From contig CAJFCJ010000002.1 of NCBI GenBank assembly GCA_904063045.1, positions 4,087,891-4,151,890 of the forward strand: a stretch of 64,000 bases of DNA. The letters are read 5' to 3'. The first letter of the stretch is position 1; each line of letters starts with the position of its first letter. Under the pieces are notes generated by a model. That model was given only the letters and a program-made list of their open reading frames with translations. It was not told where the DNA came from and did no database searches. Source of the DNA: Dimorphilus gyrociliatus (Eukaryota; Animalia; Annelida). The position numbers and the translations under genes were made by a program. Positions 1-64,000 of the stretch are shown here, piece after piece.

Positions 1-798
1 CAATGCATTGATTCTCGACGATCATTTTTGGAACCAGAGTTAAGAGAACTGATTAGAAGCTACCAACCTGATAAGGCTCGAGGAATTGGGGATCTTTTAT
101 ACAAATTTTTTTTGGAGGATTGCAAAGCTGAAGGCAAACCTTTCAATTTTGATCTTTTCTTTATTACTGTTGGTGACCTATTTGCTGCTAGTTTTGCAAC
201 AACGTCTGAAACCATATATTCATTCATTCTGGTATTATGCAATAGAAAAGAAATTAAACAAAAGATTCAAAAGGAGGTTGATGAAGTACTTGGGACAAGA
301 ATACCGACACTTGCAGATAAGGAGACTATGCCCTATCTTTCAGCATGTATTTTGGAATTGCTGAGATTCATAAGCCACGTTCCCATTCTTATTCCCCACA
401 GAGCTGTAGAAGACACAAAACTTGGCTCCTATGACATCCCGAAAGATACCCACATATACATTAACAATTTTACATACAGCCACTCAGAAAAGATATGGGA
501 TGATCCCTGGAATTTTATACCAGAGAGATTTCTTTCCGAAAATGGAGATATCATTCCAGCGAATCATCCGAACAGAACGAAATTTTTCCCATTTAGTTCA
601 GGAAAGAGACACTGTCCTGGAGAAGTTTTAGCTAAAAATAGGATATTTTTATTATTCTGTTGGCTTGTACAAAGTTATAATTTTGAATTTGCCGAAGGAT
701 TCGAAATTACTGATGATCCTAGAATTCGAGAATATGGCGTTATATTATCAAGTCGTCCGTTCAAAGTTGTAACAACGAAGAGACAATCTTCTAAATAA
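1..798 (+). CDS. Cytochrome P450, clan 2 (CYP1/CYP17-like), 3' portion; 5' end lies outside the window
   Basis: Frame open from base 1. I-helix GDLFAASFATT, ExxR (ELLR), PERF and heme motif FSSGKRHCPG are all present. Confidence 0.93.
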   Translation, partial: QCIDSRRSFLEPELRELIRSYQPDKARGIGDLLYKFFLEDCKAEGKPFNFDLFFITVGDLFAASFATTSETIYSFILVLCNRKEIKQKIQKEVDEVLGTRIPTLADKETMPYLSACILELLRFISHVPILIPHRAVEDTKLGSYDIPKDTHIYINNFTYSHSEKIWDDPWNFIPERFLSENGDIIPANHPNRTKFFPFSSGKRHCPGEVLAKNRIFLLFCWLVQSYNFEFAEGFEITDDPRIREYGVILSSRPFKVVTTKRQSSK

Positions 799-1361
799 TA
801 CGTTGATTCACTGAGCACCTAAATATTAAAACCAGTTTTTTAGATTCACCTTTCAGATGTTCATATTTTAAATTCAACACGATTTAGAGCAAAAGAACCT
901 TGGTTAAGATTAAATTAGAATCCAGAGATAAGTCCATTAATGCTATCTCTTTAAATTCGGAATTACTAACTTGCAGACAAAACAAGCATGATTGTGCGAA
1001 AGTTATCAATAAGTGTTTTATTGATTTGGCGCTGTTCCTTCAACAGTCGATTATTCGAACTTTACAAAGCTTTAATCATAAAATAATACTTTTTATCTTC
1101 TTCAGTTTATTTTTGTTATGACCTTCGATTATTATTTAGAACATTCAGATGTAGGAGGCAACTATTTTGGACAGTGTAATTTTTGTCCAGCTATTAGATA
1201 AAAAAGATGACGAAATCGAAGAGATTTAACAAAATTATAGATAAGATCTAGAAAAATTTATTTCTGTAGCCTTCAAAGAGGGACAGTTTTAATTCCTAGG
1301 TCTTGTGAAATTGCCTAAATCCATTTTAATTGGACTGTAAGCAACTTGCCAGCTTATAGCA

Positions 1362-2705
1362 CAATACGCATAAATTTTGGAACACCCTAAATTTTGATAG
1401 GCCAAATTTAAAATAACGGTCAAAAATGTTTTTTCCCACGAAAATAGTTTTTTTTGTCTAAATTTATATAGATAAAGAGTAATATTTACGTAATATTGAA
1501 AAAAAAATGGAGAAAATGATGATATTGGGAATATTATTAGCAAAATATTTTTCGTAATTTTCATCAATTTTTTCTTTATTTGGCCACGTTTCATAATTAT
1601 TGGAACAGACACTGGATATCCGGTTTGGCATTAAAAAAAACATTGTAAACTAAAATTTCTTGACTTATTCAATTCTCCAAGTTAAGTTTATCTATTATTG
1701 TCAATTTTAATTGTATTAGTTGATTTTTATTGTATTTATTTAACTATGACGTGGAGTAAAGACATTTGGGATCTTGTACTAATGAAATATAAGGAAATAG
1801 GAAAATTAAGAGCAACAGCAAGGGTTTTGGGGATGGTACCATCATCAGTTAGCAATATTCTACGATACAATCCACTAGAATAGGAGAATAGGGGTCATCC
1901 AAAGAGACTTACAGAGAGAGAGACATTGGCAGGATGAAAAGAATAATAAGGAAATTGAAAATAAATAAGGAAACGGTGATAGCAGGAAAAATTTTACAGG
2001 AATTAGAAGTAGATGTAAGCATAGCAACAATTCAGAGGTAGCTGAAAAGACAAAATTTCAAGTATGAACGAGTGAGACAAAGATCTGACCTCACATCCAA
2101 CAATTGCGAAAGAAGAAAAATGTATTGCCTTAAAATGATCAGCGATAATCTAGACTGGTCTAAAGTAATTTGATTAATGAATGGCATCCACCCTCTTGAT
2201 TGGCCAGCAAAGAGCCCTGACCTCAGCCCAATTGAGAATATGTGGCATCTCACCAAAAAACTTGTTTATGATGGTCCACAGTTCGAATCTGAGGAGGAAT
2301 TATGGAAGAAAATCCAAAAGTGTTCTTACGAGGTTGTAAAAAGGCAACCAGACTTGTTACCAAATTTGTACAGGGGAATGGGGCGTAGAGTCAGCAAGTG
2401 TTTAGAAAAAGAGGGTGGTTACATTGAAAAATAGAAAAAATATGAACATTAAACACCCTGTTCCAATTATTATATGGCGCGGCCGATTAAGAAAAAAAAT
2501 CAATAAAACAATACATAATATAAAACCAAAAAAATAATATAAAAACTTACTTAAATTCTATTTAGAAGATATTCCTTTATATATCTAGATTTAATCTAAT
2601 ATTTAAGACAGAAAGAATAAAAAAAAAAATCTTTTTTCCTTGTGAAAAAGATTTTTAATGTTCGGCCTATCAAAATTTATGGTGTTCCAATTTTTATGCG
2701 GACTA
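1362..2705 (+). mobile_element. Degenerate, internally deleted Tc1/mariner DNA transposon with long IR/DR-type terminal inverted repeats
   Basis: Left cgcataaattttggaacaccctaaattttgataggcc (1367-1403) matches the reverse complement of 2664-2700. Inner repeats at 1592-1608 and 2458-2476. HTH-like N-terminus from ~1747 (MTWSKDIWDLVL...). C-terminal WPAKSPDLSPIENMW. Stops and frameshifts are present. Confidence 0.9.
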
Positions 2706-2899
2706 CTTATATCTATATATATAAATTTATATAGTATATATTAGTATAAAGGTATAAACGATACTATTGAGACATGTGACTAACTTTGTTTTTTTTTTAG
2801 TTCTTTTGAGGTAACAGTTCTCAATCAATTGAAAACAGTATAAACACATCTTGAATAATATTTAGAGGGATAGTTAAACAATTTATCATCAGTCTATAA

Positions 2900-3586
2900 A
2901 TGATGGAAAACAATAATTTTGAACAGTTTTTAAGTAAATATGAGCAAGGTGATTATGTTATTTCTCACACTAAGGGATTAACTAAATGAAACTAATAGTA
3001 ATTATTTTCATTCTATTACAATTAATATTATTATTTGCGTATAGAATTGAGGAAAACAGAAGAAGTTGATTATTCGTTATTAAAAGTGTTTTTTGGGATG
3101 ATTATCCTTCTTCCATTACTCGTTTTTATTATACTAACAATTGCTATTCATATTGATAGCATTAGTTTATGTTCATCATTATTTAGGAAACATGAAGAAG
3201 GTATAGAATTAGATGATTCCAGATATACTCCTTCTAGAATTGTACCTAAATGCAATAAACGTCTTAAAATGGTTGATTTTAGTACTATAATTGAAGAACG
3301 AACTTATCACGGTGAAGACCCGATCAATATCAGTTCTATATCTAGAATAACATCTATAGGCCAAGAAAAGTTTCCTACTGTCGGATGCAGACGACTTTCA
3401 GAATCTGCCGAAGAATCTCCATGTGCCTCTACACCTGTTGAAAGTAGATATAGAGCTGAACGATTAAATTCAACTTATCAAGATTTAACCGGTATTAAAG
3501 TCGACAATAACTATAATGAAGTTTTCTCCAGAAGAAGAAGCGAATTTTCAGTTAACAGCCATCTTTCTTACGATACTGAATGTTAA
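2900..3586 (+). CDS. Orphan single-pass membrane protein (~196 aa); exons 2900-2948 and 3045-3586
   Basis: ATG 2900 and a phase-1 GT-AG intron (2949-3044) join MMENNNFEQFLSKYEQ-E-LRKTEEV. One hydrophobic helix (LLKVFFGMIILLPLLVFIILTIAI) and a Ser-rich tail with RRLS/RRRS motifs. Confidence 0.6.
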
Positions 3587-4670
3587 TTAATATTGTGCTT
3601 CTTTTCAAAAGTATTTATTTTTCCAGTGTTTTTTCATTCTCTTTCAATCTTCGAGTTTCTCTTTTTTTGGGAACTTTTAATATTCGTTTCCTTTTTATCC
3701 CAAATTAATTTTCTATCTTTTATTAATAAAATAAAAATAAAACAAAAAGGACAAACAAAAAAATCAGCCACAATAATTCATATACTGTACATATAAACTT
3801 CATAGAGGAAATAGAACTTTAAACTTTTATACCAGTTTTTATAGTAGTAATATTTCGCCAAGAATAAATTTTTACAACATTTTTATTTTATCATGGAACA
3901 TTATACTATTATTAAGCACTATCTACTATAGTATATTGATATATTCTAAAAAAAACCATCAATACTTACTATAAATAATCATAAGAGAGTTTTCATTGAA
4001 TGTGGGCTCTGCAATACGAAAACATGTTTTTTAGCTTTTCAAAACCGTACAAATTAGATGATCAATAGAATTTAAAACTGTTCATAATACTCAAATAATG
4101 CATTAGAAAATAAAAATAAGAACTAATACTTAGTTAATAATATATATAGATATATATTACTATTATTAATATATGTGCATCTATAGTTATATACTATTTA
4201 ACTGCTTTTTTCCTTTTTTATCAGTCAATCGATAAAATAGAGGCGTGCTCCGAATTTCATTAATAATTGGTTATTGCGTAATTGATAAATTTTGAACAAA
4301 CATTCCAATTACAAATTTCATACTTTATAGAGAGTCTTTATAACTGTAAAGTATAGTTTTATTTTTATTATACAAAGCCTTTAAACATTTATAAATATAG
4401 CAGAATTGCATTCTAAGAACAAAGATTATGATAAAACTTGGGCTATAATTTTAAAACTGAAGCTAACTAATGTTTATATTAGTAGTAAAATTCTAGTAAT
4501 ATTGAAACAAGGAACATTTAAAGCTATGAATAATATCTACCAGTTTTCTACTGTTAGATTACACAATCTTGTTCCTAAAATAGATCTATGAAGATTGTAT
4601 AAAAGAGTGTGTTAATAGTCATTCCACTATCAACCTTTAAAACAGTCGGGCTAGATTGAACTGATAAAAT

Positions 4671-5304
4671 ATGAATGAAAGGAGAAAAATATTAATTGTT
4701 GGAGACGGTGAATGCGGAAAAACGTCTATACTAAGCATGTTCTCACAGAAAGGCTTTCCACAAGCTTATATTCCAACAATATTTGAGAATTATATTAGCC
4801 AAGTCAAAGTTAAAAATCGAACGGTAATGTGATTCTTTAAAAATATGTTATTAACCTTTGTTATAAGTTTTACATTGTTTTCAGGTTGAATTGGTAATTT
4901 GGGACAGTGCCGGGCAGGAAGATTTCGATCGCCTTCGAAGCCTCTGCTATCCAGACACCGATGTCATTCTCTTATGCTATTCCATTAACAATCCAGATTC
5001 ATTTGTTAATATCACTGACAAATGGTTACCTGAAATACGAAGTCACTGTCCAAGATCTCCTATTATACTAATTGCCAATAAGATTGACTTAAGAGTTAAA
5101 GAAAATCCTGAGCAAGAACAAACATCATCTAAAGTGAAATTTGTAACGTCACTTCAAGGGGAATCATTGGCAAAGAGGATAGACGCACATACGTATCTTG
5201 AATGTTCTGCATTAGAATATATTGGCATAGATAAAATATTTCAAGAAGCTGCCGAAGCTGTCTTAAAAACTAAGAAACATAAGCATATATGTAATATATT
5301 ATAA
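4671..5304 (+). CDS. Divergent Rho-family small GTPase; exons 4671-4823 and 4885-5304
   Basis: GDGECGKT P-loop, YIPTIFENY effector loop, WDSAGQEDFDRLR, NKID, ECSAL and C-terminal CAAX (CNIL). Clean phase-0 intron. Confidence 0.92.
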
Positions 5305-6126
5305 TTTATTAATCACGTACAGTTGTAAGATTTAAAATATTATATTTCAACATCAAATAAAGATTGATAGAAATTCCAATAACCATTATTTCCATTGTCT
5401 ATTATTACATGAAAAAGCGTGATTATAGAGTTAATCTTATTGTGTTTCAAGGGGGTAATTAATAGATTACAGAAAAAGTTGATTATGATAGAATATTTCC
5501 ATAAAGTATAGTCTGAAAAACAAGAATAGAGACATTTATCATGAAATAACGATTAATATATATCTTGTAATAAAATCGTGAATGATTTTTAAATATATTT
5601 GAATATTTCTAATGAACTGCTTATCGGAAATTCTATGATATCTATGCATGAAACACTAGAATAATAAACTATAGAAAAAATGAGCTGTTATTCATTAATC
5701 TCAATGGGAAATAATTAAAAATGACGGTACATGAAAAAATTTGCGTACAAAGATTAAAATAGATATGATTTTATTAACTTGAATAGTTTTAATTAGCAAA
5801 CACATGCGAAATAATTCGAGAATTATTTTTGTCATTAACTAACTTATAGAGGGAAATTATTTTTAATAAAATTCTTTAAGACAACTCTTGAACATTTAGA
5901 TAAAATTTTTTAAAGACCACTTGTAAAATAGGAACAAATATAAACTTTTATGCTGCAGCTACTTAAAACAAATGTTACACTTATTCAGTCATAGTCTAAA
6001 TTTAGTCATATTCCAACCATTGAGGCCACACCTGCAAAAAATCTATTTAAATAATAATGATAGCTATCTTTTTTATGTACAACATAATTGAATTGAACAA
6101 CATATGCACACGTTTTCTAGTCCGCA

Positions 6127-6134
6127 TATATAAA
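6127..6134 (+). promoter_or_regulatory. Candidate TATA box of the SGDD polyprotein gene
   Basis: TATATAAA about 90 bp upstream of ATG 6218, flanked by C/G-containing sequence. TATA-like strings are common in AT-rich DNA. Confidence 0.4.
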
Positions 6135-6217
6135 CGCTTCTTTTGGCATTTCAACTTGCTTACAACGCACAACGGAATTAGATTTCTCTTCGTTATTCGA
6201 AATTGCGAAGTGAAAAA

Positions 6218-7303
6218 ATGAATTTCAAACTGTTAGGAGCTATTGCTGTTTTATCTGTCTTCATGATCAATCAGGTTAATTTTTCAATTTTATATTCAAT
6301 ATTTTTAATAATATTGCTAATAGTTACTATATTTATTTACAAATAAGTCTTTTCATATTATATTAAACATTCAATTTTTCTTGGTGTCTTGTTTTAGATT
6401 GTCAAAGTTGAATCGGCAGCAATCTTAGATAAAATTGAGGAAAGACAGTTGACAGAACTTGAAAAAAGACACATCAGCGGCGATGGTAGCGTAGACGATA
6501 GCGGAGACGATAGTGGTGATGATAGTGGTGATGACAGTGGTGATGATGAAGAAAAGAGAGACATCAGTGGAGATGATAGCGGAGACGATAGCGGAGACGA
6601 CAGTGGTGATGATAGTGGTGATGACAGTGGTGATGATGAAGAAAAGAGAGACATCAGTGGAGATGATAGCGGAGACGATAGCGGAGACGACAGTGGTGAT
6701 GATAGTGGTGATGACAGTGGTGATGATGAAGAAAAGAGACACATCAGTGGAGATGATAGCGGAGACGATAGTGGTGATGATAGTGGTGATGACAGTGGTG
6801 ATGATGAAGAAAAGAGAGACATCAGTGGAGATGATAGCGGAGACGATAGCGGAGACGACAGTGGTGATGATAGTGGTGATGACAGTGGTGATGATGAAGA
6901 AAAGAGACACATCAGTGGAGATGATAGCGGAGATGATAGTGGTGATGATAGTGGTGATGATAGTGGTGATGATGAAGAAAAGAGAGACATCAGTGGAGAT
7001 GATAGCGGAGACGATAGCGGAGACGATAGCGGTGATGATAGTGGTGATGATGAAGAAAAGAGAGACATCAGTGGAGATGATAGCGGAGACGATAGCGGAG
7101 ACGATAGCGGTGATGATAGTGGTGATGACAGTGGTGATGATGAAGAAAAGAGACACATCAGTGGAGATGATAGCGGAGATGATAGTGGTGATGATAGTGG
7201 TGATGATAGTGGTGATGATGAAGAAAAGAGAGACATCAGTGGAGATGATAGCGGAGACGATAGTGGTGATGATAGCGGTGATGATGAAGAAAAGAGACGT
7301 TAG
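6218..7303 (+). CDS. Secreted acidic polyprotein precursor (320 aa): signal peptide, short pro-piece, then ten [H/D]I(SGDD)4-6EEKR units; exons 6218-6274 and 6398-7303
   Basis: Exon 1 encodes MNFKLLGAIAVLSVFMINQ. A phase-0 GT-AG intron (6275-6397) joins IVKVESAAILDKIEERQLTELEKR in frame with the 6449 ORF. Every unit ends in dibasic KR. Confidence 0.85.
6470..7297 (+). repeat. Nested coding tandem repeat: 12-bp SGDD units within 66-90-bp peptide units
   Basis: Unit lengths are 30,30,30,26,30,26,26,30,26,22 aa. Units 2, 3 and 5 are identical over 90 bp; units 6 and 9 are identical over 78 bp. Confidence 0.95.
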
Positions 7304-7952
7304 GAAGAGAAATATATGATTATCAAAACTTAAACATAATACACTTGGAAAATTAATACTGGAAAAATGGTCTGAAAATTGGAATTAAACTGAGATAATT
7401 GGAAAATTTAGATCATAAAATGGATAAATTTTGGGTCTAATTGTTAAATTTACTTTTTTCAAATATACATACTTTTTATCGATTTAGAAAAAAGTAAATG
7501 AAATAAATATCTCAGCATTATGGTAAATACTTGCAAAAATTAGTATTACAAATAAAAGGTTTGTTTGACATTTAGTTAAATATAAAAGTGTAAACTAATA
7601 AAGCTGTCGTCGGTCTTTTACATGATGATGAAAAAACAGTTCCGTTTATTATAATTGAAGTAGAAAACAAATGAAAATTGTACACATTGTATACTAGAAC
7701 AGTATTAAACACGGAACATATTAGATTACTATCAGTCATAATTGAGCTGACTAATTAGAAAGAGATTGTTTTTGTGGAAAGCGGCTGTTCAGGCTGAAAA
7801 ATACATATGCGTAGTGTATTTCTTTTTTGTTTATTCAAAACACTGATGTTGAATGCCAAAAATGATTACATTTCAATATCAATAAATCATGCTAGCTTAA
7901 TTTATTTTAAAAATTATTTTTTCCCGTCATTCTTTAAATTGTTCGATACTCT

Positions 7953-8294
7953 TTAACTCATCGGAAGAGTTTCATCGGACCACTCGAGAATATCCGCAGT
8001 TGAGAATGGCGCTGTTGTATCGCTGTCAACCCTGTCCCTTCTAAAATCATGCAAATGTAGATCATCTAATTTTAACTGTCTCATTTTGGAGACTAATTTT
8101 AATTGACCAACAGTAACAATTAAAAGTAAATTAAATAAAATAATAAAAATAATAGCCGAAGATAGAACGCTAGTTATTAAAATCATTTCAATATTTAACG
8201 TAGTTTTTTTTGTTTTTGGCCTATACGTGTCATAAGTAATAGTTGTAAAATTAGTAGAATTATTTATAGTAATCCAATTAGTATAATTTCTCAT
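7953..8294 (-). CDS. Small orphan single-pass (type III-like) membrane glycoprotein, 113 aa
   Basis: Four N-glycosylation sequons in the first 17 residues (NYT, NNS, NST, NFT), a ~25-residue hydrophobic helix and an acidic tail. No recognised family. Confidence 0.5.
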   Translation of the reverse strand: MRNYTNWITINNSTNFTTITYDTYRPKTKKTTLNIEMILITSVLSSAIIFIILFNLLLIVTVGQLKLVSKMRQLKLDDLHLHDFRRDRVDSDTTAPFSTADILEWSDETLPMS

Positions 8295-8880
8295 TATAAT
8301 TAAAGTATCATTTGTTATTAAGCCATTTAAAAATATTTGCTTTGATATCCTTAACTTGTAAAGTAAGAGCCAAGTGAAACCAATAAATTGTTTAAATCTA
8401 ATAGTAAAATTCTCCCTCCATAACTTATCTCTAATATCTCTTACATTGAAATTAAATTGGAGTTTATGATTTTTGTCGGATTTGCGATGACAGCTTATGT
8501 TAAGCCGAAATAAAAAGATTAAAACGTATTGTTAATCGAATTGTTGAAAGGAATATACCTACATTTCATTAATATTGTTTGTTACATTCGTCTATTGTAA
8601 TTAACATATGAAACAAATTAAAAAGCAAAAGATGAATTTATGTATCTATAGTTACAAGGGAGATAAAATTCTTCAACAATTTAGAATCATTTATAGATAG
8701 AGAGTTATCAATAACGATTGTAATTAGCAATAATAAAAACAATAGTATAAAATATTTCATTAATGTTTCTATTTAACATTATGAAAAAAAAAAACAAACA
8801 TCACCAAATTAATTAATATTAGTTTGTAATTTTAAATGTTGACTACGTTGTTTCATTACGTAACATTTTTTTGCTGTTCT

Positions 8881-10300
8881 TTAACATTTTGATAAATCTC
8901 TCTTTGATAGACATTTGCATTTTCCTATCATGGTATCAACCATTCCTAATAGCCACTTTTGGGCTTGTTTGACTGGAACAACTTTAGCTATCCTCTTTTC
9001 AGATTCGTAATGCCATGCATACAATTCATTTCTATGTCTGTTTCTATTTAAAGCAGTTGAACTAAAAGTACTCCACGGTAAAGTGACTAAAACGTCACAC
9101 TCGGATAGAATTTCCCAATCTAATATTACTTTTTCAGTTGCATCGCAGATATCATTTTTTTCTCCATAAAAAAGATCTAAATGAACAATTGCTCCTTCAA
9201 TATCAAGTATTCGGTCTTTAAATAACTTTTTAGCTTCATCTCTTAAATACTGTGAGTCTGTTGCTACAAATATTTTTGAATTACTATAAATAACATTGGA
9301 GTTTATTTTCTTTTCAAAAAATTCCCAAACTGCTGAAGCTGCCCATAAATTCTCATAATCGAAATCGTTAACTAGTGATTTAGAATCACCGGTTCGGAGA
9401 TGCGCACAAATTAACTTATTACCATTTAACTTCCTAAAAAATTCGTCTTTTTTCCTCTGCATCGAAGGTTGCGGTTTAAATAGAAGGTCGTATATATTAT
9501 ACTGCAAAAAATATAGTTATCTTTGTTATATTAACATAATATTGTAAAGTATTGGAGTTTTATACCTTTAACGGAAGTTGTAAATAATTGAAATTAGTTA
9601 GATCGTCGTCACGAAATCCATGACTTAATAGTAATTGCCTGAATTGTTGCTGAACGCTAAAATATTTCAAATAGCCAAATTGACCAGTTTTAAATGAGAC
9701 TATTTGAATAGAATCGTCAAAGAGATTCGTTAATAATTCATTAAATCGAAAAGGTTCAATATTATCCGGATAAGAGTCCAAGAAATTATGATCTCGTCTC
9801 TCTCCATTTGGTATATCAGTATCCCAGTGTATAAGATTCGATTTTAAATAGCTTGTTAAATTGCATGGTTTGGCAATGTTAACTAATAATTGCCTTTCAC
9901 TAATCAAAGCTAGAAAGTATGCTACTAATATTCCTTGTAATCTATTTCCCCAACCCCCGCATAAATCAGCTTTTAAACATTCGTATAGTACATATTTTGT
10001 AGAATTATGAACAATAGGCCAATATCTTTTAAATAGAATATTCTTCAAAGCATTATCTTCGATATTTTCATTCCACAAGTCGTCTTTGCTTAAATTTCTC
10101 CTATAAGACGGCCAATTGTAGGCAAGTTCACTTCTCCAAACTTTAATTTCTTTACTATCCTCTTTTATTGTAACTTTGGGCTGAGATATGGCCTCGTTGG
10201 ACAAAATAAATATTGATTTATGAAGTAATAAAACTAAACCAAATATACTGAAGATAATGAGAAGCCGAAAAAATTTCACAAATTTTCTGCCACAAAACAT
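8881..10300 (-). CDS. Type II membrane fucosyltransferase-like enzyme (FUT8/NodZ/GT37/POFUT superfamily), ~451 aa; exons 10300-9566 and 9501-8881
   Basis: N-terminal TM anchor, CGGWGNRL, motif I CAHLRTGD, motif II IFVATDS, motif III DWEILSECDVLVTLPWSTFS. A phase-0 intron joins LPLK-YNIY. Confidence 0.85.
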
Positions 10301-11135
10301 ACCTAGGTAAATTTGATATTCTTTACCTTTTGGATATAATACTTGAGTGCTGTATACCAGTTCAACACTATCAATATAAATCAATCATATTCTATGGCGA
10401 GAAGTAGTTAAATAACCAATCGATTAGTACGTTTACGTCATTATTAAATTTGTTAGTGATGATTATTTATTTAATATCCAACAATTCTTGTTATCGTTAG
10501 AGTAGATACCAAAAGTTTTGAAATATACCGTTTAGGCTATTAGATTACCAACCAGTTTAAAGGTATTAGAATTTATTATTATACTAGTATATCTCTGTAC
10601 TTACCTATTGTCTGCAATTGTATAAATGGGGAATTATATGGTCATCTACAATAAATATTGAAACTGTAAAGTTATAAAAGTCTGACTACGCCACCTATTG
10701 ACGATTTTTATATAAATATTTGCTATATACAAACGTAGAAAATTGTATGTGCAATTATGATAAAGGAACGAAAGAAGTATTTCGTATATATTATTTTCAA
10801 ACTTCTCTTTTTATTATAAAGGAGAAGTTTCCGTGCATAAAGTATCTTGTTTTCAGCACCAGAACAAACAAAACAAACAAAAAAGCGATATTATTATGCA
10901 AAAAAAAGAAAAAATCAAAACATAAAAATGCTTTGACTGCTCTCTAGAACAATTTTTAGAATCTATAACCCTTTTTATAGAATGTTAAAGTGCCAATTAA
11001 TTCTTTTATTCAATATTAACGGGGATATAAAGTTTGAAAATAGTTTCTCTGATATAAAAGCATTTAGTAAAGCTATATACTAACCTAATAGATTGATGTA
11101 CATATGATCAAGATTGTTACTTATAAATTGTTCAT

Positions 11136-12360
11136 CTATCTAATAAATCTTTTGGAAAATGGTCCAAAAACGGTTTTAATATAGTTTTGTGTTCGGATGC
11201 ACTCAATTCTCGATCGAATATTACTTCCCCAAATTATAATTCCGTTAAAGAATAAACTATTAGCTTGAGAAATCGAAGCGTTAAGTGAAATCTATTGAAT
11301 AAAAACAACGTCTGAATAAAAGCATAGAATTAAATATTTAAATGTTCGATTTGATCTTATTTAATTTTTTAATTCTATTAAAGCTATTTAAATATTTACC
11401 ACTTTGTAGAAGGATGTTGTACTACTGTAATAATACTTTGAATATAGGTATAAAGGCTTTTGCAGTTGCCCTGTTAATTTTCGAACCCTTATTGATTCTG
11501 TCATTCTATTTCTAACAAATTTCCATTGACTAGTTGGGGATAAATTCTCTTTTAAATACGCTGATGGGAATAGCGCGGTTGACAGTCTAAATAGCCATTT
11601 CAATTTATCATTATCATCTTTAGTTGTTTTACTACATTTATAATCTCCTTTATTATGATAACAATCGGGGAAGAGGTAAAAACCCCATTTAGCCATTGGT
11701 CTAAGTTTCTTACCAAGGTTGATTGTTGCTTCCATAAATTGTCTGGCGGATTTTTCAAATTCTTTTCTACTTTCTTCAATTATTTTATCCATTGGCCAAG
11801 TTGGATAACGTCTTTTCACCAATTCTATGCTACGATCTTGATAAATTTTCTTAGAATCCCAATTTCGTTTAAATAAAGGCCTCCAATCTTCCCAGTCAAT
11901 AACAGCCAATCCAGAAAATCCTTTATCAAGGAATTTCTCTATATCTCTTTCTGCTTTTTCAAGGTGTTTCGAGAGATTGGCCATCTAATATTTGTTTAGA
12001 AACGTTTTATTCTAAAGAGTAGGTTAATTAGTATCTCAACAACATTTCGCTTACCTGTGGTAGACCTCCATTTCTTGCTTTTCCATTTTGGTCAAAATAT
12101 GGATAATAACCTAAATCAGGCCTATAAAATAGACAAATGCGATCACCTTTCAAACCATCAAACTTATTAACCGTAATCCTAAAGCTTTCTAATGTTGATT
12201 TAAGATCGAGACCATATTTATTGTAACAGTCTTGTACAGGCGTATTCCATATAACCGAAAAACTATTGGCCTTTTCATAATGAATCTGATGGGTAAAACC
12301 AATACAGACGAACCACAAAAAGCGGAAATATTTCCTTAAGAAACCTATTAGGTTATACAT
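11136..12360 (-). CDS. HYAL: GH56 hyaluronidase/chondroitinase, ~348 aa; exons 12360-12055, 11984-11400 and 11291-11136
   Basis: WNTP, NGGLPQ, catalytic VIDWEDWRP, WGFYLFPDCY, FPSAY and GIIIWG. The third exon is not in the ORF track but joins in phase 0. Confidence 0.93.
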
Positions 12361-12587
12361 ATTTCTAATTATTGTGTATTAATAATATGGGCGGTCACAT
12401 CTGCATAAATTGATAAAAATAGCTACAAGTTAAGTAATTGAATATCTTATCTAGTCGAAACGTTATATATACAGTATATATATGCATAGACTATAAAAAC
12501 TAACATAATATTAGCCTTAACATCATTACACACATTCGAAATTTTACACTTTTGTTATTATTATGATCTCTATTTTCATTAATAATA

Positions 12588-13852
12588 ATGAGCGTCACTA
12601 ACTTTTTATATAAATCAATTATTTCTGCTATCTTTATCTTCCATCAATACGGCGTTATTCATCTGACTGATATCAATTTTAAACTAGAAAATAACACCAC
12701 AAATAATCTAAGAGATAATCCATTATATAAAGGAAATGATAATATTATTCTTTTTGATTTGGTCTCATTTTGGACAAGAGAAACAGCCAGAAAGTCAGGT
12801 AAATATCTAAATAGGGTAAAGCAAAAATGGAAAAAGTTTAGCTCACGTAGAAAAAATCTGGATAATTCCAATAACGAAATCGAAATTTCCAATCCTTCAC
12901 GTCGCTTATCAAACGAAATTGAGGTTGCTGAAAGAGATTTTAATTTTCGATTGGATACCGACGACACTGAAAGATATAAAACCGATATTAAAACAGCTTT
13001 ACTCTTGTCTTTTTACCATAAAAATGTTGTTCGTGGAGCTTTGAGAACAATATTAACGGTATTTACTGGATTTATGAACATTCCAGGAATATATTTTGCT
13101 AGGAAAGCGAAAAAAAGATGGAAGTCTTATCATAATAGAATACGAGCTGGTTTCGCTTTTTTCGGATTTACCTCCTCAGTCGTGGCAATTCTAGGTGGTC
13201 TCTACGAAAGTGGTCTAAGTGAAATTGCAAATTACGTTCCAATGATTGAAGATGAAACTTTGGAAGATTTTAGAGAAATGGAAGAAGAAGATGAACTGTT
13301 AAAAGATATTGAACAGAGTGAAATTCTAGTAGAAAAAGAGAAAGTATTGGAAATAAAACTGTCTAATGAATTTGAAGAAGACCCTAAAGATATTTCTTTC
13401 TTATACGTGGAAGATAGTAGGGTTCCTAATTCAACGTTAGAACATCCGTCATCATATAATTTCGTATCAACTTTCACTTCTCAGAATAGAAGAACTGAGT
13501 TTCTCCGAAACAGTTTGTTTTTCAACAACATTATGCAAAAAAACGCATACAACTTACTTTTTAATAAGGTGCTACTACTAAAGTTCCCAAACTGAGTACA
13601 TTTAGATCTGACTTAAAAGCGGCCTACTTCCTCCCCATACCTACCAAATTGATAAAGAAAAGTCGTACGATTTATTTAACTACAGTAGTATATTTGGGAT
13701 GTTTTATGATATTTATCGTAACCTTCGCAATAGCCTATCTTTCGCACAAGAGGAATAGAAAAGATTCAATAAACACGTTTTTAGAAATAATTACACCTTT
13801 CCAAGAAACCAGTAAAAGTTCAGAAAACTTTGATTTAAAACAAGAAGCCTAA
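12588..13852 (+). CDS. Orphan multi-segment membrane protein, ~402 aa; exons 12588-13512 and 13569-13852
   Basis: A 56-bp phase-1 intron (gtttgt...aag) joins the 335-aa ORF to the frame of the 13649 ORF. Two central hydrophobic segments, an acidic region and a C-terminal TM helix. Head-to-head with HYAL. Confidence 0.55.
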
Positions 13853-14601
13853 AATGATAATAAAACAACTTTTAAGACTTGACTCTTACATACGTATATA
13901 AAACTTTAATGTATATAATTTAAATATTAATACTTTTATTAAAATCTAAAAAAAGCATATTTTACCTTTAAATAACGAATAATAGATAATTAAATAAGTA
14001 ATTACAACTTGTAACCATTGTTACTGCACGCCATCTTGTGTTAGAAAGGGAGCGAATGTTATACTATGTATAAATTTATAGTCGTTAATTTATCCAGGTT
14101 TAAGTCTTCTAAAAAAATGTAAAAACACTTACAAAGTTTATTAACCTAAAAACAACAATTTAATAACCAACATAGTACAATAGGTTTATGTTTGAGAAAA
14201 AAGAACAAAGAATTATAGACAAAAAAAATGGCTGATTTTATTAAAAAAAACAAAAAAACTGAATGCAAAAGCACTAAATTTAACAATATATTTAAAGAAA
14301 AAACATTGAAAATGTAGAGAAGGAAGCAATGAAGAATAGAAGTGGGTATTGGTATCTAGCTGAAAAATGATAGATATGAATCATTACTATCAATAGTATT
14401 CTAATTCGAAAGAAAAATGAATTGCTAATTAGTTTTACTTAGAAAAAGAAATAGTATTTAATAAATATTAAATAGGTTAGTGATTATACTACGAAATAAA
14501 TGAAAATTTTCTTTCACCTAATTAATTAAATATAAATAATTAATTACTTTTCAAACTAAAATTAGATTGAATAGCACATGCTCAAGTATTTTCTTGTTTA
14601 G

Positions 14602-17600
14602 ATGTTGTTTGAACAAGGAATAATTATGATATCTCTAAGATTTTTTGCCGTTTTAATTGCTTGTCTGTTTTTTACTTGTCAATCCGGTGAGATCTGAGAT
14701 ATTAGATTACAATATTTATCTTATTAATTTAAAAATAAATGTTTCTTTATTTCATTAGCAATCGTTTTTGAAAAAGGTAAATATTTAAAAGTGAGGATAT
14801 ATCTTAACGCTCCGCCAGAAAGTTATATAATAACATTAAAGGCTTGCTACAAGGATAACTTACGTTGTCTACAGAATAAAATTACTTATTTTCAAAGTTC
14901 AAATGCTCTTGACCTTTTTAAAATTGGTAGAACTTCTGGAATTCTATCAACTGCAAAAAGAATTACGGACAAATTGGGAACTAATTATCCCTTGTTTGTA
15001 TACGCTTCTTCGACCGGAACATTTTCTTATATTAAAATAGACGTTGTTGTTTCTATATTTAACAATTTTCAACCACATTTCAAGAATGATATTATACACG
15101 TATGGCTATATAAGCATACCGCTACCAGTACAAAAATTGCCAAGTTGGAAGCTAGTGATGACGATGTTGTTGACTACAATAGAGAGATATACTATGAAAC
15201 CGAAGATAAATTCAAAGATTTAGGACTAGAGCTTGATAGAAGTGGTTGGGTTTCTCTAAAATCGGAAATAATACTTCCGCTTAGATCCACAACTGACGTA
15301 AGGATAGTTGCCAGAAATACCGGTTCACCTTACAGGGAAGATTGGATGGTTTTGAGGCTTACAATTACAACCTTATCACCTCCTAGAAATTTGACAATGA
15401 GATCTCGAGGCAAGAATTGGATTCAATTCTGTTGGATACCACCAGAAACGGAGCCAATCACAAATTATATTATAAATTTAGAAAAGAACGATTCACTTAT
15501 ACTTATTCAAAATTTAAAAAGTAGTATACCCTGTTTCAATGCTACGAATCTAATTAAGTGGAATGTATATAAGGCCTATATGTATGCCATGAATATAAGT
15601 AATGAGAGCGATGATAGAAGTCCATTATCAAACAATGTTTACGCAGTTCCAAAAGGAGAAGGTAACTTAATATTTTTTCAACTATTATTTTATAATACCT
15701 GAGCCAAGTATATTAAAAAAAAATTTTAAATACAGATTGCCTTAGACAGCCCTGTATAAAGGGTAGGTGCCTGGAAGTAAATAATTTCCCAGGTTATAAA
15801 TGCTATTGCTTGGAGAATTACTACGGCGACCAGTGCCAGTTTCGAGACAAATGTTCTGATATACCTTGTAAGAATTCTGGTACATGTTTAACATTAGAAA
15901 ATGAGAATTATGAATGTATATGCAAACCGGGATACTGGGGTAGTGATTGCTCAAAATTTAATCCTTGCTCATTGAGACCTTGTTTTCAAGGCCAATGTAC
16001 AAACATAACAGACTCAATTTATGACTGCCAATGTTATCACAATTATTATGGCAAAAACTGCGACATGATAAATAGATGTACGAAAAAGCCTTGTCTTAAT
16101 TCAGGACAATGCTCTCTTATTGGTAATGGAACGTACTCTTGTACTTGTAAAAAAGGCTTTTTTGGTACTAATTGCGAAAGGAGGGATCCATGTGAAAGTA
16201 AGCCTTGCGGATTTTTTGGAAAAGAGTGCCAAAATATTACCGATTACGAATATAATTGCATATGTTTTGATGGATACTATGGCAAAAACTGTAAAAGATA
16301 TAATCCATGCATATCTTCTCCATGCATGCACGATTCGCCATGCCTGAATATTTCAGACACTTTTTTTAATTGTCAATGTCTTAAAGGTTATTTCGGGGAA
16401 TTTTGCGAGAAAAGAGACTTTTGCGATATGTACTCACCCTGTCTAAAGGGCAATTGTTTCACTCAAGGAGATTCTCTTTACGCCTGCGAGTGCTTAGATC
16501 CGGAATGGGGTGGTCAGAATTGTTCAATATTTAATAGCTGCTATAAATCGCCATGTTTACGGGGAACATGTTACATGACGGGTAATTTTAGCTTTCAATG
16601 CCAGTAAGTTGTCTTCTAAACTATAATAGCGAGGGAATAAAATTACATAATTCTTTTCTAATATTATCAGATGCCCAAGTCCTTATTGGGGCGACATTTG
16701 TCAGTATATAAACCCTTGTCAATTATCCGATGCTAGATGCTTTAATAACGGAACGTGTGTCAATGAATCGGACTCTTATCGATGTCAATGCAAAAAGGGA
16801 TATATTGGTGACAAATGCGAACATTTCAATCGATGCCTTGTAGAAAGGCCATGCCTTAACGGAAAATGTATATATCACGGAAATTCATCATCTTCTTGTT
16901 CATGTAGTAGTGGATTTTATGGTAACTCTTGTCAATATTTTGATAGATGTATTTTAGAGCCTTGTAGAAATCAAGGCACTTGTAGAAATATATCTAGCAA
17001 TGTCTACGAGTGCGATTGTCGAGGAGGCTATTATGGACAAAATTGCGAGAGTTTTAATCCATGTTTTTCAAAAAAATGCTTCAATGAAGGAGAATGCAAA
17101 ATTTTAGGACAAAACGAAGATGATTTTGTTTGTCAATGCAAACCAGGTTACTACTCAAGATTTTGTGAAAATTATGATTCTTGTTATACTCAGCCTTGCC
17201 TGTCTGGATCTAAATGTTTAAACATTTCCAATACTGACTATATCTGCAAATGTACGGAAGGTTATTACGGAAAAACTTGTGATAAATTCGATCCATGTTC
17301 GAATTTTCCATGTAAAAATTCTGGAAAGTGCGTTAACCTTACTAATACGCACTATGATTGTAATTGCCTAGCTGGATTTTACGGTGATAGGTGTGAAAAT
17401 TTTAATCCTTGTTCCCTAAATGTTTGCAAGAATCATGCAACTTGCGTCGATCTTGGAGATAGAGATTACTCTTGTCTCTGTGCAAATGGCTATTACGAAT
17501 CCGATTGTTCCAAATTTAACCCTTGTGTTAGTTCACCTTGCCTACATTTTGGTACGTGTGCAAATAAAAGCTCAAACTACTATGAATGTAAATGTCAAAG

Positions 17601-20600
17601 GGGTTTCTTTGGTGAAAGATGCCAACACTTTAATCCTTGTTCAATACAACCTTGCTTAAATTCTGCTACATGCTATATGAAAACAAATTCTACATATAAT
17701 TGTGAATGTCCAGACCTATTTTTTGGTACAAATTGTCACAACTATAACTTCTGTAAAAGTAATCCCTGCTTAAATAATGGCTTTTGTCAAATAAAAAATG
17801 TTGCTGAAGATTTTAAAGAAGACAACCTGAGAAAAGTTAAAGTTAAAGAAAATAATGAAACATTTGTAATTTCAATTGAAAATGATTTTCTATGTACCTG
17901 TCCGAATGGGTTCAAAGGTATATATTGTGAAATTGATATAAATGAATGCGAATCAGAGCCATGTTTCTTTGGAGGCACTTGCTTAGATGATACAAATAGC
18001 TTTAAATGTGAATGCGCTCCTGGATATACAGGAACTTTATGTCAAGAGGATATCGATGAATGCAAAAGTTCACCTTGTTATAACAAAGCAACATGCTTAG
18101 ATTTAATTAACGAATATAGCTGCCAGTGTTCGATGGGGTATACAGGACAAAGGTGCGAGTTAGAAATTAATGAATGCAATAGTAATCCATGTTTAAACAA
18201 CGGAACTTGTTTGAATTTATTAGCATCCTATTCATGCATCTGTCCCCTAGGTATGACTGGCGAAAGATGCGAATTCGAAACCAATGAATGCTTATCATTA
18301 CCTTGCTCAAACAATGGAAAGTGTACTGATCTTGTTAACGGATATGCTTGTTTTTGTGAAACTGGCTTTACTGGAGCAAATTGTTTAACAAACATATTTG
18401 AGTGTAGTAGTAGCCCTTGTAGTAATGGTGGCGTTTGCATAGATCAGGTGAATAAATTTTATTGCAGATGTTCAGGAGGTTATACTGGATTATTATGTAA
18501 TGAGACTATAGACGAATGTTCAAGTAACCCATGTGAAAATGGAGGCAAATGTATAGATCAACTAGATGGTTTCACTTGTTCATGCAAGTCGGGATTTACT
18601 GGACTCCGTTGTGAATTGGATATTAACGAGTGCTCATCTCTGCCATGTTTGAACAATGGCAGATGTATGAACTTGGTTAATACCTTTAGTTGTTCGTGTT
18701 CTCCTGGCTGGAATGGTACATTTTGCGAATATAATATTCCTGAATGCGAATCAGATCCGTGCTTTAATGGGAACTGTATAGATCATATTGGCTTTTATGA
18801 ATGTGTTTGCAAGCCAGGTTTTACAGGAAGTCAATGTGAAATAAATATAAACGAATGCGTTTCAAACCCTTGTTTTTCAAACTCAACCTGTGTGGATTTA
18901 ATAAATGCGTATACTTGTCAATGTCCACCCGATTTTACAGGAGAACACTGCGAGCAAGAAATTCAAGAATGTCTATCTAATCCTTGCGAAAATGGAGCTA
19001 CATGCACAGACGGAATAGATGGTTTTACATGTTATTGTATTACTGGTTTTACAGGCGATAGATGTCAAGTAAACATTGACGATTGTATTTCGTCACCGTG
19101 TGCGAACAATGGCAAATGCATCGACCACGTTAATTCATACTTTTGCGATTGTACAGAGGGTTATACTGGTTTGAATTGTTCTGAAGATATTAATGACTGT
19201 GAAAAACAACCATGTATTAGAGGCAATTGTACTGATTTAATTAATGGTTTTAAATGCACTTGCGAAAATGGCTATACAGGTAAAACTTGTGCAATCGAGA
19301 TAAATGAATGCCAATCATTGCCATGCGTTGGAGGAGGAACATGTATAGATCAATATAACTCTTGGAAATGTATTTGTCCAATAGGCTATTCTGGGTTAAG
19401 TTGTGAGAAAGAAGTTAACGAATGCGATTCGAATCCTTGCACGAATGGGGGTTCATGTTTAGATAAGATAGGCGATTATTTTTGCATCTGTCCACTAGGC
19501 TTCACAGGTAAAATTTGTCAACAGGAAATTGATAATTGTACTCCAAACCCTTGCCAAAATAACGGCAAGTGTAGTAACAGAATTGAAAGTTTTGAATGTT
19601 CCTGCGAGTCTGGTTTTACTGGCAACACATGTGAAGTGAATATTGACAATTGTATCCCATCACCATGTTTGTTTGGCGGAGAATGCGTTGATATGGTAAA
19701 TGATTATAGATGCAATTGTGCTAAAGGGTATACTGGTAAAAACTGCGAAACTGAGATTAACGAATGTATCTCAAATCCGTGTAAAAACAATGCAGACTGC
19801 CTCAATTTGGTTGGAATGTATGTTTGCACCTGCTCCTTGAATTTCGAAGGGATCAATTGCGAGAACAAGAAAACCGAATGTGATTCATCAATTTGTAAAA
19901 ATGGTGGAAGCTGTTTAGATCTGATTCAAGGTTATTTTTGCAATTGTCCTCGTGGTTATGCAGGAAAACATTGCGAAACAAATGTTGATGATTGTACACC
20001 TAATTTTTGTAAGAATTCTGCCAAATGTGTGGACTTATTAGGGACATTCTCTTGTTCCTGTTTAGATGGGTTTACTGGAGAGTTTTGCGAATCGGATATA
20101 GACGAATGTGATTTAAATCCATGCATTAATGGAAACTGTAAAAATTCTGTAGGAAGCTACGAATGCATTTGCGATTTAGGTTTCAGTGGTAAGAACTGTC
20201 AAACGGACGTAAACGAATGCCTATTAAATCCTTGCGTTAAGGGATCTTGTACAAACTTACCCGGTTCTTATAGATGTAATTGCGATTCCGGTTTTACTGG
20301 AAAAAATTGCCAAACAAAAATACAAACATGCCAAACTTTGGAATGCATTTTTGGTACATGTCAAGTAAATGGCTCTGAACTAGTTTGTAAATGTTCCGAG
20401 GGTTACACTGGAAGTAGTTGTCATATAAATATAGATGACTGCGTTTCAAATCCATGTCTTAACGGTGGAACGTGCCTTGACGGACCAAATCTGTATACTT
20501 GCCAATGTAATAACGGCTATAAGGGAATCAGATGTGAATCCAATATAAATGACTGCGATCCGAATCCCTGCCTTTTTGACGGCGTCTGTAATGACCGAAT

Positions 20601-23600
20601 TAACGACTATGAGTGTAATTGCAAACCAGGAACTACTGGTTTGTAAAATTTCCATATAAATATGTATAAAACGAACACATGAATATGTATATTTTTAACA
20701 ATCATAAATATTCATTATTTAGGAAAAAGATGTCAAACAAACATAAATGAATGCAATAGTAACCCTTGTCAGAATGATGGACAGTGCATCGATGAATTGA
20801 ATTCATACTTATGTAAATGTCAAACGGGATACAAAGGAATGTCCTGCGATCAGATAGGTAATAAAGAAAACTTAATTATTTATAGGAATAAACCTTTTAT
20901 TAATTCTTTATTTATTTATTTATTAGTTAAATGCCCGACAATAATTGAATCTACACAATTTGGGAATTACACTTGGCCTCAAACTAATCATTCTTCTGCA
21001 ATATTCCTAGAATGTGAATTCGGACATTTAGACGCTACTAAGTTACATACAGCTGTAAAATCTTGTTTATTAGTGAATAATGAAGGAAAGTGGCAATTAA
21101 CAAATTATAGTAATTGTCGAACGGTAAAAGTTTATCATCAAAAAGATAGTTGTAATTATGAATTTATTATAATTATTAGAAAGAGAATGTTCTAGCTGAG
21201 AATACTTTAGCTTTTCATTATAATGAAACATTGGTGAAAAAAATGGACAGCAAAGTAATTAGTAATGCAATTGACGCACTTGAAAATCTTGAAAATTATG
21301 CAAGAATCAATAGAAAGGTATTACTCTGATTGACTGTTATCTTTTATATTGAATATATATTATATATATTAGTATATACAGTATATATGTACATATATAA
21401 CGTATACAATAAATTTATATACTAATGGAACAACTAATCTTAATCCTTCAATCAGATTGGTGAAATGTTTCTCCAAGTTGCCAGTAATATTATTGAAAAT
21501 GGTGATGATGATAGCTTGATTCCTATGCAATCTAATCTACGGTATGAATAGTATGATTGATTTAAAGAAGAGAAATAAGTTTTTCTCTCGTTTTGTTTCA
21601 TTAGATTACGAAAAATTCTTGAAAGTTTTATAAAAAACATTGATCTTATCAGATCTAAAGAATACTCAATGATTAGTAATAATATTGCATTAAAAGCTTT
21701 AGAAATTCAAAGTGAAAACAAGAATACAATTAATGACATTTTGGGATCATCAGAGGTATAATTTGAATCTAACTTTTCATACAAGTAGAACATTTTTCTT
21801 TCATAATAGCCACTTCCGGTTATTGAATTATCCGATAAATTCAAGGGCACGAGAATAAGCATTTTAGCATATAGAAATTCAAAACTATTTCCAAAAACTA
21901 GTGAAGAAAAATTAAAATATAATACATCTTCCTCTCTCCCTTCAAGACCTACGTTAACTATTCTAACCAATAGGACTATACCAAACGTTAAAGGATTAAT
22001 GGTCTATAATATCGCTTATACGGAACCAGTTAGTACTGATAAATGAAAGAAACGTTTTTTAATCGATGAAATATTTTGCCATTTTTTCTAGGCGTCTAGG
22101 GAATATTTCCAAAAGTGCATATTCTGGAATAATTTTGGTAAAATTTATTAAAATATTAGTTATAAATATTTATTTGAAAAATTTCTAGTAATTTATTTTA
22201 AATATATGTATTTTTAATTTATTTCTTACTTTCATATAGAAAATCAATGGTCTGATAAAGGCTTGGAGACGAAAGTTATAAATAGAGACAAAATTATTTG
22301 TACGTCATCTCACCTAACTGATTTTTCTGTAAAATGGGTTTGTATTAATTAATTAATTAATTACAATCGCTTTAAACTTAATAGAAATTTACCTTTTTAC
22401 AGGAGAGAATACCTGATTCCTTGTATAATGATGTTATTGAAACAGCACTTAGTGTTTACATAGCTGCATCTATAAACATAGGCTGTCTGATATTTGTTTT
22501 GGGCGTCTATTTTCTATACTAGTAATATAAGCATAGATATTATTTTTTAAATAGGGGCATAATTTTATTTCTTATTTCAAAAACAGCTATAAAAGAGGAG
22601 ATCATCAAAGTCAAATTGTTATCCATTTAAAGACTTCAAATCTCTTTTTTTACATCTTCTTAATTATAGCATCGCTAAGAAATTTTATTACAAATAAAAA
22701 TGGTTGCATAACGGTAGCTTTCGTCTTTCACCTGTCTACTCTACTTTCTATGGTTTGGAGAGTCATAGAAGCATTAGATTTATATAGAGGATTTTCGAAT
22801 ATATTTATCTCTTATGAAAGTCATATAATGATTTATAGAATATGTATAGCTTGGGGTAAATTTTTATTATTGTTATTATTATTATTATTATTATTATATA
22901 TACCTGTCTCTATATATTATCTATTAATTAGCTTAACTAATTAAACAATCTAATACAACTTTTGCCATTCTTTTCAGTAATATCATTAGCTATACCTCTA
23001 ATTGTTTTGGTTGCGGATAAAGATAATTTCTTCCCAACTGACCAAAAGTAATAACTTTTTCATTTTACATTCTACTTTATTAATATTTCCTTTTACAAAA
23101 AAAGAAATTAGAATCATTTTTTAATCATATAAGAATATAAAGAGGGAAAAAAAACATGTAAAAATGTTCATAACATAATAAATGTCATAAAAGTTTCATA
23201 GACTTTTATTGATTGAATTTAATTATCACAAGCTCTTTTGGCCATAAGATAAAAAAAGGCTGCTAATCGTTCAAAAGATTCTACTTTCTTTTTAATTGCA
23301 TATATTAAAAGATACAATAAGTGATATTTTAAGAAACAAATTACTAACAGGTGCCATATTACAAACGACGATACCGTATTTTACTCGACAATAGTTGCAG
23401 CGTATGTTCTCGGAATAGTAGTTATAAGTACAGCAATTATTATCTGCCTTAAAATGCTCTCGAAACCAAAACACATTACCAATATAGACGTTTGCTCTAT
23501 AAGGAGAGGTTTCCTTGTTGGCAACCTTTGCTCTTGCTATTTATTTACAACGCTATGTCTATTAATTCATTTTTCATTTAAATTTAATAAGGACATTTTA

Positions 23601-23834
23601 CAACATCTTTTTGCTGCAACAAGCATCATTCAAGCGATAGTAAATGTTCTAGTCAGATGCTGGCTGAACGATGAAATGAAACATTATCTATGTAACTTTC
23701 TCAAATCTGAGGAGAATAGCATTTACGAAGAAAACAGAAGAAATACTCAACAATTTGACGATATTTATGACAAATCATTAAGCGAAAGTATTCCAGAATC
23801 ATCTACGCCGCAACCTCTCTCTCACATCGAATGA
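14602..23834 (+). CDS. Adhesion GPCR, ~2611 aa, 16 coding exons: signal peptide, 2 degenerate cadherin-like domains, FN3, 43 EGF repeats, HormR, GAIN/GPS, 7TM
   Basis: All 15 introns are GT-AG and phase-consistent. Cadherin motifs ASDDD and ARNTGSP, FN3 PPRNL...W.PP, HormR CPT...WPQT...C...W...C, GPS CIFW...W...G...CTSSHL/TDF, and family-2 TM motifs (IH, C..VA...H, IEALDLY, AWG). Confidence 0.88.
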
Positions 23835-25803
23835 TAACAACATTTAAGAAATCACATAATTAATTAACTGTTACTACTCAGTTGATATCTTTTAGACGTT
23901 GAGCAATAATTTTCTAACTTTTCTATAACTATCTATACAAACTGTAGTTATTTTTCATATTAATAAAATATAAGGCGGTTGAAATTTATAAACACAGTAT
24001 ATAATAGTACATAGTAAAAAAAAAAGTCTATATAAAAGGCTTTATGACGTTTAAAAATACAACACTACTTGTATACATATGTATATAGAAAATACGTATA
24101 AGTAGGCATATATTATGTAAAAAAAAAATATATATATATATCCATTTTTTTATCATTATTCTTATACATCATACTTAGTACGTATGTATTGTTTCAAAAA
24201 CATAAAAACATTCAGTTGCTTCTTTAAATTAACAGTATTTTTTTGTCTTTCTTTTAGTGCATTAAAAATATTGATATACTTTATATGATAAAAACAGGAA
24301 CATAATCCATTATCATAAAATATAATATAATATTTATATATTCAAATATATATAACAGAGTAATTAACTTTTTAAACGGTTAAAAAAGTTTTCATTAAAA
24401 TTGAAAATATTTATTATTCTTTTTCTCTTAAAAGTTGAATAACAACTATTTATTTATAATTTAAATAGTTTTAAATTCAACACAATTTACATTTTTGAAT
24501 AGAAAATCAAGAATTGCTTATGTTTGCCCAATGCAAATAAATAAAAACATTTTATCAAATGACCAGTAGACTATTTGTAGTACATTGATTAAATCTTTGT
24601 TTAGAAAATCGAATAAAATATGTTTTGTAGGCTGATAGTTGCATATTTTAACTTAATGATATATCTCTTTGCGCTCTCAAATGCCTAGTCACGCGTAATA
24701 TTATTTTACTTTCGTAACCAATTGTATACAAGAAATAAATTCTTAAACATTAGTTTTCAATGATTTCATGTATTGAAAAACAGTTTAATTAATATTTACT
24801 CTTCCCCCTTAATAAAACAAGGAAAATATAGATATTTATTCTTAATAGGCAAACCGTTGAAAACTTATTAATGCTTTTCTAAGCAGGACAAAATTTCAAG
24901 AGAAATATACTTGAACACTTAAAAGATTTATTCATTCATTTTTAAGGGAAAAACTATGCCAACTTCAGAGAATTTTAAAATGTTTATGAGGCATAATAAG
25001 ACAAAGTACACTAGAAACTAGATGAAGATGCTTGTGCAAGACAATCAAAAGAGATGTTTTTTTTTGCTGACGCATCTCTATAAAGAATATACATTTTTTC
25101 AAATACAGGTATTGTATTGATTTTGTTTTAACTTTCCAACTTGTAGAGGATGAGTTACTGAGATTTAGTTACTAACTGAAAGGAAGCATCCATAGTCAGC
25201 AAAAATTTCTATTAACGAAGAATTAATTTGAGAAGACTGGTAAAGTTGATAGTGTGGCATACAAAAAATACCTTTCCTATCATTTTTGGGTTAATGATAA
25301 TAAAACAGACATCGTATATAAAATATACAAAATATTTCATATAATTATTTATATGTCTATTTTAGACAGAGTTAGTATTGAATTTAGTATATATGTTATC
25401 TTTTTTCTCGTCTTTCTCTCTCTTTTAATGGAATAAGAAAGAGTAATTTTTGCCTAGTTTCTAATTTGCCAAACTATATTCTTCGCTATACAGGAAGTAA
25501 GGGGAACCAAGCTTAGGTTAGATAGAAGAATTTATTCATCGATTCGGAAGCAAATAAAACCGAATAAATTTAAAAATAGACTCTTCTTTCCTACATTTTC
25601 CTATCAGAGCTATATATTGCGTGTTTTATTTTTATATCGCTTGCAGATTCTGTACAAAGAGTATTTAGGGAAAGAAAATGAAAAGAATTTCATTAATTAC
25701 CAAGGGGAATACTTGTATTGTTGCCATCTTCCTTTACCTAATTTTTGGCATTTGTGTTATGGATAAAAATATTCCGTTTTTCAATTCCCGGTTCAACATT
25801 CGA

Positions 25804-26254
25804 GTCACGTGACGTAGAGTTGGTACTACCGCGTGACGGAAATTTACTACTGATCAATGTATTATCTATAGAGGCTGATTTTTTGATAACTTATTTTTTT
25901 TCCATTTATGACATACCGTAAAAACGTTAGTAATAAAATCGAGTTGTAAACTAATTGCTGAAAAAGTTAACGATTGTAAAAAAAAAAGTCAATGAAATGA
26001 AGAAAAATGAAAGAAAGATCCCCAATATTGAAATTTGCAAGATATTGTATTTTCAAGATCGGAAAAGAATCATATTTTCGATTGAATTCATTTCAAATTT
26101 TATTTAGAAACACAGAAGGCTAGTTTAAGCTGTTTAAAGTGTATAAAAGTTACAGAAAATTATCTAACCTTGAGACAACTAAGCCTACATCACACAAGAC
26201 GAAAAAAGGGAGCAATCACGTGATACTGGCGTCGCAATTTTCAAAATGGCCGCC
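25804..26254 (+). promoter_or_regulatory. Raf promoter region: GTCACGTGAC (25804-25813), TCACGTGA (26216-26223) and a YY1-like CAAAATGGCCGCC overlapping the ATG
   Basis: The motifs are read directly from sequence. The same motif combination recurs at other promoters in the window. Confidence 0.55.
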
Positions 26255-27481
26255 GACGAGTATAGTTCGGTAAACCCGCGCGACAAACGCGACTCGATGG
26301 CTGATCGAATAGGAGATTTGCAACAGTGTATAGACAAACTCGAGAAAGAGGTACGAATTGCAGATAATAAGAACATTTGTGCATTCGATCTTTGATTCGT
26401 TTCTATAACATGCTTATTTATCCAGGCATCTAGCCTGGTATTCTTATTAAGCCATTTGTCACGATTTTCGTTGTATAGTTTGCCCGTTTTTTGGTTGTTT
26501 TATAAATAATTACTGTTCATAAACGTTATAGGCTTCTTAGAGCTATGTATTACATATCGTCTGCAAGCACCTCTAAAAATACTGACTGAAGTCAGTCATG
26601 TCAGGACAATTGCATAACAGACGAAAATCGTCTTAGTTAATAACTAGAATATTGACTGTAGTTATTATACAGAGACAAATTTTTTTAATTGATATTAATG
26701 CTACAATTATAATAATTTGGACAAACTCATCTTTAGTTTTTAATTATAAAATAATATTTTTTTCATTAGCGATTGGACAAGCGAAATATTATGCAAATAA
26801 AGTTAAAATGTTTAGAAGAATTGAATGCCGAATTTGGTAGAGTTCAACCTCCCCCACCGATGTATATACAGGTAATTATATTTAACTAATAATCAATTAT
26901 TAGAAAATTTGCTTTTCGCTATGTACCAGTTTTCAAACAGTACCTTAATATTTCGGAATTTTTATGTTGACTAATAATAAAATATAAAATATGTAATTTT
27001 CATTAAATAGACAGCTATAAAGAATTAAAAATAATAATATATATTTTTCAGAAAAAAAAATTCTAAAGTTAACAAAAAAAAATAAAATCAAAGAATTAAG
27101 TATATATTCCAAAATAATTCCAAAGATAAAAAAATAATCATTTTTAAGAAATTGAATTCGAGAATTCTTATTCATAAATAATATACATAATTATTAATAT
27201 TATAAAATTCTAATGTAACTATTTTTGGAAAAATATCATGAACTTCTTATTAGAAATAAAATATGAGATTTAAAACAACATTTTAAAAATGATATTTTAA
27301 TTTTAGATATAAGAATGAAATGTGTTTTTTTTTATATAAAACATAATTCTATCGTCAAAAAGAATTTTGTGTTTTATATTATTAATTTTTCATTAGAACT
27401 ATTTTTATAGAAAGAAACATTAATAAAAATGGTGGACACTTCGAATTTTCTCTAGAATCTAACCGCTTTTAATAATATACA

Positions 27482-27534
<53 letters not shown>

Positions 27535-30144
27535 CCCTTAGATTGAGAAATTATCTCTTCCATTTACCCACATTTATAGATATAATATCAAGGGTTACCT
27601 TGTTAGATGAGGTTAAACTTCTCAAATCTCCAAAAAATTCCAACATCCCCTTATTGACATATTTACATGTTTTTCTCAAATAAATGAGTGTCCACGAATT
27701 TTGAGGGCTTTAACCCGATGTCAACATCCTTGGCTTATTTGCCTTTTTTAATTTGAACATAATCTTTAAACCTACAAGGACCATTATATTAAATATATTT
27801 AACTATATGGTACAGATGCGTATATACATCCAAGAAACAAAACAGTTTAACAAGGAAAAAATTATAATTCACTACTATTTCTTTGTTATTTGAATTATAT
27901 TACTTTTTAAAGTTTTAGAGTTCAAAAGCACGAGATAGATTATATACTTTTTAATCTTTTATCTTAAAAACAAATTATTTATGGCAATATCTTCAGTATT
28001 TATAAAAGAATGATTGATACTGAATATTGTTAATTTACAGCTTAAGTAGTTATTAATCAGTTTTCAGTGATGTTGAGATATATCCTAAAATTTATGATCA
28101 AAGACCTTTTAGAGGGAAAGAGATAATTTAGTATACAACGTAGATGATGATTAGTGTCAAAGTGATTTTTGTACACAAGCTATAATCTGCTTTAAAGAAT
28201 TTATGGTGTAAGAATATTGATCTAAGAGTTATAGTTTGTGTGAACATTTTTTTCAGGAATACGAAAATTTAACGCAAAAGATTCATGAATTACAAGAAGC
28301 AGGAGATGAACTAGATGATATAATAAATCGTTATCAAAAAGAAAGAGATGAGCTTGATAATCAACAAAATGAAGTTATAGAACAAACAAGGGAAGAGGAA
28401 GTTGAGGAGATCGTCAGGACACCGTCAACACCCAATTCCTTTACTTACTCATACCCATCTGTTCCAGTCACAAATAATGCTGGATCAAATCATGTATGCC
28501 TGAAAGATAATTTTAGAGAAAATATGTACTTTAACCTCGTTATTTCAGAACAAACTGGAAAAAATTGGAGAGAATTTAGTTAAAGCTCATATGCCACACG
28601 GACAAAGTTCGACTGTAAGTTCTTTTTTGTAAATTTATTAAACTATATTCAGAGGGGTTATAACATCTGCCGCCGCATCTGCCATCTAGGCACTATTATT
28701 TCCCAGCTGTTTTGAACATCGATTAATAAGCAGTACGTATTTATTCAATGCTACACCGACTGGAAAAGATGGACGGTGTATAGTATATTGCGAGTGATGA
28801 AGGAATATAGAGAAGAGTTCCGATGCGGAAGATTAGCTCCTCCGCCTACACCAAGGCTCTCCTTTTCCTCGCCCTCGATGAACAGAGAAGGCCCATGCAC
28901 GCCTTTGTATCCAAATCCGTCTCTTCTCAGAAGGCAATTGACTATATCCGAAGGCAAAGAGGATTTCTTTTAAATTTAGTCATTTAGAGGTCAGATTGTA
29001 AAAATTCGTAGGAAACTGCTAAAAATTACTTAAGGACATTTTAAAATGCAATGCATCCATTCATTGCAGAGATATAATCAATCCAATTGTGTTAATATTT
29101 TAGAATTATTTAAAATTCTCATCTTGTCTTAAAAAAACTGCTATATTTATTAATTTTAACTTTTCAGAAAATTTTTCAAGTACTAAAAACTTTTGTACTA
29201 TATTATCGCTCACACCATGAGATTATTTAAGTTGCAAAATAATCGATTTGGACAGTTTTTTTTAAATGAAATTATTTATAGCGATTCAAGTGAATATAAA
29301 TGTTAGATATTTTTTGTAAAAAAAATTCCATAAATTCTTTAACTCAGATAAATAACCATATAGCCTTCTGAAGTATATGCCATATGTAATGAAATTAAAG
29401 TGATATTTGCAAAATAGTATTATTTCATTATAAACTAAAAAGATATTTTTATAGAAATATGTAAAAATTTATTAAAAGAATCCCTTTTTATGTATTATTA
29501 CAATAATTAATGGATTTAAATAAAAGAACTAAGAACAACTTTTTTAATAATATATATAGTAGATATATATTTATATATTATTTTAAATTTTAAAAAACAT
29601 ATTTTAATGTATATGACTATTTTAGTAATTTATATTTTCTATATATATATATATATATACATATATTTATCTGACTTTATTTACTCTATATAATTTGTTT
29701 TAATCCTCTTTGGCTAAAAAGGAATATCTCCTGTTGACCCTATTTTGTCGGATGATGAACATTTTTCTAGTCTACGTTCGCGGCAATTTCGGAGACGTTT
29801 AATGGGAGTCTCAAGTGATATTGAAACAAAATATCCCTGTGTTTGTAAACCATATAATTCTATGAACGATTTAAAAATTGAAATTGAATCAGAAACTAAT
29901 TTTGTATTCGAGTATGATAATTATGGTAGTGCTACTAGATTAGACAATTTCTCTATGTCATTTGACTCAATTACGCCATGGATGAAAGAAGGTACAGGCA
30001 TATTTTGATGGATTTGCACATATATTCCTCATAATACCCTCAAAAGAACCTCAACAAAGGGCGATTACCTTTGACAGAATCGGATATAAGTTTTTAATCC
30101 ATACTAAAATTTTATATATAATAAGTTCACATATACTATATTTA

Positions 30145-30188
<44 letters not shown>

Positions 30189-30206
30189 TGTACTATGTGT
30201 GTATAA

Positions 30207-30240
<34 letters not shown>

Positions 30241-33200
30241 CTGTTATAATCTATTTAGAATGATTATATTTAGAAAATATTAATTTAAAGTAAGTCAATT
30301 TTTCATTTCAAGTGGCCCCTTAATTTCCCTGAATAGAACAAGCACTGAAAGTGAATTTGAAATCTGTATCTTCGTTCATCTTTATGCAGAGTTACCGAGT
30401 CTGAAAAAATGTATTTGCTGGAGAGTACCAAAATCTCCAACATTTGATACATCTACATTTGTGCAACCCTCAAAACCGATTATTATAAGGTTTCCGGAAA
30501 TTCAACGACGTAGAACGTTCTTCCTGAGAAGAAAAGTTGAATACTCAGATTTGGATTGCCTATTAAAGGTTGTGCGTGGGCGTTGTAGGGTTACTTGACT
30601 TATCGATTACATATATATGCTTACATTGGCGTATATACACACTTTATATGTATAAGTGTGTAGAAGTTTTTTGCGACAGATAAATTACACGCTAATCCAT
30701 TTATGTATTCTTGAATATATCCATATATATATATATATATATATATTAAAAATGAATATTTTTCAGGTAATTGACTAACTATATTTTACTTTCTATTTTT
30801 AGGTGATAGTGAAACCTGGGCAATCCTTAGCTGACGCTCTAACGAAACCGATGCAAAGAAGAGAACTAAAATGTCACAATTGCGTTGCTGTTAATATGAT
30901 AAACAAGTACGTATTGTTTTTAACAAAAAGCTTCTTTACTTAAATTTTATTATCATGAGTTCGTTTATAATGATATTTAAGTATTGAATATATAGTTTTA
31001 CTTCGAGATGGCTTTCTTTATGAAATTATTGTGCAAACTTGTGTTGGTGTTTGTTAATATAAAACTTTTATATCAGGAAAATACTATTTTCTAGCTAAAC
31101 TTTATTACCATTTCTTTAAATTTGATCATATTCATTGTTAGTGAAATATTTAGTACGACGAAAGAACTATTTTTATTTCCTACATGTTTTTTAATGTATT
31201 TATTTATTTTTTATACGTTGCAGTTTTAATCACGATTTAAATATCTTATAATAAGATTTATATGGATAAGTGAAAGAGTAGAAAGAAAGAAAAATATAAT
31301 ATTTGTTTTATTTTCATATTTTTTGTGGTTTATTTCTTGCCTCTTTGTTTCCATGATCAATACTAGTAATACTATTAACTTTCTTCAGGGTCGTTATCGA
31401 CTGGGGAACTAAATTAGAACGCTTAGGAGGGACGCATATCAAAATTGACACTAGAAAAAACTGGGCTAAAGAATCTGTATTAACAAGTAATCACAATTAT
31501 GTTAGAAAAACGTTTTTCTCCTGGACATACTGTGATTCTTGTCAAAAATTGTTGGTGCACGGAATAAGGTGTCAGACTTGCTTAATCAAGGTTCACCAGA
31601 AATGTGCACCAAAAGCTCCTGCCTGTCAAACAACGGAAGAAGACCGCCATGTAAGAGCTAAACTGTAAGTATTTGAAGTAGCTTAAGTAACGATCCTAAC
31701 ATAGTACTTAATTTCAAAGAATCTTAACACTTTTATTAAATAAGCGTTATCATTTCGATGATTATTTCGGATTATATTGAAATGAATTTGCTGTTATTTT
31801 TCAAATGTTTATGTCTTATGTTGATTATTAAAATGAAATATAAACGAGAGATAATCATAGCATATTAAGTGCGGATGACGATCAGCTGGACAGTATGGAC
31901 AGAGGCCGTTCGAAAATGCCTCAGCCCAATCAGCATCGTGCTCGATCGACGTCTGCGCCTAATGTTAGTATCAATATGATACAACTACCTGGAGGTGCTG
32001 GACGCGATATAAAGGTAATTGCTTTTTAAAATTATTAATGTCAGTTTCTTTTTTAATCTTGTAGGAGCATTCAGAACGGGTCAAGCCAGTTTTACAGAAG
32101 GGTAGGATCAGTTAAATATCTATCAGCCTAGTTTTCTTTCACGCATAAAAAATGAATACATGAACCAACCCCTCTTTACGGATGTATAAAAAAAAAATTA
32201 CTTTGTATAAAAGTATCTTTTACTTATAAAAATTAAATGGGTAGTTCTAGCTCCGAGTTTTTACCTCTTCTATGGTGTTAGTAAACTGAAAGGACTTGTA
32301 TTCATTTCATTATAGTTGGAAAAGTAATAACATAGTTATTAGTTTAAGCCGACGTTTTTAATCCTTAAAGTTGTCTTAGTTGGAAGGGATAAAAAGCAAC
32401 CCCATTTTTTAAAAAATGCTATAATGAAATCAATTTTTAAAGACAAATATGCAATGATTTGCTTTAATGATTCCACAGGACGATTACGACAGCAGATCTT
32501 TCTATCCTTCCGAGGGTTAGTAAATATTTTATCTTTATTTATTGTCTGTGAAATGATTTAAATGATTTTTTTCTTTTCATCGTTTTACCTTTAATCTAGT
32601 CTTTTCATTTTAAGTTGTACTCTCTTATTATAATTTGAAAATCAAGGATACAAAAATAGCATATAAATTAAATTAAATATTAATGGAGATTTTAGAAACT
32701 TGATATTGAATTTCTCCAAGAGCCATATTTAATTTACAAATAGTTTTTTCATTCATAAAAAGTGTCTAATTTTTTGTCTTGTTTTGTTTTCTTCTTGAAA
32801 ATTTAATGTTTGGGAAATGCAAATAAAATTTTCCCATTCTCATAAAACTTTCCAGATTTGTCGAATTCGAAATTATCGGCGAAACGTTTTTTAATTGTGC
32901 CTTCTTCGTCATATACCAGTAATTTATCAGGTGATCGATATCTTGGCCCTTTATCATTATTTCTTTGCATGGTAGTATTTTAAGGACAAGAAATTCATAT
33001 AAATTGGTGGTATATATTTATAAATATACTTTATATATTATTAGGCGCTTTTGGAAGGGATTCTAATGTGTTTTTAATTCTTTAACAACTTATAAATGGA
33101 TACATTAAAACTGTTTCTTAGGGAAGGAAATTCTTTTTTACATAGGAGAGTTATTTTATTTTATTTTTATTATTAATATCGTTAATTTTCCTCAATCATT

Positions 33201-34703
33201 TTAATCTGTCGAAAAGCACTGTTTTCTATTTATATCTTGATTTTTTATCCTGTCCTTTTCGCTGCAAAAATGCTCATTTAATGTAATTAATTTAGGAACA
33301 AGCCCCAGATCTTCTCCAACAAAACATTCAACAAGTACATCACCAACTTCTCAAACAGTCCGGTCCCGAGCAAAATCCGGTGCAGAACGTAAAAATACAA
33401 GGCCTCGACGAGATTCAAATGAAGATTGGGAAATACCTTCAAATGAAATTCAAATCGGTAGGCGGATAGGCTCAGGTTCCTTTGGAACTGTTTATTTAGG
33501 TAATTATTTATTAATACGAGTTAATTCAACAACTAGATTTTATGTAAAACCTTCTATTCATAGGTCAATGGCACGGTCAAGTGGCTATAAAACAATTGAA
33601 TGTCAAAGAACCAACTCCAGCTCAACTGCAGGCTTTCAAAAATGAAGTTGCCGTATTAAGAAGAACGCGGCATACGAATATATTATTATTTATAGGATGT
33701 GCAAGCCAACCACATCTGTCTATTATTACGCAATGGTGCGAAGGTTCTAGTTTGTATAAACATTTACATGTCAACGAACATCGGTTTCTGGTCAGCGAAA
33801 TATTGGAAATAGCAAAACAAACTTCCCAAGGCATGGATTATTTGCACGCAAAGAGTATAATTCATAGAGACCTTAAGAGCAACAGTTAGTATCATTCTAT
33901 TTATACATATTAGCAACTCAAAATTCTTCAATAAACATATCCAAAATTTTTTTTCTGTAGATATCTTTTTACACGATGATTTAACTGTAAAAATTGGTGA
34001 TTTCGGTCTGGCTACAGTAAAAACTCGATGGTCAGGATCTCAGCAGGTAATAATCTCTAAGTAAAAGAAACTAATAATAAACACAAGTCTGCTAATTGAG
34101 TGATTTTTTTTAATTTAAAGAAATAACAAATATAAATTTTTGATTCAATTTTTCCTTCAGTTCGAACAACCTACGGGCTCTATTCTCTGGATAGCACCGG
34201 AAGTAATTCGAATGCAAGATAAAATGCCATACACATTCCAGTCTGATGTTTATGCGTTTGGTGTTGTTCTTTATGAACTACAAACTGGACAGTTGCCTTA
34301 CATGCACGCTGCAAGCTATAGCAAAGATCAAATCTTATTCATGGTGGGAAAAGGATATCTACGCCCCGAAATGAGCGCCATAAGATCCGATATGCCAAAA
34401 CACTTTGTCCGATTAACGAGCGATTGTATTAAGTTCAATAGGGACGATAGACCTATCTTTCAGAGTATTTTATCTAAGATGGATATGATTTTAAAGAGTT
34501 TACCAAAAATAAGAAGAAGTAAAAGTGAACCGTGTATAACCAAAAATAGATTTGGACACTCGACGGACGATTTAGACGAATATTCATGCGCCTCACCAAA
34601 AACTCCTAGTCATTATTCAAATTTGGGGCACTTTGGTAAGGATCAGCCTTTTAAACTGCATACATTACACAGTTTCAATGATGATGATTATTACTTTTCA
34701 TAA
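26246..34703 (+). CDS. BRAF: Raf kinase, BRAF-like (BRS coiled coil, RBD, C1, CR2, kinase)
   Basis: Exons from 26246-26350, 28257-28493, 28549-28614 and 30803 onward. [22 protein letters not shown]...RREL, C1 HNYVRKTFF...[10 protein letters not shown], acidic N-region [33 protein letters not shown], and C-terminal 14-3-3 site RSKSEP. Confidence 0.96.
27483..27522. repeat. (TA)n microsatellite; similar tracts near 29640, 30150, 30205 and 30723
   Basis: Dinucleotide runs visible directly in the sequence. Confidence 0.9.
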
Positions 34704-36463
34704 TATTTCTCTTAAATATTTCACGAAAGAAATATGATTGACAATTAAAATTTATAGCAAAACAGAATTAATTACAAGTATAAATATTGTATGTTAGAGT
34801 GCACGTTCACAAAGTACCAATTAATACTCGTAATTGGTTAAGGTAATCTGAAGACTATACAGTTCAAGGCTAATGGCTCTACCTCTTTATTGTTGGTTAA
34901 GCTTGTTTATCCAATGTGTTTTGCTATAAATCGAACGGGGGATAGGGGAAAATATCAAGTTATACTAAAATAACTTAATACCTTAATAAATGATCGTATA
35001 TTTTCTATTGAAGAAAAAAAGTCAAAGAAAAAAGCTTAGCTCTCTCTATATTCGCTTATATTTTTCATAATGTTTTTCCCTTTACATAATTTTATATTTA
35101 TTCATAATTTCAATCTTTTCATTTTTTCTGCAAAATTAACTATCTGCAATTTTTTCTCTTTCTTTTTTTTATACAGCATTCTCCTAGGCCGAATGGCTTC
35201 TGAAAGAGAATCTCAAAACTGCATAACGTTTTCACAAACTGCTACAAAAAAAACAATTATTACTACCATGTGAAAAAAATTCTGTTTTTTAACTTATCTT
35301 TGCTGAATTATTTCTTTTCGCGTGTGCAAAACTGCTTTTTTTTGTCCTGGCTATTTTTCTTTAAGAAAAAGAGCGTTGTTTGTTGTTGTTTGTTTACAAA
35401 AAAATGATAATAATAATGACAAATGATAATAATAATGATTTAAAAAAAATCTAAACAAGAATTAAAAAAAAAGAATAAAATCAATAAGCTAAGGTATTTA
35501 CATTTCTTGAACAAGGATTGAAGTAAATACTTTATAGGCATATATTTTTCATACATTTTTCAATATTATCGTTCCTACTAAAAGAGTATTTTATTAACAA
35601 AACCCACGCCGTAAAAAGTGAGGAAAATAGTAATCCATAATTGGAATCTTTTGAAATATAACTATGAATACGAAAACAATATTTTATGATATTTATTTAT
35701 AAATTATTATTAGTATATATATATATATATATATTATATATTTAATATACATTGAATAGTTGAAATACTTTTAACAGTTTCGGCTAATTGAAGAATTTCT
35801 ATCATGTAAATCAGAAATAATTGGAAAAAAATTATTAATTATTCTCCTTATCTATTACCATTTTATTAGTTCGTTAAATCTAGATTTGATACACAACTGA
35901 TTATTTATTGAAATAATAACAAAGTTCACAACATATGTTCTTTTATAAAAATTTTAAAACATTTTGAAATTATCTTTTTTTTCTCTATATTTTAATATTT
36001 TCAATGAAAAAATTAAAATAAAAGAAGAACAACTATTATTCAATAATTTTTTTCTATTTAAAGTAGAAAAACATATCGATTTATTAAACTTATTGTTATT
36101 TTTTAATAAAAAAAAATGTTTCTTTTTTGTTCTTTTTAAAAGAGCTTTAGCTTTAGCTCTTTTAAGTAGAATAGAAATCTCTATTGATGCCCCATCTATC
36201 GTATAAAATAGTAAATGTTAGATAAAAACTAAGTGGCTTTTGTTTTTTTACTTTCAATGTCATTTTTGGTAATATAAAGTAATATATGTTTAGGCCCAGT
36301 CCGAAGTATAGTAACATTTGAATTTGATTATATCTTCGTATGACCTTACCTATTTATTGGCAATCGAAGAAATAGATATAAACTTTATTGCAGTCAGTAT
36401 ACATGATCACTTGAACTTTCATTAAGTGGTGCCCTCTACTAATGCACGATACAGTATATAGAA

Positions 36464-37707
36464 ATGGGTAGTTTTGAAGGCCACACCCTGCCCGGTTCCT
36501 TTTTTATATTTTTTGGATTAATATGGATTTTTTTTGGATTAAGAAGATATTTCAGTCATCCTAGAGAATATATATTTTCTGGTTAGTAACTGTTGTTTAT
36601 AGGTGAAAAAAGTTTATATATTTATATAGCACTCTCTATCTAGCTATCTATCTATATTTAGTATTAATATAATGATGTAGTATAATTTCTAACCTACTTT
36701 TGCCCAGATAATTAGTTGATACAGAATAAGAAACAATAGTCATAATGACCTTCGTTGTATCATTGCGAAATTCAAATCGAAAATTGTACATTTTATATTC
36801 CCATTGGCATAATTTTGAATGGAATTAAATGCACAATTAATGCGAAACATTATAAATGAGATGATTAATACCAACTGTATATTTACTTGTGTTTTATTGA
36901 TCGAAAATCCCAATACAACAAAATAGATATCACAGTCTATAATATTTACCTATTTCCATAGTAACATATGTGATGATAATGTTAAACTAGTCTGAATCGT
37001 CTTAAAATTATTATTTTTTTGAAATAGCATCAATATCGGTGGAGATATGGAAAAGGAAAGTTCCATTAGAGGGTATACTCAAAGCTATCCTTTCGATTAT
37101 AGGTGCCATAGGTGAAATTATTTATGCAAAAGGAAATTTTGTAACTGCAAATCGAGGCAATGGTCAGCATGTTAGTATATATATTGGCTTTTTATTATCA
37201 GGAATTGTTGATATGATATCTCAAAATTCAAAGTGTTTGCCCTCCAATGTTGACTATCTTGGTCTTATTTTGGCTTTATCAATTGAATTAATAGAATTCA
37301 AATTTCACCTCCACGATAGGAAACACTTGGATGTGTTTATTCACACTTGTTTACTGTATATTGTGACACTTTTAATAATAGTCTTAATATTTCAAATTCA
37401 ACACCAAAAGAGTTTTCTATTATACTCTATCAGATGCTTTTTGATACTTTTGCAAGGCACGTGGTTCATACATATAGCATTTATCTTATATGATCCCAGG
37501 AAAGGTGCCAAGAAATTGGATCAAGATGATACGGGAGTGGTTATGATGGTTGTTATGTTTTTTTCATGGCACATTTTTGCAATATTTATATTCTTGATAC
37601 TAGTTAGTTTTATCTTTCAAAAGATCTATAAAAAAGACTTTAACAAAAGATATACGGAACTGCGAAATATTCCAGAAGATATCGACAGCAATGTAGAAGA
37701 ATTTTAA
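36464..37707 (+). CDS. TMEM45: TMEM45-family membrane protein, ~265 aa; exons 36464-36581 and 37028-37707
   Basis: N-terminus MGSFEGHTLPGSFF, plus FHLHDRKHLDVFIH and LQGTWFIHIAFILY. A phase-1 intron joins the frames. Confidence 0.9.
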
Positions 37708-39595
37708 AAGGAAATATCGAAATATTATATATTCTATATGAATTATTGTCTGTGCAACATTTTTAGGTTGATAAGCATATATTAAAATAATTTTTTGATC
37801 TATTTATAATTCTAATTCCCATCGAAACTATGCTATTTATATAATTTAACCTCAATAAAATTAACTTTTATTTAGTAAAGCCGCTTTTAAATCTATATTC
37901 CTTTCCTTTTATAAATGAAAAATACCTTTTTGTAATTGCTGTTTTTTTTTATTATTTATGAATTACGTGTTTTTCTACTTAATAAACAATATTGTACCTT
38001 ATGAACAATAGTATTGTGGAAATGTTTCAGGAAGTACTATATACTCAAATACGGACACAAATGTTTTGTATACATGTTTCATTGATAGGACGTAAAAAGA
38101 AATTGTCAACAGGTATTCAATATAGGTATTGAATTGTGACATAATATTGTTACGTAATCAACTGTATTCAATACGCTATGCCATAAAAATTTTAGTATAG
38201 ACAAGGGGGACTTTTTTTTTAATATATTCATGTTGAATGGTACTATTTTACTATGAGTAGGGGATATTACTAAATTATTCAAGAGGGTATGGTAGATTTC
38301 CAGTTATTGCTTGCATCGTTGCTCACAATTCTATTTAATTTTTCACGACGACACTCTGTCGCCCTGTCGGATGTCCGAGGCAGACAATAAGCACGCTCTG
38401 AGCACGCTTCACTCACCATTAATCTATGAAACGAGATTATATAATAGAAATTTAAGGTTAAATCAACTTTCAGACATCTGTCAGCTTAAATCAGCAACAA
38501 ACACTCAATATCGAACGCGTTTATGTCTTTACCAAACAATGGGATATTACGATAATTTCTTTGGACTAATCCACTAACAGCAGGGCTATTAATTTAAAGA
38601 GTATTGCCATTAATTGTCCGACAATCTGTCAGAAATCTGCGTTAGCTATTTCTTACAATTTCATCGACTATGCAGCTATATTTTGTTTGAAAATTCTAAC
38701 TTTTAATTAAGAGCAAATTTTATTAAAATACAAAAAATATTCCTATTGCACACAACCGTAAAATACGTAGAAATGCACGACGTTTAATGATAATGCGTTA
38801 TTCATTCTCAAAATTTACAAGGCGAGATCTAGGAACATGATAAGCGAGATTCGACAACACGTACACAATATACAATTAAAAAAAAAATAAAAAGGAAAAT
38901 AAAGTATTTTAAAGCAGCTGTTTTAAAAAGAATTTAGTTTACAATCCAACTTTTAAAGTTGAAAATAGTAAAACATTGGCTAAACTAATGAACACACAAA
39001 ATAGTAAAAAAAGATCATTTGACAAATTTTTGCACACGCTTACAATAAGTTATTACATATACAGAATAAATTACCATTTTTTCTTTTTGTTATCTCCTTT
39101 CAAGTTTAAACTAAAAAGTTTTGAAAGACAGTTTCGCCTTCTACTCATAATAGTTCATCAAAACGAAAATGGGTCCCACCAAACTGCGTTCAACTTCTTT
39201 TTATCGTTTATATTTTGTGCCAAAGTGATATTGCATATAGTCACGTATCATCAATTTGATATAGCATTATCATTTTTTAGTTAACGCAGATGTATGAATC
39301 AATCGAAATTGATCCCAGTTGGTATTCTCGCTGGATTAGTTAATAGGCTTAGATTTGGTGTAAATAAAATTAGTCAAAGAGTTCTTGAGATAACAGAATT
39401 TATGAAACCCATCAAAAGTAAAGTTTAAAAGTAGGTGCCCATTTCAATCTGGATGAACTAAGGACAATCATAAAAATAAAAATAAATAGAAATTAAATTA
39501 GCAAAAAAAAGAGGAACATCTCCATCTGACTAGATTTGCACACGACAGGCAACACTGGCGGTTTAAGAGTTCGTTTGTTCGTGTTTGTCAGCAGT

Positions 39596-40939
39596 TTACT
39601 GATAGAGTAGGTAATTCTTGAGACGTGGAGGTAAAGGTAATTTTTGTACGTGGTGTAATTGATGTTTACCAACGCATTGACGTATAGATCTTCGGCATAT
39701 ATCCATTAAAGGAAGGGGTTCAGCTGTAAAGAAATAAAACGTTTTAAAAGAGAAATAAAACTACTTATACTATGTATAGAGAAATATATGATTCTTTAGA
39801 GTTTGTACGGTGACCGAAAAAAAGTTACATAAATAAATCCTCTTTCAAGAGTACACAGATGGGGAATATTGATGCATAAAATGAATGGGGGCATTGTGTA
39901 ACAAACAGGGATATCAATATAAATCGCTAAAATCGACCATATAATGCAAAAAATATATCTATTTCGAAGAATGAAAAATTTAAATCAAATATTAATAATT
40001 TGGAAAATTGAAGCAAAATTATTTTATTCTGATTTTACAAATCTATTCTTGGTTTGCGAAGGAACTATATTACTTAGAATATTGAACAGACTAGCGCCAT
40101 CTATTATTGCAAAAATGTATGTACTTACGGTCCAAACCTCCAATGTACTTTATAGTAATCTCGCAATGTCCCCAAACGGCTGAAACAACCGGATACAGCT
40201 TTTTCCCTTTTAGGCCCCTGAACGCTACTCCTAAATACTTTCCATCCACAACAAAAGCCAGTGTACCATCATCCATATCCAAAACCACTTGGAAGGAGTC
40301 TGGAACTACAAAGTTATCGTCGCTGCCGGTTGGATAAGTCGATCCCGGCGTTGTTTTTGTATTGTGATACAACTTATTCCTACCCAAATCCCAACCCCAA
40401 CTGTCCCTATTCGATCCAATAAGAGATTGGTAACCAACACAGTGTAAGGGTGCATCTTTCGTAGCAACACCCACAACAGCATGAGTTCCCCGTTGCCTAG
40501 TCGACCAATGAATTTGCCATACGTGTAACCCTCGACTATAGCCAAACCTGAACAGGCAAACAAAGTAAACATCGAAAGTTAAAAATAATTTTTAAACAAT
40601 GTTTGTTAAAGAAATTAGTTACCTGCCACGTATGCAATCTGTACTCTGAGCAACCGGATGTCTATGGAACGTTAACTTGTCATCTTCCTTGACGAAAATG
40701 TTCAAACTCCTATCATCGGCATTCCAAGCGTGTTTAAGTTGTGTTTCAAAATTGGCTGGCGGCATATCCAACAACATATCAAATCTTGGCGGACGAGGAA
40801 ATTCTGTTTTAAGCGGTGATACCGTGCTTGGTTCGGCTCTGTTATTATTCGGACCTGAATTTGTTTTATAAGGCGCCGAGTCAAGTCGGGATTGTGATAT
40901 GGTCTTTATGCCGCCGCTAACTTTCTGACCCATCGTCAT
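39596..40939 (-). CDS. SPSB1: SPRY domain and SOCS box protein (SPSB1/4, gustavus); 3 coding exons
   Basis: MGQKVSGG start, [43 protein letters not shown], and SOCS box [15 protein letters not shown]...[14 protein letters not shown]. Confidence 0.95.
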
Positions 40940-43139
40940 GCCGCGTTGTTTCTTGCACGTTTCCACTTTTTCGGACGGTTCGAGAGGGTAAATCTGCAAA
41001 ATAGGCATACATATATAATTTTTGACGACACGAATAAACTAATAGTAAAGACAATAGCCAGTAGTAACATTGGAATATTAACTATGTATCCACCTTTTAA
41101 TACATTATAAATCAACATGACAAGTTTAAATATTGGAAACAAAAATAAAAAATAACTATACGCACGATGTAGCTATCAAATGACACATACGAAACAAACA
41201 CTCTGATCACGGTTAACGTCAGTGGATGTTACCTATATTGCACTGACTACATAAAAAGCATTAATTTCAGTTCAGAATTAACGTACAAAAATTGATCTTG
41301 TTGATACGTTATGGATCAACTTGAGTTTTAAAATGTTAGCTATATTTAAATATATATTATTAGTAACAATTCTTACTTTTGGTTCATCAGAGAAGCTATA
41401 GCTTGTAGACCACTCCATGTCTATCAATTTTTTTAGGTTCTGTTTAGAATAAAGCGATAGTAGTTTCCTCGCACACGCTCCTTAACAGAATGACAGAGCC
41501 TGAACGAATTGAACACAAAAAACCACCGGGGTCTTTGTGTCGCACCAGCACCTGCCATGCCTAGAAAACCCGGGCCGACAACAAAGAGAACCGTTTTTCT
41601 TTGTCCCTTAACTTCTCCTTGTTACAGGCGCGTGGGCATTGAATATTATGTAATTATCACTATTATAGAGGTCTTTAAAGCCCACACGTTTATTTTGCGC
41701 TAGTTTTATCAATGTACCCTGTCAAATTTTAGGTAGGCCAACAAAGACAGCTGTGATATTTCCGGTCTTTGTTCCGTAGGACGCATGTGGGCACTGAACT
41801 GTTACACAACGGTAGCACGGACACAAAAAAGTAGGAAAGAAATACTAAGTCCCTTATAACAGAGGTAGTAAATTTTAAAAAATTAATTGGCTGTCTCCAC
41901 GTCTACTCCCTGAAAGTTGCCTTTACAAAGAACATGAAATAGTCAGAATGAATAACAAGATCTTTATAAAATGATATATACGGAGTACATAAAGAGTAGT
42001 CACCTATATTTCATCATATTTTTAAAAATATATAAGGGATATTTTTATTTGAAAAACTGTAATAGCAAACAATAATATTCTCGGAATATGTAACCCAAAT
42101 TCAAACATAGTTCAACTTAAAGTAAACATAACGAACATTTGAATTAGTGAAATTTCACAGCTGGGCGTTTCCCCACTACTTTTTACATTTATAACCAATT
42201 TATCTTTCAAATATCGATTCAACTATCTTTGAACATTTAAAATACGGATCTTAAAGTTTGTTGACAGTTTTGATTAATAATAATAAGTCAGCGCCGTACA
42301 AATCCATGGAAGAAAATGTTATCAACCGAAAAGTACACTATTCGCCTAAAATAACCTAGAGTTACATAATATGCCGTCTTTTCCGAGTTAAACTTCGTTT
42401 TTACAGCTGTTTTTCGGTCTAACACTCTAAGTAAAATTGGCCTTTCTAAAGGACGAGAGCGAAAGTAGGCGGATAGAACAAACATTATGTAAACTTTCAA
42501 AGACCTAATCTACAATTCAAAAAAAATATAGTATCCACAAAAATCGGTCCGCAATGACGTATATTATTTTGTTAGTTCGAAAGAGTATGAATCATTGTAA
42601 AAAAAATACACTTTTAAAGATTGTGAAATAGAAAGATGATTATTCTTCGAAATATCAACTAAACAGTTGTTTATAAAATGTTTAAATCTGCTGTTTATGA
42701 AACATTCTAATGATATATATAAAAACTCAGCAAATGATACAGAACATAATTACTGTTAAATGGTAAACATACCTTAAATAATAGATCAGAAGTACTTGAA
42801 CCGTTCGATTGGACTTAACAGGCAAGAATGATGGTGAAACCAAAAAACAACGCCAACTGTCACCATCCAATTACGGTCATTGTCATTATCTAAACAGCGC
42901 GATATAAGGGTGGTTGAACAAAGACGAAAAAACGAACTCTAGTCTTATCATAAAAGTATCGTGTTCAAACGGGCTTACAGACGAGTTCGAACGAATAGTT
43001 TCTAAAAAACCCACAATCCCAAAACCACATTAGAATATACGAACCATATTCATTTTATTGTTGAAGAATTGAAGGAGGGTTTGACGCTCTTTCTCTAGTC
43101 TAGTCACACAAAGAGGAAAGTATACAAAGAACGAATACG

Positions 43140-43656
43140 GTCACGTGACTGGGACAGCTGGGCTCATTCGGGCGTTACTCTTAGTATTAAAGTGTTTTCT
43201 ATAGTTTCGATTGCAAAATTACATAACATCCAACTCTTTTTCATTAAAAATTACATCAATTTAAAAAAGGGACACAATAAAAACATAATGACGCTCTTCC
43301 ATGAATATAAAAACATTGCGAAATTTACCTGCGAATTGAGCGTCGTATAGCAGCCGGTGTGAGACAGTTTGTTGGTTTGTTATATATAACAAATTTTCTA
43401 GTACATTCGCTAAAAATTTACTTGTATATATCGCAGTAAAATAGCAAATAAATTAAACTATTCGAGCGTAGAACATGGCGTCTGACTAGATCACGTGACT
43501 AAAATAAAGAGCAGTCGCTACTATGCTGCATGAAAAGTTTTAGAAAATGGCGGTGTAAATAGTTTCCTAGACGCCATATTGAAAAAACAGAAAAGGTTTT
43601 TTTCGAAAATTTCCGCGACGTCATAGTCTTCTAGGCATTTCTCGGAATCACGTGAC
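43140..43656. promoter_or_regulatory. Putative bidirectional promoter of SPSB and KIFBP with 3 TCACGTGA and 3 YY1-like motifs
   Basis: TCACGTGA at 43141, 43491 and 43648. AACATGGCG at 43472, AAAATGGCG at 43544 and CGCCATATT at 43572. Confidence 0.6.
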
Positions 43657-43697
43657 TTCATAGTGCTGTCACCTATTGAATCTGTGAGAATTTAAAA

Positions 43698-45416
43698 ATG
43701 GCTACTGACAAATATTTTGCAGAAATTGCCGATAAAATGAAGGAAGCTATGAGATTAGCTGACACAGAATATAAATTTGATCCTGAAGATTTCCCGTACA
43801 GATCTAAATACAAATCTAGAGAAATTTTAAATGAAATTAAAACAATTTTAGATAATCGTGAATCCGATTCTGAAGAATCTAATGACAGAATAACTTGTCT
43901 TCTAGCGGCCGTTCATATGTACTTAGGTATAAATTACGTAGATTGCGAAGAAATATCCAGCGGGCAAGAACACTTTGAGAAAGCTCTGGCAGTACTTGAG
44001 CCATGGAAATATAACGAGAAAGCTTTTTCCGTTTATTTAAAAACTGCTAATCAATTGGGAATCTTATGGGCTAATCGACAACAAGTTTCCTCAGCATTAA
44101 AGTACTTTGAGATCGTTGAGGAAATGTATAACACTTTCGATAGATTAGAGAACGTTCCCCTGACCGTTGACGAGATCACGCTTATCAAAGAGGAAGAAAC
44201 CAAAGAAAACCGCATTTTGGAGATAGAAGACACTTTCACCCATACACTGTATTATTACGCTCAGTTATATTGTAGAGATGATACAGATAAGGCTGCTAAT
44301 TATTGTAAATTAACCTTACAACGGCAATTAAAATATAGCAACAATTTTGATCATATTGATTGGGCGGTAAATGCTGCAACATTAAGTCAGTATTATTTAC
44401 CAAACAACAATTACAAGATTGCTAGAAACTGTTTAGCTGCTGCTTCTTATATATTATCACAAGCTCCGTCCCCTGAAATTCCATTAGATGTTGACCCCAA
44501 TTCTCAAGTTGCATTGGATGCAAAAGAAAAAATTCAAAAATGCTCCGCAGATATTAGACGATGCGGAGTCAAATACGGTTTGCTACTACTAGAAAATTCT
44601 TGGAAAATAGTTATGAACCAAATGGAAGAAACTGCTGAAACTGACGAAGAAGATATATTTAAGTTTGATCTAGAGCTCGATGAACAAATAGCTTGCCGTC
44701 ATGCGAAATCGTTCGATGAAGCGAAAAAACTATTTTTACAAGTTCAAAATTATTTGAATGAAGCTAAAGATTTTTATAAATTGGATTCTCATTGCTCAGA
44801 TCATATTGAAATTATACAGGATTATAGTAAACTATTTAAATTTTTATCTTATTTCGAACCAGACTTGGAGAGGCAATGCAAAATGCATAAGAGACGAATT
44901 GATATGTTGACAGGCGTCTTAAACGAGTTGAATCCTCAACACTATCTACTTGTATGCCGACAATTACAATATGAAATAGCCGAAATTTACAGTGCCATGT
45001 TAGATTTGAAACTAGCTCTCATAGAATCAGGTCAAAAGACACCCGACCCAAAATCTGTTAATAAAGTAAACCAATTATCAAACCAGGGTATAATCTATTA
45101 TGACAAATTTATACAATCGTTTAATAATCCTGAGGGTAAAACACCGGATAAAATCCCTACAGAAGACGAAAGACCATTTTTGATTGCCTGGTTTTGTAAA
45201 GGTAGATTATTTTCGAAAATTATAGAAAGTAATCCTAACATACGAGCAAAAAATGTTCAAAAAACTATTGATTGTTATAAAGTTCTTGTTGATTATTGCT
45301 ATAATCATAAGGAGACTGAAGATAAGGTGAAAGACGAATTAGGCATTTGCATAGAAATGATAAACATTTTACCTGCAAAAATTCAAAACATATTGGCTGC
45401 ACATCACAGCTGGTGA
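43698..45416 (+). CDS. KIFBP: KIF-binding protein (KBP/KIAA1279), single exon, 572 aa
   Basis: DWAVNAATLSQYY, DLERQCKMHKRRIDML and LNPQHYLLVCRQLQYEIAEIYSAMLDLK. Confidence 0.93.
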   Translation: MATDKYFAEIADKMKEAMRLADTEYKFDPEDFPYRSKYKSREILNEIKTILDNRESDSEESNDRITCLLAAVHMYLGINYVDCEEISSGQEHFEKALAVLEPWKYNEKAFSVYLKTANQLGILWANRQQVSSALKYFEIVEEMYNTFDRLENVPLTVDEITLIKEEETKENRILEIEDTFTHTLYYYAQLYCRDDTDKAANYCKLTLQRQLKYSNNFDHIDWAVNAATLSQYYLPNNNYKIARNCLAAASYILSQAPSPEIPLDVDPNSQVALDAKEKIQKCSADIRRCGVKYGLLLLENSWKIVMNQMEETAETDEEDIFKFDLELDEQIACRHAKSFDEAKKLFLQVQNYLNEAKDFYKLDSHCSDHIEIIQDYSKLFKFLSYFEPDLERQCKMHKRRIDMLTGVLNELNPQHYLLVCRQLQYEIAEIYSAMLDLKLALIESGQKTPDPKSVNKVNQLSNQGIIYYDKFIQSFNNPEGKTPDKIPTEDERPFLIAWFCKGRLFSKIIESNPNIRAKNVQKTIDCYKVLVDYCYNHKETEDKVKDELGICIEMINILPAKIQNILAAHHSW

Positions 45417-45780
45417 AATGATTTTCATTTCGTCTAAGATTTTTTCATCTTTTTCTCAATCTTGTTTTACTTTAGTTTTTACGAATACAACTTTCGTATT
45501 TTTTATAAGTTAGCTATTTCTTATTATAATGTATGAAGGAAACAATAAAGGCCTATAGGCCTATTTAAAAATAAGGAACATAAGTTTATTACCTAAAATT
45601 TAGACTTTTATACATAAAAAAAGTTTTGAAAACAGCAAGCAATCGTTATATTTGCATTCTTTTTTTAAATAATTCAAATAAATATTAAAATTTCACAATT
45701 GAAGTAAACAAATTTCTACAGTAAAATATTCTAAAAGAAATGGCATTTAAAACAAAATTAGCTACTGTAAGATAAACTTC

Positions 45781-48700
45781 TCACACGAAATGAGGTGACC
45801 TTTCGTCTTTGGAAATATTATCATATGATGGAGCAGATTGATGAGCGTCACCTTCGTCATCCGCATCTATACTGTCGTTTAAAAGTGTACTGGGATACGA
45901 ATTTCTTCTATTAGCTGTTAATAACAAAAATTAATTGATCTAATTAGGATAAAATTTCGATAATGATCTTTAATAGAAATGGGAACTTTTACAACAGCTG
46001 TTATCGTCATTTGGCTCTTTAATGTCTGTTTATATAAAGATATCTTTACAACTTATCTTGATTCTTCAATTAAAAAGTCAAATGACAAAAACGAGTTAAC
46101 AACTTGTGAAAATTTACGAGCCTACTGCGGCGATTGTCAAAGTCGCCGCAGGCTTCGTATTTTCACACCTAATCTATTAACAAGTAGGGGGTGTAAAACA
46201 TAGAGCCCGAATATGTTAAGGAAACAGCATTTCTTTTGTACAAGACAAGCGAATTATTTCGTTTCCTAATTTAAGATATAATAAAGCTAGGGAAAATTCG
46301 GCATGCATAAATACACCTATAAATGAAAAAACACACAACCTTTTTATATTTCTTTTTCTGTATAGAGTAATACAATAATGACAAAAACTATATATTTCTT
46401 TTAGTTTTATTATCTCAAATAACTTACCACCATCATCTGAATCATTCTGACTAGCTGAATCGATGAACGTTTGAACTTGATTACAAAATGGCAACTCAAC
46501 CTTTTCCTTAGTCTTGAATACTTCAGGAGCGAATTCTATTAATATGTGAATAACTTTATTTTGTCGGTTAATTCGATCCTGATTTTCTTGCATATTTGCA
46601 GCCCTCTGTCTATCTCCCATTAAATTAGGACCAAAAACTACACCTAAATTAAAAGCATCCATGTGATTAGATTCCTGTTCAGCAACCCTATTTGAGCATA
46701 GTATATTTTTAATCATTTACAATATACTCGTATAAACTAAGAGCATACTTATATAAATGATTCATTAGAGTCGCGCAAGTCTCATAGTGTGGTTTATCCA
46801 GTTTTTTAACGACGTCCCTTAAGCTCTCCTTTAAACGATCATTTGCTAGAGTTATTGGTTCAGGAAATTTCTGTATGTACAAAATAGCATTTTACTATCG
46901 TTATTAACTTATTGAAACGGAATAATAAGATACTAATATTTCAATCAAATATAAACTTTAGACAATAGATATATTTTATCTTTAATTTTTTAAATAAATA
47001 GAAAAAACAAACAAAAATTTACCTCGGAAATTTTTATAAAGTCATCGTAAAGACGAACCATGAGTAGAGGCTCAGGAAGCTAAAAGAAGTCGTAATATTA
47101 CAAAAAAGGTGATCATTGCGTTAAAAGCAAGTGCCTTTACCTGTCTAAAGTATTTTTTCAGAACGGACGCGACAACATGATATCCAGAATCTGTTAAATC
47201 TTCAACTACTTCATGTGTTTCAAACATTTTTGTCAATTGTTTTTCCTTAGATACAAGTCCAGGAACTCTATATAGACCCTAAAATAAAAGAATATTAAAA
47301 AAAGCACTTTTTAATTTATTAAATATCAAATTACTTCTTTCATTAAATTATCACCAGATTCTAGAAAATCGATACATTTCGTGACAATAGGAGGCACGAG
47401 ACACCCATATCTATTTGAATATTCGTTCAAGCTAACTTCGAATAGTCTCTGATAAAAAAAATAATAAATTTATTATTAATAATCTCAAAAATTATGAAAG
47501 TTTTTTTTACATACATGGCTCCTTGGACTTCCAGATACCGGTGATGATTCCCTACTTTTCGAACTACTACCACTGATAGAATCAGTATCACTTACATCGT
47601 GTTTTCTTCGTCTACAACATTTGCAATTTTAAATCAATCTTGTGTTTAGTTACAAAATGTTATTAAATTTACCCTTCATATGGTTCGAATTTGAAAGGTT
47701 CGGGTTCGAATTCTATTTTTTCGGAATTTTTGCAAAGATCGCGAATAAATTCAGCGTAATGAGAGTTAACCGAGTATTTTTTACACTCTTCCTCATTTTG
47801 GGCGAGCTTCATAAAATGAAAATGCAAATATAAATAATTAAGTTACTGTCGTAAAAAAAAGTGAAATATATACTTGAGGAGGACAAGATTCGGCCACTAA
47901 TTTTCGACTTTGAAATAGTTTATAGGATTGCTCTCGTAATTTTGCATCTCCTTCACTGAGTAATTGTCTTAGGGCGGTTATAATACCTTTCTGTGATACA
48001 TATAATAATATGGTATATAAAACAAGTACTATTAAGTTAAAAATTGCATAGTTATAAACCTGAGTTTTATAGCTTTGCTGCACTTGTGAATTAGCTTCAG
48101 CAATACTTTGTTTATAAGAGTTTTCATGCTCAATTACTTTCGTTCTGGCTTCCTCATATTTCTTTTCGGCTCTTTCTTTACTCTTAGGCTCATCTTGTTC
48201 CGATATGGATCCCCATTGCATCTATATTACGTAATTGATAATATGGATAAGTAAACAAAAACAGTCTCTGATATCAAATTTAAATAGACACCTTCAAACG
48301 ATCCATATCAGCATGAGCTCGATCATATACATTACGAAGTTTTATCATTGTTTCCTCGGCTTCTTTCTATAAATCGAATGATATACAATTAAATTGATAG
48401 TAATGTCGCTGAAGGAGCATCTAGATAAAATACGAACTCTTGATTTTATAGCCTTTGTCCACATGTTATAATAGGTTTTTCTTTTATCTTCATGGTATTT
48501 GACTTGATCCCTCATCTGAGACACAAAATGATGTTCCTTGATTTGTCGGCACATATCTTCCAGAGCTTTTGTGTGTTCAACTTCCTGGTTTTTGACGAAA
48601 GCTTTATATTTAATCATCTGCTAATAACTTGAGAGTTTGATTTATTTATTTCATGTTAGCTTTAACGACATATTTAAGCGTTAGTAAGCCCTATATTATT

Positions 48701-50597
48701 TACAATCAGACACTTTGTCACGGGGCGACAAGCAGGTCAGAATATCTGACACGCTTTATCTGTAATAGTGCTAGGCAAATAGAAAGATTCAAATATATCT
48801 ATATATAAATATATATATTTATAGATATGAATGAATGAATAGTACATGTGGCTACACTGCCTTGGGCATATATATTTTCAATATTTTATTCATTTAATAA
48901 TCAAGATATCTATAACGAAGCTACAAACCTGTTGACAGGAGAGCAGGTAAGTCGTTTGCAGAGGTAGATATCGCTGTTGATAAAAAGCGTGTACTGTACA
49001 ACTAATACTTTTTGCCTTGTCGTTTAAAGAATTAATCTATGACAATAGGTTTTACAACAATGAGTAATAATTTATACCTATTAAGACCTGTCGCAACGAC
49101 GTAAAAAAGTTAATAGTATTATGGAAAAGAAAAAAAAACGCGAAAATTATCTTACTTCCGTTTTAAGAGTAACCATATAATTTTCTGCTAATTTTTTTAC
49201 ATTTCGAGCTAATTCCATTTCTGCAGGTAATAAAAAAAGAGAAATATCTATATGAAATTCCTTTGTCATGAGGAATAGTTATTTGTTTTGAATAGCAAAT
49301 AGATTTTATATTACCGCAAGAGCATCTTTGCTCCACATATTTCGTCAATTGCTTTACATAATTCGCCCACGCCTTTGCTCTTTTAAAGCATTCATCGACG
49401 CCATTTTTTACTTTATCTACCATTTCGTCCAGCTGTTTCCCCGATGCTTGAAAAGCAAAACGCAACTTAAATGTCTAAATCGATACAAAATAAATATGGG
49501 ATATTCAAGTTTAGACGCTATCTAAACAGTTTATCCCTATTTCAGCAAATTCCTTGCCAAAGGTCATATGACGTAAATAGATAAAGTAGTAATATACCTT
49601 CTTCGACGGGGGATTCTATCTGCTCCGAAGAGTTATAACGGCTATCCTGTAATTTTAGTAAACAATCGATTTTGATATATAAAAATTTCTTAATTGAAAA
49701 AGGAAAATTAACCTTATGCCTATTGATTTCCTTAAATTCATCTAATTCCTTATGCACGTAACTTGAGACACTGCGAAAGATAGGGATAGTATATGACACG
49801 AAAGTTTGACTGCAAAACATACCTCGTTGATAGCAAGCTGGCCAAACTATCACAATCCTGCATCAATTCTTCTAGTTTCTCTTTTTTAACGTTATGAGGA
49901 AGCGCTAAATTAAAATAGCAATTATTGTAAGACATCTTTTCAACAAATTTTAATACTCAATCGCTAATTGGTTCAAAGAAACAATGTACAAAAGAAAAGA
50001 ACAATAACACTTTACAAATATCTTTTAAATGGGTGTCGTCTTTCGAGGATATCTTACCTCTAATCTCTTTAATCAATTTCAAAACAGCAATAACTAACGC
50101 ATTACTATTTAGATTGGGGTGAGTTTCCAGTATTTCTTTGAGCACATGTAAAACATGACCCAAGTTATCATGAGCTAATCGTCGGATTGTTTCACCCTCC
50201 TCTGCGTAAATCGTAAAACCTCAACTTTATAATTCAAAAGAGAAAGTTTTAGACAAATCGCTCACCTGCTTTCATTTGAAAAACGCTGTTTAAATTCTTT
50301 AAGTTCTCATGAAACGATCGGATGTTGTTATGAAGCAATTTAAAATCTGAAGCGGATTCCCCGTCTAAGGACATAGTTTGATAAGCATCACCATCCTTGT
50401 TATCATCCAATGTGTTGTCCTCCTACGTTGGTTAAAAGCGGGAAGAACATAAATATATACTTAGTTGTAGTTAGAAAGTTAGAGAAGAGACAGAAAATAT
50501 TGCAATATCAACTTACTTTAGATTCGCTCTTACGTCTATTAGGTCTCGCTGATTTTGCAATAAAATTTATGGACAGTTTCTTGGTCATTCCAGCCAT
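45781..50597 (-). CDS. F-BAR RhoGAP of the HMHA1/ARHGAP45-PARG1/ARHGAP29-GMIP family, multi-exon, apparently without a C1 domain
   Basis: N-terminal helical region (LLHNNIRSFHENLKNL), F-BAR (GVDECFKRAKAWANYVKQLTKYVEQR), and GAP domain (GLYRVPG, SVLKKYFRQLPEPL, MDAFNLGVVFGPNL). Start and last exon are less certain. Confidence 0.85.
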
Positions 50598-50715
50598 CGA
50601 AGAATTTAGTTTTAATACGTAATTAAAATTTTATCGATTTGTCGTCATATTAGTGCAGAGCGGACGAAAATTAAAACTGCTTGCCGTTCTTGCTGCTGCC
50701 ATAGATGTTTATATA

Positions 50716-50724
50716 GTCACGTGA
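50716..50724. promoter_or_regulatory. GTCACGTGA E-box in the divergent RhoGAP/threonine dehydratase promoter
   Basis: The motif lies in the 345-bp gap between the two opposed start codons. Confidence 0.5.
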
Positions 50725-50942
50725 TGTCAGGAGCGTATATTTTCAGAAATATTATTTCCGTTGAAAAATATTAATTATTAGATTCTAAAATAATTTATTT
50801 AATTAAATAAGGTATTTATTAAAATATGTTAAAATAAATGCTCTATATTATTATTATCATTCTAGCCAATCAACAAATTTTCATGGGATCATAATTTCTT
50901 AAGCTGACCTTCAGTTCAGTCGTAAACAAAGTCTTTGGAACA

Positions 50943-53471
50943 ATGAGTGAGGTGTTGGACACTGTAGATTCAGGTGATTCTGTCACTGATGAAGAGCTAT
51001 CGGATCCTTTTTGTGATCCCAATGATCCTCAAGTCGTACCCTTTCAGGAAGTTAGTGCTGCTGCCTACAAGATAAAGAGTGGTATTGAAAGAACTCCTTG
51101 CACTGTAATGTTCAAATCGAAAATAACGCCATTTGAATGTTAATAATTTTTTTAGAAATCCCATTTGTCAGCAACAACTGGCATAAATATCTACTTTAAA
51201 AGGGAATTTCTGCAATATACTGGAAGTTTTAAGGAAAGAGGAGCAAGATACACGTTGCAAATGCTTTCGGAGGTATGTGTATTCGAGTAGTAAACACAAC
51301 CCTCCTGCTCTCAATTTCATAAATCATGCTCTTTTTTCTTTTGTAAAATAGCTTTTTTGTGACCTTGATCCTAAAAAAAACCCATTATCTCAAAAAAGAT
51401 TAATTTTACTACATATTCTGATCTCTTTAAAAAATATTCAAAAAAAGAACTAGTGTACTTGCTTAATAGAACTCAAGCAGACAGACTTTTGCAAGGAAGG
51501 AGGTGACGGGAGCGGGAGGGGATTTGTAATTATGTAAATATATAAAATCTAGACTAATCTAGTAAATAGAAGGTATTTAATAAAATTTTTAGATATTCAA
51601 CAGACAAACATCTTTTAATCGAACTCGAGACTAAAGTACGATTTTTCGTTTCAAGATCATATATTTATTCTTCTAATTCTGTTACTACTATTCTATTTAT
51701 ACTCCGTTCAAAGGTAGCTACATCGTTAATTCATTGCTCTTATAAGGACTTAATTACATAATATTACGTTCTATATTTAAGTAACCAAAAGAAAATAGTA
51801 CAAACCAATAGCGTCATTCAAACAACATGACTAGCAGTTAAAAAAAAAACAAATCTCCTAGAGGTCGATGACTTTTAGGGTCAATGTATTGTAACATATT
51901 TTTCAAAAACGGTAGTTTTACAAATTAAAACCAATTATTTTTCAATAAAATACTAAGCAAAATGTTATTAAAGATGTATAATCTAAAAATATTAATTTTA
52001 ATATTTTTTCAGGAAAAGAAAAAATTAGGAGTTATAGCCGCATCTGCCGGAAATCATGCTCAAGCTTTGGCATATCATGGCGTAGATTTAGGAATACCAG
52101 TGACAGTAGTAATGCCCATCATAGCCCCAATTATGAAAGTTACCAATTGTAAAAGCTACGGAGCTAATGTTATAGTTCATGGTGCTGATTTGGGTGAGGT
52201 GTGTCACTTATTCTTTAAATTCTAACTGCATATTATTATATCGTTTAATTATAATTACGTAAAATTAATTCTAAACATTATCAACCTCACATGTAAACTA
52301 AAGATGATGAAATAATGAAATTTCTCTAAAGATTGCGTCATGCATTATCTAATGCTTTAGTATTTAAATTGATTTTGGCAAATATCCAAAAAAAAAATGA
52401 ATTAAGTTTATTTCATTCTTTCTAATAACAGTATTCGATATATGAATGATTTTTAGATATATGTAGGATTATATTAATCTTGTTTTCCTTTTATTTTTCA
52501 TGAAAGGCGAAAACTCATGCTCTCAAACTTGCAAAAATCAAAGGATATACATACATCAATGGCTACGATCATCCACATATTATCGCTGGCCAAGGAACTT
52601 GTGGGCTAGAAATTTTGGAGCAGGTATCCGATGTTGACGCCGTTGTTGTTCCTGTAGGTGGAGCTGGTTTAATAGCAGGTATAGCTCTTGCCATAAAGTC
52701 TCTTAATCCCAGTGTTACGGTTATTGGTGTTGAATCGGAAAGATGTGCGAGTTTTAAAGCTGCCTTAGAGGCGGGAAAACCTGTTTATACAAAGGTAGCA
52801 TTATATAAAATTTGGTTTAAAGCACCTCACGGATCAACGTTTTTATAGGTTTCCTCTACGATTGCTGATGGTCTGGCTGTTCCCGTTGTAGGAGTAAATG
52901 CATTCGCAACTGCATCAAAATATGTAGATAAAACTATTGTTGTTTCCGAAGAGTTTATAGCCTTAGCTATTCTACGACTAGTTGAACAAGAAAAAGCTGT
53001 TGTAGAAGGTGCGGGAGCTACCGGTCTGGCAGCTATTTTGGAAGGCAAATTGGACGAATTGAAAGGAAAAAGAGTTGTTATACCGTTATGCGGGGGAAAT
53101 ATTGATACAACAGTCCTTGGCAGATGTTTGGAAAGGGGTTTAGCTGCTGACGGACGGTTAATAACATTCTCCGTCCAAGTGAGTGACAGAGCAGGTGGTA
53201 TAGCTGAATTAACCCGATTGATAGCAAGTATTGGAGTTAGCATAAAGGATATATTTCACGAGAGAGCGTGGCTGAAGAATGACATTTATAGTGTCATTGT
53301 AAGTGTTTTTTGTTTACCTATTTAAATGAGGGTGAAATAAGACTAATCTTCATTTTAATAACACAGAATAAATGTGTTGTGGAAACAAGGGATGAAGATC
53401 ATGCGAAACAGCTTGAGGAATTATTGAAAACTCATTATAGTCACATTAAATTTGGCCCCATACAGTTATAG
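50943..53471 (+). CDS. PLP-dependent L-threonine/serine dehydratase with C-terminal ACT domain; 6 coding exons
   Basis: TGSFKERGA (PLP lysine), ASAGNHAQ, GQGTCGLE, VGGAGL, IADGLAV, VEGAGA, CGGNID and ACT segment SDRAGGIAEL. Confidence 0.95.
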
Positions 53472-53626
53472 CTTGACTGAAGACAATTAAGTGAATCAAA
53501 GACAGTGAAAGTTACACACGCGCGCACACAAGCAAAATTCTGCTCTTCTCTTCAGAGCTCTACTTCAGTTGTCTTTAAAAAATATAAAAAATCTCAAATA
53601 AAATAAATTAATTAAATAAGTTTAAT

Positions 53627-54531
53627 TTACAATTTATTCTGTAGTGTCGATATGATATTTAATAGCTCATTTCTCATATTTTCTACCTCGCTAATATTGA
53701 TCTTACTAACGTCAAATTCTTTTAAATCAAGAAATTGAGACCCAATTACTCTAGCATTACAAATAACGTGAATTCCACAATCGTATGCTGTGTTGGAAAA
53801 ATATTTATGAATAAGTTACAGATTAATTATGCATATAAGTACCATTTGTCTGATGTATGCAAGGAAGTTCCTCAACGTTCAAATTTGTGCATTCTAGAAA
53901 AGAACATTTTTAAGCGAAATTAAGGTTTTAATGAGTTTACGAACTGATTATCTGAGATAAATTCTTGCTAAGCTTTTTAGCTGCAGCAACATTAAAACCT
54001 GGAGAAGAGTCTATATGAAAGAATTGGCGGCTTTTCTGATAATACATCAGTAATGACCAGTGCGTCCCTCCTTCGTGAGTTAAATCCTCTTGATCGTTTA
54101 CTGCCAACAAGATAACTTCTTTGTTACACAAATCAAGAGGTTCTAGAAAAACATTCACTTCACTCTCATCTGGAATTAGAAAGTTTGTAATACTTCAAAT
54201 GTTATATTCAATTGATAGAGTATTAATTTATAGTAAGACACTGGATATTTTAGAATTATTACAACAATACCTGACAATTTAACTAGCTGAGTGACTTCGG
54301 GACTAATAAATATTATTTTGTTGGTTGATTTAAATAGGTCATTTTGAAAATATCTAAAAATAGCGTAGGTATTTTAAATAAAAATTTTAAATTAATCTTA
54401 TTTACACTTTACTCGAAGGCGAAACCAATAATTCTATCGTTAAGCCATGCTTTGCTGTTCAAAATAGTTAGGTCAGATTCTCTCAATATGCTATCACCAT
54501 AACTTAACGTGATACGGTCTTTCGAAGGCAT
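53627..54531 (-). CDS. SENP8: NEDD8-specific protease SENP8/NEDP1; 5 exons
   Basis: LSYGDSILRESD...WLNDRIIGFAFEY, FISPEVTQ, GGTHWSLL, FFHIDS and catalytic QTNAYDCG. Confidence 0.92.
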
Positions 54532-54801
54532 TATAATATATATATATATTTCAATTCTATATAAGTTTAAAAAAAGATATTTGATTTTTTTTTAGATTTT
54601 ATTTTTCCGTTTCCGGTTTGTTCTTACTAAATTACGTAAGTGTAACGCCACATTAATACAACACAGAGATGTAGTAAAGGTACAATTTTGAATAGTCTGA
54701 ATTAGATATTTAAGAAATGTTAGAGCATTAGCACATAGAATTTTTAATATCGTGTTTATAAATTTTTCATTATAACAAAGACTTTATTGGCAGTGGCATC
54801 T

Positions 54802-55708
54802 CTAAGGTACTTTATCAATAATTTCGTGTGGGGAAGCTGTTTCTATCTCGTTTCTCTGATCAATATTTTCATACTGTCCTGGTTGGGTACCTTTAAAAAA
54901 ATTGAGAACGAATATAGAGAGAAATAATATCTGTAAATAAGCAGGTGGCTGAATAGACGAACAATTGAATGTATACAATAGAATTGAAAATACTTTAGAA
55001 AGTATACAAACCGGAAAAATTATTTGATCCAGATATCCCAAAAGCTGTATACTGACCCCCTCTTTCTTGATAAATACGATATAAAACAAAGCCGGTAAAA
55101 GGCTTAATGATTAAATTAATTACGGCCATGGCAAGGCAAAAACGGGCTAAACTATAATTATCTGTTTAAGACAATAAAAAAACAGGTATATTAAATACAT
55201 TGATAAAAATTATTATATAAATATTACTTACAGTTATTTGAATGAACAGATATCATAACAATATCCAAAACGATGCTAACTAATTGAGTTAGTAAACCCT
55301 ACAAATTGATATAATAAATTCGCTAAGTCTTTTTAAATTTTCAATAGGGATTTTCTTTTTCTTGGTATACTTACCATTTGAATAGGTTCTGGATTTTCAC
55401 TGTTAACAATAGCCCAGAATTCAAAAGCCAAAATTACTCCTTGTGTCAACAAGTACGATGTTGGAAAAACGCACATACCAGACCTAAATTCGTACATTTT
55501 AATACAATCAACATAATGTTTATAATGATTATTTTATTAAAAATTAATTTTACTTACCATACTGTTAATACGAAATGAACGGTAAATATAACCTGCAATA
55601 ATTACATATGTTTAATTCAACATCCTCAGCTAATCTTGCCATATGTTGACAGAAAGAATTAGTTCAAGCGAAAAACATTACCTTAAGAGATACTTGTGGT
55701 GCTTGCAT
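54802..55708 (-). CDS. AGTRAP: Type-1 angiotensin II receptor-associated protein homologue; 6 small exons
   Basis: Spliced product MQAPQVSLKVIFTVHFVLTVW...LDIVMISVH...RFCLAMAVINLIIKPFTGFVLYRIYQERGG...YENID follows the AGTRAP pattern and has an intron after the same N-terminal LK. Confidence 0.85.
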
Positions 55709-58664
55709 GTTTTTTTATTTCTTAGACTTTAGCGGATCAGAATAGATTTTGTCTCTGTAATCATCACTTTCGTGTCACGAGACTGGAAAAAGAGCTATCA
55801 CATGACTTTTGAAATATTGGGTGCTACTAAAAACCATAAAGAGAAGATGATAAAAAATTAACGTTGCGAAATAAACCCTTTTTTTGCTTTTTAACAGTAT
55901 TGAAATTTAGTAGAGTATAAATTTCGATTTTATCTTATCTAAAGATAATACTATTTCATACGATTCTAGTGGATATACTTGAAGAAAGTGTTGAATGTTT
56001 AATTCACTAAATTGATGTGATTACTCATATCTTTCTTTGTATAATTCATTCAATTTTATTTTATTAGTTTCTCTTTAGGTAAAAAATGAATTTTATTTGA
56101 CAAAATTTATCGATCGGGAGTCTAAAAATAGATATTGAATCACCTCGTATACTCATGTAGCCTGAATCATAGAGTGGTAATTTAAAATCAGTATTTTACA
56201 TTTAGAGGAGGTAGAGAATCTACTTCTCTAAGCTTATGATAATTATATATGCATATACTGTATATATTAATTTTTATTGATTGTTTAGTATAGTAATAAA
56301 TATTATTAGAAAAAAAATAAGATAACTGTACAAAATAAATAAAACAATTTAATAGGCTTAATTTTACAGTTTACATTCTATTTTCGTATGTAAACATGTC
56401 TGAATTCCTATGGTTTCAGTATGATTATTACCGAGTTTTAACTTCTATGTAAAATTCTTTTAAGAAAAAATTACAATTAAATTCATTCTAATGATCATTT
56501 ACTTTAAAAGTTTGTTTACAAATATAGTTATTTATAGGGCATGTTTATGAAACTATTTATATAGTAGACTATACGATAATAGCTGAATTATAAACATTCT
56601 ATTATATCCTATTCACAAAAAAATATGAGCCGAAACAAAAAATATGTTAACTATTTAAAGTGCTATTAACTCTTTTTTTATTCTTATTTTTATTATCTAA
56701 AAATCAGCTAACAGTTATAGTAATTGCAAAAATTTTGATTAATGATAAATTGATAATATCACATGATATTATATATGAATTTTAAACAAAAAACCCATCT
56801 AATTCTATGATAATTAAATAAACTATTATTCGATTATGTTTTAAAATTGAAGAGGAAACTAATGAAATAAACACAACGGTTTCTTTCATTATTAGTATTT
56901 TTTCCCTTTTAATACGCTTTTCTTGATGATTTTCATTTGAAGATAAAAAGCTAAATATTTAATGAATAATCTTATTCATTTATTAGACTAAATGAGATGA
57001 TTCTTCTCCTAGGATTATTAAGTGGATGAAGAAGCATAAGGAAAGAAACGTTCCGATACTTAAATTGAATAAAGTGTTCTTCTTTTCAGACAGCAAAACA
57101 TTTGAAATGTAACAACGTGTCGCTATTCATATTACCTTTTAATATAAATAAATAGAAAGGATATTAATTCTATTCCAAACGAAGAGTAAGGAGGCTAATG
57201 AATTAAAATAAAGAAAATCATCGATGGAAGAAACTCTTAATCTTTTAAGCACTTGACGTAAAAGAACATGGGAGTTTTCACACAAAAAAGAACAAATTGA
57301 ATAATAAAGTGTTGGAGGAATACTTAAAGTCTATGAGAATATTCTATAAAGAAGATATATTCAAAGTTATTTCAGGAATAATGAAGATGATCCAGAAAAA
57401 ATAGCTCTGATGAGGATAGATGCACACAGAGAGACATCTAGTGGATTAATTTGAATTAATACATAAAATTTAACATAAAATGTGTATAGTTCAAATACTG
57501 TAGAGGTATATGTTTTGTTGTGTTACGTACTTGTTAATAGTCAAAACTAATCATGTCAGATGTGTGTACCTATTTGTTAGCAATTAATTTCTTCTTTTTT
57601 TGTGTTTTTATTTCAGTCCTGTGTTCAGTTTAAAGTTTTAACAGTAGTACCGATAATTTTTATAAACGCTTACCTCATTATATTTTAGTACAACATTAGT
57701 ACTTTTAAACCTTGATATAAGTATTAGAATGAGGCTAAAATATCGATACTCTCGCCATCTATAGACAGTAATTGTTTCCAATAAATAAATACAATGATGA
57801 ATAATACTAAATGTGTTTAGTAGACATATTCGAAGTATTTTTTAAGCTTTAATTTATCCAGAAATAAGATATCAGAGTTGAAAACCATGAAATTTTAAAT
57901 TTAACGGTATCGAATTAATTTCCTAAACGATAAGCTAAACGGGTAAAGAATAAATATTAAGGTAAGAATGTAATCGTAAGAATCTACAGTCTTTACTATA
58001 AAAACATTAATTACAAACTGACCAATAAATTTTTGTATAAAAAGATAAGAAATTTCTTATTAATTTATTAATAATTAATTTCATAGTTTTCTGATAAAAT
58101 TTTGTTCAGTAGGTCAACAGAGAGTTGGCTTATTTTAACATAGTCAATTTTCTAATAAAAGACAATCATCTATGAGAATAAATTGTTCATTTGTTTAGAA
58201 AGATATTATAATTTCAACTTACTTAAATATCGTATATTTATAAGAAATAGAGGTTTTCAGCTTACCATTGAAATATTTTTTAAGTAATGTAACAAAACAA
58301 CAAATATAAACTATAATCTGAATAATAGTGTTATTTTTAGAAAAAGGAATAGCTTTGTTTATTCATTGATCAGACAATGTCAAAATAATAACAATAAACT
58401 TATTATAGGCCTTTTTTCGTATCCTAGTACAATAAAAAAACCAATTAGAGACGTTGAAACAAAAAATATTCAAACAATTTAAGCTTCTTGTTTTTTATTA
58501 TCAAAATAAAAAACAGCTTATGTATATTAATTATAAATTTTTAGATTTTGATAAATTGATAAAGATTTGCAAGTACTTTTTATATTTAAAAAAAAATGGA
58601 ATATATTATACAAAGTCATACCATTGAATGTTGGTAAGCAGACTTGAATATTTAAAGTTACAAA

Positions 58665-59298
58665 ATGAAACTGTTTTCATTAACAATTGTCTCTATACTT
58701 ATTTGTTGTTTTATTTCAAATGTCTACTGTTTACCTTCTCAGGTTTGATATATAACTATCTTTTATAGTAGTTTTTTCTCCAAAATATACGTTTTTCATA
58801 AATGTTTAAATAGGTACTCGGTTTGCTTTGTGATGACGGATCTATTTGTGATAGTGGTGGAGTCTGTTGTTCTTCTGGAGGATGTTGCCAAAAGGAGAGT
58901 AATGTAAATATCTCATTTCAAACCTAATTAATAGAATTTGATTATAATTACTTTTCTAAATACATAATTCAGACCAAATTCCATACATATGTAATTAATG
59001 TATTCATATTCAAATTTGAGAAAATTTCACTTTAAAAACACTTATGTAAAAAAGAAATTATAAAGAACTATTCTCTAAAACTTATCAATTCTATTTTTAA
59101 AATATGTTTAACTTCAACTTTTTCAACAAAAACCTATAGATTTGCTGTTCTAATGAAGACACCTGTTGCTTGAAAGACTTTCCTGTGTGTTGCGGTAAAG
59201 TTTGCTGTGAAGAGAGCGCCGTATGTGATAATGGAGAGTGTAGAAAGGATTTAAAAGTTAAAGTTTCATCAGTGAAAAGATACTTTAAAAGAAACTAA
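58665..59298 (+). CDS. Secreted 16-Cys granulin-like miniprotein A, 108 aa; exons 58665-58742, 58814-58903 and 59140-59298
   Basis: Signal peptide MKLFSLTIVSILICCFISNVYC and Cys pattern C-C-(CC)6-C-C. Both introns are phase-0 GT-AG. Not in the ORF track. Confidence 0.8.
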
Positions 59299-60228
59299 AT
59301 AAACGTTGTTATACTGAGGTCAAATTTCTTTTAAGTAGAATGTCCTAATTTTAATTTAGGATAGATGTCCATATTAATACATATATATCGACATAAAAAG
59401 TTTCTTTGTTATCATTGAACTTTCGATTTTTTGAAATGTGAAGTCAAAAAAATGTTTAATATATCTTTACTCCTGTGAATATGGTTCAAACTGATAAAAT
59501 AGCGGCGACATAATTAGTTCAAGGTTATTGTTACGAAACTTTGAAATTTTCCAGTCCAATCAGTTCAATAATGTCAAAAAAAGTTCTTATCAAGATTTCA
59601 TGATGACTAAATGAAAAAAAATGGAGTATATCAAAAAATAATTATTAATTTATTAAATAGTATATAGTTTCTATGTATAGGAAAGTGTAGAAAAAAATAG
59701 TTAGTACTATAATTTATCATAAGAATTTCGAAAAATATTTAGTCATCTTATATTTATCTCAAATAGTATTGTTTCGTTGTGTTAATATGCTTATTTATTG
59801 TCTTATCAAGTCAATTAAAATCTATTTACAAGTAAGAAATGCCATTGCTCTTTGAGTTCATTCACTTTAGCTTGTTGATTGTTTTTTTAAGGGAAAGCTA
59901 TTTAAAATTTGTTATTGAATTGTTATTTTCTACTCTCCTTTTAATGTTCTAGAGTACAAGCTTCTTAAACAATTATACTTATTGACCTTTAGAGAACTTC
60001 ATTAGAATGTTTTAATCAATCTTCTCCTTTCTATGTTTCAGGTTGATAAGAAATAACTTAGGATTGGTCTGATTAGAAATTCTTTCAGAGTGGTTAAGTA
60101 TTATATAGGTCATCAAATTTTCAACGAAAGTTTAAGTTTAAGAATATTTATTTACAAGACTAGTTGAAGGATGTTGAAAAAAAAAATATATATATATATA
60201 TGAATGCTATAAATGTATAAATGTTCAG

Positions 60229-60737
60229 CTAATGTAATGTTGAATTATTCCTCGAATATTTAGAAAGGGCAGGTATCTTTTTAGCTTGAAATTTTCTTAA
60301 TTCTTCTCCTGGACTGGCGCAAGTGCCGTCGGAACAAAGGTAACCTGAGTTGCAGCACTTTCCCTCGCAGCAAACTGGGAATTCAGATGGACAACACGAG
60401 ATACCATCAGAGCAGCATACCTAACGAAAAAAGTCAACTATTTAGAAAATACGTTTCTCTTTTTTAGTTTATTAAAAAACAAACTCTCGCTGTGGGAGGG
60501 CAACATCCACCATCCTCGCAGCACATTCCACCATCGTCACAGGCTGAGCCATCGTCGCAGAAGACTCTTGCCCCCTAAATAATCATATCTTACATATTGG
60601 TTGCTTTATAACTTACAAATTTATTAATTTAAGCAAAGAAAACAGAGTTACTATTTCACCTTTGGTTTAGATTGTATGTAGCTAAGGACAGCTACCAATA
60701 AAAAAAGTATTAAACAGGTTTTCTTAAGAACATTCAT
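60229..60737 (-). CDS. Secreted 16-Cys granulin-like miniprotein B, 119 aa; exons 60737-60660, 60574-60485 and 60420-60229
   Basis: Signal peptide MNVLKKTCLILFLLVAVLSYIQS. Cys spacing and the first two exon lengths (78 and 90 bp) are identical to paralogue A. Confidence 0.82.
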
Positions 60738-62337
60738 ATTATTACTGTTTGGTGATCAAATTGAATCTGACAGGAAATTTCAAAACTTTTACTTTTTATT
60801 CAAATTTTATCTTATCTGTCAGTATCTTTTACTTAAAATATTTGAATAATTATAGAATAGTCTATTCGATAAGACTCAAAAATTTATGGAATACGATCAT
60901 TAAGTTTAAGAGAAATTACTTTAAGGGCATTTATTATATTCATTACTTTTTAAAAAGCTTATAGCTTCTCAATAAAAGAGAATTTTCAAACTTCTTTCAT
61001 GATTTTAAGTAAATTTGATAATAAAGTAATATTAATGATAACTAAATATGAATATTCATTACTATCAATTCCAACTAATTAGGTATTTGATAAATACTCC
61101 GGGGTACTTTTTATAACAGATTGTCTATTTCATTTTGATTAATTAGGATCTTTAACAATCTAAATGAGATTGGGCTTAATAATTTGCGATGTATGATTAT
61201 GGACTATAATTTATTAGCATGTGATATAAGAAGGACACAAATACCAAGAGTTATTGTAAATGATTCGTACTGATTATATATCATTTAAAAGTATTCTAAA
61301 TTTTTCTACATGTGTTCAAAGAGCAAGTAAGTTTTAATTAAAGAAATACTTTCTTTAAATGATTTCATAAATGCATACTTTTATCAATTGTAAAGCCAAA
61401 AAAAACTTGTAAAAAGTACATGTTAGTTTGTTAAAATGTATTTTTAACACAGGAAGAGATTAAATAAAAAGCATAAATTATATTTGAGTTATTTTTAGTT
61501 TATTGACCTTATTAATGTTTATAAAGTTTAAACAAAAAACTTTATATTTCTTTCCTTTAATAAGATAATTAATAAAAGATAATAAGAAATTAAAAGTGAT
61601 GTTTCCATTTTTCTTCTGAAGAACATGATTGAAAGTTAGTGTTGATACTTATGTTAATTTTGTGGATATTTTATGGAAATTTTCCAGGAAAATTACAGGA
61701 TTAAAAAGCGTAGACGAAAGAAATTAAGAACTTTTGAAGCAGATACTTTTTATTCTTTTCATTCAATAGCTGTTTGGTAACTGTTGAAGATGTTTATTGC
61801 TTATTTCTGAATCTTTAATTTGTACGACTTACTTATTCTTTGTTACTTCTTCATCCTTAAATAGTGTAAGCCTATTGTTTAATATTCTATTGAACGATAT
61901 TTATGATAAATCCTTTCCTTCTTTAAAAAAATTGCGCAATAATTATGACTAAAAGCTTACAAGTATATAGACGCTTTAATTGTTATTGCTTTTGTATTTC
62001 ATTAACATTTAGACTATCTTGTTTATATTACCTTCAGAATGTGTATTAATAATCTACTAACTAAACTGAGTGCTACTAATCAGGAAGTCTTTTAAATTGT
62101 AATCATTAAACAATTACATTATCGCTCAGTAAAAATAATGAATTTTTGTTAAAATTAACTCGGAAAAATATTGAAATATTTTTGTTGTTTTAATTATATA
62201 ATTCTATAATTAATTACTTGAAAAGGAATAGGAAAGAGTTTATTTATTGTTATATAATATTAATAGTATTATTGTCTTGACTGAGGCGACACTGGTATCA
62301 GAAAACTAGGAACTGACAGGTCATTTACAAGAGAAAC

Positions 62338-63690
62338 ATGGCTGAATGCGATTATGTCTGTACACTGGAAGATAAATATATTAAGAAAGCTAAGGATGAA
62401 CTTAATGAAATACCCAGCGATAGATTATCAGCTGTTAAAGCTCTAAGGGAATGGGTTAATGAGCAGAAGCATCTTACATTCAACACAGGTTTGTACTTAT
62501 TTTATCTTTCAAATGCTGCTAAATACTTTTTTTAATTTATGTTTATTAACAGACACGCTAAATTTGATTAGAATTTTGAGACACAGCAAGTTTAGTCAAG
62601 CTAAAGCAAGAGAGACAATTGAGAATGTGGCAAAGTTTATTTCAAAGTCTAGAACCTATTTCTCCAACTTGGATGCCGAAGATGACAAATGTCAGTCAAT
62701 GCTTAGACGAGGGTAACTTTTAATTATTGTTTTGCATTAAACATATCAAATATTGAAAATATATCTTTTTAAATAGTCAGCTTATGCTATTACCTGGATA
62801 TGATGATGATGGAAGAAAAGTAATGCTATATAAACTAAGTATTCAAATTTTAAAGTAGATTTATCAGGCCAGCACTAACACTTTTTCCTACCTTACTTAG
62901 ATATGATACCTTTCGACGAGTACAAGAGAGATTATAAGTTTTCCGTAATGGTAAAAGTCATGAATACTGTATTTATATCCCTGATGGACGATGAAATGTT
63001 TCAAGTCAATGGTGTTGTGATGTTTTTCGACATGACCGGCGTTACTTTGAAAATGATTTCAACATTTAATGACCCAGAGTCTATTAAATACCATAAAGAC
63101 AGTCAGGTATATACAGTATATACATTATATATAATACTTTTTTCTGTAATATTTTTTGGGACTACTAACAACAATGATTTATTATTTTACCTAGAACGCC
63201 CAAGTAGGTCGACTAAAAGGTTTTCATTACTACAATATTGGAGGTCTCTTTGAAGCTATGTTTTCCATGTACAAACCGTTCATGAAGCAGAAGCATAAGG
63301 AAAGGGTAAATTATCTTGAATATTTCTTGAAAGATGACTTCTATAATTTACAATTGGTCTCATATTTAATAGTTACGTGTACATGAAACACTGGAATCAA
63401 TTTATCGATACATTCCCAAGAGAATGCTGCCTAACGAATATTTACCGGATGACTATGACGGACCAAGAGCTGGATCTCTTGTAGAGATTGGAGGTAATGA
63501 ATACACTAGATCTCTTTACTTCGCAAAAGTCTCTAAGTTTAATTGTTTTTCAGCTCAAACAGCGGACGCAATACTTAAAAAGAGAGAGAAAATCCTAGAT
63601 TTTACTGATCCAAAGCACATATCCTATGATGAAAGTAAAAAACCATCAGCTGAACCCCTTCAACATTTTAGAAAACTCAATATTGATTAG
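62338..63690 (+). CDS. CRAL-TRIO lipid-binding protein (clavesin/alpha-tocopherol transfer protein-like); 7 exons
   Basis: KKAKDELNE, LIRILRHSKFS, QVNGVVMFFDMTG, LPNEY and C-terminal FRKLNID. Confidence 0.9.
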
Positions 63691-64000
63691 ATGTATAAGT
63701 AATACATAGTGCAATGATATATGTTCTTTTATTTACAAAAATTAAAATATATTTTAAAACTACTCTATTTTCTTTAACGTTTGAGAATGTTTAGTCATAG
63801 CCATCAATTCTTGACGTGTTCACTTCCAAAACTACAATTGTGACCATTAGTCACCTAATCTATATGGAGTTAGGAAATTTGCCATATTTTTTACGACCAT
63901 ATTTCACAATATGCTTGTGAAAATCGATAAGAAAAGCAGTTTATTTACCTGGGGATACCTAGGCTTAATTATCCTAAAGAAACAATTCATTCTATATTTC

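Follow-up and report, generated by a model that had tools for sequence, protein, structure and literature searches.

The window analysed here, a stretch of 64,000 nucleotides of the tiny marine annelid Dimorphilus gyrociliatus (contig CAJFCJ010000002.1 of NCBI assembly GCA_904063045.1), contains a two-exon gene at positions 6218-7303 of the + strand, a region that we read directly, and its product joins a signal-like N-terminus and a short pro-piece to ten tandem units of an acidic repeat. The features of the gene and the candidate control elements on its two sides are listed below in window coordinates.

6127..6134, + strand: TATA-box-like match TATATAAA, 91 bases 5' of the ATG, a candidate core promoter
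6218..6274, + strand: exon 1, the ATG at 6218 plus 18 codons, start of the annotated gene
6275..6397, + strand: intron of 123 bases, GT..AG
6398-7303, + strand: exon 2, a single open frame of 301 codons, then the stop at 7301-7303
6398..6469, + strand: start of exon 2, with the end of the signal region and the 24-residue pro-piece ending ELEKR
6470..6559, + strand: unit 1, 30 aa, H-type, two substitutions
6560..6739, + strand: units 2 and 3, 30 aa each, D-type, identical in DNA
6740..6817, + strand: unit 4, 26 aa, H-type
6818..6907, + strand: unit 5, 30 aa, D-type
6908..6985, + strand: unit 6, 26 aa, H-type
6986..7063, + strand: unit 7, 26 aa, D-type
7064..7153, + strand: unit 8, 30 aa, D-type
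7154..7231, + strand: unit 9, 26 aa, H-type
7232..7303, + strand: unit 10, 22 aa, D-type, then a further Arg and the stop at 7301-7303
7502..7602, + strand: three AATAAA motifs (7502, 7551, 7597), candidate polyadenylation signals

The 19 codons of exon 1 translate to MNFKLLGAIAVLSVFMINQ. The intron that follows has the donor CAG/GTTAAT, non-consensus at +3 and +5 and unlike the donors of two neighbouring introns (GTAAGC and GTAATG), and an acceptor made of a T-rich tract and TAG (6395-6397), reading TTGTTTTAG/AT across the junction. Exon 2 has no Met, and the acceptor TAG doubles as an in-frame stop that closes the frame 5' of the exon, so that the repeats need an upstream exon to be translated. 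Among 17 possible phase-0 first exons upstream, only 6218-6274 combines a CAG/GT junction with a signal-like peptide. The TATA-box-like match is the sole one within 218 bases upstream of the ATG, and the AATAAA motifs lie 200-300 bases past the stop codon in an AT-rich flank. The public annotation places a + strand gene at locus 11548-12633, which corresponds to window 6218-7303, its product having 320 residues and matching no Pfam family. Since 19 and 301 codons give 320 residues, and a 1086-base range minus a 963-base coding sequence leaves a 123-base intron, the proposed model is the public one, and the coordinates, the intron at 6275-6397 and the counts of the preliminary description all hold. 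The acidic repeat gene is thus already annotated, but unnamed.

Upstream lies a complete Rho-family gene with a CAAX box at its end, an exon of which matches DgyrCDS1845 at 100% identity. Downstream, tail to tail with the repeat gene, are a 113-aa ORF, a pair of weakly FUT8/O-FucT-like ORFs and a GH56 hyaluronidase, followed by a further ORF on the + strand:

7953-8294, - strand: ATG-started ORF of 113 aa, showing motifs that resemble N-glycosylation sites and a single membrane-like hydrophobic segment, unannotated and convergent with the acidic gene
8881-12523, - strand: annotated gene of 713 aa, whose upstream exons (12028-12360 and 11388-11984) are GH56 hyaluronidase
9560-10384 and 8881-9507, - strand: ORFs with a type-II-anchor-like hydrophobic stretch of their own and a weak FUT8/O-fucosyltransferase likeness (E about 0.004, below the cut-off)
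11388-12360, - strand: GH56 hyaluronidase, 4-5 kb from the acidic Ser-Gly gene
12588-13595, + strand: ORF of 335 aa that opens with ATG and lacks a Pfam family, its product not on record and the annotation placing no gene there

The 713-aa model covers both GH56 exons and the FUT8/O-FucT-like pair, and may be two genes merged into one. The ORF at 12588-13595 may have arisen by chance or belong to a gene that the annotation lacks, and the 113-aa ORF at 7953-8294 has no Pfam match. Exact look-ups for two ORFs in the neighbourhood returned no record. Males of D. gyrociliatus reportedly use enzymes to dissolve the epidermis of the female before they inject sperm, and the GH56 hyaluronidase is a candidate for the penial-gland enzyme involved.

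Repeat array and N-terminus

Exon 1 begins with a signal-peptide-like N-terminus, with K at residue 4 and a 13-residue uncharged hydrophobic core. This call was made with a heuristic rule (K4 and a hydrophobic core) applied to exon 1 alone, and the same fixed rule marks only 5 of the 628 other ATG-ORFs of the window as signal-like. Both the signal peptide, by this heuristic, and the short pro-piece ending in KR that had been claimed for the locus are therefore present in the spliced gene. The closing KR of the pro-piece is kept with a synonymous change of the Lys codon while the neighbouring residues have diverged, which is one small sign that the KR matters.

The ten units, of 22-30 residues each, follow the pattern [H/D]IS..(SGDD)n..EEKR, starting with HI or DI and ending with EEKR. 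All ten end in KR, and with the pro-piece this makes 11 KR sites in exon 2. There are 53 Ser-Gly dipeptides, each between Asp residues, and in the exon-2 pieces counted about 44% of the residues are Asp or Glu (131 of 287). Once the KR pairs are removed, the predicted peptides have 20-28 residues and a net charge of about -11 to -15, with no Cys, no C-terminal Gly and no aromatic residue. The earlier counts of units, Ser-Gly dipeptides, peptide lengths and charge (up to about -15) were thus reproduced, and the earlier unit formula, [H/D]I(SGDD)4-6EEKR, describes the array except for unit 1, in which GDGSVDD replaces two regular tetrads.

Tandem Repeats Finder reports a period of 90, 9.7 copies and a score of 1174, with a higher-order period of 168 bases, far more repetition than chance would give. 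Between units of the same size there are 0-6 base differences, so the array is either young or undergoing homogenisation. That the KR sites agree from unit to unit stems from recent duplication, and not from independent conservation.

Reading frame, transcription and relatives

Throughout the 48 SGDD tetrads compared (6932-6972 left out), variation is confined to third codon positions and is always synonymous. An antisense (Ser-Ser-Pro-Leu)n frame is likewise open over 280 aa and equally free of amino-acid changes. As this frame shares the third positions of the sense frame, synonymous-only variation is insufficient as proof of the latter. Other features do separate the two strands. Three two-fold sites of the sense frame show only C/T, though they are four-fold in the antisense frame, and the four-fold Gly site of the sense frame shows A/T/C. 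The signal exon, the in-phase splice sites, the single TATA match and the annotated model likewise exist only for the + frame. Taken together, these sequence features clearly favour the + frame over the antisense one.

A run search found 0.25 of the sampled words of the stretch in one RNA-labelled run and 0.05 in two metatranscriptomes. Several runs of unlabelled kind (X2-X5) hold 0.50-0.65 of the sampled words, shares that would fit transcript-only coverage. A separate lead, DgyrG1846 (log2FC 3.3, late versus early embryo), was considered as an expression record of the repeat gene and dropped because its numbering is uncertain: the P numbers of the paper exceed 16,000, isoform pairs included, against 14,203 genes, and if the CDS tags follow the P numbering, as we assumed, G and CDS numbers need not coincide.

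Sequence searches and statistics on exon 2 used positions 6398-6931 and 6974-7300 (6932-6972, inside unit 6, was left out). The resulting protein pieces matched no Pfam family at E up to 1. A word-index search with the 6398-6931 piece, in which low-complexity words dominated and which was limited to lengths of 98-311 aa, too short for the 320-aa product, returned only an HMG-box protein with an acidic tail. The same type of search with the unique N-terminal 46 aa found nothing, hence there is no short spliced fragment on record. Against 1.84 billion representatives, phmmer gave 30 matches. All of them are look-alikes of low complexity and period 4, with repeats of GDxS, PSGE or GDDN or, in the case of a link-domain lectican (P0028), a match to its GAG-attachment region, and none has periodic dibasic sites. 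The ESM Atlas gave no usable match. Low complexity and length limits hampered these homology searches. The gene's own 320-aa annotated product, 178 residues of which the query covered, is absent from the phmmer matches, possibly through a bias filter or clustering. Neighbouring annotated proteins of the same assembly do occur in the collections where the 320-aa product failed to surface.

No orthologue of the repeat gene was found in any searched collection, and the neuropeptide list published for D. gyrociliatus does not include it. Homology to granins or serglycin was likewise not found (no Pfam family at E up to 1, no granin match by phmmer), nor was homology to Aspein-type proteins (Pfam, and phmmer over the representatives). 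AlphaFold2, run on the single sequence, gave a pLDDT of 50 and a pTM of 0.13 with only one 4-residue helix, a result that fits disorder in a model of an orphan that would score low without an alignment anyway.

Possible cutting, glycanation and function

The KR sites of the array can be compared with those of the published proneuropeptides of the same species, in which seven EEKR/ELEKR sites precede genuine peptides: DDEEKR in FLamide, DEEEKR in MIP, SEEKR in leucokinin, AEEKR and LEEKR in RGWamide, GEEKR in tachykinin and PELEKR in myomodulin-2. Because the KR contexts of the repeat gene match these, its sites look like ones that the convertases of this worm use, and cutting is plausible. The prohormone-style processing put forward in the preliminary description is therefore borne out as to architecture and species-matched KR context, and the cutting itself stays plausible from sequence. 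A KR pair with Glu at P4 is not a furin site, and it would thus have to be a PC1/PC2-type enzyme, acting in the regulated pathway, that does the cutting.

On this basis our best explanation, which we hold tentatively and at somewhat less than even odds, is that the locus carries a real, lineage-restricted gene for a secreted, disordered, granin- or serglycin-like polyanion precursor, which would be cut into about ten acidic peptides acting by charge. The precursor would enter the secretory pathway and be packed into dense granules, where a PC1/PC2-type convertase would cut after each KR and a carboxypeptidase would trim the basic residues, leaving about ten peptides of 20-28 residues with a charge of -11 to -15. 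Some of their Ser-Gly sites might carry xylose-linked sugar chains or phosphate. The peptides would then act through charge and not via a peptide receptor, possibly as a granin- or serglycin-like cation-binding granule matrix or counter-ion and, after release, possibly as a soluble polyanion in secretions that form mucus, adhesive or cocoon. The design of the protein itself suggests a charge-based secretory product. The non-consensus splice donor, the recent duplication behind the uniform KR sites, the lack of an orthologue in the collections searched and the absence of the gene from the authors' neuropeptide list count against this explanation. In addition, a KR with Glu at P4 may stay uncut if the protein is made in exocrine gland cells without PC1/PC2, and dense glycosylation could block cutting at KR.

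The main rival, which we consider possible but rather doubtful, is that the protein stays wholly or almost uncut, as a proteoglycan- or mucin-like core made by an exocrine gland, and forms part of mucus, egg cocoon or adhesive. Chains of chondroitin or heparan type would then sit on many of the 53 Asp-Ser-Gly-Asp sites, with the KR pairs as passengers of the duplicated unit. The published rule for xylosylation asks for Ser followed by Gly with acidic residues within about eight positions, and acidic residues lying C-terminal to Ser-Gly favour heparan initiation. All 53 Ser-Gly sites have the flanking acidic residues that this rule for glycosaminoglycan attachment requires, and the earlier identification of Ser-Gly flanked by acidic residues as the xylosyltransferase motif stands at the sequence level. 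With its signal-like peptide, Ser-Gly sites, flanking acidic residues and what may be an unstructured context, the protein has the sequence marks of a proteoglycan core. Invertebrate cores are moreover small, lineage-specific and without cross-phylum homologues, which fits the empty homology searches, and one of the phmmer look-alikes is the GAG region of the link-domain lectican (P0028). The hyaluronidase/chondroitinase-type GH56 gene and the fucosyltransferase-like ORF 1.6-5 kb downstream also point this way. A glycan-degrading enzyme beside a candidate GAG core is suggestive; however, the category was picked after seeing the neighbourhood, and gene neighbourhood is weak evidence in animals. 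An uncut core fails to explain why basic residues occur solely as KR pairs, one closing each unit and one closing the pro-piece, in exactly the context that is used for cutting in this species.

It seems improbable that the gene encodes a classical multi-copy precursor of a neuropeptide, hormone or pheromone, with acidic peptides acting on a specific receptor. The layout of signal, pro-piece and KR-flanked copies is that of the species' own pedal peptide and FLamide precursors, and the start of the unit after KR (H-I-S) loosely recalls, by eye, the HIGA-like precursor, in which KR is followed by H-I-G-A. Yet the low-complexity units differ in length, with 4-6 tetrads, a variation that would hardly suit the ligand of a receptor, and they lack Cys, aromatic residues and a Gly for amidation, in line with the earlier remark that the trimmed units, free of Cys and C-terminal Gly, are unlike typical neuropeptides. 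The want of an orthologue in the searched collections and the gene's absence from the curated list argue in the same direction. As a separate observation, made by eye, the junction E-K-R/H-I-S-G at window 6455-6480 resembles E-K-R/H-I-G-A and D-K-R/H-I-G-A of the HIGA-like precursor. This likeness hints at a possible origin of the cassette and is too short to mean much.

We see equally little chance that the array is a young repeat in rapid expansion, its function slight or absent, or that the relevant product is the antisense (Ser-Ser-Pro-Leu)n protein. The near-identity of the units, the lack of relatives and the open antisense frame, equally free of amino-acid changes, would agree with such a reading. 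Against it stand the + frame evidence set out above, from the signal exon, splice phase, TATA match and annotation to the C/T-only two-fold sites and the A/T/C Gly site, and the RNA-labelled run that holds a quarter of the words of the stretch.

The remaining candidate, a mineralisation-type calcium-binding protein or phosphoprotein (Aspein- or phosphophoryn-like), is very improbable: the Asp runs punctuated by Ser-Gly resemble Aspein in composition, and Asp or Glu make up roughly 44% of the exon-2 residues counted, but Pfam and phmmer yielded no homology, S-G-D differs from the S-x-E/pS site of the secretory kinase Fam20C, and to our knowledge D. gyrociliatus has no shell or other mineralised part. 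The genome paper adds that chaetae have been lost in this species. In a worm without mineralised structures, the role as mineralisation modulator entertained in the preliminary description is unlikely.

Within the preferred reading of a precursor cut into charge-acting peptides, a more specific and decidedly speculative proposal, to which we assign a low probability, is that one precursor supplies about ten polyanions of 20-28 residues as a genetically encoded charge reagent. This reagent would serve either as an adhesion-releasing factor or, on the functional level, as the invertebrate equivalent of granins and serglycin that organises dense-core granules. In the model of temporary (duo-gland-type) adhesion, a small negatively charged releasing factor competes with adhesive proteins rich in Lys, Arg and His. 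Such a releasing factor has long been predicted and never identified. D. gyrociliatus has epidermal, adhesive and penial glands and produces a gelatinous cocoon.

If the cassettes are cut, the gene would be a rarity, since the acidic "spacer" of a prohormone-type precursor would itself be the product, and it would provide short, defined polyanions that are gene-encoded. It would also make testable what invertebrates use instead of granins and serglycin to condense granule cargo, as well as the identity of the negatively charged releasing substance of temporary adhesion. D. gyrociliatus, a small, sequenced and culturable annelid, is suited to these questions of granule cargo and adhesion release. 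Should the protein prove to be an uncut proteoglycan core, the short list of invertebrate cores would gain a further lineage-specific member, and studies of xylosyltransferase and of the choice between heparan and chondroitin would gain a natural test substrate of very high density.

Comparison with known systems

Close in layout are the species' own FLamide, MIP, RGWamide, pedal peptide and myomodulin precursors, which share with the repeat protein the signal, the pro-piece, the KR- or KKR-flanked copies and the EEKR/ELEKR context. In these proneuropeptides, however, the acidic stretch is a spacer before a conserved, mostly amidated peptide, whereas the repeat protein consists of the "spacer" only, in units that vary in length and are without orthologues. 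Shell matrix proteins of Aspein or Asprich type are also secreted, rich in Asp and punctuated by Ser-Gly, but they have no KR sites, no homology to the repeat protein was found, and the worm is not known to have a mineralised skeleton.

Serglycin is a small secreted core with a run of Ser-Gly sites that forms a polyanionic granule matrix, and it resembles the repeat protein in being a small core whose business part is its Ser-Gly sites. Unlike the repeat protein, it has one uninterrupted (Ser-Gly)n block, with no Asp-Asp spacers and no periodic KR, and Pfam gave no homology between the two. The Caenorhabditis elegans chondroitin proteoglycan cores CPG-1 to CPG-9 are secreted proteins recognised solely by a signal peptide and Ser-Gly near acidic residues (the SGEX motif). 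Some of them weigh only 7 kDa, and none has a homologue in a phylum other than the nematodes. The repeat protein, probably lineage-specific too, shows the same sequence marks; the CPG cores, however, have no tandem cassettes and no periodic dibasic sites, and attachment to them was shown by mass spectrometry, whereas the repeat protein is known from sequence alone.

Among annelids, the glue protein Pc-3 of the sandcastle worm is a Ser-rich granule polyanion that is stored with divalent cations and coacervates with polycations rich in Lys, His and Gly. Like the repeat protein, it is an annelid secretory polyanion rich in Ser, with granule storage having been seen for Pc-3. The charge of Pc-3 comes from phosphoserine blocks separated by Tyr and that of the repeat protein from built-in Asp, there is no sequence relation, and the tube cement to which Pc-3 belongs is not made by D. 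gyrociliatus.

Granins and other prohormones are acidic, cut at dibasic sites and part-time chondroitin or heparan sulfate proteoglycans. Chromogranin A and B and the secretogranins are, like the repeat protein, very acidic and punctuated by dibasic sites. They are known to be secreted and largely disordered, are cut by convertases into many peptides and bind cations in dense granules, and several bear chondroitin or heparan sulfate on Ser-Gly. The repeat protein differs from them in having no sequence relation, no granin motif and no disulfide loop, and its ten near-identical cassettes with 53 candidate sites contrast with the one or few GAG sites of granins, which have no tandem array. The earlier claim of recognising no family in which convertase processing is joined to this type of cargo has to be softened in that granins and prohormones are themselves acidic, dibasic-punctuated, part-time proteoglycans. 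Since granins and prohormones are both cut and GAG-bearing, the cutting and glycanation readings of the repeat protein would, by this analogy, not be mutually exclusive, and we would regard the granins as its functional analogue and not as its relative.

Follow-up and report, generated by a model that had tools for sequence, protein, structure and literature searches.

A probable annelid member of a widespread, unnamed protostome adhesion GPCR family with a stalk of 43 EGF repeats

The 64,000-nucleotide stretch of the Dimorphilus gyrociliatus genome analyzed here (the window) contains, at positions 14602-23834 of its + strand, one gene of the expressed type that, judging from its sequence, is very probably the annelid member of a conserved family of protostome adhesion GPCRs. 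The gene model, rebuilt from the genomic sequence, joins 16 exons into one open reading frame that encodes, in order, a signal peptide, two cadherin repeats, an FN3 domain, 43 EGF repeats, a four-cysteine HormR domain, a GAIN domain with its GPS, and a seven-transmembrane (7TM) region. The family is widespread in protostomes, unnamed and mislabelled. A preliminary description of the gene had treated this architecture as standing alone, which is incorrect: public protein sets hold proteins with the same domain order, and the window architecture is not a one-off.

All 16 exons have GT donors and AG acceptors in compatible phases and contain no internal stop, in agreement with the sixteen in-phase exons and the open reading frame of about 2611 aa described earlier. 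Its length is 2,608 aa if exon 12 ends at 22328 (donor GTAAAA) and 2,611 aa if it ends at 22337 (donor GTTTGT); the family alignment of the agonist region appears to favor 22337. The hydropathy profile reveals a signal peptide and seven hydrophobic segments, the strongest segment being aa 1-35. Exon 1 (14602-14686) carries the start codon and the signal peptide (aa 1-28) and ends in a GTGAGA donor, and exon 2 (14759-15661) encodes the two cadherin repeats and the single FN3 domain (aa 29-330). Pfam finds two Cadherin stretches (36 bits, cut-off 28.8) and fn3 (27.3 bits, cut-off 25) in this region, and an AlphaFold model of the N-terminus (pLDDT 87) resembles known structures of multi-repeat cadherins (E ~1e-12), with protocadherin, CDH23 and CELSR1 EC structures among its fold matches.

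The EGF array contains 258 cysteines within residues 331-1985, which is exactly 43 six-cysteine units and upholds the number first counted. Exon 3 (15736-16603) encodes EGF 1 to most of EGF 8, recognized by cysteine spacing and Pfam EGF. The giant exon 4 (16671-20638; 3,968 nt; Pfam EGF, 638 bits) takes in the last part of EGF 8 and continues through most of EGF 42, and its 3' limit falls where the giant EGF reading frame ends in contigs L003/L004. Exon 5 (20723-20857) supplies the end of EGF 42 and EGF 43, a calcium-binding-type repeat (cbEGF) also matched by Pfam EGF. EGF 1-18, including those of exon 3, are of the non-calcium-binding type, and EGF 18, in exon 4, has a 35-residue insert between C3 and C4. 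A Notch-like cbEGF run begins at EGF 19, and the cbEGF consensus is present in 17 of EGF 19-43. Many repeats carry O-glucose or O-fucose consensus sites. LNR, ankyrin, DSL and laminin-G domains, already reported as missing, had no Pfam match in the pieces scanned, which took in all exons but the short ones numbered 1, 11 and 15.

Exon 6 (20927-21123) encodes the four-cysteine HormR domain. Pfam HRM does not detect it in exon 6 alone; the same model matches 12 of 16 aligned family segments, whose alignment (A1) has the invariant columns C, G, W, C, A, C, W and C. An AlphaFold model of the exon (pLDDT 93) has the hormone-receptor domains of CRFR2, BAI3, ADGRB2 and GPR126 as its top matches. The GAIN domain and GPS motif occupy exons 7-12 (21180-21317, 21456-21541, 21605-21755, 21810-22028, 22092-22137 and 22240-22337, the last with the alternative end 22328). 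This segment aligns with family proteins that match Pfam GAIN and GPR128_GAIN_subdomA, and Pfam GPS scores 29.2 and 26.6 bits (cut-off 22.5). The GPS reads CTSSHL/T, the family form being C-x-S-x-H-[LM]-T, common to most members. All pan-aGPCR GPS residues are kept, including the GPS Cys, Trp, Gly, His and Thr, and the HL/T cleavage site placed at 22311-22319 in the preliminary description is confirmed by sequence, its cleavage residues intact. A GPS motif in a GAIN domain directly before the first transmembrane helix identifies the protein as an adhesion GPCR (class B2).

The membrane region begins in exon 13 (22403-22521), which encodes the linker following the agonist peptide and then TM1. 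Exon 14 (22587-22855) contains intracellular loop 1, TM2, TM3 and the start of TM4; exon 15 (22978-23047) the remainder of TM4 and the start of extracellular loop 2 (ECL2); and exon 16 (23351-23834) the Cys of ECL2, TM5-TM7 and a short cytoplasmic tail that ends at a TGA stop. The Pfam 7tm_2 match to exon 14 is barely above threshold (21.1 bits, cut-off 20.6), and its PDB matches are ADGRG6, ADGRG4 and ADGRG2 (E 4e-4 to 1e-3); exon 16 alone gave no significant match. A family GPS-7TM profile scores 130 bits across its full length. The hydrophobic segments, the 7tm_2 and profile scores and the PDB matches together identify a secretin-type seven-helix region.

Membership in the family is indicated by both ends of the protein. 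In a search of 1.8 billion proteins, one full-length stretch of exon 2 matches the N-termini of P0053, P0070, P0102 and P0103 (E 1e-14 to 1e-18; alignment A2), which by Pfam are Cadherin, fn3, EGF, GAIN/GPS and 7tm_2 proteins, and the last 624 aa of the spliced product can be aligned over their whole length with the GAIN-7TM regions of Lingula and arthropods (142 bits). The window protein thus has the homologous N-terminus of two cadherin repeats and FN3, and a four-cysteine HormR domain followed by a GAIN domain with the C-x-S-x-H-[LM]-T motif. This GPS form, the four-cysteine HormR domain and, in Lingula and the window gene, a long-insert EGF at array position 17/18 are shared derived features. 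Proteins of the form cadherin-cadherin-FN3-EGFn-HormR-GAIN-7TM are present in a brachiopod (Lingula), five molluscs, chelicerates (spiders, a scorpion and a tick), a millipede, two insects and a lobster. Their EGF counts range from 5 to 39 (Lingula 18-39 by isoform, molluscs 12-15, arthropods 5-9), and an ENA contig encodes about 42 with the same giant exon; the 43 of the window gene is the highest count among the sampled members. It had been predicted that naive annotation would call fragments of the gene Notch or fibropellin, and the relatives do carry public names of other receptors: the Lingula protein is a "Notch homolog" at NCBI, those of molluscs are "CELSR2" or "ADGRE2-like", and those of arthropods "ADGRG4/G6". 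We found no paper describing a cadherin-FN3-EGF adhesion-GPCR family.

The most informative relative is Lingula anatina LOC106154118 (XP_023930465 and isoforms; 'neurogenic locus notch homolog protein 1/2' at NCBI), which has the same domain order. Six reciprocal-best EGF pairs link the two arrays in perfectly colinear order, with Lingula EGF 17 the reciprocal best match of window EGF 18, and both of these repeats carry the insert. The cbEGF consensus, in contrast, occurs in 17 repeats of the window gene and in 3 of Lingula. The window gene also differs from its brachiopod, mollusc and arthropod relatives in having most of the array in one exon, a short cytoplasmic tail, and a 7TM region and agonist core that are far more diverged.

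Among vertebrate receptors and solved structures, the closest 7TM matches of the gene and its family are ADGRG4 (GPR112), ADGRG2 and ADGRG6; the family scores ~E 1e-70 with ADGRG4 and 4e-35 with CELSR1. The HormR domain directly before GAIN and, at the family level, an agonist core of the TxF..L[LM]D type are further likenesses to this group, whose members have very long ectodomains to which force sensing is ascribed (PMC10687090). The ectodomains themselves differ, those of ADGRG2/4/6 consisting of pentraxin, CUB, SEA or mucin-like stalks in place of cadherin-FN3-EGF. A tree built on the GPS-7TM region places the outgroups together in a clade (support 97/91) that excludes the family and the window protein, and despite its best vertebrate scores ADGRG4 lies inside that clade, with a Lymnaea LRR receptor. 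By these sequence comparisons the family appears to be related to the ADGRG2/4/6 group without being a member of it. The window protein joins at the base of the family on a branch of 4.28, about ten times the median of 0.44, and because its 7TM region is so divergent this position is open to long-branch error.

In a genomic contig from a related species (L001), all 16 exons keep their colinear order and their splice sites, exons 5 and 7-12 each being conserved, with amino-acid identities of 55-89% by exon. The dN/dS ratio is 0.095 overall, with dS saturated; it is 0.14 for exon 2, 0.075 for exon 3 (79% identity), 0.068 for the giant exon 4 and 0.056 for exon 14, which at 89% identity is the best conserved exon, and exon 16 is 72% identical. 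The coding comparison shows purifying selection on every exon. The membrane part has changed unusually fast yet is under strong purifying selection.

The preliminary description also proposed a very long, force-sensing receptor with a tethered agonist. Support for this is partial: the cleavage residues are kept, but the agonist core and the conserved 7TM residues it would act on are altered in this lineage. The core reads TDFSVKW against the family TxF[AS]xLL, so that the T and F are retained and positions 6 and 7 are Lys, instead of Leu, and Trp; within the helices, substitutions have removed the conserved Trp and glycines of TM6, the Gly of TM7, and the Pro and Asn of TM5. The window 7TM keeps 38 of 99 family-conserved columns (ADGRG4 keeps 70 and CELSR1 45) and 23 of 43 pan-aGPCR columns. 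Canonical activation is uncertain because the 7TM region is so divergent, with few conserved columns kept and a long branch, and on these residues a usual tethered-agonist response in this lineage seems doubtful. It is conceivable, if not the likelier case, that the protein no longer carries out classical tethered-agonist and G-protein signaling and may instead be mainly a cleavable adhesion molecule, an anchor that presents the ectodomain, or a receptor with re-wired activation. Such a reading is suggested by the replacements themselves, by their presence in identical form in the related species, so that they are conserved between the two, and by the much shorter cytoplasmic tail, with 321 residues after the GPS against 392-769 in other family members. 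The TM2-4 exon is, however, better conserved than the rest of the gene, and its low dN/dS fits a working 7TM more readily than a simple anchor; the E and Y of TM3, the Cys pair of TM3 and ECL2, and the Gln of TM7 also remain.

A second alternative is that two neighboring genes, one for a secreted Notch- or fibropellin-like protein and one for a short adhesion GPCR, only seem to join. The short exons for a single EGF and for HormR might in principle fit either unit, but the giant exon, once spliced, has no in-frame stop at its end, splice phases are compatible across all 12 exons downstream of it, and the HormR exon lacks both a start codon and a signal peptide. The exon order is identical and colinear in contigs L001 and L004, and in more than 20 species the cadherin-FN3-EGF and HormR-GAIN-7TM parts occur in one predicted protein. 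We consider this alternative very unlikely and already close to refuted; the earlier proposal of a single gene is borne out.

CELSR/Flamingo (ADGRC) receptors have 8-9 cadherin repeats and laminin-G and laminin-EGF domains, and no FN3. Although the general order of cadherin, EGF, HormR, GAIN and 7TM in a single chain is similar and some relatives are named CELSR2 in databases, we give almost no credence to a strongly derived CELSR orthologue stripped of its laminin-G domains and of most cadherin repeats, since the window protein has only two cadherin repeats, an FN3 domain and no laminin-G or laminin-EGF match, the family 7TM fits ADGRG4 better, and CELSR1 groups in the tree with ADGRL2 and a cadherin-7TM protein, apart from the family. 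The 'stan' label in the legend of the genome paper's GPCR figure suggests that a separate orthologue exists. The preliminary description was correct in setting the gene apart from CELSR and from Notch and, probably, from ADGRE receptors. A sequence search with the EGF array returns Notch, crumbs and eyes shut, and the length of the array and its calcium-binding, O-glucose and O-fucose sites are Notch-like. Notch, however, has LNR repeats, a heterodimerization domain (NOD), a single transmembrane segment and ankyrin repeats, and the window protein has no LNR, NOD or ankyrin match on the scanned exon reading frames, no single-pass transmembrane segment, and a C-terminus made of HormR, GAIN and 7TM. 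ADGRE (EGF-TM7) receptors have a few EGF repeats directly before GAIN, no HormR domain and a 7TM region that groups with ADGRE/L; the HormR domain of the window protein and the better ADGRG match argue against this assignment.

The window protein is not alone in joining a Notch-scale EGF stalk to an adhesion GPCR, because tens of EGF repeats also precede 7tm_2 in two predicted proteins: about 63 in a 'fibrillin-2-like' protein of Sycon ciliatum (4,247 aa) and about 28 in one of Amphiura filiformis (3,750 aa), which has added HYR and Ig domains. Both, in contrast to the window protein, lack the cadherin-FN3 tip, have fibrillin-type cbEGF repeats and fall in different 7TM clades.

These features suggest how the protein might work. 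The conserved cadherin-cadherin-FN3 tip would attach to a partner carried by another cell or by the matrix, and the EGF array, with its calcium-binding repeats, could form a long, semi-rigid stalk. Self-cleavage of the GAIN domain at HL/T would leave the ectodomain held non-covalently, and an ectodomain attached in this way could pass pulling force or binding events to the 7TM region. We tentatively suggest, from sequence comparison, that these receptors make up an unrecognized, protostome-wide family with kinship to ADGRG2/4/6, in which stalk length differs among phyla, from 5 to 43 EGF repeats. In the miniature annelid lineage the member may have re-wired or abandoned the classical tethered-agonist switch, with strong selection maintaining both self-cleavage and the longest stalk. 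If true, this lineage would be a natural experiment in which what an adhesion GPCR does through adhesion or mechanics is separated from what it does through G proteins.

The gene at 14602-23834 on the forward strand encodes a member of an existing family of adhesion GPCRs that has no name, the protostome receptors of which Lingula LOC106154118 is typical. It lies in AT-rich sequence (26-38% GC across the window in 2-kb steps) with short introns, where three-frame translation gave a chain of cysteine-rich open segments on the plus strand between 14000 and 24600. Exon junctions were read by eye and then assembled by script, and the resulting 16 exons, with GT donors, AG acceptors and compatible phases, join into an open reading frame of 2,608 amino acids running from an ATG at 14602 to a TGA at 23832-23834. 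Exon 12, at the end of the GAIN/GPS region, can be spliced in phase from two donors, a GTAAAA that follows 22328 and a GTTTGT that follows 22337, of which the latter adds Val-Lys-Trp to give 2,611 residues, the length previously reported. The short introns fit the median of 66 bp published for the genome of Dimorphilus gyrociliatus (PMC7854359). Intron 14, which separates the TM2-4 exon from the TM4 exon, contains a short run of TTA/TTG trinucleotides at 22862-22900. Directly upstream of the receptor gene, at 12588-13595 on the plus strand, is an ATG-initiated open reading frame of 335 amino acids that is acidic and lysine-rich and has a single hydrophobic stretch.

The predicted protein has a signal peptide and seven membrane segments by hydropathy, and Pfam searches of the exon reading frames returned Cadherin, fn3, many EGF families, GPS and 7tm_2, with LNR, ankyrin, DSL and laminin-G absent from these results. 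Exon 2 (300 residues) is modelled by AlphaFold as three beta-sandwich domains (pLDDT 87) resembling the tandem cadherin repeats of PCDH15, CDH23, CELSR1 and FAT4, with E about 1e-12. Residues 331-1985 contain exactly 258 cysteines, or 43 units with regular EGF spacing. The first 18 are joined by five-residue linkers of the xFNPC type and are without the calcium-binding consensus, and units 19-43 are Notch-like, 17 of them carrying the D/N-x-D/N-E/Q consensus. By our own regular expressions, about 20 units carry the consensus for O-glucose and about 15 that for O-fucose, modifications whose motifs are established for Notch-type EGF repeats.

The 65-residue exon 6 gave no match to Pfam HRM when taken alone. 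Its alignment with the equivalent stretch in 15 relatives has the invariant columns C, G, W, C, A, C, W and C, and 12 of the 16 aligned segments match HRM (best E-value 3e-7). The best PDB matches to its AlphaFold model (pLDDT 93) are hormone-receptor domains, namely those of CRFR2, BAI3, ADGRB2, CRFR1, PTH1R, GPR126 and latrophilin, with TM-scores of 0.6-0.66 and E-values of at least 0.07, as is usual for a domain so small. Because the family alignment and the fold comparison resolve the initial miss, we take exon 6 to be a HormR domain. The GAIN cleavage motif HL/T is read from the sequence at 22311-22319 (+). Among solved structures the TM2-4 exon matched ADGRG6, ADGRG4 and ADGRG2, and the TM5-7 exon gave nothing significant against PDB sequences. 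The single reading frame, the 43 EGF repeats, the order of domains and the cleavage motif of the preliminary description are borne out in every particular.

We considered whether the EGF array and the membrane region might belong to two separate genes. A search of sequencing runs listed none recorded as RNA, and the question was addressed by comparison. Starting from a 245-residue database protein with 75% identity to exon 2, we reached an 11.4-kb contig of genomic DNA (L001; Logan SRR23372229), from a related species, that carries all 16 exons in preserved order, with conserved splice sites and 55-89% amino-acid identity. The introns differ in length and align poorly between the two, and the Nei-Gojobori dN/dS, taken from 7,173 aligned coding bases, comes to 0.095, dS being saturated; the giant EGF exon (exon 4, 16671-20638) gives 0.068 and the TM2-4 exon 0.056. 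Proteins of other phyla that are homologous to this protein at one end are, moreover, homologous to it at the other, which is hard to reconcile with two genes, and with the colinearity of the related contig this leads us to reject that reading. In a word search limited to proteins of 727-2,313 residues, a range that excludes one of 2,611, the giant EGF exon matched only proteins of the Notch, crumbs and eyes-shut types, and a near-identical spliced product was not found.

Membership in the family follows from searches with each end of the protein. In an exhaustive HMMER search, exon 2 matched many giant cadherins and a set of proteins with a single N-terminal matching stretch, which by Pfam consist of two Cadherin domains, fn3, an EGF array, GAIN (with a GPR128-type subdomain A), GPS and 7tm_2. 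These include Lingula anatina LOC106154118 (isoforms of 1,766-2,699 residues, named "neurogenic locus notch homolog protein 1/2"), a scorpion protein named "CELSR2", spider proteins named "ADGRG4" or "ADGRG6", and millipede and planthopper proteins without a family name. The spliced C-terminal 624 residues, which begin with HormR, align over their whole length with this same set, scoring 142 bits against Lingula. When the Lingula GAIN-7TM region served as the query of a word search, five molluscs joined the family (one protein named "CELSR2" and one "ADGRE2-like"), along with a tick, a locust and a lobster. The vertebrate proteins closest to that region are ADGRG4, with E about 1e-70 at 32% identity, and CELSR1 scores 4e-35; the structures matched by the TM2-4 exon agree with this. 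Among the listed matches of at least 1,484 residues in this search, the insects are the locust and the planthopper only, and no fly, beetle, moth, wasp or nematode appears. Three derived features are common to the family: the second cysteine of the usual C-x-C-x-H-L-T in the GPS is serine in most members, the agonist region takes the form TxF[AS][ILV]LLDPxP, and the HormR domain has four cysteines. The model of one member, Uloborus diversus LOC129230454 (P0179, 2,040 residues), also contains reverse-transcriptase and RNase H Pfam domains and is probably a prediction with a retroelement fused in. On this comparison of membership the Notch and CELSR identities are rejected for the window protein, as are its readings as a Notch or fibropellin fragment and as a CELSR orthologue; the HormR domain and the better match to ADGRG argue against an ADGRE identity.

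Members differ widely in EGF number, with 5 in chelicerates, 7-9 in other arthropods, 12-15 in molluscs, 18-39 among the Lingula isoforms and 43 here. An unannotated 1.0-Mb contig of 42% GC (ctg38380 of ENA ERZ25767047; pieces L003/L004) carries a further orthologue with about 42, laid out as a cadherin exon, an FN3 exon, EGF units, a single-EGF exon, a HormR exon, GAIN and a 7TM domain with canonical TM6; its array includes a 1,380-residue reading frame whose end coincides with that of exon 4. EGF 18 of the window gene has its reciprocal best match in Lingula EGF 17; each contains a long Cys3-Cys4 insert and comes after an NYNFC linker, and the six reciprocal-best pairs between the two arrays are perfectly colinear. 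Only 9 of the 43 window units find their best partner in Lingula, those of the second half being mostly closer to one another than to any Lingula unit. From these comparisons we infer an old, long array whose first half would be common to Lingula and the window gene, and whose calcium-binding units were probably duplicated or homogenised later. Five predicted isoforms of the Lingula gene (P0151, P0103, P0153, P0152 and P0102) differ in EGF number only (39, 37, 35, 33 and 18), a series suggestive of cassette splicing among EGF exons. The window gene has 34 EGF repeats within a single exon and so cannot vary its stalk length by this route.

The 7TM domain has diverged strongly. In a maximum-likelihood tree of the GPS-7TM region of 41 sequences, the outgroups (ADGRG4, CELSR1, ADGRL2, and cnidarian, echinoderm, sponge, ctenophore and other mollusc receptors) form a clade with 97/91 support that leaves out the family and the window protein. 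The latter attaches basally to the family; its branch measures 4.28 substitutions per site where the median is 0.44, and with a branch of this length its exact place is not secure. The family profile scores it at 130 bits, below every outgroup. It keeps 38 of the 99 columns that are at least 90% conserved in the family (ADGRG4 keeps 70 and CELSR1 45), and 23 of the 43 that are conserved across the outgroups too. All GPS positions are retained, together with the TM3 and ECL2 cysteines, the TM3 Trp, Glu and Tyr and the TM7 Gln; agonist position 6 has changed from Leu to Lys, and the TM5 Pro and Asn, the TM6 Gly-x-x-Trp-x-x-Gly and the TM7 Gly have been lost. The same replacements occur in the related species, which indicates that they are fixed and constrained and do not reflect decay.

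The analysis demonstrates that the predicted protein belongs to the secreted pathway, that it carries an adhesive-type tip on a very long EGF stalk, and that its GAIN cleavage motif is intact and its seven-helix domain constrained. By what is established for adhesion GPCRs and calcium-binding EGF arrays, the tip would bind a partner, the stalk, which we estimate from about 2.5-3 nm per EGF to be on the order of 100 nm when extended, would transmit tension or position, and the cleaved GAIN domain would hold the ectodomain non-covalently. In the last step in the Dimorphilus lineage, either the agonist peptide would activate the 7TM domain or the latter would act in an altered way. We lean slightly towards some 7TM signalling that depends on the ectodomain or agonist peptide. 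A mainly adhesive or re-wired role in this lineage is possible but appreciably less probable. The earlier interpretation of the gene as a force-sensing tethered-agonist receptor is partly supported: the residues for cleavage are in place, and the agonist core and the conserved 7TM residues on which it would act have changed in this lineage.

Invertebrate-specific clusters of adhesion GPCRs with very varied ectodomains are already known, and a 2019 reclassification placed Lingula receptors in unnamed invertebrate clusters and did not mention the cadherin-FN3-EGF layout (PMC6900090). Our literature searches, in a library that was incomplete, found no description of the family. The principal invertebrate models may lack the family, and that would account for its being unstudied. 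Very long EGF arrays on predicted adhesion GPCRs exist outside the family as well, with about 63 EGF repeats upstream of 7tm_2 in a Sycon ciliatum protein, 'fibrillin-2-like' (P0222, 4,247 residues), and about 28 in one from Amphiura filiformis (P0203, 3,750 residues). These two bear a matrix-protein name or none and are known as gene predictions. The new points are modest: the largest EGF count in the family and a strongly altered 7TM domain.

Neither the gene nor the family overturns current understanding. Public labels for family members include Notch, CELSR2, ADGRE2-like, ADGRG4 and ADGRG6, and counts of Notch or CELSR genes in lophotrochozoans are misled by them. The family also offers a graded natural series of stalks, with 5, 8, 13, 39 and 43 EGF repeats between a tip and a GAIN-7TM region that are otherwise constant, which is suited to testing how the length and rigidity of the ectodomain affect force sensing by adhesion GPCRs. 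The Dimorphilus copy is the extreme of this series, combining the longest stalk with a 7TM domain that is heavily altered yet constrained.
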